This document shows positions 1-64,000 of a stretch of DNA of 64,000 bases, in pieces. The translations under genes and the position numbers were made by a program. Source of the stretch: Betaproteobacteria bacterium Ga0074130 (GTDB taxonomy: Bacteria > Pseudomonadota > Gammaproteobacteria > Burkholderiales > Rhodocyclaceae). The notes under the pieces are model-generated. The model searched no databases and was not told the origin of the DNA. It saw only the letters and a list, made by a program, of their open reading frames with translations. Positions within the stretch are counted from its first letter, which is position 1. Every line of letters starts with the position of its first letter. The stretch is from assembly GCA_001464495.1 (NCBI GenBank), contig LNDZ01000029.1, positions 15,455 through 79,454 on the forward strand. Reading direction: 5' to 3'.

Positions 1-645
1 CCAGCGATCTGCCCGAACAACGCCATGACTGCCATACAAGGTATTTACGACTTGGGCTGTATTCTCATGCGTACCGGTGACCAGCACATACTCGCAGCCT
101 GCCTGTATCAGTCGATGAGCACACTCGCTTAACTCGGGTGGTGCACTCTCGTCATCCACCTCCGCCAGACGGCGCGCTTCCAAACTATTCGGGGTGAGGA
201 TGGTGGTCTGCGGGAGCAAGAGCTCGGTGATGGCCTCGATCATGTCCTCATTGGACAGCTGGTCGCCACGCCCAGACGCCAATACCGGATCAAAAATCAA
301 AGGAATATGGGGATAGTCGGCCACCACCTCGGCAATGGCGGTAATGTTCTCGACACTGCCAAGCACGCCAAACTTGAATGCTGCAACGGGCATGTCTTCA
401 AGCACAGCGCGCGCCTGATCCTCAACCCAACCGGCATCGATCGGCAAAATATCCTCAACCCCAGTCGTATCCTGCACCGTAATGGCAGTCACGACCGACA
501 CGGGATGACAGCCCATGCCGGCAATCGCGAGCAAATCGGCCTGAATCCCGGCCCCTCCAGTGGGGTCCGACGCGGCAAAACTGAGCACGATAGGCGGACA
601 GGGCGGAGGGGTAACCGGAAGGGCAGCGCTGGCAGGTGTGCTCAT
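1..645 (-). CDS. thiD: Hydroxymethylpyrimidine/phosphomethylpyrimidine kinase (ThiD), 3' end cut by the window edge
   Basis: The reverse-strand frame is open from the ATG (643-645 on the complement) to position 1. It translates to MSTPASAALPV...IVLSFAASDPTGGAGIQADLLAIAGMGCHPVSVVTAITVQDT..., which carries the ThiD/PdxK ribokinase-fold N-terminal motifs DPTGGAGIQAD and TAITVQ. It is missing from the ORF track because no stop lies inside the window. Confidence 0.8.
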   Translation of the reverse strand, partial: MSTPASAALPVTPPPCPPIVLSFAASDPTGGAGIQADLLAIAGMGCHPVSVVTAITVQDTTGVEDILPIDAGWVEDQARAVLEDMPVAAFKFGVLGSVENITAIAEVVADYPHIPLIFDPVLASGRGDQLSNEDMIEAITELLLPQTTILTPNSLEARRLAEVDDESAPPELSECAHRLIQAGCEYVLVTGTHENTAQVVNTLYGSHGVVRADRW

Positions 646-723
646 GGGATTCGGGAAAGTGTGCCGCAGTCACAAGAGCCTGCGGTATAGTGTTTCCATT
701 CTAACCGAAACACGAGAAAGACC

Positions 724-903
724 ATGAGCAGCAACGACTTTCACACATGGATGTGCCTAATCTGCGGTTTTATCTATGACGAGGCCGCAGGTATCCCGGA
801 TGAAGGCATTGCGCCGGGAACGCGCTGGGAGGATGTGCCGCCAAACTGGACATGTCCGGAGTGCGGCGCACGTAAGGAAGATTTCGAAATGGTGAAAATA
901 TAA
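724..903 (+). CDS. Rubredoxin (59 aa)
   Basis: Hand translation gives MSSNDFHTWMCLICGFIYDEAAGIPDEGIAPGTRWEDVPPNWTCPECGARKEDFEMVKI*. It has the two rubredoxin iron-binding knuckles, C-x-x-C-G and C-P-x-C-G. It falls below the 60-aa cutoff of the ORF track. Confidence 0.85.
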   Translation: MSSNDFHTWMCLICGFIYDEAAGIPDEGIAPGTRWEDVPPNWTCPECGARKEDFEMVKI

Positions 904-1083
904 ACAATAAGATTGCCTTATCTGTTCCGGTCTTAGTATGATGGCTGGTATTGGTAAGCACTGAACAAGGGGTTTGGGCCTGCAAAGTCCTCAATGAGGA
1001 ATGCAAGCCATTAAACATTGCGGGTTCAGTTCTTGCACCCAATAAAAGCATTCTCTGTTTCGAACATTAGGGGTGGGCGGCAG

Positions 1084-1476
1084 GTGAGTGAATCTCGCAG
1101 TTTGAATAGTGTCAAAGTCATGGTTATCGATGACTCGAACACGATCCGCAAGAGTGCGGAAATTTTTCTGGTTCAGGCCGGATGCCAGGTTGTTCTCGCC
1201 GAGGACGGTTTTGATGCCTTGGCAAAAATCGCTGACCACCAACCCGACTTGGTGTTTTGTGACATTTTGATGCCACGTCTAGATGGCTATCAAACCTGCG
1301 CGCTCATCAAAAAAAATCCCCGTTTCGCCGGCACCCCGGTGGTCATGCTCTCATCCAAGGACGGCCTGTTTGATCGCGCTCGCGGCCGCATGGTCGGCTC
1401 GGACGAGTATCTGACTAAGCCTTTCACCAAGGACAGCCTGCTTAACACTGTCGCAGCGCACGCCCGGAATAATTAA
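1084..1476 (+). CDS. pilG: Twitching-motility response regulator PilG (CheY-like)
   Basis: It lies in ORF 1018..1476. The receiver motifs are VMVIDDS, CDILMPRLDGYQTCALIK, VMLSSKDG and YLTKPF, very close to what I recall of P. aeruginosa PilG. An in-frame GTG at 1084 gives the PilG-like N-terminal length, but the start is uncertain (1018, 1084 or 1120). Confidence 0.8.
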   Translation: MSESRSLNSVKVMVIDDSNTIRKSAEIFLVQAGCQVVLAEDGFDALAKIADHQPDLVFCDILMPRLDGYQTCALIKKNPRFAGTPVVMLSSKDGLFDRARGRMVGSDEYLTKPFTKDSLLNTVAAHARNN

Positions 1477-1512
1477 GTCCGCTTCAACCTGTTTTGCCCT
1501 GAAGGAAAAGTA

Positions 1513-1875
1513 ATGCCGATCAAGAAAATTCTCGTTGTCGATGACTCCGCGACCGAGCGCCATGTTCTCGTAACTCTGCTGGAAGGCAAGGGTTACACCA
1601 TTGTCACTGCCAACAACGGTGAAGAGGGTGTCGCAGCTGCCAAGCGCGAATTGCCAGACTTGATCCTCATGGATGTCGTCATGCCTGGCATGAATGGCTA
1701 TCAGGCGACTCGTACCATTTCGCGTGACGATGCAACCAAACACATTCCCGTAATCATGTGCACCAGCAAGGATCAGGAAACCGACAAGATCTGGGGCATG
1801 CGCCAAGGTGCGCTCGATTACATGGTTAAGCCGGTCGATCCGACGGCACTGCTGGCCAAACTGGCCACGCTCTGA
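1513..1875 (+). CDS. pilH: Twitching-motility response regulator PilH (CheY-like, 120 aa)
   Basis: It is a single receiver domain with LVVDDS, LILMDVVMPGMNGY, CTSK and MVKPV. It sits immediately after pilG. Confidence 0.8.
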   Translation: MPIKKILVVDDSATERHVLVTLLEGKGYTIVTANNGEEGVAAAKRELPDLILMDVVMPGMNGYQATRTISRDDATKHIPVIMCTSKDQETDKIWGMRQGALDYMVKPVDPTALLAKLATL

Positions 1876-1888
1876 AGCAGGCATATCA

Positions 1889-2407
1889 ATGGCCAAACGG
1901 CTCAGCCTGCGTGACTTTCAGGAGAACCTTTCCGCACGCCTGCTCTCAGCCAAGCGGGGTGAAACAACGCCCCCCATGCTCGGCTTCCGCTCAGGAGGAC
2001 GACGCTGGTTGCTTGAGTTGCCGGATTCAGGCGAGGTTGTGCCACTCCCCCCGCTGAGCCAAGTCCCGCTAACGCAACCGTGGTTTGTTGGCATGGCCAA
2101 TATCCGGGGTGGCTTGCATGCCGTGGTCGATTTTGCGCAGTTTGTCGGCGCTCCGCCGACGCCACGCGCTGAGCGGAGTCGTTTGCTGCTTGTTGGTGCG
2201 CGTCATGGCATCAATAGCGCGCTCTTGGTTGAAGGTATTGAAGGCTTGCGCCCCATAAGTGCGCTTCAACCGATGGAAATGGAAGCGGGAGCGCCTAGGG
2301 CCACTTGGGTCCAAGCCGCCTACCGCGACGACCAAAACAACACCTGGCTGCATATTGCCCTTGCCAATCTGCTGCAGGACTCTGCTTTTCTTGATATTGC
2401 TCTGTGA
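1889..2407 (+). CDS. pilI: CheW-like coupling protein PilI
   Basis: An internal ATG of ORF 1808..2407 gives MAKRLSLRDFQENL...WFVGMANIRGGLHAVVDF.... This is CheW-like (ANIRG-type motif) and lies between pilH and pilJ. Confidence 0.7.
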   Translation: MAKRLSLRDFQENLSARLLSAKRGETTPPMLGFRSGGRRWLLELPDSGEVVPLPPLSQVPLTQPWFVGMANIRGGLHAVVDFAQFVGAPPTPRAERSRLLLVGARHGINSALLVEGIEGLRPISALQPMEMEAGAPRATWVQAAYRDDQNNTWLHIALANLLQDSAFLDIAL

Positions 2408-2443
2408 CCTCGAACGCCGTACGGCGTTTTTCTGGAGATAGCT

Positions 2444-4417
2444 ATGGCGTTTAACCTGAAACTGCCCTCACTCAACCTGCCCGGACAAACTCTCAAAGAC
2501 GAGGCCGATGCTCCTATTGCTATACAGAAGGTTGAAAAACAGAAGGTCCAGTTCAGCAAGCAGCTAAAGTTTTTCGGCAGCTTGTTTATCGTCATTCTGC
2601 TTGCAACAGCCGGTATCACTTATGTAAACAATCGGGCCGACTTGGCAGATGACGCACGGATACGTCTAGGCCACCAAATCAACGTTCAAGCCTATCAAAT
2701 CGCCAAGGCGGCAACACTCGCGCAAACGGGTGATATCAATGCGTTCCGGGAACTTAGTCAGCTTCGAAAAGACTTTTCGGCTGCGCTACAAACCGTCTCT
2801 AAGGGTGGTGAAGTGGATGGCATTCGTATTCGCCCAGCCGGTGAAACCGTGTCTCCTCAATTGAGCAAATTGCAAGACGAATGGAAGGTTGCTGATTCGC
2901 GTATCCAGGCACTGCTCGATCAGCAAAACGCCTACGTCGCGATTGGAAAGTTCTTGCTCGAAGGTGGTCGCAAAGGCGGCTGGAGTGGGCAAGGCGAACG
3001 CATCCTCCGTGAAGCGAGTCAACTCGCTAGCCCTACGCCAATGGATATTGCAACAGAGATGGCACTGGCCAAAGACTTGCGCATGCAGCTCGAATTCGTG
3101 GTTGGAAAGGGCGACAACAGTGATTTCGGTGCAAATGCAAAAACACTGCTCGCTGCTCTCCCCGCTGACATGGCTACCTTTGCTAAGGCACGCGATGGCG
3201 CATCAAAACTACTGGCAAATATCCTGCCGCTGACGGCAGCAACGGATACGCTGCTCAGCGTTTTTGAAGCACAGACTGACCAGCGTTCAATTCACGCCGC
3301 ACTCTTTGCTGTCTTCGGATCATTGGTGCTTGCCCTACTCGTGGTTGTGGTGAAAATCTTCAATGAAGAAGCGGCAGAACGAAACCAAGAATCTGAAAAT
3401 CTGCGACAACAGGCTGAAGCGGAACGTAATGCGTCACAGGACGCCATTCTTCGCTTGATGAATGAAATGGGCGACCTTGCTGACGGTGACTTGACAATCC
3501 GAGCCACTGTGACGGAAGACATTACGGGCGCGATTGCTGACTCGGTGAACTACACGATTGAAGAGCTCTCGGTGCTCGTTAAACGGATTAATGACGCGGC
3601 AACGCGAGTGGCGGCAGCCTCTGAAACCGCACAAAAAACGACTGATGAACTGCTCTCCGCAACGGAAACACAATCTGAAGAAATTCGTTCTGCCAACAGC
3701 TCCGTGCTGTCGATGGCAGAATCGATGACGAATGTATCGATCAATGCAAGTGAGTCTGCCCGTGTGGCACTGGTTTCGCTGGCCGCCGCAAAAAAGGGTT
3801 CGGCTGCTGTAACGAACTCAATCAAGGGCATGAACGAAATTCGTCAACAGATTCAGGAAACCTCAAAGCGGATTAAGCGTCTCGGCGAATCATCCCAGGA
3901 GATCGGTGAAATCGTGGAACTGATTTCAGACATTACCGAGCAAACCAACGTGCTGGCGCTTAACGCTGCTATTCAGGCTGCATCTGCAGGTGAAGCTGGT
4001 CGAGGCTTCACTGTGGTTGCAGAAGAAGTGCAACGACTGGCAGAGCGCTCAGCCGAGGCAACCAAGCAGATCGCAGCCATTGTGAAGACCATTCAGACCG
4101 ATACGCACGATGCGGTATCGGCAATGGAAAACTCCACCCAAAACGTGGTTGAAGGAGCACAGCTTTCCGATGCGGCTGGTCAGGCGCTGGAAGAAATTTC
4201 AAACGTGTCGCAGAATCTTGCCGAACTGATTGAATCAATTTCAGGCGATACCGAAAAGCAGGCGACGGTTGCAACCGAGGTTGCAACGCTTATGCAGAAC
4301 ATTCTGCAAATTACAGAACAAACTACTACCGGCACGCGTCAGACTGCCGTGTCGATCGGCGAACTCGCTGAACTCGCGAGCGAACTCAAGGGCTCGGTTG
4401 CTGGCTTCAAGGTGTGA
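2444..4417 (+). CDS. pilJ: Methyl-accepting chemotaxis protein PilJ (657 aa)
   Basis: It has an N-terminal TM segment, a periplasmic region, a second TM segment and a HAMP-like segment. The highly conserved MCP signalling hairpin is present: [48 protein letters not shown]. Confidence 0.85.
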
Positions 4418-7400
4418 TGAATACAAACTCCGTAGATATCGGCCCACTCACTTGGGTCAAGGGCGAGATTGATATTGCGCTTGACCGCGCAGGTGAGTTG
4501 CTGCGCACGGCAACGGAGGGCGACCTTGAGCCCATCAGCAAGGCTGCGGCACAGCTGCACCAAGCCCATGGCGCACTTGCTATCGTAGGGCTTGATGGCG
4601 TTACCCAATACTCAGAAGCGCTTGAACAGCTTTTCGCCGCAGTCGAGTCTGGGCAGCTATCCTACTCAGATGAAGTAAGAGAAGCTGCGGAACATGGTTT
4701 GTTCACAATTCGCCATTATCTGGATGATCTGGTTGCTGGCAATCCGGATCAGCCTTTACGGCTGTACCCGCACTATCGCGTTTTGCAAACGTTGTGTGGT
4801 CAGAGTACGCCGCCAGAGTCAGACCTTTTCTTCCCTGATCTGAGCCTGCGCCCCCCGAAGCGTGACAAAGAAGATCTGTCACTTGAGCCAGCAGAACTTG
4901 CGCGTCACCTCAAGGCAGCGCGCATGGCTTACCAACGCGGGCTGCTCAAATGGCTACGCGGCAATACAGACGGCCTTGCTGACATGCGTACCGCATTGGA
5001 AGCGATTGAGGCGACCCAGACGCAACCCGCACGGAGAACGCTGTGGTGGTCAGCGTTAGGCTTGCTCGATACGCTCCGCGAAACCGGCATTACTGCGGAC
5101 AACGCCATGCTGCGCAAACTGAACGCGCGCATTGATACCCAAATCCGCAAACTGATTGAAGGCTCGACGACAATTGCGGAGCGTCTCCTGCGCGACGTGC
5201 TCTACCACGTTGCCGTGGCCCCTGCGGGCAGCGAGCATCTTGAATGTGTTCGTGCTGCATTTCAGCTGAATGAGCAACTACCAAAGTCGCAACATGATGA
5301 TGCGGATGCTGAAACCAAGCGCCCGATCATCGCCCAGTTGCGTGACATGCTCAGCAACGCCAAAGACGACTGGAACCGATTCAGCTCTGGAACTGCAGCA
5401 GCCCTGCCACGATTCCACCAGCGTATTGACGAATGTTGTGTACTCGCAGTTCAGCTTGGCCATACAGATTTCACTAATCTCGTTAATGCGATCAGCGGCA
5501 TTGCTGAAACATTACGCAAGAACCCTCTGCGACACGATGAAAGCATTGCTATCGAAATCGCCACAGCGATGCTACTGGCAGAGAGTAGTACCGCCGGCTA
5601 TCCAGCCTTAGGGGATGATTTCCCTGAGCAAGTCAGCGCAATGGTTGCACGTCTTGGTGCATTGAACCGTGGTGAGTCACTAGAAGCACTGGCAATGCCA
5701 AAGCTCGATGATATTGCCCGCAAAGCACAAGAGCGACTGCTCATGGCTCAGGTGGTGCGCGAAATTTCTGCCAACTTGGCCACGATCGAACAGTCACTCG
5801 ACGCCTTTTTCCGCAACCCGACTCAGAACGAGGGCCTGGCAGCATTACGTAAGCCGCTTGACCAGGTTGCTGGCGCACTCGCTGTGCTGGGACAAGACAA
5901 TGCATCGGCCCTGCTGCAGGAATGCGATCTCAAAATTCGCAGCTTTGAATCTGGTACGAATACACCAGAGCAGAGTGACTTTGAAGAAGTTGCCAGCAAG
6001 CTTTCCGCCCTTGGCTTCTTTGTCGAGCAGTTGCGCCATGGACAGGCAAATCTTGAGGCCATTCTTCATCCGCGCAATGCCGCGAGCAATGATGAAGATG
6101 CAAAGACGATCGAAGCCAGCCTTGATCTGAACAAGCGCCTGACGCAAACCCTGATTGGTGCCCTGCGCGAAAAGCCTGAAGACAGCGAACTGCGTGATGA
6201 ACTCAAACAGCAGCTTGAAACGCTGCGTGAAGACGCGCAACTGGTGGCTGACGAAGGGCTTGAGCTGCAACTCAATACTGCGATTGCAGCACTGGATGAC
6301 AATGCTTCAACCCCGATCATTGAAGAAGCCATTGCCACATTAGTAGAAACACCGACGTTTATTGCCCCGTCGGAAGAAACCATGCGGCTTGCAAGTGCAA
6401 GCAGTGAAGTTCTTGATGCCGAGCTGCTCAGTATTTTTCTTGAGGAAGCCAACGAAGTTCTCGCAACACTGCGCGAAACCCTGCCCATCTCGACTCGTGA
6501 CCCGCATGACCACGAATCCTTGACTACGATTCGCCGTAGCTTCCACACCCTCAAAGGTAGTGGTCGTATGGTCGGCCTGCACGAATTAGGTGAAACCGCT
6601 TGGGCTGTCGAACAAGTCATGAATCACTGGCTACAACTGGAAGCAGACGGCACACCACCTCTCATACAAATGCTTGAGGATGCGCAAGCGCTATTTGCTG
6701 AGTGGGTAGTAGCCCTTGAGCAGGGTGATTTCACTGCGCCCGATACCCGTGGCCTGATAGATCGCTGCCAGCAATTGCAATCCGGGGAATCAGCAGAGCC
6801 TTTGCTTCAAGCCCCGACGGAAGAACCGGAACCCGAACTCGTCGAGTACTCGACAACATCCACGGAAAGCGCAAAAGTCATTGACTTCCCGAGCAGTCCG
6901 ACGATGATCGAAATCGGCACGCTGTCACTAACACCGATGTTGTTTGACACCTTTGTCGGGGAAGCACGTAGCCATATTTCTGCCATGCAGGAAGAGTTTG
7001 CGGCTGAAGATGAAACGCCCTCTGAATCATTGATCCGTGCGGCACATACGCTCGCAGGAATATCGGCAACGGTCGATGTAGAGCCGATTCACGTCTTGGT
7101 CAGCGCACTTGAAGATGCGCTGACCCGCTATGCTGTCGCAGCCCAAACCGTCTCGTTTGAAGATCGCACCGTCATTGCCCGCGCCATTGGCGCCCTCGAT
7201 GGCATGGTCGGCGTCATCGCCGGACGCCGCATGCCCGGACGGGATACGGCGCTGGAATCGACCCTCATGGCCCTGACCCCGGCAATCGTACATGTGGACG
7301 AGGCTCAGATCCCGGCCGAGGTTGTCACAGAGATTGTAGCTGACCCGATTGCAAGTGAAGAAACGCTGTCGGCACCCGCGCTTCAAGCAGCGCTTGATGA

Positions 7401-9723
7401 AGCCATCTTCGAGGCTCAGCCTCCGCGTCATGACGACGAACTGCAACTGGTGGATGAGCTGGAATTCACTGTCATTGACGATGAAATCGATGCCCAGCTT
7501 CTCCCGATCTTTCTTGAGGAGAGCGATGAGCTGATGCAGGCCATTGGGAGTGCCCTGCGTGATTGGCGCGATTCGCCTGACAGCAAGGTGCCGGGCGAGC
7601 AACTGCAGCGTCAATTGCACACGCTCAAAGGAAGTGCTCGCATGGCCGGCGCTATGACCTTGGGCGAATTGCTGCATGCCATGGAAACGCGTGCTGAGCA
7701 TGGCTTGCATATAGGCGCACAGCTCGGCCTCCTTGACACGCTGGATGCGGCCTATGACCGTAGCGCGCACATGTTGGCGCGCCTCAGTCGTGGTGAGCCC
7801 GCACTGGAGTCAGCAATCGTCGAAGCTGCCGCAGAAGATGAGGCAGCCAGCGAAGGCGCGCAAGCGCTCATACGATCAACCGGGGATCCTAGCGCCGCAA
7901 CACCGAGTGATGTCGCTGGCAGCAATGTGCTGCGCGTTCGCGCCGGCCTAGTCGATGACTTGGTGAATAGCTCCGGTGAAATCGCCATCACCCGCTCGCG
8001 GATTGAGGGCGAAATCCGCACGCTCAAGGACTCCCTACTCGACCTGACTGAAAACGTGATCCGTTTGCGTAGTCAGTTGCGTGAAATTGAAATTCAGGCC
8101 GAGTCCCAAATGCAGTCGCAGGAATCGCTAATGCCAGAGCACAGCGCCGCCTTCGACCCGCTCGAATTTGACCGATTCACACGCTTCCAAGAGCTAACGC
8201 GCTTAATGGCCGAAAGCGTGAACGACGTCTCCACCATTCAGCACAACTTGTTGCGCAACCTCGAAAATACCGATGCTGCGCTGGTTGCCCAAGCGCGCCT
8301 TAATCGAGAGCTTTCGCAGTCGCTCATGAGTGTGCGCATGGTGCCGTTCAACTCAGTCGCCGATCGGCTCTATCGAGTAGTTCGCCAAGCAACCAAGGAC
8401 ACGGGTAAGCGCGCCAATCTTGATATCCGCGGCGCCCAAACCGAGCTGGACCGGTCCGTTCTGGAAAACATGATCGGGCCAATTGAGCACTTACTGCGCA
8501 ATGCCATCGCACACGGCCTTGAAAATGCTGACGCAAGAAAAGCGGTGGGCAAAACTGATATTGGGGAAATCGGCATCAGCCTCGCGCAAATCGGCAACGA
8601 AATTGCGATCACGCTTGAGGATGACGGCGCAGGCCTGAACTTCGAACGCATCCGTGCCATTGGTGAGGAGCGTGGATTAATTGATCCTTTGTCGGAGCTT
8701 GATGAGCAGGCCTTAATCGACCTGATCTTCACCCCTGGCTTCTCGACCATGAGCGAGGTCACCGCACTTGCCGGTCGTGGTATCGGCATGGATGTGGTCA
8801 AGAGCGAAGTACAAAATTTAGGTGGTCGTATTGACGTCAGCACGACAGCGGGCAAGGGTTCGCGCTTCAGCATTTATTTACCCCTGACCCTCGCCGTGGC
8901 GCAAGGCGTACTGGTGCGCGTGGGACTCCGCACCTTCATTCTGCCCGCAGGCATGGTGGCTCAAGTCAATGAAATGAAGCCGGCCGATATTGACGTTGTT
9001 CGCAAAGCAGGCGGCATAGAGTGGCAGGGAACACACTACCCCTATCACTATCTGCCGCAACTGCTAGGTCATCAGGATGCGCAGCCAGAGCCAGCACGCC
9101 GTCATTGGCTGATGCTCCTACGCACAGGCCCGCAGCATATTGCGCTCGAAGTTGATGCCCTGCTCGGCAACCAAGAAGTCGTGGTCAAGAATATTGGCCC
9201 GCAGTTGGCCCGGGTAACCGGCATTGCCGGCGCTACCGTTCTGGGGGATGGTGAGATTGCACTGATCATCAACCCCGTGGCATTGGCAGGTCATAAGCCG
9301 CGCACCAGCTCGGCGGCTCCTGTTATCGCCTCGGTGCCAGAAGAAGCTACCGCAGTGATGCCTACCATATTGGTTGTGGATGATTCGCTCACTGTTCGCA
9401 AGATCACCGGCCGATTACTCGAACGCTCTGGTTATCGGGTCGTCACCGCAAAAGACGGCATTGACGCACTTGAACAGATGGTTGAACTGGTGCCGGATGT
9501 CATGCTGGTTGATATTGAAATGCCACGCATGGATGGGTTTGATCTAACGCGAAATGTGCGTGCTGACATCCGCCTCAAGGCTGTACCGATCATCATGATT
9601 ACTTCACGTACGGCTGAAAAGCATCGCAATTACGCAGCAGAAATCGGCGTGAATCACTATCTTGGCAAGCCTTACGATGAAGATGAGCTGCTGCGCCTAA
9701 TTGGTACCCATCTCAAGGCGTAG
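4414..9723 (+). CDS. chpA: ChpA/PilL-type hybrid CheA histidine kinase (1769 aa) with multiple Hpt modules, HATPase, a CheW-like domain and a C-terminal receiver
   Basis: Hpt-type motifs: [35 protein letters not shown] and [12 protein letters not shown]. ATPase boxes: [20 protein letters not shown] and GRGIGMDVV. The C-terminal receiver has [18 protein letters not shown] and YLGKPY. The start overlaps the pilJ stop (ATGA). Confidence 0.85.
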
Positions 9724-9748
9724 TAAGCACATCGCTATAATCGACAAG

Positions 9749-9774
9749 TGTGGCGGGAGAATAGTCCCGCCACA
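9749..9774 (+). terminator. Stem-loop after chpA (10-bp perfect stem, 6-nt loop), possible operon terminator
   Basis: The sequence is tgtggcggga-gaatag-tcccgccaca, 26 nt downstream of the chpA stop. There is no clear U-tract, so intrinsic-terminator function is uncertain. Confidence 0.35.
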
Positions 9775-9839
9775 GGCTTCCTCCCCTTAAAATAGCGATC
9801 CCTGCACGGCCAGCATGTGCCTGCCTTTTTTCTTTGCCC

Positions 9840-11570
9840 ATGAATAGCCGCCAGCTTTATCTACGCTTGCTGTCCTACGTACGGCCTTATGCAAAAGGCT
9901 TTGCGCTTGCTATCGGCTGCATGGCTGCAGCCGCTATCACTGAGCCGCTGTTCCCGGTGCTTATGAAGCACATGCTCGACAACGGCTTTTCGGCGAATCG
10001 CGGCGCTTGGGATTGGCTCATGTATCCCTCAGCCATCGTTTTGGTACTGCTTTCCCGCGCGGTGTTCAATTTTTTTGGTGACTACGCTATGAGCTGGGTT
10101 GCCAATAATATTGTTACCGAGCTGCGGGCTGTCATGTTTGCACGCATCATCCGCCTGCCGAACGGCTACTTCTCTGACACCTTGTCCGGGCATCTAATGT
10201 CACGCGTGGCCTATGACGTCACCAATGTCGCCGCTGCTGCCACTACTGCACTAACAACGCTCATCAAGGATAGCCTTATTATTTTCGGCCTCCTAGGTTG
10301 GCTGTTCTATTTGAATTGGCAGCTTACGTTGATCACCCTGAGCATGGTTCCTTGCATATTTCTCGCGGTGCAGATTTTCAGCAAGCGGTTGCGCCGGATA
10401 GCGCGCAATGTTCAAGAGTCACAAGGGGCGTTGACGCAAATTCTGCAGGAAAGTATTGCTGGTCAGAAAATCATCAAGATATTCGGTGGACACAGTTACG
10501 AGGCACAGCGTTTTAATCGCGCTATCCATGATCAACGCCGACAAAATATGCGCGCTACTGCTGCTTCAGCAGGGCAAGGGCCACTGGTGCAGTTCTTCGT
10601 TGCTATCGCACTTGCGGTCATCATGGCTATCGCGTTGCGGCAGGCAGTGAATGAAGAGGCAACGGTAGGCAGTTTTGTTTCCTTCATTACTGCCATGATG
10701 ATGTTGCTCGGCCCGCTCAAACGATTAACCGACGTTAACGCGCCAATTCAGCGAGGACTCGCTGCGGCCGAGAGTGTATTCAGCGTGATTGATGCCGAAC
10801 CCGAGAATGACAGTGGTACCGAGGTGTTGGGCCGCAGTCAGGGTGCGATCGAATTCGACAAAGTGGGTTTCCGCTATCCAGGTGCCGAACGGGCTGCCCT
10901 GGAGAATATCAGTTTCAATATTGCGCCCGGAGAGTGCGTCGCACTGGTAGGTCAGTCGGGCAGCGGAAAGAGCACTATCGCCAGCTTGCTACCGCGCTTT
11001 TATCCAAGTACGACAGGCACCATAAGCATCGATGGGCATGCCTTAGAAAATATCAGCCTAGCCAGCCTGCGCCAGAACATTGCATTGGTGAGCCAAGACG
11101 TTGTCCTGTTCAACGACAGCATCGCCGCCAATATTGCCTACGGGCAGGCTGAAGCAACACATGCTGACATTGTGGCCGCTGCACGGGCTGCACATGCACT
11201 TGAGTTCATCGAGTCTTTGCCAGAAGGCTTCGATACGCAAGTCGGCGAACTGGGCGTCAAGCTTTCAGGTGGGCAACGTCAGCGTTTGGCTATTGCCCGT
11301 GCGCTGCTGAAGAATGCGCCGATCCTGATCTTGGATGAAGCCACCTCGGCGCTTGATAGCGAGTCAGAGCGCCATGTTCAGGCAGCATTGGAAACTTTGA
11401 TGCAGGGACGAACAACACTGGTAATAGCTCATCGCCTCTCGACCATTGAACGCGCTACCAGAATTTTGGTGCTGGCCGAAGGTCAAGTTGTAGAACGCGG
11501 CTCACATGCTGAGCTGCTGGCCGCCGATGGCACCTATGCAAGGCTGTATCGTCTGCAACACAGCAACTGA
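9840..11570 (+). CDS. msbA: Lipid A export ABC transporter ATP-binding/permease MsbA
   Basis: It has a six-TM ABC exporter domain followed by an NBD with Walker A GQSGSGKST, signature LSGGQRQR and Walker B ILILDEATSALD. An ATG at 9840 lies inside ORF 9834..11570. Confidence 0.8.
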   Translation: MNSRQLYLRLLSYVRPYAKGFALAIGCMAAAAITEPLFPVLMKHMLDNGFSANRGAWDWLMYPSAIVLVLLSRAVFNFFGDYAMSWVANNIVTELRAVMFARIIRLPNGYFSDTLSGHLMSRVAYDVTNVAAAATTALTTLIKDSLIIFGLLGWLFYLNWQLTLITLSMVPCIFLAVQIFSKRLRRIARNVQESQGALTQILQESIAGQKIIKIFGGHSYEAQRFNRAIHDQRRQNMRATAASAGQGPLVQFFVAIALAVIMAIALRQAVNEEATVGSFVSFITAMMMLLGPLKRLTDVNAPIQRGLAAAESVFSVIDAEPENDSGTEVLGRSQGAIEFDKVGFRYPGAERAALENISFNIAPGECVALVGQSGSGKSTIASLLPRFYPSTTGTISIDGHALENISLASLRQNIALVSQDVVLFNDSIAANIAYGQAEATHADIVAAARAAHALEFIESLPEGFDTQVGELGVKLSGGQRQRLAIARALLKNAPILILDEATSALDSESERHVQAALETLMQGRTTLVIAHRLSTIERATRILVLAEGQVVERGSHAELLAADGTYARLYRLQHSN

Positions 11571-12683
11571 TTAGCAATCGAGCAATACCGGGGACTTATC
11601 AGGCGCGGCCAGCAAGCTTTTGAGCGCGTCTTTGACGCGTTGCACCTCTAGGTACTCAAGACAGTCGCTGAGGCTATTCACATGACGATCACAGCCTTCC
11701 AGCAGGCAAGGTACACAGCTGCCCTGCCCCTGAAGCAAAAAGACATTCCCCTGTCGTCCACTGCCGACGCGTGACCACGGGCTGGTGGGTTCTGTCCTGT
11801 TGGCAGGCCACGGCCCCCACTTGACCGGATTCGATGGACCAAACAGTGCCAGCGTAGGCGTGCCACTGGCAGCCGCCATATGCGTAACCACCGTATCTGG
11901 CCCCACATAAAATGCGGCGTGTTTCAACAATGCACTGGTGTGCGCTAAGGACAATTGTCCCGCCAGATTGCGGCTATTGAACGATAGCTGAGCCTGAATC
12001 GCTGCGACATAGGCTAGTTCATCTGCATCACTGCCACCACTGAATACGACACTCAAGCCGCATGCATGCAGCCATTCGGCCAACTCGACCCAAGCGTGTT
12101 GGCGCCACATTTTGTAGCGGAACTTAGGGCAGGGGTGGAGTACTACATATGGCACATCAGGCAGGCTGGCAGTGAAAGCGGCTTGCGCAGCCACATCAAG
12201 CTGAGGCAAGACCACCTGCATGCGCGCTGGGATCTCCAGCAGCAGGAGTAGTTGCGCCTGCATGGACACCGTGTGCGTATCCAAATCATCAAAACTGACG
12301 TGCCGATCTAGCAGGAAGGCCTTGCGCTGCTCGCCCTGCTGCGGGGTCAGAAAGCCAACACGGAAACGCCCACCAATCCAGGCGGACAGACGTGAACGAT
12401 CAGTCGGCATCGCGGCCACGGCAATATCGTAACGACGCCACAAGCCAAACGCCTCCCGCACCTTGCTCCACAGGGAAGCGCGCTGAACCTGCACCAACAC
12501 TTGCCGAATATCTGGATTGCCGGTCAGCACTGATTCCGTCCCTCGCAACACCAGCACATCAATGGCAGCCGCTGGCCAAGCTTGCTTGAGCGAGTGAATC
12601 AAGGCTGTAGTCAATAGTACATCGCCAAGGCGTTGCGGACATGTCACCAGAATCTGACGAGGATTGGTAGGAAGGGGCTTCAC
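11571..12683 (-). CDS. Glycosyltransferase family 9 (LPS heptosyltransferase-like)
   Basis: The N-terminus ILVTCPQRLGDVLLTTALIHSLKQAWP is typical of heptosyltransferases (RfaC/RfaF/RfaQ-like). It sits in an LPS-core context next to msbA. Confidence 0.7.
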   Translation of the reverse strand: MKPLPTNPRQILVTCPQRLGDVLLTTALIHSLKQAWPAAAIDVLVLRGTESVLTGNPDIRQVLVQVQRASLWSKVREAFGLWRRYDIAVAAMPTDRSRLSAWIGGRFRVGFLTPQQGEQRKAFLLDRHVSFDDLDTHTVSMQAQLLLLLEIPARMQVVLPQLDVAAQAAFTASLPDVPYVVLHPCPKFRYKMWRQHAWVELAEWLHACGLSVVFSGGSDADELAYVAAIQAQLSFNSRNLAGQLSLAHTSALLKHAAFYVGPDTVVTHMAAASGTPTLALFGPSNPVKWGPWPANRTEPTSPWSRVGSGRQGNVFLLQGQGSCVPCLLEGCDRHVNSLSDCLEYLEVQRVKDALKSLLAAPDKSPVLLDC

Positions 12684-12765
12684 AATGGGGCTGGCGTCAC
12701 AGGTAGGGGGTGGGTTTGACTATAATGCGCGATCACTTCGCCGCAGGCAAAACAAGTAGACTGAT

Positions 12766-13689
12766 ATGCCCAAGCTATACATTGACGAGTTTGTCGGAGT
12801 TTCCAATCGACTCGAAGTTTTGCCGCTGGCATTTGCCATACGCCAAGCCTACGGCCATGAAATTATCCTCGATTGGCACGAGCTTGACTCATTTTCTGTG
12901 GATGACACGCGCCGCGGCAAGGTACGCGTGTTGGCCCGTATCGGGGCAGAACGCATCCGTAACTGCGATGCGGCCACCTTTGCACGGCTTGCTGGACAGA
13001 AAATCATTCTGCGCTCACTGGATGGGCCTGAAGATGTCTTGGCCCCAATTTACCTCGAAGCCGCTCGCAAGATCCATCTGGCACCGCATCTCGCTGCCGC
13101 TATTCGCACCACATTCGCCAGTCGTCAGGGGCGTCCGATTGTCGGCGTGCATATCCGCCAAGGCGATTACGAGCTGGAAAACCCCGATTGCTACCAGATC
13201 GGCAAAGAATGGCCAGCGGTGCCCGTATGGTGGTACGAAGAAACCATGGCGCGCATTGCGAAGGCGCAGCCAGATGTGAGCTTTTTCCTGTCATGCACGG
13301 GTGACCCGGCAGCCTTCAGCAATCTGCACGCACGCTTCGACACTTTCAGTCTCGACACGCTATCCCACTATGACTACAAGGGCCCGGATCATCGCTCCAC
13401 GGTAAATCCGGTTGCGGATCTGTTTGCCCTAGCCTGCTGCCCAACATTGTTGGCAACGCCCATCTCCGGTTATTCACACTGGGCAGCCAACGTCCTTGGC
13501 TCCCCCAGCAGCTGCATCGTGCCACTGCCTGGCGCAACACGCGAGTCGCCTCTGGCCGGCTTGGTCGAGCTCTACGGACAACGTATGCCGCGCTGGCGGA
13601 CTGCCGGCAGGACCGGCAGCGACACAACTGCCATCCATGATCTCGCGACGCTGAATCTCGCTCAGCCCGCACACACAGACTGGCTGTAA
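12766..13689 (+). CDS. Hypothetical protein, possible glycosyltransferase (fucosyltransferase-like HxRxGDY motif)
   Basis: This 307-aa ORF lies between a GT9 gene and an O-antigen ligase gene. It contains VGVHIRQGDYE, which resembles motif I (HxRRGDY) of GT11-type alpha-1,2-fucosyltransferases. I recognise no other family motif. Confidence 0.35.
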   Translation: MPKLYIDEFVGVSNRLEVLPLAFAIRQAYGHEIILDWHELDSFSVDDTRRGKVRVLARIGAERIRNCDAATFARLAGQKIILRSLDGPEDVLAPIYLEAARKIHLAPHLAAAIRTTFASRQGRPIVGVHIRQGDYELENPDCYQIGKEWPAVPVWWYEETMARIAKAQPDVSFFLSCTGDPAAFSNLHARFDTFSLDTLSHYDYKGPDHRSTVNPVADLFALACCPTLLATPISGYSHWAANVLGSPSSCIVPLPGATRESPLAGLVELYGQRMPRWRTAGRTGSDTTAIHDLATLNLAQPAHTDWL

Positions 13690-13694
13690 CTCCT

Positions 13695-14903
13695 ATGAAT
13701 ATCACCCTACTCAATCAGCGCGCCCGCAGTGTTGCCGTATGGGGGCTGGCCGCTCTGGGCTTCGCACTGCCGCTTACACCTGCGCTTGCAAACTTGATGC
13801 TGCTGCTTGTTGTTGTTAGCTGGTTGCTTAGTGGTCACTGGCAGGAAAAATGGGCCGTTATCAAGACATCGGCCGCCGCCAAGGCGGCAGGGCTTTTTTA
13901 TGGCCTTGTACTGATCGGCATGCTCTATGGTGTCAACGATGACAGTACGCACTATGCAAGCAAATACGCTTCAATATTCATTCTGCCCATCATTCTGACC
14001 TTGCAGCTCAGCGCAGAAGAAAAATGGCGTGCGATTGGTGGCTTTTGTGCAGCCATGGTACTGACCTTATTTCTCTCTATGCTGATTTGGCTTGAGTGGC
14101 TCCCTATCGGCTTATTCAAGAATACGCACCCGACCAATCCCATCGTCTTCAAGTTGCACATCACGCATGGATTCTTCATGATATTGGCGGCCTTCTTCCT
14201 GTATGTCGCCGCACTACGCTTACCAGACAACCTACGGCGATATGGCATTTTGCTTCTTGTTTTCTTGGCTATCAGCAACGCACTCTTCATGATCCAGGGG
14301 CGAACAGGCCAAATGGCGCTACTCGGCTTGCTGGTTTTCCTATTCCATATGCGATTCCCACGTTACGGCTTGTTAATTGGACTTATCGCAAGTATCGGGT
14401 TAGCCAGCGTTGCTTACATTGCATCGCCAAGCTTCAAACTACGCACTGATACCGCAATCAGTGAAGGCTTAAACTGGTCAACCACTCGCGGCGATCAGTC
14501 TTCTTCCATTGGTATGCGCTTTGACTACTATGCAACCTCTCTCGCCATCATCAAGCAGCATCCGATTATCGGTGTCGGGACTGATGGCTTTCCTAAAGCA
14601 TATGAAGCGCAAATTGTCGGCACACCGCTCCCCCCATCCAACAATCCGCACAACCAGTATTTGCTGATAGCCGCGCAATACGGATTGATTGGGTTAGGTG
14701 TTCTGTTTTTTTTCTATTTCAGCTGCTGGCGGCAGGCGCTTGCGCAGCCGCAACCTTTCGTTGTGATGGCCATAGGGGTGCTTATCGCCTTCCTGATCGG
14801 CAATCTATTCAACTCTTTTATGCTTGACCTAGCGGAGCGGTTGATGTTTGTCTGGGCCATGGGGGTATTGCTGTCATCAGCCCCACCTAATCACACACAC
14901 TGA
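13695..14903 (+). CDS. O-antigen ligase family (WaaL/Wzy_C-like) membrane protein
   Basis: The 402-aa protein has about 10-12 hydrophobic segments. A large loop is followed by PHNQYLLIAAQYGLIGL, typical of the O-antigen ligase/Wzy_C domain. Confidence 0.7.
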   Translation: MNITLLNQRARSVAVWGLAALGFALPLTPALANLMLLLVVVSWLLSGHWQEKWAVIKTSAAAKAAGLFYGLVLIGMLYGVNDDSTHYASKYASIFILPIILTLQLSAEEKWRAIGGFCAAMVLTLFLSMLIWLEWLPIGLFKNTHPTNPIVFKLHITHGFFMILAAFFLYVAALRLPDNLRRYGILLLVFLAISNALFMIQGRTGQMALLGLLVFLFHMRFPRYGLLIGLIASIGLASVAYIASPSFKLRTDTAISEGLNWSTTRGDQSSSIGMRFDYYATSLAIIKQHPIIGVGTDGFPKAYEAQIVGTPLPPSNNPHNQYLLIAAQYGLIGLGVLFFFYFSCWRQALAQPQPFVVMAIGVLIAFLIGNLFNSFMLDLAERLMFVWAMGVLLSSAPPNHTH

Positions 14904-16012
14904 TGGCTGAAATACGTCGCGTCCTGTTCACGGAAAGCTCGCCAAATATCGGCGGACAAGAGCTGCAATTACTGGCGCAAGCCAAGGGTTTGCAACACCT
15001 CGGTATCGAGACTCGGCTGGTATGTCGCCCCAATAGCCGTATCAGTACAGTTGCCACTGAAGGACAGATCAGCGTCACTCACCTGTCCTTTCGTAACAGC
15101 CTGCATCCGCCGAGCATTTTGGGTTTGCGGCGCATCATCACCGAGTTCTCGCCGGATGCGGTCATCTCACACAGCGGTCACGATGCCAACACTGCTGCAC
15201 TCGCGGCAAGGCTGTTTTTTAAGCGCCCGCTCTTGGTCAGATCACGTACATATCAACCAGGGCAACCTCATGCGTTCACTTACAACACGCTCTTCGATCT
15301 GACGCTGGTTCCTAGCGCGTTCCTTAAGCATTTGCTCCTGCGCAACCCGAAAATCAAACCAGAACGTATCAGTGTGCTCTACCCGGGCATTCCGTTCGAA
15401 CACAACGACGCGCGTAGCCAGGAAAATGTATCGCCCGAATTACTGGCGCAACTCGGGGGGGGAACTCGCAAGCTACTCGTGCATGCGGCCATGCTGCGCA
15501 GTGAAAAAGGGCATCACACTATCCTGCAAGCACTCCCGGGGCTTGTGCAAAAATTTCCTGATCTTTGCTATGTGATTGCGGGAGAAGGAGAGTTGGATGC
15601 TGTGTTGAAACGGGAAGTGGCGGAGCGACAACTAGAAGCACACGTACTGTTTTTTGGCATGGTCAGTGCAGTCCCTGCCCTGATGCGACAGGCAACCCTG
15701 GTCCTCATGCCATCCACCTATGAGCCTCTTGGCATGTCGCAAATTGAGGCGTTAGGGCTTGGTATTCCTGTTGTTGCCAGCGATACGGGGGGTATTCCAG
15801 AAACGATTGTGGATGGCAAAACCGGCTTGCTGGCAGCGCCCGAAGATGTCACCGCTTGGCAGGCTAAGCTGGATTGGGCACTCAACCATCCTGAAGAAAT
15901 GCAGGCCATGGCGGCATTGGGCAAGGAAACCGTACGCGCACAATTCTCGATGGACGGAAATCTGCGGCAACTGCTTGCGTACTTGCAACCCGCTGCAAGC
16001 GCCCCTCACTGA
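14903..16012 (+). CDS. Glycosyltransferase family 4 (GT-B, EX7E motif)
   Basis: The C-terminal motif is LMPSTYEPLGMSQIEALGLGIPVVASDTGGIPETIVDGKTGLL. The start overlaps the stop of the ligase gene. Confidence 0.8.
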   Translation: MAEIRRVLFTESSPNIGGQELQLLAQAKGLQHLGIETRLVCRPNSRISTVATEGQISVTHLSFRNSLHPPSILGLRRIITEFSPDAVISHSGHDANTAALAARLFFKRPLLVRSRTYQPGQPHAFTYNTLFDLTLVPSAFLKHLLLRNPKIKPERISVLYPGIPFEHNDARSQENVSPELLAQLGGGTRKLLVHAAMLRSEKGHHTILQALPGLVQKFPDLCYVIAGEGELDAVLKREVAERQLEAHVLFFGMVSAVPALMRQATLVLMPSTYEPLGMSQIEALGLGIPVVASDTGGIPETIVDGKTGLLAAPEDVTAWQAKLDWALNHPEEMQAMAALGKETVRAQFSMDGNLRQLLAYLQPAASAPH

Positions 16013-16013
16013 C

Positions 16014-16556
16014 TCAAGGCAACAAGCGCCATCCGGCAGGCGCCGCACTGTTGTGCTCAAGACACACGATGCCTAAATGAGCGAACGACATTCCAAGCCA
16101 CTGCGACTCAGGCAAGCTCAATAGCTGGGCGCACACCAGCTTCATCACCCCCGCATGCGTGACCCATAGGCAGTCGGCGTTGAGCGCATTGAGCGCCTCG
16201 GCAACCCTCATCTGCATCATGGCCACACTTTCGCCGCCATGGCTCGCATAAGTCAATGGTGCTGCTGCCCAGGCATCCAGCTCATCACGCGGAATCTGGT
16301 CCCACGCTTGCATCTCCCAGCGTCCAAAATCGAGCTCGCGCAAACGCGAATCGATGCGAGCGGAAGGGGATAACGCTGCCGCCAGCTCATGGCAGCGGCG
16401 CAGTGGGCTTGAATGAACGGGTAATCCCGCTGGCAAGGCAGCCCGCAAACCAGCCAGAGACGTCTCCCAGCCAGCATACAGGGGCAGGTCGCTACTGCCG
16501 TAACACACCCCGGCATCAACGGCGACAGCTGGATGTCTTACCAGGTAAAGACGCAC
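16014..16556 (-). CDS. cobC: Histidine phosphatase family protein, probable alpha-ribazole phosphatase (CobC)
   Basis: The N-terminal LYLVRHP matches the RHG-type catalytic motif of the phosphoglycerate-mutase-like family. It overlaps the cobS 3' end by 19 nt, placing it in the cobT/cobS operon. Confidence 0.6.
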   Translation of the reverse strand: MRLYLVRHPAVAVDAGVCYGSSDLPLYAGWETSLAGLRAALPAGLPVHSSPLRRCHELAAALSPSARIDSRLRELDFGRWEMQAWDQIPRDELDAWAAAPLTYASHGGESVAMMQMRVAEALNALNADCLWVTHAGVMKLVCAQLLSLPESQWLGMSFAHLGIVCLEHNSAAPAGWRLLP

Positions 16557-17305
16557 AACAGACCACAGTAGAACGCCAGCTCACCTAGCTGCTGAGTAGC
16601 ACCAAGGACATCGCCGGTATAGCCCCCAATCCGACGGACACTGTAGCGTGCCCACGCCCACACCACCAACACCTGCAACAGAACAGCACACAGCGCGTTT
16701 TGCCAAGGTAAAAGCAGGCAGGGTAAGAACCCAAACGACCAAACCAAGGCAAGCTCAGCAAACGACATACGGCGCGCCAGCGGCTTGGCCTTGCTGTCCT
16801 CATCGCGCACGTAGTCGAGAGCGTAAATCAGGGTTGCGGCAGCAGCACGCGAACTCGCATGTGCCGCCAGCAAGCCGACCAGTAGCCACTCCTCCAGTTC
16901 CATCAGGGCGTTCCACTTAGCCAGCAATAGCAGCATGATGCCGATGGCACCGTAACTACCGAGACGGGAGTCCTTCATGATGGTCAGGACTTGCGCTTTG
17001 TCCCACCCGCCGCCGAAACCATCGCAGCTATCGGCAAAGCCGTCCTCGTGGAAGGCGCCCGTGACGAGCAGCGTCGCTGCCATGCCCAGCAGGATCGCCA
17101 GCGAAAGCGGCAGCGCCCATGCGGCCAGCCATGTCGCCAGCGCTCCCAACGTACCGACGACAAGACCAACGATGGAAAAGTAGCGCGCTGCATGATCGAG
17201 CTGATCCTGCGAATGCCCGACCCAAGCTGGCACCGGCAAGCGGGTAAAGAATCGCAGGGCGGCAAAAAAATAGCTGGCTTCGCGGCGAATCAAATCAATG
17301 CTCAC
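16538..17305 (-). CDS. cobS: Adenosylcobinamide-GDP ribazoletransferase (cobalamin synthase CobS)
   Basis: This polytopic 255-aa membrane protein carries FFTRLPVP, GAFHEDGFADSCDG and GGYTGDVLGA, the characteristic CobS motifs. Confidence 0.8.
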   Translation of the reverse strand: MSIDLIRREASYFFAALRFFTRLPVPAWVGHSQDQLDHAARYFSIVGLVVGTLGALATWLAAWALPLSLAILLGMAATLLVTGAFHEDGFADSCDGFGGGWDKAQVLTIMKDSRLGSYGAIGIMLLLLAKWNALMELEEWLLVGLLAAHASSRAAAATLIYALDYVRDEDSKAKPLARRMSFAELALVWSFGFLPCLLLPWQNALCAVLLQVLVVWAWARYSVRRIGGYTGDVLGATQQLGELAFYCGLLCVFTW

Positions 17306-17326
17306 AGGACGACAAGCAGCATTTGA

Positions 17327-18127
17327 TCACTCACGATTGGCCAGCAAGCGTCCAAGCAAATCGCTCACCACACTGGCCTCGAAAGGCTTGTCGCAAATGC
17401 CTGATACACCGGCTGCCTCAACCGCTGCCAGTCGGCTGGCATCGGCCTCGCTGGTCACCATCAGGATGGGTACATCCTTCTGCCAGCTGTGCTGCCGAAT
17501 ATGCTGGACCAAGGCCTGTCCATCCATTTCTGGCATGTTGTAATCCGTCACCACCAAATCGACCATTGTGCCGGCCAGCAACTCAACCGCCTTACGTCCA
17601 TTCTCGGCTTCAATAAAATTCGTGATGCCCAAATTTTCCAGCATGCGGCGCATGAAGCGGCGTGCACTACCACTGTCATCAACGAGCAGCACCTTAAGTT
17701 CTTCAGCGCGAAAATCTATCGATGTCGTGTGCTCAAGTGCCAGAAAATCGAGGGTGGTATCAAGCACCTTGCGAAGCTGTGCGGTCGTAAACGGCTTGGG
17801 CAGAAGCCCGCATATGCCGGCTTGACGAACAGGGTCTAAGGCTTGCGGTCGTGTCTCACTCGACACCAGAATGAAGGGGATACCGGCCAGATCGGTTTCC
17901 TCACGCATTGCCAATACAAGATCAAGACCAGACATGTCCGGCAGATAGAGCGCGCTCACTACCACTTCCGGGCGCACCTCGCGCATTTCCGCCAACGCAC
18001 CCCAGCCATTTTCAGCCGTGCGAATACGATCCATGCCCAACTCACGGAAAGCCTTGCTCACCACCTTGGCCTGCATGGCCGACGGCTCAACCAGAAGAAT
18101 ACTTGGATCAGCAAACAGGCTACTCAT
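17327..18127 (-). CDS. Tandem receiver-domain protein (N-terminal pseudo-receiver plus canonical CheY-like receiver), no output domain
   Basis: REC2 is canonical, with LLVDDS, LVVTDYNMPEMDG, MVTSE and CDKPF. REC1 reads LLVEPS and VVVSALYLPDMSG, so Ala sits where the phospho-acceptor Asp is expected, although LPKPF is kept. The gene lies between cobT and cobS. Confidence 0.75.
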   Translation of the reverse strand: MSSLFADPSILLVEPSAMQAKVVSKAFRELGMDRIRTAENGWGALAEMREVRPEVVVSALYLPDMSGLDLVLAMREETDLAGIPFILVSSETRPQALDPVRQAGICGLLPKPFTTAQLRKVLDTTLDFLALEHTTSIDFRAEELKVLLVDDSGSARRFMRRMLENLGITNFIEAENGRKAVELLAGTMVDLVVTDYNMPEMDGQALVQHIRQHSWQKDVPILMVTSEADASRLAAVEAAGVSGICDKPFEASVVSDLLGRLLANRE

Positions 18128-18189
18128 ACGGGGCCTCGCGTCTGTAGCGTGAACGACTTTCCATTGTAGTCGCTTTCAGTTTTACGACT

Positions 18190-19230
18190 TCATGCCTCAC
18201 TGACGCCGGCACTGGCAAAGCTCGCCATCTCGTCCATAAATAAGCATGCCGACTGAAGTAATGGGTAGGCCAGCGCAGCACCCGTACCTTCACCCAACCG
18301 CAGCCCCAGCTGCAGCAAGGGTTCGGCCTGCAGGTACTGCAGCTGTAGGCGGTGTCCGGCCTCAGCAGAGCAATGTGCAAAAATGCAACAGGCGCGCACC
18401 TCCGGCGACAAGCGTGTCGCGACCAGCAAGGCCGAGGTAACGATAAAGCCATCGATCAGTAAGACCATGCGTCGTGCAGCAGCGGCGCGCATGGCCCCGG
18501 CCAGCATGGCAATTTCAAAACCGCCAAAGTGTGCCAGCACCGCTGGCGCATCATCACGCGCAATCTTCGCGCCTGAGAGCGCCTGTGCAAGCAGCGCTTG
18601 CTTACGCTCAAGGCCAGCATCATCAAGGCCGGTGCCCCGCCCAACACACGCTGATAAGGGCGCCCCCGTCAGGCAGTGCGTGATCAATGAGGCTGCCGCC
18701 GTGTTGCCGATACCCATCTCGCCGAAACCGAGCACATTACAGCCGGCGTCATGCAGGCGCGCCACCACATCGGCGCCATGCTGCATGGCTGCTGCACACT
18801 CCTCAGTGGTCATCGCCGCACCGTCCAGATAACTGGCAGTACCGTGCGCAACCTTCACATCAAGCAAGCCCGGGCGCGCACCAAAGTCATGATTCACACC
18901 CGCATCAGCTACGACCAGTTGCATACCGGCCTGTCGGGCAAACACATTGATGGCGGCACCACCGGCGAGAAAATTTTCCACCATCTGCCAGGTCACATCC
19001 TGCGGATAGGCGGAAATCCCCGCGCGGGCAGCGCCATGATCGCCGGCACACACGAGGATATGTGGCTGGCTCAATTGGGGTGTCAGACGCTGCTGAATCA
19101 GGCCGAGCTGCAGGGCTAGGGTTTCCAATTGGCCCAGCGCGCCGAGGGGCTTGGTCTTGCTGTCAATTTTCGCCTGCAGGGCGATGGCAAGTTCTGAAGT
19201 TTCGGTTGCAGGTTGGCTTAAGGAATTCAT
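18190..19230 (-). CDS. cobT: Nicotinate-nucleotide--dimethylbenzimidazole phosphoribosyltransferase (CobT)
   Basis: An internal Met of ORF 18190..19383 gives [10 protein letters not shown]...[12 protein letters not shown]...GEMGIGNT..., the CobT signatures. The upstream 51 codons look like non-coding read-through. Confidence 0.8.
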
Positions 19231-19354
19231 GGTCAGTCGTCTCTTCGTAGAGGCGCTATTGAAGCATGACGAGAATTCACCATGCTGAGTTTCCGGCTGA
19301 GCACACGAATTATTCTTTCCCGACACACTGTGCCGCTCATGGCAGAATCGGACT

Positions 19355-20110
19355 ATGAGCCTGCCTGCCTTGCATGTCACCACCTACAACATCCACAAGG
19401 GCTTCTCGCAATTCAACCGAAGCCTGATGGTGCATGAGTTGCGCGCTCAGTTGCAGGCCCTGAATCCAGATCTCATTTTCCTTCAGGAGGTGCAGGGGCT
19501 GCATGAAAAACATGCGCTGCGTCATCACCAATGGCCCGGCACGCCACAGCACGAGTTCCTCGCCGACGACATCTGGCATCAGGCCTACGCGCAAAACGTG
19601 GTGTATGACCACGGACACCATGGCAACGCCATCCTGTCACGCTTTCCTATCCTGCACAGCCGCAACCAAGATGTGACGCACCTGCGTTTTGAAAAGCGCG
19701 GGCTTCTGCATTGCACGGTGCAACCCGAAGGGTGGACACAAGCCTTGCATTGCGTTTGTGCGCATTTATCACTCTTCGCGGCCAGCCGACGGCGCCAGAT
19801 GGACGCACTCGCCGCGAATATTGAAGAGCTGGTACCTGCTAACGCACCGCTCATCATCGCAGGCGACTTTAACGATTGGCGCAATCAGGCACACCGCCAT
19901 CTGGCGCAGCGCTTGCAGCTGGATGAAGTATTTGCCGGCCCGCATGGCAAGCCAACGCGCAGCTTCCCCGCCGCCATGCCGCTGATGCGCCTTGATCGCA
20001 TCTATGTGCGTGGCTTCCGTGTCGAAAAAGCGACCTTGCATGTGGGCCCCGGTTGGGCGCGCATTTCCGATCATGCCGCACTGTCGGCCTATTTGCAGCC
20101 GCACAGCTGA
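19355..20110 (+). CDS. Endonuclease/exonuclease/phosphatase (EEP) family protein (YbhP-like)
   Basis: The 251-aa protein has TYNIHKG near the N-terminus, IFLQEV, and a C-terminal SDHAAL, all typical of the EEP fold. Its stop overlaps the clsB start. Confidence 0.7.
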
Positions 20111-21261
20111 TGTCCCTCATCCCCTTCAGCAGTGGCAACCATGTCCGCCTGTTGCACAGCGGGGAGGCCTTTTTCTCGGCGCTGCTGCAGGCCATCGCTA
20201 CCGCACAGGCTGAAATCCGCCTTGAAACCTACATTTTTGCGACGGATGCTACTGGCCAAAAAATCGCCGACGCATTGAGTGCGGCGGCCCAACGTGGCAT
20301 CAACGTGCATGTCATGGTAGATGGTTTTGGTAGCCCTGACTTCATGCCGGGGCTAGGTGAGCAGATGCGTAGGGCCGGGGTCGAAGTCATGATCTATCGC
20401 CCTGAGCTAGCGCGTTTTCGCATGCGCAAACAACGCTTACGCAGACTGCATCGCAAGCTGGCATGCATTGATGCGGGGGTTGGCTTCATTGGTGGCATCA
20501 ATATCATCGACGATCTGGATGACGCTGGTCGGCCGCGGCTCGACTATACGGTGAGGGTCGAAGGCCCTGTGGTTGCACCGATCCATCACACCATGACACG
20601 CCTGTGGGAGCTGGTGCGATGGGCCAGCCTAGGGCGCCGCTATCGCGCGGCACCTCCGCGCCAAATCACAACGGCAAGTGAAGGGCAGATGCATGCCGCC
20701 TTACTCGTGCGTGACAACCTGCGTCATCGGCGCAGCATTGAAAACGCCTATCTCGATGCCATGCAAAACGCGCAAAATGAGATCTTGATTGCTAATGCCT
20801 ATTTCCTGCCGGGGCGGCGCTTCCGACAGGCGTTGATCGATGCCGCACAACGCGGCGTCAATGTGACCTTGCTGCTCGAAGGTAAAGTCGAGTATCGGCT
20901 GCAGTACTTTGCAACGCTCGCGCTCTACGAACAGATGTTGAGCGCCGGCGTGAACATTTACGAATATCGCCACAGCTTCTTGCATGCGAAGGTCGCGGTC
21001 ATTGACGATGACTGGGCGACTGTGGGCTCATCCAACATTGACCCCTTCAGTCTACTGCTGGCGCGCGAGGCGAATCTCGTCGTGCGCGACAAGGCGTTTG
21101 CTTCATCGCTACGTGCCGATCTCACCCATGCCATTGCAACCGGTGGCGTTAAAATCGAGGGCTGGGTGAAGTTGCCTTGGTACTACCGCCTAGCGGCCTG
21201 GCTTGCCTACGGCACCGTGCGCACCCTGATCGGTCTGGCTGGCTACAGCAAGCTGCACTGA
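20110..21261 (+). CDS. clsB: Cardiolipin synthase ClsB (phospholipase D family, two HKD motifs)
   Basis: The HKD motifs are LHRKLACIDAGVGFIGGIN and LHAKVAVIDDDWATVGSSN. There are no N-terminal TM segments, as in ClsB. The ATG at 20110 overlaps the upstream TGA. Confidence 0.75.
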   Translation: MSLIPFSSGNHVRLLHSGEAFFSALLQAIATAQAEIRLETYIFATDATGQKIADALSAAAQRGINVHVMVDGFGSPDFMPGLGEQMRRAGVEVMIYRPELARFRMRKQRLRRLHRKLACIDAGVGFIGGINIIDDLDDAGRPRLDYTVRVEGPVVAPIHHTMTRLWELVRWASLGRRYRAAPPRQITTASEGQMHAALLVRDNLRHRRSIENAYLDAMQNAQNEILIANAYFLPGRRFRQALIDAAQRGVNVTLLLEGKVEYRLQYFATLALYEQMLSAGVNIYEYRHSFLHAKVAVIDDDWATVGSSNIDPFSLLLAREANLVVRDKAFASSLRADLTHAIATGGVKIEGWVKLPWYYRLAAWLAYGTVRTLIGLAGYSKLH

Positions 21262-21672
21262 TCAGCGAAACAGGCGCGGATAGTCGATCTTCGGGCAGCG
21301 ATCCATCACCACCTCGATGCCTGCATCGAGCGCACGCTGGGCGGCCTCTTCATTGACGATGCCAAGCTGCATCCAGATAAACTTGGCGCCAATCGCAATA
21401 GCATCCTCCACGATGGGTGGAATATCCTCGGCACGACGGAAGCAGTCCACCATATCGACTGGCTCGGGAATGTCGCGCAGTGAGGCATAGCACTTCTCAC
21501 CCAAAATCTCAGTCTGCCCCGGGTTCACAGGAATCACGCGGAAGCCGAGGTCCTGCAGATATTTGGCGACATAGTGGCCCGGCCGTTCAGGTTTCGGTGA
21601 GCACCCCACCACCGCAATGGTGCGTACGGTTTCAAACAAGCGCTTCAAATCGGTATCTTGGGTGATCAGCAT
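21262..21672 (-). CDS. CoA-binding domain protein (YccU-like)
   Basis: The 136-aa protein has the IAVVGCSPKPERPGHYV and VIPVNP pattern typical of CoA_binding_2 proteins. Confidence 0.65.
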   Translation of the reverse strand: MLITQDTDLKRLFETVRTIAVVGCSPKPERPGHYVAKYLQDLGFRVIPVNPGQTEILGEKCYASLRDIPEPVDMVDCFRRAEDIPPIVEDAIAIGAKFIWMQLGIVNEEAAQRALDAGIEVVMDRCPKIDYPRLFR

Positions 21673-21675
21673 GAT

Positions 21676-22578
21676 TCAATCAGATAAGGGAGAGGAAATG
21701 TGTTGGGGCACGCGCGCCAGCGACCAATGCTCAAACGCCCATTGCCACAGCGCATCTCGCGTACCACTGCGCAGCGCGAGTGGCGGTTGCTGGCCCAGAA
21801 AATTCAGCGCGCGCCACAACGCAGGCACCGGGTCGTCATCATTGAGCGGTTCGGCCAAGGTTTGCTTGGAGAGTTTTTCGCCAGCGGCGTTCAACACCAC
21901 AGGTAAGTGCGCATAGTGCGGCGTGGGCACGCCAAGGCATTGCTGCAATGCAATCTGCCGCGGGGTTGAGTCAAGGAGATCGGCCCCCCGCACCACATGC
22001 GTAATAGCTTGGTCAGCATCGTCCTGCACCACGGCAAGCTGATAGGCAAACAGGCCATCGGCGCGCAGCAAGACGAAATCGCCAACGGCGTGCGCGAGAT
22101 GCTGCGTGATCTCGCCTTGTACGGCATCGGTGAAAGTCACCGTCTCATCGTCCACTTTGAAACGCCAGGCACGCGCCTCTTTGCCCGCTGGCAAGCCTTC
22201 GCGACAGGTGCCGGGATAGATCGGCGCACCATCGCTGCCGAGCAATGCGTCACCAATTTCCTTGCGCGTGCAGGCACAGCCGAACACCCGCTGATACTCA
22301 TGCAACAGGTTCAACGCTGACTGATATGCGAGCGTACGATCACGTTGGCGCATGATCTCGCCATCAATGCGAAAGCCGTAACACACCAGCGTGCGCAGAA
22401 TGGCAGACTCATGCTCAATGCGGCAACGCGGCGCATCAACATCTTCGATGCGTACCAGCCACTCGCCCTGCTGCGTACGGGCTTCAAGGTAACTGCCAAC
22501 TGCAGCGACCAGCGAGCCGAAATGCAAGGGCCCGGTGGGCGACGGGGCAAAGCGGCCACGGTAGCGCACCTCACCCAT
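21676..22578 (-). CDS. gluQ: tRNA glutamyl-Q(34) synthetase (GluQRS)
   Basis: It is a truncated GluRS-like protein of 300 aa. It has RGRFAPSPTGPLHFGS (HIGH region) and a KLSKQ (KMSKS-like) motif. Confidence 0.8.
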   Translation of the reverse strand: MGEVRYRGRFAPSPTGPLHFGSLVAAVGSYLEARTQQGEWLVRIEDVDAPRCRIEHESAILRTLVCYGFRIDGEIMRQRDRTLAYQSALNLLHEYQRVFGCACTRKEIGDALLGSDGAPIYPGTCREGLPAGKEARAWRFKVDDETVTFTDAVQGEITQHLAHAVGDFVLLRADGLFAYQLAVVQDDADQAITHVVRGADLLDSTPRQIALQQCLGVPTPHYAHLPVVLNAAGEKLSKQTLAEPLNDDDPVPALWRALNFLGQQPPLALRSGTRDALWQWAFEHWSLARVPQHISSPLSD

Positions 22579-22602
22579 GGCCCGCCCCCGCTACCCTCTG
22601 CC

Positions 22603-23694
22603 TTAGACGTTGAAGAGGAAGTTCAGGACGTCGCCGTCCTTGACGACATATTCCTTGCCTTCCGCGCGCATCTTGCCCGCTTCCTTGGCGCCAGCTTCAC
22701 CCTTGTATTGGATGTAGTCGTCGAAGCCAATGGTCTGGGCGCGAATAAAGCCTTTTTCGAAGTCGGTGTGAATCACGCCTGCGGCTTGCGGCGCGGTATC
22801 GCCAATATGAATGGTCCAGGCGCGCACTTCTTTCACGCCGGCGGTGAAGTAAGTCTGCAGACCCAGTAGCTTGTAGCCGGCACGGATCAGACGATTCAGG
22901 CCCGGCTCCTCCAGCCCCAGATCAGCAAGGAACATTTGCTTTTCTTCATCATCCAGCTCGGCGATTTCTGCTTCAATCGCTGCGCAGACCGCCACGACCT
23001 CAGCCTTTTCGGCCGCTGCACGTTGGCTCACTGCATCAAGATGCGGGTTGTTCTGGAAACCGTCTTCCTTCACGTTGGCGACATACAGCACCGGCTTGGC
23101 GGTAATCAAACACAGTGGCTTGATGGCCGCCAGCTCTTCCTTGTCCAGACCCAATGCGCGAATCGGCTTGGCCTGATTCAGCTGCGTCATACACTTTTCA
23201 AGGACAGCGACCAGCACCTTGGCATCTTTGTCGCCAGTGCTAGCGAGTTTCTTGTTCTTGGTCAGCGTACGCTCAACTGCAGTAAGGTCGGCCAAGGCCA
23301 GCTCGGTATCGATCACTTCGATGTCGGACAGCGGGTCCACCTTGCCAGCAACGTGCACAACGTTCTCGTCAGCAAAACAGCGAACCACGTGCACAATTGC
23401 ATCGGTCTCGCGGATATTGGCGAGGAACTGGTTGCCCAGACCCTCCCCCTTGGAGGCGCCAGCCACCAGACCCGCGATATCCACAAACTCGACAATCGCC
23501 GGCTGAATCTTTTGCGGATTGACGATCTTCGACAGCTCGGCCAAACGCGAATCGGGCACTTCGACGATGCCGACGTTCGGCTCGATGGTGCAGAAGGGAT
23601 AATTTTCTGCTGCGATGCCTGACTTGGTCAGCGCATTGAAGAGGGTGGACTTGCCGACATTAGGCAGACCGACGATGCCGCACTGGAGACTCAT
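22603..23694 (-). CDS. ychF: Redox-regulated ATPase YchF (Obg-like GTPase family)
   Basis: The start is [23 protein letters not shown] and the protein is 363 aa. A C-terminal TGS-like region ends in [11 protein letters not shown]. Confidence 0.9.
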
Positions 23695-23807
23695 GGTGGA
23701 TTCCGGAAAATACTGCGCAAGCGCAAAGGCGCTATTGTACCGTGCGGCACCCCTGCGCCGGCCCCCTTGCTGACGGCCACCCGGTAACGGCAGGTATCAT
23801 TCACCCC

Positions 23808-24593
23808 ATGTCGCTCACCTCCACCAGCGCCTCGCCATTGCGCCCCGCTCTGTTCGCCCAGCTTGGCGGCGCACTCATTGTGTTTGCGCTGGCGTATCTG
23901 CTGCCGGTTACTTGGCTACGCCAGCCCTTAATACTCGCAGTGTTGCAAGGCCTGTGTGCCAGCGGCATCAGTTGGAAATTGGATGCGCCGCGCTGGTGGT
24001 GTCTGATTCATCTGCTATTCATGCCATTAGTTGTGATTGCCTTGGCGCTGCAGATTGCGCCGGGCTGGTATCTAGCAGCCTTTGTCCTGACCCTGCTGAT
24101 TTTCTGGCGCACCGACAAAAGCCGAGTGCCCCTGTATCTAAGCAATCAGGCTACGGCCATGGCCGTGGCAGACCTGCTGCCGACCAATGCAAACGTCATC
24201 GATATTGGCTGCGGCGACGGGCACCTGCTGCGCCGTCTGGCACTGACGCGGCCAGACTGTCTGTTCACCGGCATCGAGCATGCACCGGCGACTTGGCTGG
24301 TCGCTAGACTGCTGAATATGGGGCGCCGTAATGTCACCATCCGATATGGTGACTTTTGGCAACACTCGTTGAGCGGCTATGACACGGTCTATGCATTTCT
24401 CTCTCCCGCACCGATGCCAGCCCTATGGGACAAAGTTCAGGCCGAGCTGGGCAGCGGCAAGCGTTTGATCAGTAACAGCTTTCCCGTTCCAGACGCGCCT
24501 GCAGACCCGGTGATTGAGGTAGATGACCCGCGCCAGACCCAGCTTTATTGCTACACCATTGGGTTAAAAACCATCGCTAAGCCTCAGAACTGA
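23808..24593 (+). CDS. Membrane-anchored class I SAM-dependent methyltransferase
   Basis: There are about 3-4 N-terminal hydrophobic segments, followed by SAM motif I VIDIGCGDGHLL. I chose an internal ATG of ORF 23742..24593, so the start is uncertain. Confidence 0.55.
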   Translation: MSLTSTSASPLRPALFAQLGGALIVFALAYLLPVTWLRQPLILAVLQGLCASGISWKLDAPRWWCLIHLLFMPLVVIALALQIAPGWYLAAFVLTLLIFWRTDKSRVPLYLSNQATAMAVADLLPTNANVIDIGCGDGHLLRRLALTRPDCLFTGIEHAPATWLVARLLNMGRRNVTIRYGDFWQHSLSGYDTVYAFLSPAPMPALWDKVQAELGSGKRLISNSFPVPDAPADPVIEVDDPRQTQLYCYTIGLKTIAKPQN

Positions 24594-24735
24594 AGGACTT
24601 TTCTGGCTCAGCTCCTCCCCGTTTAGACAAACACCCTTTCCCCTGTCATTTCGGCGCATCGCCGTTTGCGCCGCTCGCCATAATTCAATCCAGAAAGCAC
24701 CCCAGCCAGACCATTCAGGGGTTCGCGGAGATCTT

Positions 24736-25449
24736 ATGGCAGACATTATTTGCATCATCGGTAACAAGGGCGGCACCGGCAAGACCACACTCTCACACAT
24801 GCTGTGTCAGGGTTTGGGGCTGCTCGGGCAACGCTCAGTCTGCGTCCTCACCGATACCGCGCGCGAACCGCTGAGCCCAGAAGGTCGCCGTTATCTGGTG
24901 GCCGATGCGCGCACCCGCGAAGCGCTGGCGAAAGTAACTGATAAGATCCGCTCCCTCAACTCATGGATGGGCGTGGTTGACGGCGGCGGTAACCGCACCG
25001 AGATGGACCGCAAGCTCTACAGTCTGGCTGATCTGGTGCTGCTGCCCTTCCGTGATTCGCATGAAGATATCCGTACCCTGATTCGTGACCTTGAGATGTT
25101 CCCGCGCGCCTACGCCATTCCAACCCAATGGCCGGTGATCCCATGGCAGCGTGACACAGCGGAACGTACGGTCGATGAGCTACTTGCGCCCTACCGCGAT
25201 CGCATCCTCATGCCCGTCAATGCATTCAATGCCACCAAGCTACTGTTGAAGAGCGAAATCGGCAATGACATTCCACCGGCCCTCGCCGATGCCTGCTGCA
25301 ATGTGGCTAAGCAGGTGCTCGACTTGCTGCAAATCCCGATCCAACAGGTCGAAGAAGTGCCGCGCGTGCTGCGCCCGGTAGCGCCTGCTACCCCTGTCGC
25401 GCGTCCGCACATGTCGCCTGTTCGTGAGTTGCAACCGGCGATGGCGTAA
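24736..25449 (+). CDS. ParA/MinD-family P-loop ATPase (orphan, 237 aa)
   Basis: The N-terminus has the deviant Walker A GNKGGTGKTT with the signature Lys, and VVDGGG is a Walker B-like segment. A GGAG lies 8 nt upstream of the ATG. No parB or parS is evident. Confidence 0.7.
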   Translation: MADIICIIGNKGGTGKTTLSHMLCQGLGLLGQRSVCVLTDTAREPLSPEGRRYLVADARTREALAKVTDKIRSLNSWMGVVDGGGNRTEMDRKLYSLADLVLLPFRDSHEDIRTLIRDLEMFPRAYAIPTQWPVIPWQRDTAERTVDELLAPYRDRILMPVNAFNATKLLLKSEIGNDIPPALADACCNVAKQVLDLLQIPIQQVEEVPRVLRPVAPATPVARPHMSPVRELQPAMA

Positions 25450-25730
25450 TGAGCGCCGGCACCCCGCCGCCCGCTGATCCGTTTGAAGCAGTCAAAGCCC
25501 TGTGGGGCAGCATGGGATTCGCCATGCCCGGCATGGTCGCACCCACGTTCGACAGCAATGAACTCGACAAGCGCATTGCCGACATGAAGGCCGTGGAAGG
25601 CTGGTTGCAGATGAACCTGAGTATGTTGCAAGCCACCATTCAGGGGCTAGAGATGCAGCGCAGCACATTGGCTACAATGCGGGCCTCGATGCAGGCTGCA
25701 CCGCATAGCAAAACACCCGAACAAGAATGA
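25449..25730 (+). CDS. Small coiled-coil protein (93 aa), possibly related to the N-terminal region of PhaM-family proteins
   Basis: The start overlaps the ParA-like stop (TAATG). A Pro/Gly-rich N-terminus is followed by a heptad-like helix, ELDKRIADMKAVEGWLQMNLSMLQATIQGLEMQRSTLATM. The PhaM resemblance rests on my memory of a WVAPT...KRI..LK.V..WL...TIQALEVQ..TL motif and is not verified. Confidence 0.5.
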   Translation: MSAGTPPPADPFEAVKALWGSMGFAMPGMVAPTFDSNELDKRIADMKAVEGWLQMNLSMLQATIQGLEMQRSTLATMRASMQAAPHSKTPEQE

Positions 25731-26503
25731 CACTTCCCAATGATGAACTCGCTGGACTGGCTGATGCTGCCGTCCAGAAGGAAGCGGCCGGTCTGGCCCA
25801 AGATGGTTTTATCCGCATTTTCCGGCTGCTCGCCGAAGGCGACGAAGCCGCCGCCGAACTCGGTCTATCAGTCATCGAAGCCCGGGCACGCGACTGGGCC
25901 ATGCAAGGGAGCAGTGAAGAAGCCAATACCCTCCGCCTCGCGCTGCTGATCAGTGGCCTTGATCAATGGGGCTTGGCCTGGACTCAGGCTTTCGGGCTAG
26001 CCGCCCTGCCCGGCTTAACCACACTGCTGGGCAATCTGCGCAACCCGCTCGACGCGCAGGCCAGCGCACGTTTTGAACAGCAGTTCGCGGCGATTGAAGC
26101 GCGTGAAGACAACGCCATTGATTTCAAGATCGAGTTACGCCGCGGCATTCACCTCGCGCTCTGGCATGCCATGGTGGCGTGTGATGAGCGCGAACCGGCA
26201 GAACGTTTGCTGCAACACCTCGGCAGCATGATGCGCGTGCTTACGGAAATGATGCCGACCTATGGGTGGCGCTTGGTTGCCGATGCGCTGGCGCATATCC
26301 AGCTGCGCTGCCTTGATCCAAATTTCGCTGCTGACCCTGAGCACAGCTCGTTGGCGCAGGAAACCACGCAGGGCTTGTTCACCGCGCTGAATCATTCCCT
26401 GCCGGCCGACATGGCTAAGCAGGTGATGGCACAGGCCACGCAGGTGGTGCTCGCTTATCAACGCGCGCAGCAACAGCAAGCGGCACAGGCTGATCCCACC
26501 TAA
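25727..26503 (+). CDS. Hypothetical protein (258 aa, Ala/Leu-rich and probably helical), third gene of the ParA-like operon
   Basis: It has an ATGA overlap with the preceding gene. I recognise no family motif. It is followed by a strong hairpin. Confidence 0.5.
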   Translation: MTLPNDELAGLADAAVQKEAAGLAQDGFIRIFRLLAEGDEAAAELGLSVIEARARDWAMQGSSEEANTLRLALLISGLDQWGLAWTQAFGLAALPGLTTLLGNLRNPLDAQASARFEQQFAAIEAREDNAIDFKIELRRGIHLALWHAMVACDEREPAERLLQHLGSMMRVLTEMMPTYGWRLVADALAHIQLRCLDPNFAADPEHSSLAQETTQGLFTALNHSLPADMAKQVMAQATQVVLAYQRAQQQQAAQADPT

Positions 26504-26541
26504 ATCTGGGCGAGCCTCAGCGATTGGCGAGGCCCATGTGA

Positions 26542-26566
26542 ATCGAGCCGGCAGGGCCGGCTCGAT
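26542..26566. terminator. Hairpin between convergent genes (ParA-like operon and deaD)
   Basis: The sequence is atcgagccgg-caggg-ccggctcgat, a 10-11 bp perfect stem. It lies 39 nt after the + strand stop and 22 nt after the - strand stop. U-tracts are weak. Confidence 0.5.
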
Positions 26567-26587
26567 GGGACTTACGACATACGCTGA

Positions 26588-28585
26588 TTACTTCGCAGGC
26601 TTCTTCTTCACACCTGCGCTCATGCTGCGTGCTGGCGGCTTGCTACCGTCCTTCTTGAAGCCGGCTGAGAAAGACTTGGTCTTTTCGCCGTAGGGCTTCT
26701 TGTCCGCAAATGGCTTTTTGTCACCGTAGGCCTTCTTCTCGCCATACGGCTTCTTCTCGGCATCAAAGCTCTTTTCGCCAAACGCTTTTTCTCCGAAAGC
26801 CTTTTCCGGCTTAGCCAGCGTCTTGCGTGGTGGCTTGTCGCTGAAGCTGCTGCCTTCGTCCTTGTAGCTCTTGCGGGCACGCGGCGCGGGCGAAGGCGAG
26901 CTGCCATCATCTGGCTTGATCAGCAGCACACGCTGACGCACGCGGGTCTTCTGCAGCTTGTTCAGCAGTGCATCCGGCAGCTCGGGTAGTTCCACCGTGC
27001 TGTACTCGTCAAACAAATTAATCTGGCCAATCATCTTGCCTTCGATACCGCCCTCGTTGGCAATCGCGCCAACGATTTCCTTGGGCAGCACACCGTGCGA
27101 CTTGCCCACTTCGATGCGGTACTTCTGCAGATGGCCAGCACTGAAGTCACGACGCTTGGCGAGGATTTCGGTACGTTGTTCCTTCTCTTCCGGCGTACGC
27201 TCACGAGCAGGCTTACGCGAGCCTTCGGCGGAGAAGTTGGAGGCTTCGTAGTCACGGCCTTCCGGCTGTAGCGGGCGATCACGTTGCGCCAGCCAAGCCA
27301 GTGCGGCAGCAACTTCATGCATGCCCAATTCCTCTTCGCGCGACAGATCGGCCACCACGGTTTCCATGAAGCCCAGCGGCTCACGGTTGATGACGTCAAC
27401 AATCTGCTTCTTGAACTGCGCAACACGGCGATCCGCCACAGCAGCCATGGTCGGCAGCTGGATGGCTTCGATCGGCTGACGCGTAGCGCGCTCAATGGCC
27501 TTGAGCATGCGCATTTCACGCGGGGCGACAAACAGGATGGCATTGCCGGTACGGCCTGCACGGCCGGTACGGCCGATACGGTGCACATATGATTCAGTGT
27601 CGTACGGCACGTCGTAGTTGATAACGTGGCTGACGCGCGGCACGTCGATGCCGCGAGCGGCAACGTCGGTTGCCACAACGATGTCCAACGTGGTGTTCTT
27701 GAGCTGCTCGATCACTTGTTCGCGCAGACCTTGGGTCATGTCGCCGTTCAGCGCGGCCGCGGCATAGCCACGCGCTTCTAGCTTCTGCGCCAGTTCTAGC
27801 GTGGCGGTCTTGGTGCGCACGAAGACGATGGCTGCTTCAAAATTTTCTTCCGCTTCGAGAATGCGGGTCAGCGCCTCTGGCTTATCAGCACCGCGCACTT
27901 GCCAGTAGGTTTGCTTAATCGCGGCAACGGTAGACGTCGCCGACTTGATCTTCACTTCCTTGGCTTCGCTCATGTGCTTGTGAGCAATGCGGCGAATCGG
28001 CTCAGGCATGGTGGCCGAGAACAATGCGGTCTGACGCGACTCAGGGGTGTGTTCGAGAATCCACTCGACATCATCCACAAAGCCCATACGCAGCATCTCG
28101 TCGGCTTCGTCCAGCACCATGACCTTCAGATCCTTCAGGTCCATGCTCTTGCGTTCAAGGTGATCCATGACACGGCCGGGCGTACCGACAATGACTTGGG
28201 CACCGCGCGACAGCTGACGCAGCTGCACAATCATGCTTTGGCCGCCGTACACCGGCAGCACATGGAAATCCTTCAGATACTTGGCATAGCTCTGCAGCGC
28301 TTCGGCCACCTGAATCGCCAGCTCACGCGTCGGCGTCAGCACCAGTGCCTGTGGGGTGCGCTTGTTCGGATCGATCAGCGACAACAAGGGCAGCGCAAAA
28401 GCCGCGGTCTTGCCGGTACCGGTCTGCGCTTCACCCAGAATGTCGTTCCCCTGCATCAACAGCGGGATGCACTTGGCCTGAATCGGCGAGGGAGTTTCGT
28501 AGCCGATGTCGGAAAGTGCGCGCAGCAATGCGTCGGACAAACCGAGGTCGGCGAAGGTCATGGTGGGTTGGGGAGCGTCTGACAT
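26588..28585 (-). CDS. deaD: DEAD-box ATP-dependent RNA helicase (DeaD/CsdA-like, 665 aa) with a Lys-rich repetitive C-terminal tail
   Basis: The helicase motifs are Q-motif FADLGL, AQTGTGKT, PTRELA, DEAD (VLDEADEM), SAT and HRIGRTGRAG. A DbpA-like RNA-binding region follows, then KKPYGEK-type repeats. Confidence 0.85.
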   Translation of the reverse strand: MSDAPQPTMTFADLGLSDALLRALSDIGYETPSPIQAKCIPLLMQGNDILGEAQTGTGKTAAFALPLLSLIDPNKRTPQALVLTPTRELAIQVAEALQSYAKYLKDFHVLPVYGGQSMIVQLRQLSRGAQVIVGTPGRVMDHLERKSMDLKDLKVMVLDEADEMLRMGFVDDVEWILEHTPESRQTALFSATMPEPIRRIAHKHMSEAKEVKIKSATSTVAAIKQTYWQVRGADKPEALTRILEAEENFEAAIVFVRTKTATLELAQKLEARGYAAAALNGDMTQGLREQVIEQLKNTTLDIVVATDVAARGIDVPRVSHVINYDVPYDTESYVHRIGRTGRAGRTGNAILFVAPREMRMLKAIERATRQPIEAIQLPTMAAVADRRVAQFKKQIVDVINREPLGFMETVVADLSREEELGMHEVAAALAWLAQRDRPLQPEGRDYEASNFSAEGSRKPARERTPEEKEQRTEILAKRRDFSAGHLQKYRIEVGKSHGVLPKEIVGAIANEGGIEGKMIGQINLFDEYSTVELPELPDALLNKLQKTRVRQRVLLIKPDDGSSPSPAPRARKSYKDEGSSFSDKPPRKTLAKPEKAFGEKAFGEKSFDAEKKPYGEKKAYGDKKPFADKKPYGEKTKSFSAGFKKDGSKPPARSMSAGVKKKPAK

Positions 28586-28711
28586 AAATAGTGGCCGGCG
28601 TTCGAAAACGCGGCAAGGAGCGGGTCGAGATTATCGCAGAAGCCAGCCCCAGAAGCCAATCAGCATAATTTGGGACATGCAGTAATGGCCGCCTGCGCTA
28701 CACTCCGCGCC

Positions 28712-29950
28712 ATGCCCTCTTCACCCCCACGTATTGCTGTCATTGGCGGCGGCCCAGCCGGTCTGGCGGCAGCCGAAACCCTGAGCCAGGCAGGGCTGAC
28801 GATTGATCTCTTCGATGCCATGCCGTCGCTGGGGCGGAAGTTTCTGATGGCCGGTCGCGGCGGACTCAACCTGACCCACAGCGAGCCGCTTGATCGCTTT
28901 CTGACACGCTACGGCATTCGCAGCACAGAGCTTGGCGCCATGGTGAGCGCTTGCACACCACAATCATTGCAAGACTGGGCCGAGGGCTTGGGCGTGAGCA
29001 CATTCGTCGGCACCTCAGGCCGGGTCTTCCCGCGTGAAATGAAAGCTGCCCCGCTATTGCGCGCGTGGCTGCACCGCTTGCGCAGTGCTGGCGTGCGCAT
29101 CCACGTGCGCCATCGTTGGCTCGGCTGGCAGGCCGATCAGTCGCTGCGTTTCGCCACACCGGATGGCGAGGTCATTCATCAAGTCGATGCCGTGGTGCTG
29201 GCCATGGGGGGCGGCAGCTGGGCGCGCTTGGGCTCGGACGGCGCCTGGATGCCCGTTCTGGCCGCGCAAAATATCCCGCTGGCTGCGCTGCAACCTGCCA
29301 ACTGCGGCTTTGAAGTGTCTTGGAGCGAAGTCTTCCGCATGCGCTTTGCCGGCGTGCCCCTGAAAAATGTCAGCGCCAGCTGTATCGATGTTCATGGGAA
29401 GCACCACCAACAGCAAGGGGAGTTCGTCATCAGCGAGCACGGTGTCGAAGGTGGGCTGATCTATGCACTCTCCGCACCGCTGCGTGACCGCCTACGCCGC
29501 GATGGCAGCGCCACCGTGATGCTGGATTTGCTCCCCTCACATGACAGCCAGCGCGTGCTACGCGAAGTCGGCCATCCACGTGGCTCGCGCTCCTTGTCGT
29601 CGCATTTGCAAAGCCGCCTGGGCATTAGCGGTGTCAAGGCCGGCCTACTGCGCGAGGTGCTCGACAAAGACGCCATGCATGACAACACAACGCTTGCTGC
29701 GGCGCTCAAGGCCTTGCCACTGCGGCTCACGGCGACACGCCCCATCGACGAAGCCATCAGCACCGCCGGTGGGGTCGACTTCACCGCACTGGATGCAAAC
29801 CTGATGTTGAAACAGCTACCCGGTGTGTTCTGTGCTGGCGAAATGCTCGATTGGGAAGCACCTACTGGTGGCTATCTCCTCACGGGCTGTATTGCCACCG
29901 GCCATGCGGCAGCACGCGGCATTTTGCGCTGGCTGCAAGGAGCCAATTAG
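28712..29950 (+). CDS. FAD-dependent flavoprotein of the HI0933/BaiN-like family
   Basis: The Rossmann motif is IAVIGGGPAGLAAAE, followed by GRKFLMAGRGGLNLTH and a C-terminal GGYLLTGCIATG. An internal ATG at 28712 lies in ORF 28670..29950. Confidence 0.65.
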   Translation: MPSSPPRIAVIGGGPAGLAAAETLSQAGLTIDLFDAMPSLGRKFLMAGRGGLNLTHSEPLDRFLTRYGIRSTELGAMVSACTPQSLQDWAEGLGVSTFVGTSGRVFPREMKAAPLLRAWLHRLRSAGVRIHVRHRWLGWQADQSLRFATPDGEVIHQVDAVVLAMGGGSWARLGSDGAWMPVLAAQNIPLAALQPANCGFEVSWSEVFRMRFAGVPLKNVSASCIDVHGKHHQQQGEFVISEHGVEGGLIYALSAPLRDRLRRDGSATVMLDLLPSHDSQRVLREVGHPRGSRSLSSHLQSRLGISGVKAGLLREVLDKDAMHDNTTLAAALKALPLRLTATRPIDEAISTAGGVDFTALDANLMLKQLPGVFCAGEMLDWEAPTGGYLLTGCIATGHAAARGILRWLQGAN

Positions 29951-30013
29951 CCACTCGCCCGCAAGGCGGGAGGCGGCTTAGGTACAATCCGGCTTTCCCC
30001 GAAAGTTTTCAGC

Positions 30014-30931
30014 ATGCCCATTCAGTGGTTTCCCGGCCACATGGTCGCCGCGCGCAAGAAGTCAGCGGAGGTCATGGAGCGCACCGACGTTGTCATCGAA
30101 GTCCTCGATGCGCGCCTGCCTATGGCAAGCAGCAATCCGATGATCGATGAGCTGCGCCGTCATCGCCAGCGCCCCTGCCTCAAGCTTCTGAATAAGGGCG
30201 ACTTGGCGGATCCGGCAGTGACCAAGGAATGGCTGGACTTCTTCAATGCTCAGCCCGGCGTGAAGGCGATTGCTCTGAGCGCCAAGAAGCCAGGCGATGC
30301 CGCACGCATTCCCAAGCTGTGTCAGGGGCTGGCGCCACATCGGACCGGCGGCATCAAGCCTTTGCGCATGATGATTATGGGCATTCCGAATGTCGGCAAA
30401 TCCACGCTGATGAATGCCCTGCTCAAGCGTCGCGTTGCCGCGGTTGGCGACGAACCCGCGGTGACCAAATCAGTCCAGAGTCTGGAGCTGAATGCCAACA
30501 TGACGCTGACCGATACTCCCGGCATGATGTGGCCGAAGATCGAGCATGACAGCGATGGTTTCATGCTCGCCATTGCCCACGCCATTGGTCGCAATGCGGT
30601 GATTGAGGAGCAAGTCGGCGCAGCGCTCGGCGAGATCCTGCTGGCGCGCTATCCGCAGCTGATCTCTGCCCGTTACAGCTGCAGCACCGATGGCATGGAC
30701 GGTATCGGCGTCGTTGAAGCCGTGGCCAAGAAGCGCAATTGCCGACAAACCGGCAAGGGTCGCTCACAAGAATACGATCTCGAAAAAGCCGCCATGGTGC
30801 TGCTCACCGATTTCCGCGATGGCATTCTCGGTCGTATCAGCCTGGAAACCCCGACCACGCGTGCTGCCATGCTGGCCGCTGCACGCATTCCTGCACCCGC
30901 CCCCGTTGCCGAGGACGACGCGGAAGCCTGA
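30014..30931 (+). CDS. ylqF: Ribosome biogenesis GTPase YlqF/RbgA (circularly permuted GTPase)
   Basis: The start is MPIQWFPGHMVAARKK. The G-motifs are in permuted order: LNKGDL (G4) comes before GIPNVGKST (G1) and DTPG (G3). Confidence 0.8.
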   Translation: MPIQWFPGHMVAARKKSAEVMERTDVVIEVLDARLPMASSNPMIDELRRHRQRPCLKLLNKGDLADPAVTKEWLDFFNAQPGVKAIALSAKKPGDAARIPKLCQGLAPHRTGGIKPLRMMIMGIPNVGKSTLMNALLKRRVAAVGDEPAVTKSVQSLELNANMTLTDTPGMMWPKIEHDSDGFMLAIAHAIGRNAVIEEQVGAALGEILLARYPQLISARYSCSTDGMDGIGVVEAVAKKRNCRQTGKGRSQEYDLEKAAMVLLTDFRDGILGRISLETPTTRAAMLAAARIPAPAPVAEDDAEA

Positions 30932-31039
30932 TCTATGCGCTCTTGGCGCATTCGCCACGAAGGTGCGCCAGCGAACAGATCACATCTCATCCCCCCTGCA
31001 TCCTGCTCATTTGGCCCCCACCGTTATACGGAGAACCCC

Positions 31040-31864
31040 ATGAGCAGCATCAAGATGAAGGACGGCACGCATATCCACTACAAAGACTGGGGCAACGGCC
31101 CGGTGGTGATCTTCAGCCACGGCTGGCCGCTCAATGCAGACAGCTGGGAATCGCAGATGTTTCATCTCGCGTCCAACGGCTATCGCTGCATTGCCCATGA
31201 TCGACGTGGGCATGGTCGCTCTGACCAGCCTTGGCACGGCAATGACATGGATACCTATGCAGACGATCTAGCCTGCATCATCGACACGCTGGGCGTTGAT
31301 AAGGTCATCCTTGTTGGCTTCTCAGCTGGTGGTGGCGAGGTCGCTCGCTATGTCGGTCGCCACGGCACACGACACGTCAGCAAGATTGTGCTGATCGCCT
31401 CCGTCCCACCCCTGATGCTGCGCACGCCAGACAACCCAGAGGGTCTGCCACGTGAGCGCTATGACGGTAATCGTCTCGCCACCCTCACCGATCGCTCACA
31501 GCTGTACCGCGACATTGCCAGCGGCCCGTTCTATGGCGCCGATCAGGAAGGTGCGGAGGTTTCACAAGGCATGATCGATGCCTTCTGGCGGCAGGGCATG
31601 CAAGCCGGTTTGAAGAACACGTATGACTGCATCGCCGCGTTTTCGGAAACCAACTTCACAGAAGACCTGAAGAAGTTTGATGTCCCAACCCTGCTGATCC
31701 ATGGCGACTTCGATCAGATTGTGCCCATCAGCACCTCATCACAACGGGCAGCCAAGCTGATCCCGAACGCGACCCTGATGGTCTATCCCGGCGGGCCGCA
31801 TGGCTTACTGGAGACGCACAAGACGCAGCTCAATCACGACCTGCTGACCTTCATCCAGCTTTAG
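31040..31864 (+). CDS. Alpha/beta hydrolase (non-haem haloperoxidase/arylesterase-like)
   Basis: The N-terminus reads [24 protein letters not shown]. The nucleophile elbow is GFSAGG, and HGDFDQIVP and PHGL lie near the C-terminus. A GGAGA RBS lies upstream of the ATG at 31040. Confidence 0.7.
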
Positions 31865-31871
31865 GAAGGCA

Positions 31872-32339
31872 TCAGAAGCCTGGCTGCAGGGGCATCGCCA
31901 TCTTTTCCAGCGGACGCAGTTGGGCCCGAACCTCGCCGCTGGGGTAAGCCGCGCTACGTACATTTACATAGAGCAAGCCGGCTTGGTAGCGCTTGAACTG
32001 GCTGGAGTTCAGTCGGGCGGCATCGGGGACAGCAAAGGTTTCGCTGCTCGTCTGCGTCAACGTAATGATGACTGGGCCGTTCTTGTCTATGGGCGCCTCA
32101 TGGATGTGCGCTGCGGTGGGTACAAAGCCAGCGATCTTGATAGTGCCGCTGATCGTGCCATCGAGCATGACCGTGAAGAGCCCCGCACCACTTGCAGAGG
32201 TAATGACGGGTGGAACTTCAGCACTGCCTTTTAGCGCCACAGGCACAGGCTGCTGTGCCTGCAGGCCACAGGACAGGGTGAGCAGCACGATAGCGGCTAG
32301 GCTTGAACGGCGTTGGGGGGTAGGGAAAGCATGATGCAT
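31872..32339 (-). CDS. Secreted CHRD-domain protein
   Basis: It has a signal-peptide-like N-terminus (SLAAIVLLTLSCGLQAQQ). The CHRD-like pattern is L.G..EVPPV.TSASG....AAHIHEA....NGPV....YVNVRSAAYPSGEVRAQL. An AGGAGG RBS precedes the internal ATG at 32339. Confidence 0.6.
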   Translation of the reverse strand: MHHAFPTPQRRSSLAAIVLLTLSCGLQAQQPVPVALKGSAEVPPVITSASGAGLFTVMLDGTISGTIKIAGFVPTAAHIHEAPIDKNGPVIITLTQTSSETFAVPDAARLNSSQFKRYQAGLLYVNVRSAAYPSGEVRAQLRPLEKMAMPLQPGF

Positions 32340-32524
32340 GGCAACCTCCTGCGAGAACGTGCGGTTATCTGCACGCAACCTGCCGGCAGGATGGGCCAAC
32401 AATGCGCTTTCTTGTGCAATGAACTCAGTTCGCTAGCGCACACAGTTTCCACTTCAGCGCGGCGCTGTACGGGATCCCGAAGCGGGAAATGACCGAAACC
32501 CCAGCCCGACGGGGCCTGGTTTCA

Positions 32525-32569
32525 CATCAAAAATCCTGATATAACATCTGTTTACATGGATTTTTGATG
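32525..32569. promoter_or_regulatory. Perfect 12-bp inverted repeat (catcaaaaatcc-N21-ggatttttgatg) upstream of a small ORF
   Basis: I read this directly from the sequence. The arms are 32525-32536 and 32558-32569, with an AT-rich 21-nt spacer. It is a candidate operator or an RNA stem in the leader of the 32624 ORF. Confidence 0.4.
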
Positions 32570-32623
32570 AAATTACGTCAACTTCTTGGTGGGACGGTCG
32601 TTATTCGCTACAGGAGGTTCATC

Positions 32624-32755
32624 ATGAACTCGAAACAAAGCCAGCAATCGCAACAATCTGCCGCTCTCCCTACTGGGCAATCTGCCCCAGTGAAGCAGCC
32701 GGTCCCAGCCTCGAACGACGAAGTCCATCAAGTCGCACTGCTCGGCTACAACTGA
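32624..32755 (+). CDS. Small hypothetical protein (43 aa, Gln/Ser/Pro-rich)
   Basis: A consensus AGGAGG (32612-32617) lies 6 nt before the ATG at 32624. The product is MNSKQSQQSQQSAALPTGQSAPVKQPVPASNDEVHQVALLGYN. A hairpin follows at 32767-32788. I recognise no family. Confidence 0.4.
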   Translation: MNSKQSQQSQQSAALPTGQSAPVKQPVPASNDEVHQVALLGYN

Positions 32756-32766
32756 GCCAGCCAGTC

Positions 32767-32788
32767 GCCCAGGGCAAGCACCCTGGGC
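32767..32788. terminator. Hairpin between the convergent small ORF and the hypothetical gene
   Basis: The sequence is gcccaggg-caagca-ccctgggc (8-bp stem). There is no U-tract on either side. Confidence 0.35.
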
Positions 32789-32801
32789 CGAGGTCGCAGC
32801 C

Positions 32802-33389
32802 TTAGCCTGCGTCGCCCCCTGACACGTAGTTTTTTTCGCCATGCAGGTAGCGCGCCAGCCACTCCAGCAGGGCAATAGCATCGCCGAAGGTCATAAAGCC
32901 TTCGCGCCCGGCATCTGCAAACAGCGCCTTGCCGTCCAGCGATGCATTGATCACTAGACCATCAAACGCAGCCACAGGCATGTGGCCGGGCGCGATGCGG
33001 AAGGTATTGGCATTGAGAATGGCATCCACGGCCCGCCCCAGAAACTGAATCTCCGGCGTGCGCATTGATGCCATGTCGTGCTCTCTCAAAAACAAGCCCA
33101 CTGCCAGTAGGGCGTTGCTCACGATCACGCGCAAACACTCTGCCTTTTCGTAAGGCAGTGCGGGCAAGGCGTCATCGCTGGACTCTTCCGCAACGATATT
33201 GCCGCCAGAGCCTGTCTTGACGACCTGCAGCTTGCGCTCAAACAGCTGCCCGGTCATGCGCTGCAGAGCGGCATCACCATTATCAAAAGCTCTTGAAACC
33301 GCCAGTAGCGTAACTGGCAGGCTACGTACTTGTGCTGCAATCAGATTTGCTGCGAGAACAGATGCCTTTTCGCCGTGCGTTTTGCTCAT
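32802..33389 (-). CDS. Hypothetical protein (195 aa)
   Basis: An internal ATG at 33389 in ORF 32802..33491 is preceded by GAGGAG. The product is MSKTHGEKASVLAANLIAAQ.... I see no recognisable motif, signal peptide or TM segment. Confidence 0.5.
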   Translation of the reverse strand: MSKTHGEKASVLAANLIAAQVRSLPVTLLAVSRAFDNGDAALQRMTGQLFERKLQVVKTGSGGNIVAEESSDDALPALPYEKAECLRVIVSNALLAVGLFLREHDMASMRTPEIQFLGRAVDAILNANTFRIAPGHMPVAAFDGLVINASLDGKALFADAGREGFMTFGDAIALLEWLARYLHGEKNYVSGGDAG

Positions 33390-33573
33390 GTCACACTCCT
33401 CTGTCGTCAGATAAGCGCTAGCCCCACAGAATACGGGCTGGCTCGTGCGCTGTTTGCAAGCAGTAGCGTTCGCTGCGCTACCCGGTTTCATTATGGGTGG
33501 CAGCGGACGAAAAGGCGAATCAAGTCTGCGCCTGACGGCCTCTCATCATGTGTTGCGTCTGCACTGGCGGGAC

Positions 33574-34386
33574 TCAAAAGCTGATGGCATAACCACCATA
33601 GATCAGCGGCTGATTGCGCGTTTCCACGATGGGGCTGTTGGCTTGCGCATCGCTCAAGCGAGTGACCATGGCACCAAACAGCAACGCATTCTTTGGCCCC
33701 AGTGGATAGAAGCCATTGATGCCAAGCTGTGTCTGGACCCCGGCGCCTGCTTGGTATGCGGGCCGCCCTGCACGCCCTTCTGTCGGTGCCACGCCAAAGT
33801 AGTAGTTATTCATCTTTTGGTCATTCCAAGTTGCACCAACCAGACCGTTGATGCGCAGACCGGGCCCGCGTATAAGGGCGCGTACAAACTGCAATTGCGC
33901 GGTTTGTCCGTTACTTGCACCGCCGGCATCGACCGCCCAACTCGCATTAAAGGTACCCACGTCAGTCTGCCAACGCAGCGCAGGGCCAATATCCAAAGAG
34001 GTGTCTCTGTCTTGCATCCCACGAGTCCGGCTGCCATCAGCCGCATCCCAACCAAAACGAACATCTGCTGCGAGCCCGAAGCGCAACCGTTTATCAGCCG
34101 AGTCGGCCAGCCAAACGCCGCCACGCAGGGCGTTGATATAAAAACGATCACCGAAATTGGCCTGAATAACTGGCAGCACCATCGTTTTCGTATCTTTTGC
34201 GCCGGCAGTTTCCGGCATCATCGCAACGCCGATGCCGTATAGATTGCCGCCCTGCTTTGGAATAGCGGCTTCGGTTTGCGCATCGCGGGCAATCACACCT
34301 GATGCTGCGAGTAAGGCGCTCGAAACTAGCGCGGTGCGGACGAGCGTATTAGCTACGTTATGGGTGCGAGTTAGTCTGTTTTTCAT
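33574..34386 (-). CDS. mipA: MipA/OmpV-family outer-membrane protein
   Basis: It has a signal-peptide-like N-terminus and an alternating beta-strand pattern rich in G, Y, W and D. The C-terminus ...GGYAISF ends in Phe, typical of OM beta-barrels. Confidence 0.6.
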   Translation of the reverse strand: MKNRLTRTHNVANTLVRTALVSSALLAASGVIARDAQTEAAIPKQGGNLYGIGVAMMPETAGAKDTKTMVLPVIQANFGDRFYINALRGGVWLADSADKRLRFGLAADVRFGWDAADGSRTRGMQDRDTSLDIGPALRWQTDVGTFNASWAVDAGGASNGQTAQLQFVRALIRGPGLRINGLVGATWNDQKMNNYYFGVAPTEGRAGRPAYQAGAGVQTQLGINGFYPLGPKNALLFGAMVTRLSDAQANSPIVETRNQPLIYGGYAISF

Positions 34387-34545
34387 GATGGCTCCAGTGT
34401 CGACACTGTTACCTCTGATCGGTACCCGCTGGAAAAAGTTGCAAGCCCACTCGGAAAGTTTCTAACTTGAATGCAGGGGGATCAGGCCATGCTGTGTGCT
34501 GAGTTTCATCCATAATGACTGCACTTATTTGAAGGGGCGCGCACT

Positions 34546-35181
34546 GTGCTGACCATCGCTGCACTCACACTCAAGAAAACCATCACCCTGTTTGCGCTGG
34601 TTGGGCCGATTGGCGTGATTCCGATTTTTCTTGCTGCGGTCGAAGATCACGATCAGCGTGGCAAGGCACGCTTTGCGCGCACCATCGGCCTCAGCGTGAC
34701 GATCGCTCTTCTGATCGCCGCCTTTCTGGGGATGCCCTTGCTCGATGTGTTGGGCGTATCGCTCGGCGCGATGCAGGTGGGTGGGGGTGTCATCGTGCTG
34801 CTGCTAGCCATCGCCATGGTGCTGGGTCAGGAAACCAGTTTCAAGGGCATGCCTCCGCTAGCAAAGGCGGGCGAGGCGCGTGAAGCCTCGATCATTCCGC
34901 TTGCCGTACCCTTGCTCGCCGGCCCTGCCGCCTTCAGCTATGTCATGGGTAGCAGCCAGTGGCGGAGTTGTGCCGACCTGATCCACGTCATCCTGCCCAT
35001 CGTGATTGTGGGTGTGGCGTGCTGGGTTATTTTCCAATCCGCCAGTCGCGCGGGCAAAAGTCTGCGCCGCTCGACGCTGAACTTGGTCGAGCGCGTCGGC
35101 GGCTTTATCCTCGCAGCCATGGCGATTGAGATGATGGCGGCTGGGTTGCGCGGACTGTTCCCGGTCCTGCTTGGCGAATAA
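34546..35181 (+). CDS. marC: MarC-family (UPF0056) integral membrane protein
   Basis: The 211-aa protein has about 6 TM segments. It has an N-terminal FALVGPIGVIPIFL and a C-terminal VERVGGFILAAMAIEM, typical of the MarC family. Confidence 0.65.
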   Translation: MLTIAALTLKKTITLFALVGPIGVIPIFLAAVEDHDQRGKARFARTIGLSVTIALLIAAFLGMPLLDVLGVSLGAMQVGGGVIVLLLAIAMVLGQETSFKGMPPLAKAGEAREASIIPLAVPLLAGPAAFSYVMGSSQWRSCADLIHVILPIVIVGVACWVIFQSASRAGKSLRRSTLNLVERVGGFILAAMAIEMMAAGLRGLFPVLLGE

Positions 35182-35311
35182 GGTTTTTATCGGGCGGGCG
35201 GTCACCCAAGTCTTCAACATCCGCCTAGCTGCCCAAGGCCCACTGCTGCCGTTTGCAGTTGATAGGGGCTTTGTCGCACAATGTGTGCCCACAATTTTCG
35301 TGAGCTAAGAC

Positions 35312-35494
35312 ATGAGCAAAGCACTGTCATTTAAGGTTGAGCCAGAAGACGATATCTTCGTGGCGCAATGTCTGGACATCGACATTTCCAGCGATGGGCT
35401 CACCCGTGAAGAAGCCATCGCGAACCTGCAGGAAGCCATGACCCTGCACTTCGACTTTGTCGACTTTGAGCTGATTGAGGTTAAGCCGCAGTAA
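35312..35494 (+). CDS. HicB-like/UPF0150-family small protein (60 aa), no adjacent HicA
   Basis: The product is MSKALSFKVEPEDDIFVAQCLDIDISSDGLTREEAIANLQEAMTLHFD.... This matches the RNase-H-like partial fold pattern of short HicB antitoxins (...V.A.CL....S.G.T.EEA..NL.EA...). Confidence 0.5.
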   Translation: MSKALSFKVEPEDDIFVAQCLDIDISSDGLTREEAIANLQEAMTLHFDFVDFELIEVKPQ

Positions 35495-35527
35495 GCACCG
35501 TTAAGGCGGGCAGATCAAGGCGCAGCC

Positions 35528-36535
35528 TCAGCTTGCTTCGCCATCCGCATCTGCGCCCGACCCCACGGCTGCGCGCCCCAGTCGATCGGTAACCGCGCGC
35601 CATTCCGGCGACTGCGGTGGCTGCTCAACAAGGATGAGGTCAACACCCGCCGCATCCAGCAAACGCAAATTGGCGTAGAGATCGTGGGCGTAGTGTGCTG
35701 CGCTGTGCGCGGCAGCAAACCAAAGCACCGCGGGATGCCGCAAGGGCGATACGCTAAAGGCCAGCACCGCGATGGTCTGCCCCTTGAAGACACACGCATC
35801 GACTTGTTTCAGCAACGCATCACTTGCAATCAACTGCAGCGGGGTACGTGGCGCATAGTGAGCGGCAAGTGCACCTGATACGCGGGGCGCCGCTGCGGCC
35901 GCTACAGGGGCTTGGGGCGTATGGTCGGTGCCTGCGACAGTCGCCGCGATCTCCTCCTCCGTAATAGCACCAGGACGCAGCACCACCGGCGCGCCACGCG
36001 ACAGATCCACAATGGTGGACTCAATACCAACGGCGCATTCACCACCATCGAGAATGATCGCCACATCCTTACCCAAGTCGCTCTTTACATGCGCAGCCTT
36101 GGTCGGGCTGATACGCCCAAACTTGTTGGCTGATGGGGCGGCGACAGCGCCGCTGCCGAGCTTGGCAAACTCGGCGAGCAGGCTCAACGCCATGGGGTGA
36201 TTGGGGATGCGGATGCCAACCGTATCTTGCCCACCCGTCACGGCATCGGGTACGCCCGGCTGACGCTTGAGAATTAGGGTGAGCGGACCGGGCCAGTACT
36301 TCGCAGCCAGCGCATATGCTGCGGGCGGAATATCACGCGCCCAGCGCTCGAGCTGCGCCACATCGCCAATGTGTACGATTAGCGGATGGTCGGCTGGGCG
36401 GCCCTTGGCCGCAAAAATTTTGGCAACCGCAGCAGGATTGCTGGCATCGGCCGCCAACCCATAAACAGTTTCGGTGGGCATGGCGACCAATTCACCGGCA
36501 GCGAGGTGTTGCGCGGCTTGCTGAATGTCGCTCAT
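35528..36535 (-). CDS. tsaC: L-threonylcarbamoyladenylate synthase (Sua5/TsaC long form)
   Basis: The YrdC-domain motifs are VAMPTETVYGLAADA, KGRPADHPLIVH and PSANKFGRISPT. A C-terminal Sua5-type extension is present (335 aa). Confidence 0.8.
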   Translation of the reverse strand: MSDIQQAAQHLAAGELVAMPTETVYGLAADASNPAAVAKIFAAKGRPADHPLIVHIGDVAQLERWARDIPPAAYALAAKYWPGPLTLILKRQPGVPDAVTGGQDTVGIRIPNHPMALSLLAEFAKLGSGAVAAPSANKFGRISPTKAAHVKSDLGKDVAIILDGGECAVGIESTIVDLSRGAPVVLRPGAITEEEIAATVAGTDHTPQAPVAAAAAPRVSGALAAHYAPRTPLQLIASDALLKQVDACVFKGQTIAVLAFSVSPLRHPAVLWFAAAHSAAHYAHDLYANLRLLDAAGVDLILVEQPPQSPEWRAVTDRLGRAAVGSGADADGEAS

Positions 36536-36549
36536 GGTGCAGTGGGGAT

Positions 36550-37755
36550 TTATTCCCGGCCCTTGCTTGCGGGCGCTTCCTCGTCGGCAATGCCGATGGC
36601 AGCGCGTGCGGTGAGCGCAGCAGCGCGAACTTCAGCGGGGTTGCTACCGATCACCGTGAAATGCCCCATCTTTCGGCCAGCACGCGCATGGTGCTTACCG
36701 TAGAGATGCTGCTTCAGATTGGGCACGGTGAATAGTTCGTTCCAGTTTGGCTCTTTGGAATGGTGCTTATCATCTAGATACCAAAGGTCGCCAAGCAGAT
36801 TCACCATGACGGCAGCGCTATGCGCACGTGCATCGCCAAGCGGCAAGCCACACAGGGCGCGCACTTGTTGCTCGAATTGATTGGTGACGCACGCATCAAT
36901 GGTGTAATGGCCGCTGTTGTGTGGGCGTGGTGCCATTTCGTTGGCGTACAACTCGCCACCCACGACAAAGAACTCAACGCCGAGCACACCGACGTAGTGC
37001 ATCTTCTCGGCAATCTGCGCGGCCAGAATTTCAGCTTGCTGAATCAGCGCCTCCGAGCCGGTAGCCGGCACAGCGGACACATCCAGGATGCCGTTGGTAT
37101 GGAGATTTTCGGCCGGCGGGAAGCAGGCAATACGGCCATCCTGACCCCGCGCCAGCACCACCGAGACTTCGTAATCCAGCGCCAGCATTTTTTCCAGCAC
37201 GCAGGTCTCGCCCTTAAAGGACTGAAAGGCAGCCCTTGCTTCGGCAGCGTTCTTTACGCGCGCTTGGCCTTTGCCGTCGTAACCGAAACGCACCACCTTG
37301 AGGATGCCGGGGAAGAGCGTATCTGGGGCCGCATTGATATCGGCTTCACTATGCACCTCGGCAAATGGCGCATGAGGAATGTGGTGATCACGGAGGAAGG
37401 TTTTTTCCTTGATGCGGTTCTGTGCAATCGACACACAGCTGGCATCCGGGCGCACCGGGACAAACTTGGACAGATAGGCCAGTGTATCGGCTGGCACGTT
37501 CTCGAATTCAGTCGTGACCGCAGCACACGTCTGCGACAGGACATCTAGCGCATTCTGATCGCTGTACTCAGCAACGATATGTTGATCGGCAATGGCGCCG
37601 GCCGGGCTGTTCAGATCCGGATCAAGCACTGCCACCTTGTAGCCCATTTCATGGGCAGCAACGACAAAGAAGCGGCCAAGCTGGCCACCGCCAAGCATGC
37701 CAAGCGTAGCAGGCGGCAGAATCGGGGCTGGGTTCTTCGATGTTTTCTGGCTCAT
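36550..37755 (-). CDS. purK: 5-(carboxyamino)imidazole ribonucleotide synthase (PurK)
   Basis: It has an ATP-grasp fold, with [13 protein letters not shown] at the N-terminus and [11 protein letters not shown]. It overlaps the purE stop. Confidence 0.85.
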
Positions 37756-38282
37756 TTGCTTTCCGCTTCATCCAGCTTAAGGGTCATGGCCAGCACCTTT
37801 TCGCTTTGCAGGGTGCGGAAGCCTTGCAGTTGTTCGGCCAGACGGGCATCGCTGTTGGCCAGCATGGCTACGGCAAACAGGCCGGCATTGGCGGCACCGG
37901 CTTCACCGATGGCAAAGGTAGCAACCGGAATACCCTTAGGCATTTGCACGATGGAATAGAGCGAGTCCTGGCCGGACAAGTGCTTCGACGGCACCGGCAC
38001 CCCCAGAATCGGCACGATGGTCTTGGCGGCGAGCATGCCCGGCAGATGGGCAGCACCGCCCGCACCGGCGATGATGGCCTTTAGACCACGCGACCGTGCA
38101 GCCTCGGCATACTCATAAAGCAGATCAGGGGTGCGGTGGGCAGAAACGACCTTGGCTTCGAAGGGGACACCGAAGTCGCGCAGCACCTTGGCGGCCGCTT
38201 GCATGACGGGCCAGTCCGAGTCGGAGCCCATCACGATGCCGATTACAGGCTGGCTGTTTTGATTCTTGTCAGTCATGGTCAT
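37752..38282 (-). CDS. purE: N5-carboxyaminoimidazole ribonucleotide mutase (PurE)
   Basis: The motifs are [22 protein letters not shown] and [10 protein letters not shown]. Confidence 0.9.
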
Positions 38283-39133
38283 TCCTCGGCAGCGCGTTCG
38301 GCTGCTTCCAGTGTGTTTGCCAAGAGCATGGTAATTGTCATCGGGCCGACACCGCCGGGCACCGGGCTGATGGCGCCTGCTACGGCCTGCGCCGAATCAA
38401 AATCTACGTCGCCGCACAGCTTGCCGTCTTCGGTGCGGTTGATACCCACATCAATCACCACAGCGCCCGGCTTGATCATGTCGCCGGTAATCATGCGCGG
38501 ACGGCCCACTGCTGCCACCAAAATATCAGCACGCTTGGTGTGGAAAGCCAGATCACGCGTTTGCGAGTGACACACAGTAACAGTTGCGCCGGCCGCCATC
38601 AGCAGCATGGCCATGGGCTTACCAACAATATTGCTGCGACCGACGATCACAGCCTCGGCACCGCGCAGCTGCACACCGGAAGATTCAAGCATTTTCATCA
38701 CGCCGTAGGGCGTGCAGGGGATAAAGCGCGGCTGGCCTTGCATAAGGGCGCCGACGTTTTCTGCATGGAAGCCATCGACATCCTTCTCAGCCGAAATGGC
38801 TTCGAGCACCAGCTCACTGTCGAAATGAACGGGTAGCGGCAGCTGGACCAGAATGCCGTGAATCGACGGATCACGATTCAGCTCATCGATTTTTGCCAGC
38901 ACGTCGGCCTGCGCCACATCGGCTGCATATTCAATCTTGCGCGAATGCATGCCAGCCTTTTCGCAGGCGGACACCTTGTTGCGCACATAGACAGCTGAGG
39001 CGGGATCGGCGCCAACCAGAATCACGGCAAGGCCGGGCGTCAGGCCTTGGGCCTTGAGTACGTTTACGCGTTCGGCCAGCGCACCGCGCAGGGATGCGGC
39101 CAGAGCGTTGCCATCAATCAAGCGAGCGGTCAT
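38279..39133 (-). CDS. folD: Bifunctional methylenetetrahydrofolate dehydrogenase/cyclohydrolase (FolD)
   Basis: The motifs are [41 protein letters not shown] and [10 protein letters not shown]. Confidence 0.9.
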
Positions 39134-39277
39134 GAAAATGTCGGTATATATATGTGCAAAAAAACAAAACCCGCGACGGAAGTATTCCGGGCGCAGGTAA
39201 AACGCGATTATCTGACAAAGCCCCTGCTGCCGTCCAGCCCATGTTTAGCGGCTCAAACTGGGTCAAAAGCAAAGTTA

Positions 39278-39306
39278 TTGCACAATGTGAATTCTGTTTT
39301 TATAAT
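39278..39306 (+). promoter_or_regulatory. Sigma70-like promoter for the PDH operon (TTGCAC-17 nt-TATAAT)
   Basis: The -35 element ttgcac is at 39278-39283, the spacer is exactly 17 nt, and a perfect -10 tataat is at 39301-39306. This implies a leader of about 165 nt before the aceE ATG. The -10 is bracketed by an 8-bp inverted repeat, ttctgttt (39292-39299) and aaacagaa (39310-39317). Confidence 0.45.
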
Positions 39307-39477
39307 ACGAAACAGAAAAGCACCCTGAACCCACCAGTTCGGCTAAGCTTCGACCAAGAAAAACGAGGGGCGCTGCTACCACCCGACCCAGCCTACCCGC
39401 TGTGTCGGGCGTCGTTGTGCCTGCAAGCCTGCTTACCCGCGGGCTCCACACCACTCTCACAAGGAGGAGGAGACAGG

Positions 39478-42168
<2,691 letters not shown>

Positions 42169-42278
42169 CCTTCCCCCAACCCCCTTCCGGTGGAAGGGGG
42201 TGACTACGGTTCAGTTGCGCTGTGCGCAACTTCCCAAGATTCTCTACCGCAGGTCTGTCGCGGTGTTGTGGAGGCAGT

Positions 42279-43736
42279 ATGAGCGTAATAGAAGTCAAAG
42301 TTCCGGACATTGGTGATTTCAAGGATGTGCCGGTCATTGAGATCCTGGTTAAGGTCGGTGATACGGTCAAGGCCGAGGACGCACTGGTCACACTGGAATC
42401 CGACAAGGCCACGATGGATGTGCCCTCGCCTGCAAGTGGCACCGTCAAAGAAATCAAGGTCAAGATTGGCGACAGCGTCGCAGAAGGTAGCCTAATCGTA
42501 TTGCTCGAAGCCGCTGAAGCAGCTGCTGCGCCGGCCCCCGCCGCAGCACCGGCCAAGGCAGCACCTGCGCCGTCCTCTCCTGCCGCCAGCGTTGCTAGTC
42601 TGCTGACCCCACCACCGGTGGTGGAAAGCAGCGTGAGCCGCCCGGCCGCGCCCGCTGCAGCGCCTGCACCTGCTCCTGCGCGTGCGCCGGCAGCTCCAGT
42701 TACCGCACCGCAAGATATTGTGCGCCCGACCGACGAAGAGCCGACAACGGCACCGCCGCCCGTGCACATGCCAACCCCCGCTGAACTTGCCAATATCAAT
42801 GGCGGTCAGGCACACGCTAGCCCTTCCGTGCGCCAGTTTGCACGCGAGTTGGGTGCCGACATCAACAAGGTGACAGGTACGGGCCCCAAGGGTCGTATCA
42901 CCAAGGAAGACGTGCAGGCCTGGATAAAGGGCGTACTCACCGGTGCGATCGCCAATGCCGCCGCGCCGTCTGCTGCACCGGCGACCGGTGGGGGCGAATT
43001 GAATCTGCTGCCATGGCCGAAGGTTGATTTCACCAAGTTCGGTGAAGTTGATGTGCAACCGCTGTCACGCATCAAGAAAATCTCCGGCGCCAATCTGCAT
43101 CGCAATTGGGTGATGATTCCGCACGTCACGCAGTACGACGAAACCGATGTCACCGAACTGGAAGCCTTCCGTGTCGCCATGAACAAGGACAAGGAAACCG
43201 AAAAGGCTGGCGTGCGCTACACCATGCTCGCATTCGTCATCAAGGCCTGTGTTGCTGCACTGAAGAAATATCCGCAGTTCAACACCTCGCTGGATGGCGA
43301 TAATCTAGTGTTCAAGAAGTATTACCACATCGGTTTTGCAGCTGACACGCCTAATGGTTTGGTCGTGCCCGTGGTTAAGAATGCCGATCAGAAGAGCGTG
43401 ACTGAGATTGCCCGCGAAATGGCGGTGCTATCCAAGAATGCACGCGACGGCAAGCTCCTGCCGGGCGATATGCAGGGCGGCACCTTCTCCATCTCCAGCC
43501 TCGGCGGTATCGGTGGCACTTACTTCACGCCACTGATCAACGCACCTGAAGTGGCCATCCTTGGACTCTCGAAGCTGCAGACCAAGCCACTGTGGGACGG
43601 CGAGAAGTTCGTGCCGCGTCAGGTATTGCCGTTGTCGCTCTCGTATGACCATCGCGTCATCGACGGTGCCGAAGGTACACGTTTTGTCGATTACATCGGC
43701 AAGGTGCTGTGCGATCTGCGCCGGGCAATGCTCTAA
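42279..43736 (+). CDS. aceF: Dihydrolipoamide acetyltransferase E2 (AceF) with a single lipoyl domain
   Basis: The lipoyl domain has VTLESDKATMDVPSP. Ala/Pro-rich linkers follow, then a peripheral-subunit-binding domain (ASPSVRQFARELGADI) and a catalytic domain with SYDHRVIDGA. Confidence 0.9.
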   Translation: MSVIEVKVPDIGDFKDVPVIEILVKVGDTVKAEDALVTLESDKATMDVPSPASGTVKEIKVKIGDSVAEGSLIVLLEAAEAAAAPAPAAAPAKAAPAPSSPAASVASLLTPPPVVESSVSRPAAPAAAPAPAPARAPAAPVTAPQDIVRPTDEEPTTAPPPVHMPTPAELANINGGQAHASPSVRQFARELGADINKVTGTGPKGRITKEDVQAWIKGVLTGAIANAAAPSAAPATGGGELNLLPWPKVDFTKFGEVDVQPLSRIKKISGANLHRNWVMIPHVTQYDETDVTELEAFRVAMNKDKETEKAGVRYTMLAFVIKACVAALKKYPQFNTSLDGDNLVFKKYYHIGFAADTPNGLVVPVVKNADQKSVTEIAREMAVLSKNARDGKLLPGDMQGGTFSISSLGGIGGTYFTPLINAPEVAILGLSKLQTKPLWDGEKFVPRQVLPLSLSYDHRVIDGAEGTRFVDYIGKVLCDLRRAML

Positions 43737-43738
43737 CT

Positions 43739-44311
43739 ATGACGACCATTACTGTCGTCCGTAAGAACGATGAGGTTGCGATTGCCGCCGATGGTCTAAC
43801 GACCTTCGGCGACACGCGCCTCAACCGCAGCTACAAGGGCGAACACGACAAAATCATCACTGTCGGTGACTCATGGATTGGCATCTGCGGCAGCTCGGCG
43901 CATCATCTGGTGTTTGCCAATGTGCTGAACCTGCTCACTGATGTGAAGTTCGGCACGCGCATGGAAGTGTATGAAACCTTCCGTCGTCTACATCCGCTGC
44001 TCAAGGAACACGCATATCTCAACCCCAAGGAAGACGATGACGACCCTTACGAGTCGTCGCAAATCACCGCGCTGATCGCCAATCCGAGCGGCATCTACGG
44101 TGTGTATTCCTATCGCGAAGTGTTCGAGTTTGATCGATTCTGGGGCGTCGGCTCCGGTCGCAACTTTGCCCTTGGCGCCATGTACGCGGCCTACGACAGC
44201 GATGCCAGCGCGGCCCAAATCGCCGAGCTCGGCGTCAAGGCCGGCATTGAGTTTGATACGTCTTCGGGTGCGCCTATCGTGCTGCACTCGATCTCGTTAA
44301 AGCGTAATTGA
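43739..44311 (+). CDS. HslV/proteasome-beta-like Ntn-hydrolase (probable betaproteobacterial proteasome homologue, BPH)
   Basis: The product starts MTTITVVRKNDEVAIAADGLTTFGDT..., which aligns residue by residue with E. coli HslV [26 protein letters not shown]. It has GVGSGRNFALGA where HslV has AIGSGGPYAQAA. An acidic insert, NPKEDDDDPYESS, is present. The gene starts 3 nt after the aceF stop. Confidence 0.65.
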   Translation: MTTITVVRKNDEVAIAADGLTTFGDTRLNRSYKGEHDKIITVGDSWIGICGSSAHHLVFANVLNLLTDVKFGTRMEVYETFRRLHPLLKEHAYLNPKEDDDDPYESSQITALIANPSGIYGVYSYREVFEFDRFWGVGSGRNFALGAMYAAYDSDASAAQIAELGVKAGIEFDTSSGAPIVLHSISLKRN

Positions 44312-44396
44312 CTAACCCCCTGATGCGCATGCCGTACAAGCGCATCACTACAGCCCAGCTGCAGCAGTGCAGCGGCTGAATGGAGAAAGGCTGAAT

Positions 44397-46214
44397 ATGG
44401 CTCTGATCGAAGTCAAAGTCCCCGATATCGGCGACTTCAAGGATGTGCCCGTCATCGATATCCTGGTCAAGGTGGGTGACGCCATCAAGCCCGAAGATGC
44501 ATTGGTGACGCTGGAGTCGGACAAGGCGACGATGGACGTTCCATCTCCTGCCGCCGGCACGGTCAAGGAAATCAAGGTCAAGCTGGGCGACAACATTGGC
44601 GAAGGCCATGTGATCCTGTTGCTCGAAGCCGCAGGCGCAGCTGAGGCGCCTGCGGCAGCCAAACCAAGCCCCGCCGCGGCAATGCCCCCTGCCGCTACAC
44701 CAGCAAGTGCACCAGCGGCCCCTGCTAAGCCCGCGCCCGTAGCGGCACCTGTCGCAGGCAGCTACAGCGGTAAGGTGGATGTCGAAACCGAGGTGCTGGT
44801 GCTGGGCGCTGGCCCCGGTGGTTATTCGGCAGCCTTCCGTGCGGCAGACTTGGGCTTGAAGACCGTAATGGTCGAGCGCTACAGCACCCTTGGTGGTGTC
44901 TGTTTGAATGTGGGCTGCATTCCTTCCAAGGCATTGCTGCATGTCGCCGCCGTGATCGACGAAGCAGAGCATCTCTCAACAGCCGGCATCACCTTCGCTG
45001 CCCCTAAGCTCGATATTGATGCACTGCGCGGCCACAAGGAAAAGGTCGTCGGCAAGCTGACCACCGGTTTGTCCGGCATGGCCAAGATGCGCAAAGTCGA
45101 TGTCGTGCGCGGCTTCGGCAGCTTCCTCGATGCGCATCACGTTGTGGTGGAAACCACGACAGGTGACGCACAGGAAAAAACCGGCGAGAAGAAAGTCATC
45201 CGCTTCCAGCAGTGCATCATTGCTGCGGGTAGCCAAGCCGTACACCTGCCTTTCCTTGAGCTTAATGACCCACGCATCGTCGATTCGACCGGCGCACTTG
45301 AACTCAAGAGCGTGCCGAAGAAGATGCTCGTGATCGGTGGCGGCATCATCGGCCTCGAAATGGCAACGGTGTATTCCACACTCGGCGCGCGCGTCGATGT
45401 CGTCGAAATGGCAGATGGTCTGATGCAAGGCCCGGACCGTGACCTAGTCAAGGTGTGGGAAAAGCAGAACAGCCACCGCTTCGACAACATCTGGCTGAAG
45501 ACCAAAACTGTCTCGGCTGAGGCCAAGAAGGACGGTATCTGGGTCAAGGTCGAGGGCGAAAAAGCACCAACCGATGCCCAACGTTACGACCTCGTGCTGC
45601 AAGCAGCGGGGCGCAGTCCGAACGGTAAGAAGATTGCTGCCGATAAGGCAGGCGTCAGCGTCACTGACCGCGGCTTTATCCCGGTCGACAAGCAGTTGCG
45701 CACCAATGTGCCGCACATTTTTGCTATCGGCGATATCGTAGGCCAACCCATGCTTGCTCACAAGGCAGTGCATGAAGGTCACGTTGCCGCTGAAGCAGCC
45801 GCGGGTCAGAAAGCCTTCTTCGACGCCAGCATCATCCCCAGCGTTGCTTACACGCACCCTGAAGTGGCATGGGTGGGCGTGGGCGAGGATGAAGCCAAGG
45901 CCGCTGGCCGCAAGATCGAGACCGCCAAGTTCCCGTGGGCTGCATCAGGTCGCGCTATCGCCAACGGTGCAGAGTATGGCTTCACCAAGCTGGTGTTCGA
46001 TGCGGAAACCCATCGCATTATCGGCGGCAGCATTGTCGGTCCATCGGCGGGTGACATGATTGGTGAAATCTGTCTTGCTATCGAGATGGGAGCAGATGCT
46101 GTCGATATCGGCAAGACCATTCATCCACACCCAACGCTGGGCGAGACGATTGGGCTTGCTGCTGAAGTCGCCCACGGTAGCTGCACCGACCTGCCACCGC
46201 CACGCAAGAAATAG
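44397..46214 (+). CDS. lpdA: Dihydrolipoyl dehydrogenase E3 (LpdA) with an N-terminal lipoyl domain
   Basis: An N-terminal lipoyl domain of about 80 aa (VTLESDKATMDVPSP) is followed by an Ala/Pro linker. The FAD motif is VLVLGAGPGGYSAAFRAA, the redox-active disulfide is GGVCLNVGCIPSK, and HAHPTL-like HPHPTLGE lies at the C-terminus. Confidence 0.9.
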   Translation: MALIEVKVPDIGDFKDVPVIDILVKVGDAIKPEDALVTLESDKATMDVPSPAAGTVKEIKVKLGDNIGEGHVILLLEAAGAAEAPAAAKPSPAAAMPPAATPASAPAAPAKPAPVAAPVAGSYSGKVDVETEVLVLGAGPGGYSAAFRAADLGLKTVMVERYSTLGGVCLNVGCIPSKALLHVAAVIDEAEHLSTAGITFAAPKLDIDALRGHKEKVVGKLTTGLSGMAKMRKVDVVRGFGSFLDAHHVVVETTTGDAQEKTGEKKVIRFQQCIIAAGSQAVHLPFLELNDPRIVDSTGALELKSVPKKMLVIGGGIIGLEMATVYSTLGARVDVVEMADGLMQGPDRDLVKVWEKQNSHRFDNIWLKTKTVSAEAKKDGIWVKVEGEKAPTDAQRYDLVLQAAGRSPNGKKIAADKAGVSVTDRGFIPVDKQLRTNVPHIFAIGDIVGQPMLAHKAVHEGHVAAEAAAGQKAFFDASIIPSVAYTHPEVAWVGVGEDEAKAAGRKIETAKFPWAASGRAIANGAEYGFTKLVFDAETHRIIGGSIVGPSAGDMIGEICLAIEMGADAVDIGKTIHPHPTLGETIGLAAEVAHGSCTDLPPPRKK

Positions 46215-46245
46215 GCAATAGATTCAGTAGCGTTCAGTATCAAAG

Positions 46246-46267
46246 CAGGCCGGCGCAAGCCGGCCTG
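46246..46267 (+). terminator. Rho-independent-type terminator after lpdA
   Basis: The sequence is caggccggc-gcaa-gccggcctg (9-bp GC stem, GNRA-like loop), followed by tgcatttta. It lies 32 nt after the lpdA stop. Confidence 0.55.
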
Positions 46268-46305
46268 TGCATTTTACTGGCAGTGTTTTCGCTCATAATG
46301 TGACC

Positions 46306-47994
46306 ATGTTTAACAAGCTGGCGACTCTCCTGCAGGGCGAGAAATCGAACCATCCACTCGGTTCGAAGCAGAATCTCGACCACACGCTGAGTGAAATTCC
46401 GCTCAGTGATCCATCACGGGTGCTGATTGATATTGCTGCGATGATAGAAGACATCAGTCGCTACGACAAAGAGCTCTCCCCGGCGGCATTGAGAGAAGCG
46501 CTACTGTACATCGACACCTTTGCGCGTCCGTATTACAGCAACCTGCTCCTGACTTTTCTGTTGCCGGGCACGCGCGAGCACAACTCGGAGTTGCTTTGGG
46601 CGCACCTTGATCGCCATAACCTGCTGTTGTTTCAGGGTTACGAACACTGTCTCGACGTTGCGTTGCGCAGTAAAGAAGACTTGAGTAAGACCAAGATGCA
46701 ACTGGCGCTGTGTTCAACACGCGCCATGCATGCTTGGGTAGAGCGCAAGAAGTTGCATCATTTTCGGTATCGCCCTCCCGACCTTGAGTGGTGGTTGGCT
46801 GCACACAAGATTGTCGGGCTGGCTTCTCAACATGGCGTGACCTCGTTGGTGCAAGCCGTGTACCCGGATGAGCCGCAGCTGCGCAGCACTCTGCACACTT
46901 ATCTGGCTGGGCTATATCTGGAAATCGCCCCCACGTCGAACTTGGTCAGTCTGCAGATCGAAGTTCTACACCGCTGGTTACAGCAGAATGCGAGCAACTT
47001 CGAGTTTGCAGAAGTCGGGCATGCGGGGACCAGCCACTTTATCAGCCTGCATAACCCGGGCAGTCCCACTCGCTATACAAACAGTGTGGTGCACAACCCG
47101 TCGCTACGCTATTGCTCTACTCGGCGCCTACGCACGCCGCTCCTGCAGTTTGCCAAGGACACGCGTGGTGATACACCACCGGAATGGTTACAGCCCTTCA
47201 TAGATCACCGCGAGGGCATTGATAAGCTGGTACAGACATTGTTCTCGCACTGGGCAGAAAAGCCGCCTGAACGGACCAGTCCGCGACAGGCTGACAATAT
47301 GCCTATGCGCGTTGTCCATGGCTTCAGCTTAGTGCGCCGCATGATTGCCTGCGCTGCATTTGCCAAACGAGGTAAGTCGCTCAACTACCGTGGTGCGGAC
47401 ATGGAAAGTCTGTTCAACGAATTGCGTTTTGGCAATAGTGCAAAACTCTCAGACATCGCAACCGAAGACAGTGTCGACCCATTGGAAACATTGCTCAAAC
47501 TGGAAACTTCCGGTGACAAGCAGATGATGGATGAATGGCTGAAGGTAGATGCCAGCGAAACGGGCCTAGGCGCACTGGCACCGGGACTGCGCAGCCGAAG
47601 CCGTATCGGTGAACTCGTCGGCTTTCGTTTCGACGGAGACATCGAGTGGCGCGCCGGCATCATTCGCCGTATTAGCCGCGACAAACAGAAACGTGCCAGC
47701 CTAGGCCTGGAAACACTTCCCGTGCCTTCCATATGCGCACAAGTCAGGCCGGCGAATCTTGTGCTGACGGTGTGGAGCGAGGCCTGCGAAGCTGGGAATG
47801 GCTATGTCGATGCCATCCTGCTTGCAGAAGATAGTGATACCTTGCTTCTGCCCCCAGGACTTTTTGTTGCCGACCTAGCGATTATTCTCAACGTTGGCGG
47901 CAAACGACGTGATGTTGTACTGACTGAAAAACTCGATCACGGTAACGACTGGGAGCGCATACGCTTTCAGCCAAGCACACAGGAACCCCTATGA
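46306..47994 (+). CDS. Hypothetical protein (about 563 aa), with a possible degenerate PilZ-like C-terminal region
   Basis: It lies in ORF 46267..47994. I prefer the ATG at 46306 because the GTG at 46267 sits inside the lpdA terminator stem. I recognise no family. The C-terminal segment [14 protein letters not shown] fits the PilZ D-x-S-x-x-G motif, but I found no upstream RxxxR. The stop overlaps the rpiA ATG. Confidence 0.5.
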
Positions 47995-48662
47995 CTCAAG
48001 ATGAACTGAAACAAGCCGTTGCACAAGCCGCTGTGGACTACATTGCCCAGCATGCGCCAGAAGGCGCCACCATTGGCGTAGGCACTGGCTCTACCGCCAA
48101 CTTCTTCATTGACGCACTCGTCGCGCTCAAGCCGCGCATTGGTGCCGCTGTTGCCAGCTCAGAGGCGACGCGCAAGCGCCTTGAAGGGCACGGCTTCAAG
48201 GTGTTTGACCTCAACGCAGTCGCGCGCATGCCGATCTACGTAGATGGCGCGGATGAAATCGATCCCGGCTTCGCCATGATCAAGGGCGGAGGCGGAGCCC
48301 TGACGCGTGAGAAAATTGTGGCTGCGGTGGCTGACACCTTTGTGTGCATTTGCGATGCCAGCAAGCAAGTTGATATTCTTGGTAAGTTCCCGCTGCCGCT
48401 TGAGGTCATTCCGATGGCCCGCGCACAGGTCGAGCGCGAACTCATTGCCCTTGGCGGCAAGCCCGTCCTGCGCGAAGGTTTCACCACGGACAATGGCAAC
48501 ATCATCTTGGATGTGCATGGGCTTAGCATCGGCAAGCCGACTGAGCTCGAATCCGCACTCAATCAGATCGTCGGGATTGTGACGAATGGCCTGTTTGCAC
48601 GTCGCAGTGCTGACGTCCTGTTACTCGGCACCAGCGATGGTGTGGTGACGCTGACGAAATAG
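47991..48662 (+). CDS. rpiA: Ribose-5-phosphate isomerase A
   Basis: The motifs are [25 protein letters not shown] and [13 protein letters not shown]. Confidence 0.9.
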
Positions 48663-48728
48663 AGATTTCAGGGTTGCAACAAAACCTTCATAATCACTTG
48701 CTACTATTCACGGTCCGAGAGAAACCCC

Positions 48729-49439
48729 ATGAGCCCACCCATGAATGACCATATTGCCAAGCAGTTTGATGCCGACCTGGAAAACATCCGCAATCGCGTA
48801 TTGCAAATGGGTGGGCTGGTTGAACAGTTGATCGTGATGGCCATGGATGGCCTCTCCAGCGGCGACATATTACTGATTGACCAAGCCATTGCCACCGATG
48901 AACGGGTGAATCGTCATGAAGTCGAGCTCGATGAAGCCTGTACCCAGATCATTGCCCGTCGCCAGCCGACTGCCAGCGATTTGCGCATGGTGATGACCGT
49001 GATCAAGACCATCACTGATCTAGAGCGTATTGGTGATGAAGCCAAGAAGATCGCAAAAATGGCCAAAAAAATTCACGGGGCCGAATTCCATTCGGCGCCG
49101 AATATCGACTTCCGCCATGTCGCCGGCATTGTCGTGAGCATGCTACGTCAAGCACTGGATGCCTTTGCCCGTCTTGATGTCGCCGCAGCGGGTCAAGTCG
49201 TACGTACGGACCAGGAAGTGGACATTGAATTCAAGGCATCCATGCGCCAACTGATTACCTACATGATGGAAGATCCACGCACCATCTCCCGCTCGCTCGA
49301 TATGGTGTTCATTGCAAAAGCCATCGAACGAATCGGCGATCATTCCAAGAACATTGCTGAGTACGTGGTCTACATGGTCAAGGGCCGTGATGTCCGTCAC
49401 GTCGGCCTTGCTGAGATCGAACGCGAAATCGCCAGCTAA
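48729..49439 (+). CDS. phoU: Phosphate signalling complex protein PhoU
   Basis: There are two PhoU repeats, each with a conserved E/D-x-x-x-D metal-binding motif (DLERIGDEAKKIA and IERIGDHSKNIAE). The protein is 236 aa. Confidence 0.85.
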   Translation: MSPPMNDHIAKQFDADLENIRNRVLQMGGLVEQLIVMAMDGLSSGDILLIDQAIATDERVNRHEVELDEACTQIIARRQPTASDLRMVMTVIKTITDLERIGDEAKKIAKMAKKIHGAEFHSAPNIDFRHVAGIVVSMLRQALDAFARLDVAAAGQVVRTDQEVDIEFKASMRQLITYMMEDPRTISRSLDMVFIAKAIERIGDHSKNIAEYVVYMVKGRDVRHVGLAEIEREIAS

Positions 49440-49456
49440 AGTCAGTTCAGCAGCAT

Positions 49457-49485
49457 AAAAAAGGCCGCAGCAGCGGCCTTTTTTA
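49457..49485. terminator. Bidirectional rho-independent terminator (phoU and the SLT gene)
   Basis: The sequence is aaaaaa-ggccgc-agca-gcggcc-tttttt, with an A-tract and a T-tract flanking a GC stem. Confidence 0.75.
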
Positions 49486-50103
49486 TTTCAGCGATGCATG
49501 CTGAGGTTGCGGCCAACCCCAGTTTTTTTCCCAAGCCCCGCGCACCATGTTCGGATACTCCGGCCGCCCCAAGCTGCCGTTATATCGCCCCAGTGCACGA
49601 TATAGGTCGCCCTTTTCGATATCAAGATAGTGACGGAGAATCGTGCAGCCAAAACGCAGATTGGTACGCATATGGAACAGGTTGCTATCGGGCGTGCCAA
49701 TCAGCTTTACCCAAAAGGGCATAACCTGCATGTAACCGCGTGCGCCAGCGCTAGACACTGCGTACTTCTTGAAACCACTTTCCACCTGAATCAAGCCAAG
49801 CACGAGTTGCGGATCAAGACCTGCGCGGCGCGATTCGTAGTACACCGTCTTGAGAAAGTCGATGCGCTGCTGCGGATCTGGCATACGCTTGTAGAGGCGC
49901 TCAGACATCGTCGCCAGCCAGTTCACCTTGTCCGTAATACTCGGAAACTCTGGCTCAGGTGATGCCTGATCGGCGATAGCGGCATGCAATGCGGCCTGCA
50001 CACTCGCTGCCAGCTTTTCCTCCTGCTGCGCGCCTGCATAGACCGTTGAAACGGCCCAAGGGCTGAGGCACAACAGCATCAGAAAAGCTGGCCGGCGCAA
50101 CAT
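49483..50103 (-). CDS. Lytic transglycosylase (SLT domain) with signal peptide
   Basis: The N-terminus looks like a signal peptide. The catalytic region is IQVESGFKKYAVSSAGARGYMQVMPFW (ES...GA.G.MQ.MP). Confidence 0.75.
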   Translation of the reverse strand: MLRRPAFLMLLCLSPWAVSTVYAGAQQEEKLAASVQAALHAAIADQASPEPEFPSITDKVNWLATMSERLYKRMPDPQQRIDFLKTVYYESRRAGLDPQLVLGLIQVESGFKKYAVSSAGARGYMQVMPFWVKLIGTPDSNLFHMRTNLRFGCTILRHYLDIEKGDLYRALGRYNGSLGRPEYPNMVRGAWEKNWGWPQPQHASLK

Positions 50104-50105
50104 GC

Positions 50106-51851
50106 TCAGCGCCCGAGCAAGCCGCGGATATGCGACACGATGGTGCCGGCGTCGAGCAACGTTGCTTCGGCGTCCGTACGCGCCTTGTACTCAACCTTGC
50201 CTTCCTTGAGCCCGCGATCACCCACCACCAAACGGTGCGGCACACCAATCAGCTCCCAATCAGCAAACATCGAGCCCGGACGTTCGTCGCGATCATCCAC
50301 GATGACGTCCACACCAGCCGCCTGCAGGTCGGCATACAGCGCATCGGTGGCGGCCTTCACCGCATCCGACTTGGTGTAGCCCATCGGCACAATGACAACC
50401 TCAAAAGGTGCAATCGCGGCGGGCCAGATGATGCCCTTGTCGTCATGGTTCTGCTCAATCGCAGCTGCAGGCAGGCGCGTGATACCAATGCCGTAGCAGC
50501 CCATTTCAAAGAACTGGGGCTTGCCGCCTTCGTCCAAGAAAGTGGCATTCATTGCCTTGCTGTATTTAGTGCCCAGATAGAAGATGTGACCGATTTCGAT
50601 ACCACGTTCGATCGCCAGCACACCCTTGCCATCGGGCGATAAGTCGCCTTCGACGACATTGCGTAGGTCGGCAACGAGCTCAGGCTCAGGCAAATCACGG
50701 CCCCAGTTCACGCCTGTGATGTGGAAGTCAGCTTCGTTGGCACCGCAAATCCAGTCGGCCATGACCGCGACTTCACGGTCAGCGACGATTTGCACTGGCT
50801 TCTTCAGACTGAGCGGGCCTAGGTAACCGGGTTTCGTGCCGAAGTGTTCTACAACTTCAGCCTCGGTCGCAAAGCGGAATCCCGCCTCAAAACCCTGCAG
50901 CTTGCCGACCTTGACTTCGTTCATGTCGTGATCGCCGCGCAACAGCAAAAGCCAGATCTGGCTTTTGCTGATTGCACCGCTCTCATCAACCTCGTCAGTC
51001 GCAAGAACCAGCGACTTAACTGTGGTTGCGAGTGGCACACTCAGTAATGCGGCCACATCAGGACAGGTGCTCTTGCCCGGTGTTGGCACCTTGGTCAGCG
51101 ACTGGCTCGCTACCGGACGCGTGTTCTGCGGGGCCAGTGCTTCGGCCTTTTCGATATTGGCGGCGTAGTCGCTGGTTGGGCAGTAGATGATGGCATCCTC
51201 ACCGGTTGCGGCAATCACCTGAAACTCCTCGCTCAGATCGCCGCCGATGGCACCACTGTCGGCTGCAACTGCGCGATAGCGTAGGCCAAAGCGATCAAAT
51301 GCGGCCCGATAAGCCGTGGCCATAGTCTGGTAGCTGACTTGCGCCGCAGCCGGGTCACGGTCAAAGCTGTAAGCGTCCTTCATAACGAACTCACGGCCAC
51401 GCATCAAGCCAAAGCGCGGACGGCGCTCGTCACGGAACTTGGTCTGGATCTGATAGAGGTTTTTCGGTAACTGCTTGTAGCTCTTTAAATCCTGGCGAGC
51501 GATGTCGGTAACCACCTCTTCGCTGGTCGGTTGCAACACGAAGTCACGATCGTGCCTATCCTTGATGCGCAGCATTTCCGGCCCCATTTTCTCGAAGCGC
51601 CCAGTTTCTTGCCACAGGTCCGCTGGCTGGACGACCGGCATCGAGAGCTCGACTGCTCCAGCTCGATTCATTTCTTCGCGCACGATGGCGGCAACCTTGT
51701 TGATGACCCGCAGGCCCATCGGCATATAGGTATACACGCCCGCACTCAATCGTTTGATCATCCCGGCACGCATCATCAGCTTATGGCTGACGACTTCGGC
51801 GTCGGAGGGCGCTTCCTTGAGAGTGGCGATGTAAAACTGCGAGGCACGCAT
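50106..51851 (-). CDS. proS: Proline--tRNA ligase (bacterial type with editing domain)
   Basis: The start is [32 protein letters not shown]. The class II motifs are [17 protein letters not shown] and GCYGIG. The protein is 581 aa. Confidence 0.9.
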
Positions 51852-51971
51852 GAAATTGCTTCCGGAATTGGTGAAAACGCAATTTTACGGGCTTTTACCA
51901 GTCTGGGGCTGGCTTTGCTCTTACGCTGAAGTGTGAAAGAATGGAGCCAGTCAAAAATTAAAGGTGTTCCC

Positions 51972-52508
51972 ATGCTTGATCGGGAAGGCTACCGGCCAAA
52001 TGTTGGCATCATCCTGGCCAACTGCCACAACCAAGTGTTCTGGGGCAAGCGCATCCGAGAACACGCGTGGCAGTTTCCTCAGGGCGGCATCAACAGGGGT
52101 GAATCGCCGGAGCAGGCAATGTTTCGTGAACTGCACGAGGAAATCGGGCTACTGCCCGAGCACGTGCGCATTCTCGGCAGGACGCGCGAGTGGTTGCGCT
52201 ATGACGTCCCCAAAAATTGGGTCCGTCGCGAATGGCGCACCACCTATCGTGGGCAAAAACAAATCTGGTTCCTTTTGCGCTTGGTGGGCCGCGATACAGA
52301 CGTGTCGCTGCGCGCCAGCGAACACCCCGAGTTCGATGCCTGGCGCTGGAGTGACTACTGGACGCCGCTAGACGGCGTCATCGATTTCAAGCGTGGGGTT
52401 TACGAGCTTGCGCTAACCGAGCTTGCTCGCTTCCTTTTTGCCAATCCCTCCCAGCAGAAACCGCAATGGGATCAGGCTGCCTTGTCGGAAAGTAAATCCA
52501 ACCCATGA
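51972..52508 (+). CDS. rppH: RNA pyrophosphohydrolase RppH (NUDIX)
   Basis: The product starts [15 protein letters not shown] and carries the Nudix box [23 protein letters not shown]. An internal ATG lies in ORF 51933..52508. Confidence 0.85.
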
Positions 52509-53032
52509 GCGCTCGCGCCCTTGCCGGCTTCTTGCTATGTGCCTTTGTTGCTAGCCAAGCGCAGGGGCAAGTCCGTTTCAAGAATTGGGAAGACCCAGAC
52601 GAAGAACCGTGGAAAGAAAGTGCTTACACGCTCCCTGCCTTTCCCCGCGAAGAGAATTTGATTGAGTTCTACGTTGGGCCTGCGGTAACTGGCAAGTATT
52701 ACATCGACCAAAGCACCATCGGTGCGGGTGGCAATGACAATGTGGTCCGCTATGCGATGGTGGTAAAGACCACTGGCGGGGCCACGAACATTAGTTACGA
52801 GGGTTTACGCTGCGATACCGGCGAGCTGCGTATCTACGCGACTGGCAGGGCCGATGGCACTTGGGTTGAGTCACGTCAAAGCGAATGGAGACCACTCAAG
52901 GCACAATCTCTAAATCGTCATCAAGGGGCACTTTTCGTTAACTACTTCTGTCCAAATCGTATTGCGGTGTGGACAGCCAAAGAGGGGCGCGAAGCGCTCA
53001 AGCGTGGTAGCCACCCAGACCTCGCCCGATAG
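52505..53032 (+). CDS. CNP1-like (cryptic neisserial protein 1) periplasmic/lipoprotein family protein
   Basis: It has a signal peptide, then ...[17 protein letters not shown]...[12 protein letters not shown]...R.YA.G..., which matches what I remember of the CNP1 family. It has an ATGA overlap with rppH. Confidence 0.55.
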
Positions 53033-53042
53033 GAAGTCACAC

Positions 53043-53663
53043 ATGCTCGACCAAGCCATTATCGAATTCGACAAGGCTTTGCGTACGGTTTTTGCCTCCG
53101 CACCGACGGCACGCACACGCCCCGGCGCAGACCTCCCGGAGGCCGACCTGAGTCCGGCAGAAAAACAGCATGCCGGCGCGCTGATGCGCATCAATCATGT
53201 CGGCGAGGTATGTGCCCAGGCACTCTATCAAGGGCAGGCACTCACTTCACGCGACCCGGCCACGCGCGCGGCACTCGTTCAGGCCGCTTGGGAAGAAACC
53301 GAACACCTCAACTGGACCGAGAAACGCATTGAAGAACTGGGGGGGCGGAAAAGCCTCCTCAATCCCCTCTGGTATGCCGGCTCATTGGCCATGGGTATCG
53401 TTGCCGGGAAGTTCGGCGACAAATGGAATCTGGGCTTCCTTGCCGAAACGGAGCGTCAGGTAGGTGCGCACCTCACTGACCATTTGCAGCGCTTGCCGCA
53501 GAGTGATGAGCGCTCGCGTGCCGTGTTGCAACAAATGGCGCTAGATGAAGCCGAACATGCCGAGACAGCAGTTAAGCTCGGCGGTGCTGCTCTGCCCGCA
53601 CCAGTGAAGGCAGCCATGCAGCTCTCGTCAAAAATGATGACGAGTACTGCGTACTTTATCTAG
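53043..53663 (+). CDS. coq7: Demethoxyubiquinone hydroxylase Coq7 (di-iron carboxylate)
   Basis: It has repeated E-x-x-H di-iron motifs (EETEHL, DEAEHA), plus [18 protein letters not shown]. Confidence 0.8.
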
Positions 53664-53696
53664 CCCCTCTCGTTACGCTGCGACTGAGGACTGAGT

Positions 53697-54113
53697 TCAG
53701 GCCTCGACAACTTCCCAAGTATGCGTAATTTCGGCTGTCTTGCCTAGCATGATCGACGCTGAGCAATATTTCTCAGCAGATAGCTTGATAGCACGCTCTA
53801 CGGCTTCCGGCTTTAAGTTACGGCCCGTAACCGTGAAATGAAAGTTGATCCGGGTGAAAACCTTTGGGTCGGTGTCGGCACGGTCTGCCTGCAATTTGGC
53901 GGAACAACCGGTGATGTCCTGACGCCCGCGCTTGAGAATCAATACAACATCGTAGGCTGTGCAAGCCCCGGTACCCAGCAAGACCATTTCCATTGGCCGA
54001 GGCGCGAGGTTGCGCCCTCCCCCCTCAGGAGCGCCATCCATGGTGACCAGATGACCGCTGCCCGTCTCGGCAATGAAACTCATCCCTTCACCCCACCGCA
54101 CAACGCATTCCAT
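53697..54113 (-). CDS. osmC: OsmC/Ohr-family peroxiredoxin-like protein
   Basis: The segment APRPMEMVLLGTGACTAYDVVLIL, with a second Cys in EKYCSASIML, is the OsmC two-Cys pattern. I chose the start at 54113 because AAGGA lies 6 nt upstream. The start is uncertain (54113, 54119 or 54140). Confidence 0.7.
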   Translation of the reverse strand: MECVVRWGEGMSFIAETGSGHLVTMDGAPEGGGRNLAPRPMEMVLLGTGACTAYDVVLILKRGRQDITGCSAKLQADRADTDPKVFTRINFHFTVTGRNLKPEAVERAIKLSAEKYCSASIMLGKTAEITHTWEVVEA

Positions 54114-54390
54114 AACCATTCCTTTTGTCAGAAGCGTCATTCTAGCCTGAGTAAAGACAGCCTGAACAAGCCAAATTGCTGCGCCGCACAACCCCCACCT
54201 AAAAGCCTTCAAATCAAAGACTTTTATGCGACCATAATCAAGCGTTCATGGCCTTCATGATTTTTATAATCTTATGTTTTTATTAAATATAAGAAGGTAT
54301 AAAGATACCAACTTATGGGAATAAAAACATTTGTTGTGCAACGCACAAAAAAGACTTGCAGCCATTTTTTCTGTCTGCCACAATTCATAC

Positions 54391-54549
54391 AACCTGAATT
54401 CACGCAAGTATTTGCGTATCTTTCGTAACAGGTTGTTTGGCGGCTGCCACCACTGAACTTCCTTGCCTTGGCGTAATTCGCGGTTCTCCTCCACCCTCCT
54501 CCTCTGGTGTGGAACTCAAAGCGCAACCCTCGGGTTGCGCTTTTTCTTT
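54391..54549 (+). ncRNA. Candidate small RNA with tandem CU-rich (anti-Shine-Dalgarno) motifs
   Basis: A putative promoter (ttgcag 54356-61, 17 nt, cacaat 54379-84) precedes it.
- 5' stem 54389-96 pairs with 54429-36 and encloses the hairpin acgcaa-gtat-ttgcgt.
- CU-rich tract ucuccucc-a-cccuccuccucu lies at 54485-54505. The second motif sits in the loop of a ccaccc/ggtgtgg stem.
- Intrinsic terminator gcgcaacc-ctcg-ggttgcgc plus ttttt lies at 54521-54545.
- No ORF with an RBS is present.
- The 5' end is inferred only. Confidence 0.45.
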
Positions 54550-54673
54550 GTGGCAACCCGAGTGCTACCTTGCGCCCTAGGCCTAAGCTCAGCTAAACTA
54601 TTTCCGACAAAAACGATCAACTATTCGGGTGAGCCTCACCCGAATGGCCAGAACACTGAAAAGGAACGCAGCA

Positions 54674-54988
54674 ATGAGTGCACAAGACCGAATTCGTGAA
54701 ACCGTGACCGGCAACCCGGTTGTTCTCTATATGAAAGGAACGCCCCAGTTTCCGCAATGCGGCTTTTCCGCCAAGGCAGTTCAAATCCTCAAGGCGAGTG
54801 GCGTAAATAATCTGGTGACAGTGGATGTGCTGGCCGACCCGGAAATCCGCCAAGGCATCAAGGAATACGCCAACTGGCCGACGATCCCGCAGCTTTACAT
54901 TGGTGGCGAATTCATCGGCGGTAGCGACATCATGACCGAGATGTATGAGTCTGGCGAACTGCAACAGCAGATCTCCGACCTCAAGTAA
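54674..54988 (+). CDS. grxD: Monothiol glutaredoxin (Grx4/GrxD)
   Basis: The segment [17 protein letters not shown] contains the CGFS active site, followed by [19 protein letters not shown]. An AAGGAA RBS precedes the ATG at 54674. Confidence 0.9.
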
Positions 54989-54994
54989 GTCGCT

Positions 54995-56287
54995 TTAGCT
55001 ACCGGTGCCGGCAACCCGATTCGAGGTTGCGGCAAGGCGCCGGGAGACGAGGCTGAGAAAGGCCTCGTAAAAATGCATACGGCATGCATCTGACGCATGC
55101 CGTAATGCATTGCGTGACGCGATTGCAACGCTCACGCTGGTCTGAGCCACGGCATCAGCGGTACGGCTATGTAGGGAGAGTGTATTGGCAGCAATCTCAC
55201 CAAAAATATCTCCGGGGCCAAGAATATCCAGTACCACACCCTGCTTGCTAATTCGTACCTCACCATCGAGCAGGATTACAAAAGTGTCGCCTACTTCACC
55301 TTCACGCATAAGTTGCGTGCCGACTGCAATATCTTCCCAGTGAGAAAAACGGACGATTTCCCAAATCTCAATATCCGAGAATTCAGTAAAAAATGGCAGG
55401 GCACGTAACATCTCGAACTTCTCAATGTCAGGAGTAGGTGCGCGGTCCGTGAGGCGGCGATTACGATAAGCCTGCGCTAGGTCAACCGAGAACTCCTCCC
55501 AGCTTTGATAGCGAGCAGAAAGGTCCTTCTGCATGGCGCGTTGAACAACCGCATCCAGCGATGAGCGCAAATCACTGCGGAAGGTCGAGGGCGGCGGCGG
55601 CGTGCTGTTGCAGATTTGATAGACCATGTTGTAATTGCTGCTCGCCTGAAAAGGCAGGCGGCCCGTCAGCAATTGGTACATGACCACACCAAGCGAGTAA
55701 ATGTCGGTCTGGTGGTTGAGCGGATGCTCGCGAACTTGTTCAGGCGACATGTAGGCTGGGGAACCTACTGCCGATACCTGCGTTTGATCGTTATCGGGCG
55801 TAATCGCCGCGCCGAAGTCGGACACCTTGATATCACCAGAAATATTGCCCGGCTGTACCAGCAGGATATTGGCCGGCTTGATGTCGCGGTGGGTGATCCC
55901 TAAGCGCTGCGCATACTGCAATGCACGGGTGCACTTGAAGATCACTTCAACCAGTGTTTCAACTGGCATCAAATGCTCGGGGCTGCAGAACGCCTCCAGC
56001 GTGCCGCCCGCCACATACTCCATGACAATGTAGCTTTGCTCTTCATCGTGCAACACGGCTTCGTGGATCTGCACAATGCTCGGATGATCAAGCTTGCCTG
56101 CCAGCGAGGCCTCGTTCATCAACAGATGCCGGTACATCAGCCCGCGCTCGCGGTCCTTGAGCACATGCGGGTAGATAACTTTGATGGCAACGTCACGCTC
56201 ATGCTCCGGGTCATAGCCCAGATAGACAATGCTGGTCGCACCTTCTCCCAGCCTGCCTTTGATTTCGTAACGGCCTATCGTTTCCAT
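54995..56287 (-). CDS. Hanks-type Ser/Thr protein kinase fused to a C-terminal cyclic-nucleotide-binding (CAP_ED) domain
   Basis: The kinase motifs are GEGATSIVY, AIKV, HRDIKPANILL, DFGAA and GSPAYMSPEQ. The C-terminal cNMP-binding motifs are GDIFGEIA and SRTADAVA. The ATG at 56287 lies 4 nt after the argH stop. Confidence 0.8.
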   Translation of the reverse strand: METIGRYEIKGRLGEGATSIVYLGYDPEHERDVAIKVIYPHVLKDRERGLMYRHLLMNEASLAGKLDHPSIVQIHEAVLHDEEQSYIVMEYVAGGTLEAFCSPEHLMPVETLVEVIFKCTRALQYAQRLGITHRDIKPANILLVQPGNISGDIKVSDFGAAITPDNDQTQVSAVGSPAYMSPEQVREHPLNHQTDIYSLGVVMYQLLTGRLPFQASSNYNMVYQICNSTPPPPSTFRSDLRSSLDAVVQRAMQKDLSARYQSWEEFSVDLAQAYRNRRLTDRAPTPDIEKFEMLRALPFFTEFSDIEIWEIVRFSHWEDIAVGTQLMREGEVGDTFVILLDGEVRISKQGVVLDILGPGDIFGEIAANTLSLHSRTADAVAQTSVSVAIASRNALRHASDACRMHFYEAFLSLVSRRLAATSNRVAGTGS

Positions 56288-56291
56288 GGCG

Positions 56292-57689
56292 TTAGAGTTC
56301 GCTGCGGCGGCGTGCAATGGCGGCACGCACCTGCTCAGGTGCGGTTCCGCCGATGTGATTGCGCGAAGCCAGTGAACCTTCAACGGTTAACACGGCAAAC
56401 ACATCATCTGTAGTCAACGGCGAGAATGCTTGCAGCTCAGCCAGAGACAATTCCGATACGTCGCAACCCTTTTGTTCGGCAGCACGCACGGCACGCGCGA
56501 CAGCCTCGTGCGCATCGCGGAAGGGCAAGCCCTTCTTGACCAGATAGTCGGCCAGATCGGTTGCCGTGGCAAAACCCTGATTCAACGCTGCACGCATATT
56601 GGCGGCCTTGACCGTAATACCCGGCACCATGTCGGCAAAGATGCGCAGCGTATCGATCACGGTATCTGCGGTATCGAATAACGGCTCTTTGTCTTCCTGA
56701 TTGTCCTTGTTATAGGCCAGCGGCTGCCCCTTCATCAGGGTGAGCAGACCCATCAAGTGCCCATACACACGGCCAGTCTTGCCGCGTGCAAGTTCCGGCA
56801 CATCCGGGTTCTTCTTCTGCGGCATGATCGATGAGCCGGTACAGAAGCGGTCCGCGATATCGATAAAGCCGACACGCGGGCTCATCCACAAAATCAGCTC
56901 TTCGGAGAAGCGTGAAATGTGCAGCATGATCAGCGAAGCGGCGGCGGTGAATTCAATCGCAAAATCACGATCTGACACAGCATCAAGCGAGTTCTCGCAT
57001 ACGCCATCAAACCCAAGTTCTTGTGCCACGAATTCGCGGTCAATCGGATAGCTGGTGCCCGCCAGCGCAGCTGCGCCAAGTGGCAGACGGTTCACGCGCT
57101 TGCGAGCATCCTTGAGGCGCTCACGATCACGCTTAGCCATCTCCACATACGCCAGCAGATGGTGGCCGAAGGTTACCGGTTGGGCAACCTGCAGATGCGT
57201 GAAGCCCGGCAAGGGGGTTGCGGCATGCTGCTCAGCCAAGTTCAAAAGTGATGCTTGATAGTTAGACAGCAGACCGTCGATCAGATCAATCGTGTCACGC
57301 AGCCACAGGCGAATATCTGTAGCCACTTGGTCATTCCGCGAACGCCCCGTGTGCAGGCGTTTGCCGGCATCACCGACCAGCGCAGTCAGGCGTTTTTCGA
57401 TATTGAGATGCACATCTTCGTCATCCAGATTCCACTGGAATTCACCACGTTCGATCTCACCGCGCACTTGCGCCAGCCCTTGCTGGATGGCGCTTAGGTC
57501 AGCCGCAGAAATGATGTTCTGCTTGCCCAGCATGGTCGCATGCGCCAGCGAGCCGCGAATATCCTGCAGCGCCATGCGCTGATCAAAGAAGACCGAGGCG
57601 GTGTAGCGCTTAACCAGATCCGACACAGGCTCAGAGAAGCGGCCGGACCAAGCCTTGTTTTCAGCAGCGTTTTTTGATTGTTCTGTCAT
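56292..57689 (-). CDS. argH: Argininosuccinate lyase
   Basis: The motifs are WSGRFSEPV, the fumarate-lyase signature [12 protein letters not shown], and [12 protein letters not shown]. Confidence 0.9.
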
Positions 57690-57754
57690 AATGAAAATTC
57701 TTGTGCGGCAGTGGGTTGCAGCAATTAATTAAGCGATTTTCTACCATATCGCCG

Positions 57755-58780
57755 ATGAATCCAACAAGTATACGGCATAAGCCCTTCGCGACCGCCCTAC
57801 CGGACTTCCGCAATCTGGGGGTCTGGTTGCGTATTTTGCTGGGCGTGAACCTGCTGGCATTGCTGTGGGTGCTCGCCCGCAACCAGTCCTGGCCGCGCCT
57901 CGCTGACGAGTTTGTGGACACCGCCCTGTGGGTCGAGCCGCCTCTATTCGTTTTGCTGCCGCTGTTCCACTTGCTTAACCCGTGGCTTGAGAAGCTGTCG
58001 TTGCGGCATGGACGTCTGACTGTATTGCTACTGGTGCTACTTGTTGTCGGCGTACAACATGCCGCCTTTGGTAGCCTGTTTGGCGACCTGATGGAGGTGC
58101 GAGGCCCCTTGCATGCCATGTTGTGGGCGGGATTAGCCTGCATCTTCATGCTTGGCTATTTTGCTTGGCTGAACACGCTTTACTCACCTGCACTGGCCGA
58201 GGCACGTCTGCTCGCGCTGACCGCGCGCATTCGCCCTCACTTCCTCTACAACAGCCTGAACGCCGTACTTGGTGTGATCCGCCACGACCCCAAGCGCGCG
58301 GAAGCGGCATTGGAAGAGCTGTCTGACCTGTTCCGTGTATTGATGCAGGAAAATCGCGAGCTGGTACTACTCTCCGATGAAATTTCGCTCGCTCGCCAAT
58401 ACCTTGAACTAGAACGTTTACGCCTAGGCGAGCGGTTGCAGGTCGATTGGCAGATCGATTGCTGCCCACCCGACACGTTGATGCCACCACTGATGTTGCA
58501 ACCCCTGCTCGAAAACGCCGTTTATCACGGCGTAGAGCCGGCCGATGGCGGCGCCACAATCACCGTCAATATCTCGGCCGAAGGCCCACGTATTCGGATC
58601 ATGATTACGAATCCGACACATAGCGTCGGCCATCAGTCTGGCAACCAAATGGCATTGGCGAATATCCGTGAACGTCTGATGCTCTTCTACGACCTAGAGG
58701 CGCGCTTAGAGACGCATGAAACACATGGTCGTCATGAGGTGCTCATTGAGTTGCCACACCGCCGTCAGGCCCGCTCATGA
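57755..58780 (+). CDS. algZ: LytS/AlgZ(FimS)-type sensor histidine kinase
   Basis: There are about 4 N-terminal TM segments. The His_kinase (PF06580-like) region is RIRPHFLYNSLNAV and the N-box is LLENAVYHG. The gene sits upstream of a LytTR regulator. The start is uncertain (57701 or 57755). Confidence 0.7.
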   Translation: MNPTSIRHKPFATALPDFRNLGVWLRILLGVNLLALLWVLARNQSWPRLADEFVDTALWVEPPLFVLLPLFHLLNPWLEKLSLRHGRLTVLLLVLLVVGVQHAAFGSLFGDLMEVRGPLHAMLWAGLACIFMLGYFAWLNTLYSPALAEARLLALTARIRPHFLYNSLNAVLGVIRHDPKRAEAALEELSDLFRVLMQENRELVLLSDEISLARQYLELERLRLGERLQVDWQIDCCPPDTLMPPLMLQPLLENAVYHGVEPADGGATITVNISAEGPRIRIMITNPTHSVGHQSGNQMALANIRERLMLFYDLEARLETHETHGRHEVLIELPHRRQARS

Positions 58781-59544
58781 ATCCCTTGCGCATCCTTATC
58801 GTTGACGACGAAGCCCCGGCACGCAGCCGGCTCCGCGACCTGCTCTCCGATCTCGCCATCAGCGTACCGAACCAGATCATTGCTGAAGCAGCCGACGGTG
58901 TGGCGGCAATGGAAGCCTGCGCCGAAGAACGCCCGGATATCGTGCTCACCGATATTCGCATGCCACGCATGGATGGCCTTGAGCTAGCCCAACATCTAGG
59001 GCGCCTGCCACAGCCGCCGGGGCTGATTTTCATCACTGCCTTTGATCAATACGCCGTCAAGGCCTTTGAATTGGCGGCCCTCGACTATCTCCTCAAGCCG
59101 GTCCGCTCGGTGCGGCTGGCTACTGCACTTGAGAAGGCGCGGCACTCGGTACTGCGCAGTGAGCAGCTGCAATTGCTTTCGCCGCATGGTCGGAGTCTGC
59201 TCCGCAGCACAGAGCGTGGGCGCAGCCTGCTGGTAGCGGTAGCGGATATCGATTTTCTGCGTGCAGAGCAAAAGTATGTGACGGCACATACCCGCGAGCG
59301 TGAGTACCTACTCGAAGAATCGCTCAACCAACTCGAGCTCGAATTTGGCGAACTCTTCGTGCGTGTCCATCGCAACTGTCTGGTGGCCAAGAAAGCCATC
59401 ACCGGCTACGAACGTAGCGAACGGGATGCTGAAAGTGGTGAAGGGAGCGACACCCAGTGGTTATTGCTGCTCAATGGTGTGAGCGAAAAAATCCCGGTGA
59501 GTCGGCGCCAGTGGCCACAGGTCAAGGCACTGCTCAAGGTGTAA
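58777..59544 (+). CDS. algR: LytTR-family response regulator (AlgR-like)
   Basis: The receiver has ILIVDDE and VLTDIRMPRMDG. The C-terminal LytTR DNA-binding domain reads FLRAEQKYV...VRVHRNCLV. It has an ATGA overlap with the kinase gene. Confidence 0.8.
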   Translation: MNPLRILIVDDEAPARSRLRDLLSDLAISVPNQIIAEAADGVAAMEACAEERPDIVLTDIRMPRMDGLELAQHLGRLPQPPGLIFITAFDQYAVKAFELAALDYLLKPVRSVRLATALEKARHSVLRSEQLQLLSPHGRSLLRSTERGRSLLVAVADIDFLRAEQKYVTAHTREREYLLEESLNQLELEFGELFVRVHRNCLVAKKAITGYERSERDAESGEGSDTQWLLLLNGVSEKIPVSRRQWPQVKALLKV

Positions 59545-59566
59545 CGTTTAGATGAACCAAGGACAA

Positions 59567-59597
59567 TAAAAAAGGGAGGCAACGCCTCCCTTTTTTA
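59567..59597. terminator. Bidirectional rho-independent terminator (algR and ppc)
   Basis: The sequence is aaaaaaa-gggaggc-aac-gcctccc-tttttt, lying between two convergent stops. Confidence 0.75.
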
Positions 59598-59619
59598 TTG
59601 TTGTGAACGTCAACGTCGA

Positions 59620-62385
59620 TCAGCCGCTATTCCGTAAGCCCGCGGCAATACCGTTAATGGTCAGATGAATGATGCGCTGGGTACGCTCATCGGTTTCACC
59701 TGTGCGGTGACGTTCCAGCAGCTCGATCTGGAGATGGTTGAGCGGATCGAGATAGGGGAAGCGATTGCGGATCGAACGCGCCAGCAGCGGGTTGGTTTCC
59801 AACAAGGCGTTCTGTCCGGCGATTTCAAGCAGTGCATTGATACTACACGCCCACTCGGTCTTGAGGCGCGGGAAGATCGCGTCACGCAGTGCTTCGTCCT
59901 TGACCATCTGCGAGTAACGCTCAGCAATGGCGATATCGCTCTTAGCCAACACCATGTCCATGTTTGACAACAGCGCGGCGAAGAAACCCCAGCTCTTGTA
60001 CATCTCGCCGAGGAGTTGCATGCCCGCTTCACCCTTGGCGGCACGCCAGGCAGTGATAGCAGAACCGAAGCCGAACCAGCCCGGCAGCATCAAACGGCAT
60101 TGCGACCACGAGAACACCCAGGGAATTGCGCGCAGATCTTCGATGGCGGTGGTTTTCTTCCGCGATGCCGGACGGCTACCAATGTTCAGCGCGGAAATTT
60201 CGCTGATGACAGTGGACTGCCAGAAATACTGCTCGAAGCCCGGCGTCTCATAGACGATGTTGCGGTATGCCTTGAACGCCTCAGCCGACAGGAACTGCAT
60301 GGCCTCGATAAACTCGGGGCGAGGATCGTCGTGCTCATGCGGCAGCAGTGTGGCTTCCAGCGTCGCTGAAGCAAGGATTTCCAGATTACGGCGACCGAGC
60401 TCCGGATTCGCATACTTCGACGCGATCACTTCGCCTTGCTCGGTAATGCGAATACGTCCTTGCACGGCACCTTGGGGCTGGGCAAGAATGGCCTGATAGC
60501 TGGGGCCGCCACCGCGACCGACCGAACCACCGCGGCCGTGGAACAGGCGCAAGGCAACACCATGTTTCTTGAAGACATCGACCAGCGCGTTTTCAGCCTG
60601 ATACAAGGACCAGCCCGAGGTCATGAAACCGCCATCTTTGTTGCTATCGGAATAGCCAAGCATGCACTCCTGTACGTTGCCGCGCGACTCAAGCAGACAA
60701 CGATAGACGGGCAGGCTGAAGAGCGCATCCATAACCGGGCCGCTACGCTCAAGATCACCAATGGTTTCAAACAGCGGAATGATATTGACGTCGAGCACAC
60801 CCTCTTGTGGCCGCAGCATGCCAGCTTCCTTCAGGAGGACGGCCACTTCCAATACGTCGGACACGCCATCCGCCTTGGAGATAATCACATTCTCGATGGC
60901 TGCCTTGCCGAAACGTTCATGAATCTGGCGGGCGGTCTGGAAAATCTTCAACTCGTCAGCCGTCTCTTCGCTGTACTGCGCATACGGCGAGGACAGCGGT
61001 CGTGGCGAACTGATTTCGGCAATCAGCAGTTCGATGCGGGCGGCTTCGTCGAGCGCCGCATAGTCGGTGCCGGGGCGGGCGACCGCGAGCAACTCACCCA
61101 CCGTGCGGGCATGTACATCGGAGTTCTGACGAAGGTCTAGGGAGGTCAAGTGGAAGCCGAAAATCGATACGGCACGACGCAAACGACGTAGTCGGCCACG
61201 GCTAATCAGCACCGAACGATCGGCCACCAAGGAGTCATGAATGACATCGAGGTCGCGCTTGAACTCGGCCACATCGGCATAGGGTTCGGCAATTGGGACA
61301 CCATTCGGCGGAGGAATGTCATCCAGCAGCTGCGCGGTCGCGCATAGGCGGGCATACATGCCGGCGACAGCCAAACGGTAAGGCTCGGTTTCGCGATGCG
61401 GGCTGGTTTCCGTGGATTTGTCAGCCAGTGCCTGTAGGTCGGGGGTGATGTCGATTAAGCCGGCCGCAGCAGACAACTCCGAACTCAGCTTTTTGAGTTG
61501 AGGAATGTAGAAGTCCATCGCGCGGCGACTCTGCGCACGTACAGCTTCGATCAACACTGAAGCAGTCACGAAGGGGTTGCCATCGCGGTCCCCGCCGATC
61601 CATGAACCCGGGCGCAGGAAAGGCGCCAGTTCAGGCGTACGGCCACTCTGTTTCCAGTTCGGCACAGACTTGGCCAGATGGTCTTCGAGATCGCTGTACA
61701 ACAGCGGCAGTTGCTTGAGGAACGTGGTGTCGTAATAGGTGAGGGCATTCGACACCTCATCCATCACCGACAATTTGGTCCGGCGCAGCAGGCGCGTCTG
61801 CCACAGCGTCAGCACTTCACGACGCAGCATTTCCTCGCGCGTGCTCAGCTCCTCGGCGGTCAGCAGGGTGCGGTCGCGCTCTTCAAGCACGCTGGCAATT
61901 GCCCACTGACAATCCAGAATACTCTTGCGTTGCACTTCGGTCGGGTGGGCGGTGAGTACCGGGCTCACCAATGCGGTGCTGAAAAATTCGTTCAACCCCT
62001 TGGCATCCACACCGCTGTCCATGGCACGCTTCAAGGTGTATTGCAGTTCTCCTTCACGTGGCGGTGAGCCGGCTAGCGCGTGCGCACGGCCGCGGCGGAT
62101 GTGGTGCTGGTCCTCGGCGATGTTGGCGAGATGCGAGAAATAGCTGAAGGCGCGTACGACCTGACTGGTTTCTTCCAGCGACAGGGCATCGAGCACAGCG
62201 ACCAGCTCGCGGCGGGCATCGCTATCGTCATTGCGGTGATAACGCAGGGAAAGCTGGCGGATCTTTTCGATCGTATCGAAGGTGGCATCGCCCTCGCGTT
62301 CGCGCACGGTTTCGCCGAGCAGACGACCGAGTAGGCGAATGTCTTCGCGCAGGGGCTGATCCTTGTCGAGGGTATCGTTACTCAT
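59620..62385 (-). CDS. ppc: Phosphoenolpyruvate carboxylase
   Basis: The motifs are [12 protein letters not shown], the C-terminal [14 protein letters not shown], and the terminal ...GLRNSG. The ATG at 62385 is preceded by AAGGA. ORF 59620..62421 extends 12 codons further upstream. Confidence 0.9.
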
Positions 62386-62560
62386 TGCTTTCCTTCGCGC
62401 CGGGCTATCCGGCCTAGTCAATTCAAAACCGATCAGCCGAGCACTGCATCACTGATGCACGACATGGGCAAAAAATGGCGCCATGCTAGAATCGACGCCA
62501 CTTTACAGCTGACGGCACGCATGCTGCCAGCCATTTTCCATCCAGTCCGAGAATCCCTCC

Positions 62561-63538
62561 GTGAGCACTGCCGCGAACCAACATCCTGCCCCAGAACGCA
62601 TCGTGATCGCAACCCGGGAGTCGCGCCTTGCGCTGTGGCAGGCCGAGCATGTGCAAGGCCTTTTGCGTCGATTATATCCGGGATGCAGCGTGGAACTGCT
62701 GGGGATGACGACAAGAGGCGACCAGATTCTAGATCGCCCGCTGGCCAAGGTCGGCGGCAAGGGCTTGTTCGTCAAGGAGCTCGAAACAGCCTTGCTGGAT
62801 GGCAGTGCCGACATCGCCGTGCATTCACTCAAGGATGTACCCATGGTGTTGGCCGACGAATTCCGCCTAGTGGCCATCGGCCCGCGCGAAGTGCCTTTTG
62901 ATGCCTTCGTTTCGAATAAGTACGCCAGCCTTGACGATATGCCGCCGGGCGCCGTGGTTGGCACCTCTAGCCTGCGCCGCGAAGCCCAGCTGCATGCCCG
63001 CTACCCCTATCTGGCGGTGACGAGTCTGCGCGGCAACCTAGATACGCGCTTGCGTAAGCTCGACAGTGGTGAATACGACGCCATCATCCTTGCTGCAGCG
63101 GGCCTGACGCGTCTTGGTTTGAAAGAACGCATCCGCTCAGTACTGCCGCCGGAAGCCTCGCTGCCTTCGGCCGGCCAAGGTGCCCTCGGGATTGAAGCCG
63201 CAGCGCATCGCACTGATATTGCGGCGTGGCTGGCGCCCTTGAACGATGCCAACACTGCAGCGTGCGTGCGTGCCGAGCGTGCCGTTTCACGCGCGCTGGC
63301 TGGCAGTTGCGAAGTACCGCTGGCGGCCTTTGCTGAAATACACGGTAGTGGCGACAACCAGCAAATCCGTCTGCGCGGACTGGTAGCCCTACCTGACGGT
63401 AGCCAAGTTGCCGCTGCCGAACTGATCGGCGATGCCAGTGATCCCGAAGCCTTGGGGCTGCGTCTGGTGGCAGAGCTGCGCGCCGCCGGGGCAGACCAGA
63501 TTCTCGCGGCCCTGCCCGGCGCACTCAACGGCGCATGA
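62561..63538 (+). CDS. hemC: Hydroxymethylbilane synthase (porphobilinogen deaminase)
   Basis: The motifs are [36 protein letters not shown] and [12 protein letters not shown]. The start codon is GTG. Confidence 0.9.
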
Positions 63539-64000
63539 ATCAGCCGCTCGCCGGCCGCAATATCGTTGTTACCCGGCCGGCGGGTCAAGCCACGCATCTG
63601 GCCGAAGCCATTGTGGCGGCAGGCGCGCACCCCGTACTTTTTCCGGTGCTAACGATATCACCGCTGCGCGACAAAACCGAGCTCACCCAGCGCCTTATCC
63701 AGCTCGATCAATATGATCTGGCCATCTTCATCAGCCCCAATGCGGTCGACATCGGGCTGCGCGAGGTCCTCGCAAAGCGCCCTTGGCCGGCGGGGCTCAG
63801 GGTTGCGACAGTCGGCCGCAGCAGTGAGGCCGCGCTGCAGGCACATGACCTCAGTGGTCAAGAAACCCAAGTCATCTGTCCGTCCGGCCGTTTTGACTCA
63901 GAGGCCTTGCTTGAGCTACCTGAGTTACAGGCCATGGACGGGCAACGGATCATCATTTTCCGTGGCGATGGTGGGCGCGAGCTGCTTGCTGAGACGCTAC
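63535..64000 (+). CDS. hemD: Uroporphyrinogen-III synthase (HemD), 3' end cut by the window edge
   Basis: It has an ATGA overlap with hemC. The product starts [26 protein letters not shown]...[11 protein letters not shown]..., typical of the HemD N-terminal half. The frame stays open to the window end. Confidence 0.7.

Follow-up and report, generated by a model that had tools for sequence, protein, structure and literature searches.

A ParA/MinD-family ATPase gene overlapping a PhaM-domain gene in Rhodocyclaceae, a candidate for PHB granule positioning

Three overlapping genes among chromosomal housekeeping genes

The window, by which we mean the whole 64-kb stretch of DNA that was analysed, carries a run of three genes that encode a ParA/MinD-family ATPase (ORF1), a short PhaM-family protein (ORF2) and a helical protein without assigned function (ORF3, hereafter P3; Table 1). 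ORF1 and ORF2 overlap in TAATG at 25447-25451, and ORF2 and ORF3 in ATGA at 25727-25730. An earlier sequence-only reading had described three translationally coupled ORFs, with a partner-sized small protein coupled to the ParA-like gene, and both the coordinates and the stop/start overlaps are exactly as it claimed. Searches at E ≤ 1e-3 returned 1462 homologues for ORF1, 867 for ORF2 and 622 for ORF3; judged by these numbers, all three are genuine genes. We observed that the 1-nt overlap of the ParA stop with the PhaM start is present in five of six species-level relatives (L003-L008; six of seven with the window included) and that the PhaM stop and the P3 start share ATGA in all six (seven of seven with the window). 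Protein identity in these relatives goes down to ~73-85%, and the overlaps are nonetheless kept. On this comparison of sequences, neither overlap is a product of chance.

Table 1 Features of the locus, in coordinates of the window
Feature	Coordinates	Strand	Size or remark
MT, membrane-anchored class I SAM-dependent methyltransferase	23742..24593	+	weak Pfam matches; N-terminal hydrophobic segments
GGAG Shine-Dalgarno, 5 nt 5' of the ParA-like ATG	24727..24730	+	read from sequence
ORF1, ParA/MinD-family P-loop ATPase	24736..25449	+	237 aa
Deviant Walker A GNKGGTGKTT, residues 9-18 of ORF1	24760..24789	+	signature Lys11, P-loop Lys16
ORF2, PhaM-family N-terminal-domain protein, truncated form	25449..25730	+	93 aa
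PhaM domain proper, residues 28-79 of ORF2	25530..25685	+	NF043076 match
ORF3 = P3, conserved all-alpha protein without assigned function	25727..26503	+	258 aa
GC-rich hairpin, 11-bp stem, 3-nt loop	26542..26566		no strand; between convergent P3 and deaD

On either side lie housekeeping genes of the chromosome, namely those for YchF, GluQRS, ClsB, a DeaD-type helicase (its best NCBIfam match, with a score under the cut-off) and YlqF. Near the ParA-like gene we found no integrase and no relaxase, among the annotated neighbour genes no ParB/RHH-type protein, and in the 64-kb window no parS-like site with three or fewer mismatches. The search for centromere-like repeats gave chance 2-copy matches only, and no RNA families were found. 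The initial description of an ATPase gene with no ParB-like protein, no parS and a non-plasmid context is supported by these flanks and by the empty parS scan. The hairpin reported downstream of the third gene is also present; a segment of 87 nt around it has a folding energy of -40 kcal/mol (z = -3.2 relative to shuffled sequences). It is left uncalled by a terminator scan and is followed by no T-run on either strand, and scanning the locus for canonical terminators or promoters yielded no calls.

An orphan ParA-type ATPase and a shortened PhaM-family protein

ORF1 consists of a core of ~200 aa and a variable, Pro/Ala-rich tail of ~35 aa. The deviant Walker A motif with its signature Lys, on which the sequence-only reading had based its family assignment, is present and is invariant in an alignment of 20 family members. 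D40 (VLTD) and D82 (VVDGGG), which we take to be the Switch I/Walker A' Asp and the Walker B Asp, are likewise invariant in the alignment of the ParA-like family. In profile searches, ORF1 just passed the gathering score of Pfam CbiA (25.7 against 25.4) and stayed under the cut-offs of the more specific models: NCBIfam NF041546 (ParA_partition equivalog; 37.3 bits against 180, over residues 4-114 only), the MinD model TIGR01968 (17 bits against 213), BcsQ (16 against 158), RepA (15 against 348) and MipZ (19.7 against 20.7, over just 52 residues). FlhG/FleN models gave no match to ORF1 in the Pfam/NCBIfam profile searches, and FleN is a fold match alone, at 16-18% identity. The C-terminal tail is modelled at pLDDT <50 and does not supply the amphipathic membrane-targeting helix of MinD.

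A PDB sequence search with ORF1 gave an alignment confined to the P-loop region, and a fold search was needed for placement. With the AF2 model (pLDDT 72.5), Foldseek reported a probability of 1.00 for Soj, ParF, FleN, BcsQ, MinD and McdA at TM-scores of 0.55-0.72. Soj (2bek) was matched at E 1e-8, and the structure closest to ORF1 in size and TM-score was ParF (4e09, TM 0.72, rmsd 3.7 Å) of the ParF/ParG system of TP228, one of the type Ib small plasmid ParAs. In its chromosomal setting, ORF1 stands as an orphan ATPase of the ParA/MinD family. Its proposed position outside known systems such as BcsQ, FlhG and Soj partition holds up in these searches. Since ORF1 reaches the cut-off of none of these specific ParA/MinD-type models, it needs another cargo.

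The nearest outgroups of ORF1, with 33-45% identity, are encoded by plasmids and mobile elements. Several of these ParA genes have a small partner gene upstream, which overlaps and encodes a small RHH-like protein in two outgroups (L169, L170) and is an 88-aa ORF in the pFKN outgroup. Because of the mobile location of these outgroups and their upstream partners, ORF1 looks like a domesticated partition-type ATPase. The comparison with ParF/ParG points the same way in part: ORF1 has the ~200-aa core, and its relatives on plasmids and ICEs include the two whose RHH-like partner bears an Arg-rich N-terminal motif. However, ORF1 and ParF share just 14-16% identity, the partner gene stands upstream and not downstream in the plasmid and mobile-element relatives examined, and the chromosomal ParA-like clade has neither an RHH partner nor centromere-like repeats. 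As the RHH-like partner is absent from the chromosomal clade, a replacement adaptor would be expected.

Descent from mobile elements would also fit a gene left over from the partition system of a plasmid or ICE that had integrated, a relic either non-functional or acting on DNA (a chromosome region) instead of on a protein cargo. We observed that ORF1 is 70-86% identical across Rhodocyclaceae, above the identity of MT, PhaM or P3, with all catalytic residues invariant, which argues for strong purifying selection. The gene also holds a fixed chromosomal position among housekeeping genes, with no integrase, relaxase, RHH or ParB partner or parS nearby, and we consider a relic highly improbable.

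The small second protein had been taken for an anonymous coiled-coil protein. Instead, it is a PhaM-family domain protein: NF043076 matches it at 97.3 bits against a cut-off of 38 (E 2.6e-28), with all 52 model positions matched, and a 91-aa homologue with 73% identity to ORF2 (P0147) bears the NCBI name 'PhaM family'. PhaM of Cupriavidus necator (Ralstonia eutropha) H16 ties PHB granules to the nucleoid, controls how many there are and how they are inherited, and activates PhaC1 (PMC3556143; PMC13052382). Binding to PHB granules resides in its N-terminus, and binding to DNA in its histone-like C-terminus (PMC13052382). ORF2 shares with C. necator PhaM the complete PhaM-family domain, but it has 93 aa instead of ~260 aa and is without the Lys/Ala/Pro-rich, histone-like DNA-binding tail. 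A 265-aa Comamonas PhaM, compared as an example of the long form, ends in KAKAKSPVARKPAAKAPAGKAAAP...KRAAAKKP, whereas the last residues of ORF2, up to position 93, are ...AAPHSKTPEQE. ORF2 also lacks the NPF..WPW motif and the basic tail that PhaM-like proteins of other Rhodocyclaceae have at the C-terminus (relatives of 120-160 aa compared). Because ORF2 holds the whole PhaM-family domain, PHB granules become the candidate cargo; where the sequence-only reading had named no particular cargo, the domain now points to the PHB granule or PhaC complex. No phasin-like sequence was found in the 64-kb window.

Tail-less PhaM-like proteins of <95 aa are confined to ParA-containing loci, namely those of the window's clade and L017. 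The charge of the PhaM C-terminal tail did not differ between loci with and without ParA (Mann-Whitney p ~0.2), some of the 'no ParA' loci in this test being probably too short upstream, with a recount by gene order. There is no sign that ParA compensates for tail charge, the two tail-less lineages excepted.

Gene order across Rhodocyclaceae and the third gene

We compared the best 80 PhaM-anchored genome loci, all from Rhodocyclaceae, with the Comamonas locus as the comparison from outside the family. The common gene order in Rhodocyclaceae is IOR-MT-[ParA]-[two-component system]-PhaM-transporter. Of the 26 ParA-anchored loci with at least 7 kb of downstream DNA, 23 have PhaM on the same strand and downstream of ParA. 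ParA is near PhaM in ~25 of 62 resolved PhaM loci, all loci belonging to one family with conserved synteny, and is absent from this site in the other ~37 (~60%), for example in the Azonexus and Dechloromonas types. These ParA-less loci imply that PhaM works without ParA. The long Comamonas PhaM has no ParA neighbour at its locus either.

In most ParA-containing loci, the stretch from ParA to PhaM is interrupted by a LuxR-type response regulator on the opposite strand, often together with a histidine kinase, and the two genes are therefore not co-transcribed there. A conserved operon does not survive this comparison: in most lineages even the ParA-PhaM pair is split by the regulator, on top of the many resolved PhaM loci in which ParA is missing. 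ParA directly adjoins PhaM in at least three separate groups, which are the window's clade, the Niveibacterium group (L001, L087-L089) and the loci L014, L157, L164 and L165. In the window's clade, the ancestral block is broken by rearrangement on both sides, and MT, ParA and the PhaM N-domain gene have been kept together. Overall, the proximity of ParA and PhaM is no better conserved than that of IOR, MT or the transporter and may be gene order inherited within one family.

With the exception of L045, L070 and L126, every ParA-containing locus with enough upstream sequence has MT as the immediate upstream neighbour of ParA, and MT occupies the same position in genomes without ParA. In L101, L139 and L156, ParA is found with MT and IOR and with no PhaM within 8 kb. 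Pfam methyltransferase domains match MT weakly, all under their cut-offs. A defence-system reading of the locus was rejected, because the PADLOC matches (MT to mad2, 36.8 bits; ParA to mad8, 16 bits) were judged to be generic methyltransferase and P-loop similarity in a housekeeping context.

The gene order bears on an alternative in which the ATPase serves another cargo or partner, such as one linked to the neighbouring membrane methyltransferase, or else an envelope or signalling complex, and lies near PhaM by inherited synteny. The PhaM-like protein would then activate PhaC or regulate granules on its own, and the overlap in the window's clade would be a by-product of deletion and rearrangement. 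The presence of MT upstream of ParA nearly everywhere, including the three PhaM-less loci, would fit such a partner, as would the share of PhaM loci without ParA, the regulator that splits the pair in most lineages and the likeness of PhaM tails in loci with and without ParA. However, MT persists without ParA and so does not need it, and the gap between the two genes (~100-190 bp) is so small a target for rearrangement that little can be read from their lasting adjacency. None of the other neighbours codes for a protein of a positionable structure, and the alternative leaves unexplained why the stop/start overlap was kept and why ParA was translocated together with PhaM in the window's clade. 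We hold this alternative to be possible, slightly less so than the granule-positioning reading given below, and MT is probably outside the mechanism.

The third protein had been said to match nothing recognisable, and so it remains: P3 gave no match in Pfam, NCBIfam or PADLOC, every one of its homologues is annotated 'hypothetical', and its AF2 model (pLDDT 91), which is all-helical and helical-repeat-like, matched no PDB fold (best E 0.028, TM ≤0.31). P3 is coupled to the PhaM-like gene in the window's clade only. By tblastn on the best 80 PhaM-anchored loci, we found P3 in the six closest genomes only and near PhaM in none of the 74 others, and each of the three further lineages sampled carries it on its own, beside neighbours that differ between lineages (deaD, YaeQ, DUF4126; deaD once). 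We rejected the three-gene module as a conserved unit on this distribution. The sequence-only reading had proposed co-occurrence of the trio in other genomes as the test of its module, and in the loci compared none was seen beyond the window's clade, to which the module of three genes is specific. The right flank of the window (deaD, HI0933-like, YlqF) matches the native block of P3, which makes passive juxtaposition the simplest reading.

A cooperation of all three proteins, restricted to the window's clade, would require that P3 was recruited, for instance to make contact with cargo, nucleoid or ATPase in place of the lost C-terminal half of PhaM. The ATGA overlap kept in every genome of the clade would suit such a recruitment, the PhaM-like proteins without the WPW motif and basic tail are exactly those whose gene is fused to P3, and the well-folded, helical-repeat-like model of P3 is of a type typical of protein-protein scaffolds. 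This has to be set against the stand-alone P3 genes of the three other lineages, which are not near ParA or PhaM, and against the native P3 block on the right flank. Moreover, P3 still has 53-57% identity in genomes where it is unlinked to ParA and PhaM, and presumably does the same job there. We regard cooperation of the three proteins as unlikely.

A candidate for ATP-driven positioning of PHB granules

How bacteria space their PHB granules and pass them on has yet to be explained. The tethers described so far, PhaM, PhaF and PhaH, bind DNA directly; PhaF of Pseudomonas putida and PhaH of Caulobacter crescentus are single-protein tethers between the PHA granule and the nucleoid, and a 2025 review describes the spacing component and the ATP-dependence of PHB granule positioning as unknown (PMC13052382). 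In the literature searched for ParA with PHB or PhaM, no publication was found and no ParA-type ATPase tied to PhaM. A conserved ParA-type ATPase gene beside a PhaM-domain gene, here overlapping it, is a concrete candidate for ATP-driven granule positioning.

We propose that ORF1 and ORF2 may form a two-part system that spaces PHB storage granules along the nucleoid, as McdA/McdB does for carboxysomes. The proposal builds on the protein family identities, gene order, overlaps and distribution that we observed. By analogy with ParA, Soj and McdA, the ATPase would dimerize with ATP and bind chromosomal DNA non-specifically. The PhaM-like protein would sit on the PhaC synthase or the nascent granule through its PhaM N-terminal domain, as is known for C. 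necator PhaM, and would bridge the granule to DNA-bound ParA and stimulate the ParA ATPase. Granules would then move up ParA gradients, spread and be divided among daughter cells. We infer DNA binding by the ATPase, its contact with PhaM, granule binding and the cellular phenotype from these analogies, and consider the positioning of PHB granules on the nucleoid by ParA and a PhaM-like adaptor quite possible, if short of probable.

In the window's clade, with the basic C-terminal tail gone from the PhaM-like protein, the sole route of this protein to the nucleoid would lead through ParA. The ATPase itself would descend from a small ParA of plasmid or ICE type that lost its RHH-type centromere-binding partner. 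P3 would be a gene of the neighbouring housekeeping block that was fused into the transcription unit by rearrangement and is dispensable for the mechanism. With somewhat more reserve, we suggest that a plasmid-derived small ParA, domesticated in Rhodocyclaceae, could be an ATPase of the ParA/MinD family that is dedicated to PHB granules, the first of its kind, with a PhaM-domain protein as cargo adaptor and full dependence on ParA in the window's clade.

Among known systems, McdA/McdB has the same proposed logic, a Brownian ratchet on the nucleoid formed by a ParA-type ATPase and a small cargo-bound adaptor. It differs in that ORF2 is unrelated in sequence to McdB, that the cargo here would be the PHB granule and that McdA is only a generic fold match to ORF1 (6non, 19-20% identity). 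ParC/ParP and PpfA/TlpT are likewise orphan chromosomal ParA-type ATPases that place a protein cargo via a dedicated adaptor, but there are no chemotaxis genes at the ORF1 locus and no family-level match. The sequence-only reading had noted the resemblance of the layout, a ParA with a small partner, to McdA/McdB and ParC/PpfA. PhaF and PhaH share the cellular task proposed for ORF1 and ORF2; in contrast, they are unrelated to both in sequence and bind DNA themselves, with no ATPase.

If the proposal is true, ATP would drive the spacing and inheritance of PHB granules on the nucleoid of these bacteria, the ParA/MinD positioning family would gain a new cargo class, and the locus would exemplify a plasmid partition ATPase domesticated for organelle positioning. 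PHB-accumulating Rhodocyclaceae are relevant to wastewater treatment and to the production of bioplastics, two fields with a practical interest in the number and size of granules. The candidate is open to testing in the cultivable Rhodocyclaceae Sulfuricystis multivorans, Sulfurisoma sediminicola and Niveibacterium umoris. Should the link between ParA and PhaM be false, the locus would still define a small, sharply bounded and highly conserved clade of orphan ParAs.

Coupled genes in a chromosomal setting

The three translationally coupled ORFs of the sequence-only reading, and the hairpin behind them, were recovered at the same positions. Judged by their 1462, 867 and 622 homologues, ORF1 (a ParA-like ATPase), ORF2 (a PhaM-like protein) and ORF3 (P3) are genuine genes. 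In six species-level relatives (L003-L008; 73-98% protein identity), the 1-nt ORF1/ORF2 overlap is conserved in five of six (6/7 genomes with the window) and the 4-nt ORF2/P3 overlap in all six (7/7). The 87-nt hairpin region folds at -40 kcal/mol (z = -3.2 versus shuffled sequences); no T-run follows the hairpin, and a terminator scan makes no call there.

The neighbours are chromosomal housekeeping genes (YchF, GluQRS, ClsB, DeaD-type helicase, HI0933-like flavoprotein, YlqF) and the window contains no parS, which agrees with the earlier statement that parS and a plasmid context are missing. At the locus, we found no Rfam match and no meaningful repeats. In the PhaM-anchored genome scan, the closest genomes were those of uncultured Rhodocyclaceae. 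Upstream of ORF1 lies a class I SAM-dependent methyltransferase gene (MT) whose product begins with ~120 hydrophobic residues containing several predicted membrane helices; its weak match to PADLOC mad2 (36.8 bits) was judged generic.

Features of the window and of related loci
Feature	Sequence	Position	Strand	Remark
ORF1 (ParA-like)	window	24736-25449	+	237 aa
ORF2 (PhaM-like)	window	25449-25730	+	93 aa
ORF3 (P3)	window	25727-26503	+	258 aa
Shine-Dalgarno GGAG	window	5 nt ahead of ORF1 ATG	+	from sequence
ORF1/ORF2 overlap	window	25447-25451		TAATG
ORF2/P3 overlap	window	25727-25730		ATGA
Hairpin	window	26542-26566		11-bp stem, 3-nt loop; between convergent P3 and deaD
MT	window	23742-24593	+	start ambiguous: GTG at 23742 or ATG at 23808
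Alpha/beta hydrolase	window	30935-31864	+	
229-aa ORF	window	32802-33491	-	no Pfam match
Receiver-like ORF	window	17327-18127	-	
116-aa protein gene	L169	1936-2286		
116-aa protein gene	L170	5654-6004		
88-aa ORF	pFKN (L174)	3681-3947		upstream of ATPase
IOR-MT-ParA locus	L101	8800-15630		
IOR-MT-ParA locus	L139	8852-16016		
PhaM-like gene	L083	9533-9988		
LuxR-type regulator	L083	8835-9470	-	divergent
LuxR-type regulator	L085	4151-6858		divergent
PhaM-FIST pair	L173	6884-7681, 7788-9080		Comamonas
FIST gene	L001	6468-7565		

The ParA-like ATPase and its mobile relatives

ORF1 carries the deviant Walker A motif GNKGGTGKTT, and Asp40 and Asp82 (within VVDGGG) are both invariant in the family. 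Pfam CbiA scored marginally over its threshold, and the specific ParA/MinD-type families that matched (ParA_partition, 37 vs 180; MinD, BcsQ, MipZ, RepA) all stayed below cut-off, so the clustering with a known system that had been considered was not observed. A PDB sequence search aligned the P-loop alone. The AF2 model (pLDDT 72.5) is predicted to share the fold of Soj, ParF, FleN, BcsQ, MinD and McdA (probability 1.0, 14-20% identity), with ParF nearest by size (TM 0.72). Sequence searching shows a small family with sharp limits: of 1.84 billion representatives, 218 reach E<=1e-3 and 20 reach 1e-30.

Relatives at 33-45% identity share the motifs DGGGNR...ADLVLLPFRDS.ED.R...LP.A..IP..WP and are situated on mobile DNA. 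L169 is an islet with toxin-antitoxin and integrase genes, L170 an element that carries a TrwC relaxase and a ParB-like gene, and L171 and L172 are resolvase contigs; further relatives lie on plasmids from hosts that include Pseudomonas syringae, Burkholderia and Robbsia. Directly upstream in L169 and L170, overlapping the ATPase start, is a gene for a 116-aa protein in which an RHH-like strand comes after an RRRGRPS motif; this gene and the 88-aa ORF of pFKN, which also overlaps the ATPase start, are annotated "hypothetical" throughout. In these plasmid and ICE relatives the small gene and the ATPase appear to make up a compact partition cassette not described before, with the partner placed ahead of the ATPase. 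Since the mobile relatives have this small upstream partner, the chromosomal clade has the look of a small plasmid-type ParA, domesticated after loss of its centromere-binding partner or along with it. ORF1 could also be a relic with a DNA-partition role, which we consider highly improbable; its identity among Rhodocyclaceae is 70-86%, exceeding that of neighbour genes.

Gene order around PhaM and the window-clade junction

ORF2, previously read as a partly disordered, partly coiled-coil partner, matches the entire NCBIfam PhaM-family domain (residues 28-79, 97 bits vs cut-off 38). In C. necator, PhaM tethers PHB granules to the nucleoid by binding granules with its N-terminal end and DNA with its histone-like C-terminal end (PMC3556143; PMC13052382). 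The long Comamonas PhaM shows this architecture (KAKAK...AAKKP tail). Rhodocyclaceae PhaM-likes are mostly 120-160 aa and end in a short basic tail, besides carrying an NPF..WPW motif, whereas the window clade (the window and its six relatives) has the N-terminal ~90 residues alone. The motif reads NPF(x5-7)WPW(N)(x)M (P0160, P0165, P0183 and the L083 protein) and the tails KKPKKQ or RRKP, for example; both lie outside the NCBIfam domain and are absent from the window clade and locus L017.

We mapped gene order in annotated contigs and two locus sets: a PhaM-anchored genome scan (relatives in 560 species; best 80 loci, all Rhodocyclaceae) and a metagenome scan anchored on ParA (385 relatives, 80 loci kept). 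The family-wide order is IOR(+) MT(+) [ParA(+)] [LuxR-type response regulator (RR)(-) +/- histidine kinase (HK)(+)] PhaM(+) [FIST(+)] AEC transporter(-), IOR being a further block gene. MT lies directly 5' of ParA in nearly all ParA loci with sufficient upstream sequence. For co-occurrence of ATPase and small partner the picture is mixed. From the ParA side, PhaM is downstream in 23 of 26 loci with >=7 kb of downstream DNA (88 bp-6.2 kb from ParA in ParA-anchored loci, median ~3 kb). From the PhaM side, ~25 loci have ParA, ~37 are clearly without it (HK, RR or PhaM comes straight after MT or IOR; Azonexus/Dechloromonas types) and 18 are not assignable. In L101 and L139, the genes after IOR-MT-ParA encode a PAS-MCP chemoreceptor and/or form a ccm operon (cytochrome c maturation), and PhaM does not occur within 8 kb; L156 has none within 7.7 kb downstream. 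The Comamonas long PhaM adjoins FIST without ParA or MT. PhaM is clearly functional without ParA in many genomes, and the neighbourhood signal alone does not exceed background synteny within one family. The main rival reading, possible if rather doubtful, is that the ATPase serves a different cargo and its proximity to PhaM is inherited. ParA adjoins PhaM with no regulator between in the window clade, the Niveibacterium group (L001, L087-L089) and L014, L157, L164 and L165.

P3 has no family match in Pfam, NCBIfam or PADLOC, and its predicted all-alpha model (12 helices, pLDDT 91) has no structural neighbour in the PDB (best E 0.028, TM <=0.31), which bears out its description as matching nothing. 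It is widespread and Rhodocyclaceae-type. Among the collected loci, the window clade alone has P3 close to PhaM, so the trio does not co-occur beyond it. In Sterolibacteriaceae MAG5, P3 and deaD converge, and next come the HI0933-like and GTPase genes known from the window's right flank; in two further lineages P3 lies beside yet other genes. Given this block and the family-wide MT-ParA-PhaM order, we infer that the window clade is a junction of two blocks, MT-ParA-PhaM having moved between ychF and P3-deaD. By the same comparison, the PhaM-like gene lost its 3' half at the breakpoint, and the conserved ATGA overlap with P3 took the place of that half. That P3 was recruited as a component in the window clade specifically is quite unlikely.

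A candidate role in PHB granule positioning

ParA-type ATPases position cellular bodies on the nucleoid via an adaptor. We tentatively propose, as a quite possible reading by analogy with McdAB, that ParA and the PhaM-like adaptor position PHB granules: ATP-bound ParA would sit on the nucleoid, the adaptor on the PhaC/granule complex, and adaptor-triggered hydrolysis would space the granules. This proposal draws on PhaM being the sole neighbour with a known job of placing a cellular body on the nucleoid, and on an ATPase that lacks its ancestral partner yet is under very strong constraint. It also draws on ParA and PhaM having stayed together through the window-clade rearrangement, with a stop/start overlap evolved or kept, and on tail-less PhaM-likes occurring only in ParA-containing loci.

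In the literature searched, we found no report that connects PHB granules or PhaM with a ParA-type ATPase, and a review from 2025 counts among the unknowns of PHB positioning both its ATP-dependence and the component that spaces the granules (PMC13052382). Singly, ORF1, ORF2 and P3 are new members of known families; the ParA-PhaM pairing, if true, would on genomic grounds be a new form of ParA-based cargo positioning.

In Comamonas (Comamonadaceae) and at many Rhodocyclaceae loci (L001, L023, L025, L041, L050, L061, L087, L093, L096, L097), the next gene 3' of the PhaM-family gene encodes a FIST-domain protein. Since this pairing crosses family boundaries, the FIST protein may be a real functional partner of PhaM; the gene is not present in the window. 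In most Rhodocyclaceae (L083, L085 and most of L010-L082), a LuxR-type RR, usually with a dCache histidine kinase, is divergent from the PhaM-like gene and may be a dedicated regulator of its expression; in the window clade this RR has been lost. The window's alpha/beta hydrolase shows weak likeness to the intracellular short-chain-length PHA depolymerase NF050089 (74 bits vs cut-off 300), probably a generic fold similarity. The translation of a further ORF suggests two tandem receiver-like domains.

Follow-up and report, generated by a model that had tools for sequence, protein, structure and literature searches.

The betaproteobacterial proteasome homologue (BPH) was defined by Valas and Bourne in 2008, who found it in the pyruvate dehydrogenase (PDH) operon of "the Ralstonias" and proposed that it might degrade the PDH complex (PMC3235984). 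Fuchs et al. solved BPH structures in 2018, describing a barrel of 2 x 7 subunits (14-mer) with an unusually acidic lumen and three prevailing operon contexts, i.e., argG, PDC, and Hsp33 (PMC5777263). In the protein of Cupriavidus metallidurans (Cm-BPH), the start methionine is removed, as determined by mass spectrometry, and in both this protein and that of Thiobacillus denitrificans (Td-BPH), the nucleophile Thr1 is covalently bound by epoxomicin and MG132, with the pore loop turning ordered over the bound inhibitor (PMC5777263). Neither Cm-BPH nor Td-BPH cleaved standard peptides or casein, whether SDS was present or not, and proteolytic activity stayed absent when the loop, to which the structures assign a part in substrate recognition, was neutralised (PMC5777263). 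A T1A/T2A/C3A trap construct was made, and tagged BPH was used as bait in C. metallidurans, where neither PDC subunits nor HslU came down with it, whether or not crosslinker and ATPgammaS were present; the patterns of carbonylated proteins were unchanged by BPH in vitro and in vivo, and a section heading of the same paper calls the BPH genes constitutively expressed (PMC5777263). A 2021 survey listed no known unfoldase or function for BPH, and we found no functional studies after 2018 in the literature searched. The evolutionary parent of the family is HslV, according to the literature.

Valas and Bourne in 2008 and Fuchs et al. in 2018 have thus already published the family and its structure, its occurrence in PDH operons, and the hypothesis of PDH turnover. 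The first-pass annotation of the DNA analysed here had attributed to BPH a tetradecamer with an acidic chamber, no unfoldase, and no known substrate, in agreement with the published work (PMC5777263). It had also described the link to PDH as unexplored, which is not the case: the link was proposed in 2008 (PMC3235984) and tested by pull-downs in 2018, without a PDC partner (PMC5777263). The experiments it suggested (epoxomicin, co-purification, a Thr1 trap construct) have largely been reported as well (PMC5777263). The sequence presented here is a new member of the published PDH-operon subfamily of BPH.

The gene is found in a 64-kb stretch of DNA, hereafter the window, between aceF and lpdA (Table 1). 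Its coordinates, codons, and translation agree with the original description of a 190-residue ORF starting Met-Thr-Thr, and so does the spacing: the aceF stop (TAA 43734-43736) is followed by "ct" and then by the BPH ATG at 43739, which places the start 3 nt past the last base of the stop. The N-terminus of the product, from the translation of the ORF, is MTTITVVRKNDEVAIAADGLTTFGDT. The acidic stretch KEDDDDPYESS and the GSG loop (GVGSGRN), both pointed out at first pass, are present in the translation. The values of dN/dS obtained against five orthologues range from 0.008 to 0.087, and such low values (0.01-0.09) show a real gene subject to strong purifying selection.

We identified the neighbouring genes with Pfam and NCBIfam models. 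The likely start of aceE is ATG 39478 (MSSMPKINT); the start proposed by the ORF caller, GTG 39154, lies too far upstream, as the match to TIGR00759 begins only at residue 121 of the longer ORF. The start of aceF is ATG 42279, preceded by GGAGG, and its product has one lipoyl, one E3-binding, and one catalytic domain according to Pfam. For lpdA, we replaced the ORF caller's start at 44367 by 44397. Its product is an E3 of the PdhL type, and its lipoyl domain is 82% identical in protein sequence to that of aceF. None of the neighbours of BPH (aceE, aceF, lpdA, the FimW-like ORF, rpiA, folD, purE, purK) is an AAA+ gene, and a scan of all frames of the 64-kb window for a Walker A motif of the ClpX/HslU type (G[PSA][TSPN]G[VSCAT]GK[TS]) gave no match, in agreement with the earlier remark that no HslU-like AAA+ gene is adjacent.

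Table 1. Positions of the genes and sequence features of the PDH locus in the window.
Feature	Position	Strand	Description
Promoter-like site, candidate	39279..39306	+	TGCACA, 16-nt spacer, TATAAT; 10/12 matches
aceE, pyruvate dehydrogenase E1	39478..42168	+	TIGR00759, 1527.6 bits
aceF, E2 dihydrolipoyl acetyltransferase	42279..43736	+	TIGR01348, 601.6 bits; PF00364, PF02817, PF00198
BPH	43739..44311	+	ATG 43739, TGA 44309-44311; 190 aa; Thr1 Ntn-hydrolase
Acidic pore loop NPKEDDDDPYESS	44021..44059	+	Mature residues 94-106, net charge -5
BPH-lpdA spacer, 85 nt	44312..44396	+	Two hairpins without T-run; ribosome-binding site GGAGAAAGG
lpdA, PdhL-type E3 with its own N-terminal lipoyl domain	44397..46214	+	TIGR01350, 483.7 bits; PF00364, 4.3e-20
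Terminator-like hairpin	46245..46268	+	10-bp stem, 8 G-C pairs, then GCATTTTACT; consensus scan only
Unknown FimW-like ORF, ~562 aa	46306..47994		After lpdA
rpiA	47991..48662		After the 562-aa ORF
folD, purE, purK			Upstream, on the aceE side; divergent; Pfam/NCBIfam

The similarity of the product to BPH, proposed at first pass, is borne out by searches of the PDB with phmmer, where the best matches are Cm-BPH (5OVU, E = 2.4e-67) and Td-BPH (5OVS/5OVT, E = 3.2e-42), against E = 2.4e-4 for the best HslV. In global alignments the protein is 59% identical to Cm-BPH and 44% identical to Td-BPH. The nucleophile Thr directly follows the start Met, without a propeptide, and residues T1, D17, K37, G50, and S138 align with Thr1, Asp17, Lys37, Gly50, and Ser139 of Td-BPH. 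The catalytic residues expected from the proteasome are hence all in place once the protein is aligned with Cm-BPH and Td-BPH, Lys37 of BPH being the equivalent of proteasome Lys33. The Pfam Proteasome model (PF00227) is narrowly passed (26.8 bits for a cut-off of 22.4). Membership in HslV (ClpQ) was rejected: the scores for the HslV models NF003964 (29.7 bits) and TIGR03692 (29.2 bits) are far under the curated cut-offs of 137 and 157.75, and hslU is not adjacent. The HslV models align only to the N-terminal 60 residues of the protein. Neither the window nor any of 80 related genome loci has hslU or another AAA+ gene beside BPH, whose neighbours in those loci are aceF and lpd. Since all features that can be tested by sequence analysis agree, we assign the protein to the BPH family, with HslV only a distant relative.

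Structural comparisons lead in the same direction. An AlphaFold2 model of the monomer (pLDDT 84, pTM 0.83) was compared with known structures using Foldseek, and the top six matches are all BPH chains (5OVU, 5OVS; TM 0.82-0.90), followed by HslV (TM 0.57-0.72) and then by 20S beta subunits. The protein is thus predicted to have the proteasome beta-like fold of BPH, a family in which this fold is marked by the absence of strand S12. Its identity to 5OVU (59%) suggests that it would assemble into a 14-subunit double ring with an acidic cavity.

The closest described system is Cm-BPH (5OVU; PMC5777263), which shares the catalytic residues, a pore loop of the form KEDxDDPYESSQ, the position in the PDH operon, and the clade in the tree, although its source belongs to another order, Burkholderiales, and the protein of the window is from an uncultured Rhodocyclaceae. 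The window protein has one extra residue near position 33, is one residue shorter near 62 and near 152, and has a slightly different C-terminus; these differences draw no functional distinction between the two proteins. Td-BPH (5OVS, 5OVT) has the same fold (TM 0.87-0.90), the Thr1/Asp17/Lys37/Gly50/Ser139 set, an epoxomicin adduct on Thr1, and an acidic loop, but this loop reads EDKEDDLESS instead of KEDDDDPYESS and the gene is associated in the literature with arginine biosynthesis (argG) and not with PDH. HslV shares the Ntn fold, the Thr1 N-terminus (TTI..VR.N), and the GSG loop, but is only about 17-22% identical to our protein. It forms dodecamers, its pore loop is short, and it requires the AAA+ protein HslU, normally encoded adjacent to it, whereas in the BPH of the window the loop is long and acidic and no AAA+ gene is adjacent. 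The 20S beta subunits belong to the same superfamily, have the same catalytic triad, and form 7-fold rings in the proteasome, and Anbu forms open split rings; relative to 20S and Anbu, the protein has no alpha rings and no propeptide beyond Met, with identity below 20% and TM of about 0.65.

The terminator-like hairpin downstream of lpdA begins 31 nt past its stop codon and is probably the end of the aceE-aceF-BPH-lpdA transcript. The same consensus scan found no comparable hairpin between aceE and lpdA, and no terminator match inside the BPH-lpdA spacer. We considered and rejected a terminator or structured RNA in this spacer, given its fold z-score of -1.55 relative to shuffled sequences and the lack of a T-run. 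Because a hairpin follows lpdA, none lies between the genes, and the z-score of the spacer is -1.55, the four genes look like one transcription unit. The promoter-like site is about 170 nt upstream of aceE, and such sites are as numerous in the region as expected by chance. An internal promoter for lpdA inside BPH is likewise not supported: the candidates at 43878-43906 and 44253-44280 have 9/12 matches, and the number of sites equals the expectation from shuffled sequences.

To place the locus among its relatives, we used the 80 closest genome loci, which are 69-99% identical and come from Rhodocyclaceae, Sulfuritalea, Sulfurisoma, Uliginosibacterium, Ca. Desulfobacillus, and others; one of them (L001) is at the 99% end of this range. 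Among these, aceF is directly upstream of BPH in 75 of the 78 evaluable loci, and an lpd with a lipoyl domain is directly downstream in 76 of 77. The stop of aceF overlaps the start of BPH (RTGA) in 62 of these 75 loci, the gap in the window being 2 nt. Such stop/start overlaps are the usual signature of translational coupling, and the pattern suggests that, in the PDH lineage, translation of BPH is as a rule coupled to that of aceF. One exception to the gene order, L027, is nested in the PDH clade: it has an intact BPH beside a FimW-like ORF and rpiA, downstream of a GT41 glycosyltransferase, and neither aceF nor lpd is next to it. The BPH of the window, between the genes of E2 and of an E3 with a lipoyl domain, fits the PDH-operon subfamily (Ralstonia, Cupriavidus, Polaromonas type). 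The unassigned ORF3 between pdhB and pdhL of R. eutropha (Alcaligenes) may be another BPH, for which the indirect evidence is that the locus tags of pdhB (H16_A1375) and pdhL (H16_A1377) leave one gene in between and that BPH was placed in the PDH operon of "the Ralstonias" (PMC3235984).

The genetic context of BPH differs beyond these close relatives. We assembled a wider set of 80 metagenome loci, using as query a 10-sequence alignment headed by the family consensus, and classed their neighbours by tblastn with reference neighbours. The proportions of contexts in this set are not family frequencies because the sample is biased: the patterns demanded a DPYE-type loop, which left out the Td-like argG context and most of the distant Ser1 members, and the counts are probably dominated by soil Burkholderiales. 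Within this biased sample, about 60 of the 80 loci have the order proS-slt-gluQ-BPH-hslO(Hsp33)-paiB-like-hslR(Hsp15), sometimes without hslO, while 9 have aceF-BPH-lpd, 8 have ribD-BPH-ribE within the riboflavin operon, and 2 have other contexts. Gene-called examples cover the contexts of Hsp33 and riboflavin and two others, including an unrelated one in a distant representative; most other distant representatives lie on contigs of about 1 kb, which show no context. Neither the riboflavin-operon lineage, in which the residue after Met is Ser (Ser1), nor the gluQ-BPH-hslO-paiB-hslR cluster is mentioned in the main text of PMC3235984 or PMC5777263.

We then compared these contexts with neighbour-joining trees. 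The PDH-context BPHs form one clade (67/100 bootstraps) that holds the protein of the window together with Cm-BPH and every one of the genome loci. The riboflavin-context BPHs, all with Ser1, form a separate clade (61-72/100). The Hsp33-context group is poorly resolved. Each context (PDH, gluQ-hslO-hslR, riboflavin) thus appears to correspond to its own lineage of BPH, as far as the tree resolves the Hsp33 group. The position in the PDH operon is conserved and old within one lineage of BPH and is not a property of the whole family, because the Hsp33 and riboflavin contexts exist and the PDH proteins form a single clade. The expectation that the position is conserved in PDH operons therefore stands for the close loci (75/78 and 76/77) and fails for the family.

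The pore loop FLNPKE[ED][ED]DDPYES[ST]Q is common to the clades of the PDH, Hsp33, and riboflavin contexts, and the PDH and Hsp33 clades have fixed differences at only three positions (53, 56, 107). The loop of the window protein corresponds to residues E97-D101 of Cm-BPH, which were mutated by Fuchs et al. The confidence of the AlphaFold2 model is low in this loop, consistent with the centre of the loop being unresolved in the apo crystal of Td-BPH. An exhaustive search of 1.84 billion cluster representatives gave 803 family clusters at E <= 1e-3 and 435 at E <= 1e-10. Among 89 full-length representatives of the family, 51 have Ser and 38 have Thr directly after Met, Asp17 is present in 89/89, Lys37 in 88/89, and Gly50 in 85/89, and the loop is net acidic in nearly all.

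Taken together, these observations make it very probable that the BPH of the PDH operon is an ATP-independent housekeeping peptidase whose role is common to all contexts and not dedicated to PDH. It is a proteasome-family N-terminal-nucleophile hydrolase descended from HslV, with a start Met that, by homology to Cm-BPH and Td-BPH, is presumably removed and leaves Thr1 exposed. By analogy with the same proteins, the active sites (Thr1/Asp17/Lys37, the Gly50 oxyanion hole, and Ser138) would face the acidic lumen of a two-ring barrel of 14 subunits, and the long acidic pore loop would guard the entrance, with no need for an AAA+ unfoldase. The gene would be transcribed as the third of aceE-aceF-BPH-lpdA and its translation coupled to the end of aceF, and BPH would be made whenever the PDH complex is made because the genes share an operon and BPH is coupled to aceF. 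The substrates may be small, unfolded, and probably basic peptides or polypeptides, and BPH may act as a gated peptidase with a narrow substrate range shared by all BPH lineages. Different BPH lineages would then have settled in several highly expressed housekeeping operons, among them the PDH operon, and BPH would be constitutively expressed by riding on such operons. The near-identical pore loop of the three lineages argues for one common biochemical job and therefore against one specific to PDH. We use the term peptidase on the basis of active-site geometry and inhibitor chemistry because no proteolytic activity of a BPH has ever been demonstrated. Two observations run against a common role: the PDH clade is coherent, with gene order and coupling as well conserved as a PDH-linked function would predict, and the negative pull-down is compatible with transient contacts between enzyme and substrate.

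Fuchs et al. hypothesised that BPH is a stress-response protease that clears oxidised or heat-damaged proteins without ATP, in the manner of an uncapped 20S proteasome, and that all operon contexts (Hsp33, arginine, PDH) are linked to stress. The descent of BPH from the heat-shock protease HslV fits this proposal, which follows the reasoning of Fuchs et al. themselves (PMC5777263), and so does the most common context of our sample, where BPH lies with the heat-shock pair hslO (Hsp33) and hslR (Hsp15). However, it is established that the PDH and riboflavin operons are housekeeping and not stress operons, the carbonylation patterns did not change in vitro or in vivo, and the BPH genes were called constitutively expressed in a section heading (PMC5777263). 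We thus regard a role as a stress-response protease as unlikely.

The association with PDH could instead mean that BPH, as a product of the PDH transcript, breaks down or trims components of the complex. Its targets could be damaged or unassembled E2, the flexible linkers and the basic E3-binding domain of E2, or lipoyl-E3, and in this way BPH would replace or supplement transcriptional control. The idea was published by Valas and Bourne in 2008 (PMC3235984), and it is consistent with a very well conserved gene order, with translation coupled to aceF, and with the grouping of the PDH-context BPHs, including the Cupriavidus protein 5OVU, in one clade; the acidic chamber could also attract basic segments. 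Such a function had been read from the position of the gene at first pass, but this reading is not supported: the loop is nearly identical in BPHs that are embedded equally tightly in Hsp33 clusters and riboflavin operons, L027 retains BPH without adjacent PDH genes, and the pull-downs in C. metallidurans were negative for PDC subunits, with carbonylated-protein patterns not altered by BPH either (PMC5777263). Moreover, only about 9 of the 80 sampled family loci, in a sample biased towards DPYE loops, are in PDH operons. It is accordingly quite improbable that BPH is a protease dedicated to PDH, and we leave a PDH-specific role a slim chance in view of the tight coupling to aceF, the coherence of the lineage, and the ability of transient substrates to escape a pull-down. 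There is a similarly small probability that the substrate of the PDH-clade BPH lies within the complex itself, as surplus or damaged E2 or as lipoyl-E3. Both proteins would offer flexible Ala/Pro linkers, the small basic E3-binding domain of E2 might be admissible to an acidic chamber that works without an unfoldase, coupling to aceF would fix the ratio of protease to E2, and a transient contact would have escaped detection in the published pull-downs, which were negative.

A use of the Thr1 Ntn chemistry for some other reaction, such as hydrolysis of a specific amide (in a small molecule or a modified lysine, for instance) or ligation or transpeptidation in the manner of connectase, seems very unlikely, since epoxomicin binds as a beta-strand in a peptide groove with a hydrophobic, proteasome-like S1 pocket (PMC5777263), the closed 14-mer barrel is typical of self-compartmentalising proteases, and connectase is a monomer without helices H1 and H2, even though BPH is inactive on peptides and casein with a competent, inhibitor-reactive active site (PMC5777263), connectase shows that a fold of this superfamily can be a ligase, and several neighbours of BPH are related to cofactors (lipoyl proteins, riboflavin synthesis, the FMN-binding PaiB-like protein).

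BPH is among the few self-compartmentalising proteases without a known substrate, partner, or activity, and any functional handle on it would matter. The locus of the window supplies no new handle of this kind. What it adds to the published picture, together with its relatives, is a Ser1 lineage in riboflavin operons, the gluQ-BPH-hslO-paiB-hslR cluster, the RTGA coupling to aceF in 62 of 75 loci, and the near-invariance of the pore loop across genetic contexts.

The junction between aceF and the gene of the Betaproteobacteria proteasome homologue (BPH) is tight in the pyruvate dehydrogenase (PDH) operons. Among the closest genome loci (L001-L080), the aceF stop overlaps the BPH start as GTGA or ATGA in 62 of 75 loci, and the start codon at these overlapping junctions is usually GTG. 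The window and the loci most closely related to it, L001-L005, have in place of the overlap an aceF TAA, 2 nt and a BPH ATG. The BPH gene also occurs apart from the PDH genes: in locus L027, a 5-kb contig, neither aceF nor lpd adjoins an intact BPH, and the order is GT41 glycosyltransferase, BPH, FimW-like ORF, rpiA. This BPH is a close relative (76% identical) whose tree position is nested in the PDH clade, i.e., the BPHs of PDH context including the window protein.

Other contexts were found in the metagenome sample (L087-L166) and in L084 and L085. The commonest in the sample is proS-slt-gluQ (GluQRS)-BPH-hslO (Hsp33)-paiB-like FMN_bind_2-hslR (Hsp15), and the gluQ-hslO-hslR context was observed in L084 and about 60 of the sampled loci; in some 13 loci of gluQ-hslR context that lack hslO, BPH lies directly 5' of the FMN-binding gene. 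Of the gluQ-BPH-hslO-paiB-hslR cluster, the literature names only Hsp33. A Ser1-type lineage is encoded in a riboflavin operon (nrdR-ribD-BPH-ribE-ribBA-ribH-nusB), on contigs of lower GC (41-55%). In the gene-called locus, L085, BPH starts 2 nt past ribD and overlaps the start of ribE; the other loci are L096, L133, L137, L143, L146, L155, L161 and L166. This context is absent from the main text of the 2008 (Valas & Bourne, PMC3235984) and 2018 (Fuchs et al., PMC5777263) BPH papers.

Features in the window and in related BPH loci
Feature	Location	Strand	Remark
Lipoyl domain of E2 (aceF)	window 42279..42509		
Lipoyl domain, N-terminus of E3 (lpdA)	window 44397..44627		
Strong terminator-like hairpin, 3' of lpdA	window 46245..46268	+	GCAGGCCGGC-GCAA-GCCGGCCTGT, then T-rich tail
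562-aa ORF between lpdA and rpiA	window 46306..47994	+	
Intact BPH of L027	L027:1304-1882		
Ser1-type BPH in riboflavin operon	L085:2642-3214		

Within the window, the lipoyl domains of aceF and lpdA (82% protein and 76% DNA identity) make up a direct repeat, diverged and about 230 bp long, with the aceF core and BPH between its two copies. The hairpin after lpdA overlaps GTG 46267, the ORF-caller's start for the next ORF, which argues for ATG 46306 as the real start. The resulting 562-aa ORF had no match in Pfam, NCBIfam and PDB sequence searches; about half of the related loci carry it at this position, with 35-88% identity, and the others lack it. Since it shares 21% identity (E = 3e-6, 484 aa aligned) with an L084 gene (10225-11946) whose precomputed Pfam match is PF27104 FimW_N, its product may belong, as a divergent member, to the FimW-like (c-di-GMP/PilZ-type) proteins.

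NCBI records (homologue protein lists) label many homologues of BPH, 188-209 aa long and from Sulfuritalea, Denitratisoma, Casimicrobiaceae, Pelomicrobium and others, as 'MFS transporter', in what looks like a propagated annotation error, and the JGI label is HslV. Both are wrong names for the BPH family.

Follow-up and report, generated by a model that had tools for sequence, protein, structure and literature searches.

A non-coding unit between osmC and grxD

Does the 560-nt gap between osmC and grxD hold a gene of its own, and if it does, to which family does that gene belong? The window analyzed here, a 64-kb stretch of DNA, has its closest genomes and proteins among Rhodocyclaceae MAGs, which places its host among the Betaproteobacteria. 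An initial annotation of the gap had proposed a trans-acting small RNA with a sigma70 promoter, a 5' stem, two copies of a CU-rich motif and a strong intrinsic terminator, and all of these features are indeed present in the sequence. The length of the gap assumes that osmC starts at 54113. A mechanical ORF (53697-54212) opens at TTG 54212 and would encode 171 aa, while ATG 54113 gives 138 aa, and we adopted the latter because homologues and public gene calls have 138 aa. The grxD gene is read from the plus strand and starts at ATG 54674, and the gene order of the window is coq7 (+), osmC (-) and sRNA (+). The features of the RNA and its divergent neighbor are as follows:

53697..54113, minus strand: osmC-family gene (Pfam OsmC; 138 aa), a divergent neighbor conserved with the sRNA family
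54391..54483, plus strand: 5' leader of the predicted primary transcript, with a start near A54391, 7 nt after the -10
54484..54549, plus strand: core sRNA of about 66 nt, which corresponds to the RF02278 model and is predicted to be the short active form
54485-54505, plus strand: pyrimidine tract ucuccuccacccuccuccucu, read in the sequence
54484..54492, plus strand: CU site 1, UUCUCCUCC, that is UUCUCC(UCC), of which 54484-54489 are single-stranded and form the 5' end of the short form
54490..54513, plus strand: hairpin 1, a 7-bp stem with one bulged U and a 9-nt loop, from the fold, invariant in nine relatives
54497..54505, plus strand: CU site 2, UCCUCCUCU, the 9-nt loop of hairpin 1
54518..54549, plus strand: intrinsic terminator, an 11-bp stem with loop CUCG and tail UUUUUCUUU, from a terminator scan and the fold

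Folding separates this unit into two unequal parts. The whole 159-nt unit folds with z = -4.8, and this signal comes from the 3' 66 nt, which fold as a double hairpin (z = -7.4), and not from the 5' 93 nt, which fold no better than shuffles (z = -0.9). A structured leader was rejected on that value. Of the single unit first claimed, the 3' 66 nt thus stand as the family unit described below, and the 5' 93 nt are a variable leader. In hairpin 1, UCCACCC (54490-54496) pairs with GGUGUGGA (54506-54513), leaving U54508 bulged, and the second CU copy occupies the 9-nt loop (54497-54505), as had been proposed. Both CU sites are unpaired in the MFE and consensus folds. The terminator, whose stem (54518-54528 / 54533-54543) contains an 8-bp G+C core (54521-54528 / 54533-54540), was positive in the terminator scan and ends 125 nt before the grxD ATG, which bears out the earlier description of it. 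Its U-rich tail is the likely Hfq-binding 3' end, a role taken over from S17 of Bordetella pertussis. By itself, the motif CCTCCTCC is unremarkable, with three occurrences seen against 1.36 expected and three reached in 17 of 100 shuffles.

The core RNA is a divergent member of the RF02278 family

The gap had been suspected to hold a relative of the betaproteobacterial toxic small RNAs (tsRNAs), and a comparison with Rfam had been suggested. In E-value mode, positions 1-64 of the 64 positions of RF02278 (Betaproteobacteria toxic small RNA) align to 54483-54548 on the plus strand with 40.7 bits, corresponding to E = 9.5e-7 over 601 nt and E = 1e-4 over the whole 64-kb window. This full-length match, together with an osmC/coq7 position that is typical of the family, upholds the suspected resemblance, though the score lies under the RF02278 gathering score of 50 bits, which is a database threshold and no biological feature. 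RF02278 is the sole Rfam match at E <= 0.05 in the window. It is seen only in E-value mode; a search of the whole 64-kb window at gathering thresholds returned no tRNA, riboswitch or other family. Three loci of the same clade (L001, L209 and L213) likewise score 38-41 bits or fall below the RF02278 cut-off. The other families considered (Atu_C9, mir-5856, Pxr, ar14, sX13 and ncS025) were rejected, as they match the terminator hairpin only or are non-significant.

Structurally, the window RNA shows the double hairpin of the family, which spans about 60-70 nt (66 nt here) and closes with an intrinsic terminator, and the position of the locus and its taxonomy also agree with the family. The curated Rfam score is not reached, however, and the conserved block is not strictly identical. 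The window RNA is a mildly divergent homologue that default Rfam annotation misses. We conclude, with a probability of roughly 85%, that a trans-acting, Hfq-type sRNA of the tsRNA/double-hairpin/S17 family is encoded here by a gene of its own, divergent from osmC and next to coq7. The family reading is supported by the full-length RF02278 match, the near-identical core found in many copies above the Rfam cut-off, and the osmC/coq7 position.

To place the core within the wider family, metagenome contigs were scanned with the pattern CTCCTCCAC-N(1-4)-CTCCTC-N(2-10)-GTGGA. Outside the window, 103 of the 121 matches have the same layout as the window RNA, with a CU site, a short CU-loop hairpin, a variable G+C-rich hairpin and a T-run. 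Because the pattern also matches the window, these copies are blind to variation in hairpin 1. All 17 metagenomic loci tested (18 copies) pass the Rfam gathering score, with 58-70 bits. The commonest core among the 103 copies served as a proxy for the 27-nt S17S block that has been termed 100% conserved (PMC11722255). Its central 17 nt, CUCCUCCACCCUCCUCC, are identical in the window clade, but the clade departs from this core at three or four near-invariant positions. A U replaces G two nt upstream of CUCC (GUU), which is found in only one of the 103 copies; the loop reads CCUCU rather than CCUUU, and GGAAC instead of GGAUU follows the stem, neither of which occurs in any of the 103. Since these changes fall at near-invariant positions, the targets of the window clade may differ.

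The family is linked to osmC and coq7

Synteny was counted in the 85 metagenomic copies whose upstream flank is 700 nt or longer. In 67 of them (79%), a divergent osmC homologue is found no more than 800 nt upstream, beside coq7 as in the window, and coq7 is directly upstream in 12 more. The osmC start lies 101-452 nt from the core (median 330), and 373 nt from it in the window. In six copies that have neither osmC nor coq7 as a neighbor, the promoter abuts the core. A tblastn search of the window proteins against the metagenomic sRNA loci likewise found osmC and coq7 by most copies and grxD by none. Conversely, when 80 grxD loci of species-representative genomes were examined, only one carried the element, that of the nearest relative, L001. 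Linkage to grxD is therefore confined to the Rhodocyclaceae clade of the window, whereas coq7 (+), osmC (-), sRNA (+) is the canonical position of the sRNA family.

Two classes can be distinguished within the family. In osmC/coq7-linked copies the promoter motif lies 49-222 nt upstream of the core, and in unlinked copies it lies 37-38 nt upstream. The longer distance in the linked copies implies a 5' leader, while the six unlinked copies start at the CU site. A separate case was seen on a Georgfuchsia-like contig (L216:1700-1800, minus strand of the locus; OsmC 82% identical), where an RNA occupies the same osmC-linked position. Its promoter is that of the family (TTGCACTGCAACA...TAAGAT), its first CU site reads UUCUCCUCCUC and its terminator is similar, but its hairpin 1 differs (GUCCCC / GGGGGC) and has no CU loop. 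Rfam at E <= 0.1 gave no match at this RNA, which is possibly a further diverged orthologue.

Conservation in relatives outlines the RNA and its promoter

For a comparison at closer range, relatives were chosen through an OsmC search and not through the RNA itself. This gave seven loci (L209-L214 and L217) whose OsmC is 91-95% identical to that of the window and whose order is kinase, grxD, gap, osmC, coq7, CNP1 and NUDIX. Contigs of the same species and L001 are too similar to the window for an informative comparison. Mean pairwise identities over nine aligned sequences (window, L001, L209-L214 and L217) were as follows:

Hairpin 1 and both CU sites: 0.99
Terminator: 0.92; variable loop and maintained stem, with a single A-U to G-U change
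5' leader: 0.78 (window against L209-L217, 0.62), with 1-2 nt indels
-35: 0.81
17-bp promoter spacer: 0.54, with constant length
-10: 0.94
20 nt beyond the terminator: 0.38, lower than anywhere else in the gap

The CU motifs, hairpin 1 and the terminator are thus conserved in relatives, as expected for the RNA first described, but the 5' stem is not. Hairpin 1 is invariant in the nine relatives, which leaves it no substitutions for a covariation test.

Upstream of the leader, two hexamers form the predicted promoter:

54356..54361, plus strand: predicted -35, TTGCAG; TTGC is invariant in nine sequences, and TTGCAn recurs in the family and S17 promoters
54379..54384, plus strand: predicted -10, CACAAT; GACAAT in relatives, with variable sequence on both sides

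TTGCAG-17-CACAAT fits only 7 of 12 consensus positions, and a consensus promoter scan called no promoter for the sRNA. Nevertheless, the hexamers TTGCAn and nACAAT are conserved around a variable spacer that is fixed at 17 bp, and this footprint supports a sigma-70 promoter despite the weak consensus match. The promoter named in the initial annotation is accordingly borne out by phylogeny more than by its consensus score. The footprint lies 130 nt upstream of the core, and the motif-to-core distances of the family range from 37 to 222 nt.

The leader and its predicted removal

The 5' end of the predicted transcript had been drawn as a stem between acaacctg (54389-54396) and caggttgt (54429-54436) enclosing an inner hairpin, ACGCAA-GTAT-TTGCGT (54402-54417). 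This drawing did not survive comparison: two substitutions in L001 break the stem, and the inner hairpin is absent in L209-L217. An RNAalifold consensus of the nine transcripts prefers pairings other than this stem and joins AACCnGAA with UUCnCGGUU and ACGCAAG with CUUGnCGU, so that the 5' end of the leader meets the segment just before the seed. One pair in the leader clearly covaries (G-C in five sequences, A-U in four), two further pairs show single compensatory changes, and the conserved leader-end pairing is suggestive but weak. Because the leader folds at chance level and only one pair clearly covaries, the processing model is drawn by analogy. A precursor of about 159 nt (54391-54549) would yield, by cleavage, an active RNA of about 66 nt (54484-54549), and the 5' 93 nt would probably be removed as they are in B. 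pertussis S17 and Burkholderia cenocepacia ncS27. The proposed cut, GG|UUC (54483/54484), resembles the sequence that RNase E prefers, RN|WUU.

The short RNA could also arise without any precursor, if its transcription began at the core itself, from a promoter just before 54484 that has escaped recognition, and the hexamers at 54356-54384 served otherwise. Six metagenomic copies and Burkholderia ncS03, ncS05 and ncS62 do begin at the core, and the 20 nt upstream of the window core (TCTTGnCGTAATTCGCGG) are conserved and contain TGnCGTAAT. However, CGTAAT lacks an A at -10 position 2 and has no -35 at the right distance, and pairing of the 20 nt with the leader's conserved 5' end can account for their conservation. 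Copies that begin at the core carry the family motif 37-38 nt upstream of it, where the window has no motif, whereas the osmC- and coq7-linked copies all have it further upstream; both experimentally mapped homologues of the osmC/coq7 type are processed. A direct start is therefore improbable, and we retain the processed precursor as the preferred account. Candidate sigma-54 and direct sigma-70 promoters just upstream of the core were also considered and rejected, since neither their spacing nor their key bases fit.

Independence from grxD

In the annotation that first described the RNA, a leader or attenuator of grxD had been kept as a fallback. The unit would then act in cis, with transcription from 54391 either stopping at the terminator or reading into grxD. 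The unit does share a strand with grxD and stops 125 nt short of it, and all nine members of the clade keep the two together. The sequence downstream of the terminator, however, disfavors this reading. The 20 nt that follow are the least conserved of the gap (0.38), and beyond them lies a conserved promoter, TTGCnC-18-TAAACT, that belongs to grxD itself:

54570..54599, plus strand: grxD promoter, TTGCGC (54570-54575)-18-TAAACT (54594-54599), a footprint downstream of the sRNA terminator

Its -35 is 87% and its -10 100% conserved, around a spacer of 57%. After the -10 come 24 invariant nt (54600-54623), the start of the grxD 5' UTR. Outside the clade, moreover, the RNA keeps company with osmC and coq7, not with grxD. 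Only the nearest relative among the 80 grxD loci carries the element, and no metagenomic copy lies near grxD, which rules out a conserved grxD leader. The RNA has no segment that could fold with the terminator into an alternative structure. Taken together, this makes a cis-acting grxD element very unlikely.

Downstream of the invariant grxD 5' UTR start, the window and L001 share a hairpin, TTCGGGTGAG-CC-TCACCCGAA (54624-54645), which a different hairpin, GATCAACT-ATTA-AGTTGATC, replaces in L209-L217.

That the region instead codes for a small protein (a 76-aa or 94-aa ORF on the minus strand, or a 47-aa ORF on the plus strand) is scarcely credible: these ORFs exist, and two public contigs carry an automatic annotation of the 76-aa ORF, but that ORF has no Pfam match, relatives carry 1-2 nt indels and open frames that differ in frame and extent, and conservation peaks on the RNA hairpins and not on any frame. 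No conserved reading frame was found in relatives on either strand. The 76-aa ORF (54264-54494, minus strand; 2591-2821 in L082 and L083) runs antisense to the sRNA promoter and leader, and it is probably a false gene call because it has no Pfam match and its frame is lost in relatives. With its own promoter footprint, a separate grxD promoter and no conserved frame, the unit between osmC and grxD is an independent non-coding transcription unit.

A palindrome beside the promoter

The copies of the family share more than a core. Among 104 copies examined, 78 have the motif TTGCnnnGCA upstream; the window is the 104th and has no such motif. A -10-like hexamer follows at 17 bp in 62 of the 78 motif-bearing copies, giving a promoter consensus of TCTTGCAttGCACaAa-N10-tAnAAT. 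The motif is at the same time an imperfect dyad, TnnTGC-N3-GCAnnA, and the closest sequence to it in the window lies just upstream of the footprinted promoter:

54334..54348, unstranded: TTGTGC-AAC-GCACAA, a perfect palindrome located between the divergent promoters of osmC and the sRNA

This palindrome is the top match in the window to a PWM on both strands, with 11.5 and 10.1 bits, and the next match reaches 4.6. Its arms are invariant and its central 3 nt variable in nine related sequences, and it lies 8 bp upstream of the footprinted -35. As the sRNA promoter itself it was rejected, since no -10 follows at 17 bp. It may serve as an operator. For the S17 promoter a repressor has been postulated (PMC11722255), and the dyad, which overlaps the sRNA -35 in most lineages, would suit such a repressor. 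A broader reading, which we regard as rather unlikely and raise only tentatively, is that the sRNA and the divergent osmC form a conserved module across Betaproteobacteria under a dimeric regulator that binds TnnTGC-N3-GCAnnA.

A second inverted repeat, ATAAG (54289-54293) / CTTAT (54312-54316), stands in the AT-rich part of the osmC-grxD gap. Its arms (54289-54316) are conserved in relatives while the sequence between them varies, and it may be part of the osmC promoter region.

Comparison with characterized small RNAs

The closest characterized counterpart is S17 of B. pertussis. Its long form, S17L, has 190 nt and is transcribed from the promoter TTGCAT-17-TACTAT; RNase E processes it to a stable 67-nt RNA, S17S, which binds Hfq (PMC11722255). 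Site 1 at the 5' end and Site 2 in a loop match the RBS regions of 70 derepressed genes, and repression of the sigma-54 activator BP2158 through Site 1 has been proven by compensatory mutations (PMC11722255). The family has been reported in Burkholderiales and in Aromatoleum (Rhodocyclales) (PMC11722255). The window RNA resembles S17 in its 5' CU site, its CU-loop hairpin, its intrinsic terminator and a short form of about 66-67 nt, and CU sites 1 and 2 correspond to Site 1 and Site 2. Both promoters fit TTGCAn-17-nAnnAT, and the long primary transcript of S17 is matched by a predicted one in the window. The coq7 neighborhood is also shared, except that in the window osmC stands between coq7 and the RNA. 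The leaders, by contrast, are unrelated in sequence and differ in length (about 123 nt in S17 and 93 nt in the window), and only in Bordetella is BvgAS the regulator.

The RF02278 family is represented in B. cenocepacia by ncS03, ncS05, ncS27 and ncS62, which fold as double hairpins and have unpaired CU-rich regions that are complementary to RBSs (PMC5688073, PMC4603805). One of them, ncS27 (bdhR1), has 92 nt and is processed to a short form (PMC5688073); cells that overexpress it grow more slowly, and the reverse is seen when its CU region is silenced (PMC5688073, PMC4603805). It was later tied to carbon-source use, in the account given by a review (PMC10987360). The Burkholderia tsRNAs share the covariance-model architecture with the window RNA over its full length, and the 5' extension of ncS27 is processed. 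Burkholderia and Herbaspirillum have three to five copies per genome, against one in the 64 kb of the window.

Two more distant systems help to delimit the family. Neisseria NmsR (NgncR_162/163) pairs with the RBSs of metabolic genes through two unpaired CU-rich stretches, as summarized in PMC5688073. It is a tandem pair, longer than the window RNA and from another sequence family, and with no homology detected, it serves as an analogy only. Xanthomonas sX13 (RF02232) has C-rich loops that are thought to pair with G-rich mRNA leaders. Its match to the window is non-significant (16 bits, E = 1.4), its fold is different, and its family is gammaproteobacterial.

Proposed mode of action

On the model of these homologues, the sigma-70-type promoter TTGCAG-17-CACAAT would start a transcript near 54391 that the intrinsic terminator would stop at 54549, giving about 159 nt. 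RNase E would probably cleave the variable leader around GG|UUC and leave a stable RNA of about 66 nt, presumably Hfq-dependent by analogy with its homologues. This RNA is predicted to expose two CU-rich sites, UUCUCC(UCC) at its 5' end and UCCUCCUCU in the loop of hairpin 1, which may pair with the GGAG-rich RBSs of several mRNAs and so repress their translation.

Target identity, too, can be approached by way of the homologues. The conserved S17 target, a sigma-54 activator gene, was sought in the window by signature motifs, and none was found there. An exploratory look at the 64 kb gave one plausible target site, that of aceE (PDH E1, 896 aa, ATG at 39478), whose leader AAGGAGGAGGAGACAGGAUG could form 8-10 bp with either CU site. 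The SD-like tract of the same leader (39457-39480), AAGGAGGAGGAGAC, is unusually long and lies a few nt upstream of the ATG.

Implications

The locus leaves unchanged the mode of action that is known for such sRNAs. For specialists it adds two classes of copies, a common promoter dyad, and changes in both seed regions that are fixed in a Rhodocyclaceae clade. If the sRNA and osmC were indeed to form a module under one regulator, this would couple a global anti-SD regulator to a redox, peroxide-stress or ubiquinone-related signal, and the window clade, with its perfect palindrome and new -35, would show that control being rewired. The more immediate gain is in annotation, since default Rfam searches are silent and a spurious 76-aa ORF is called at a place where a homologue of a widespread global translational regulator sits.
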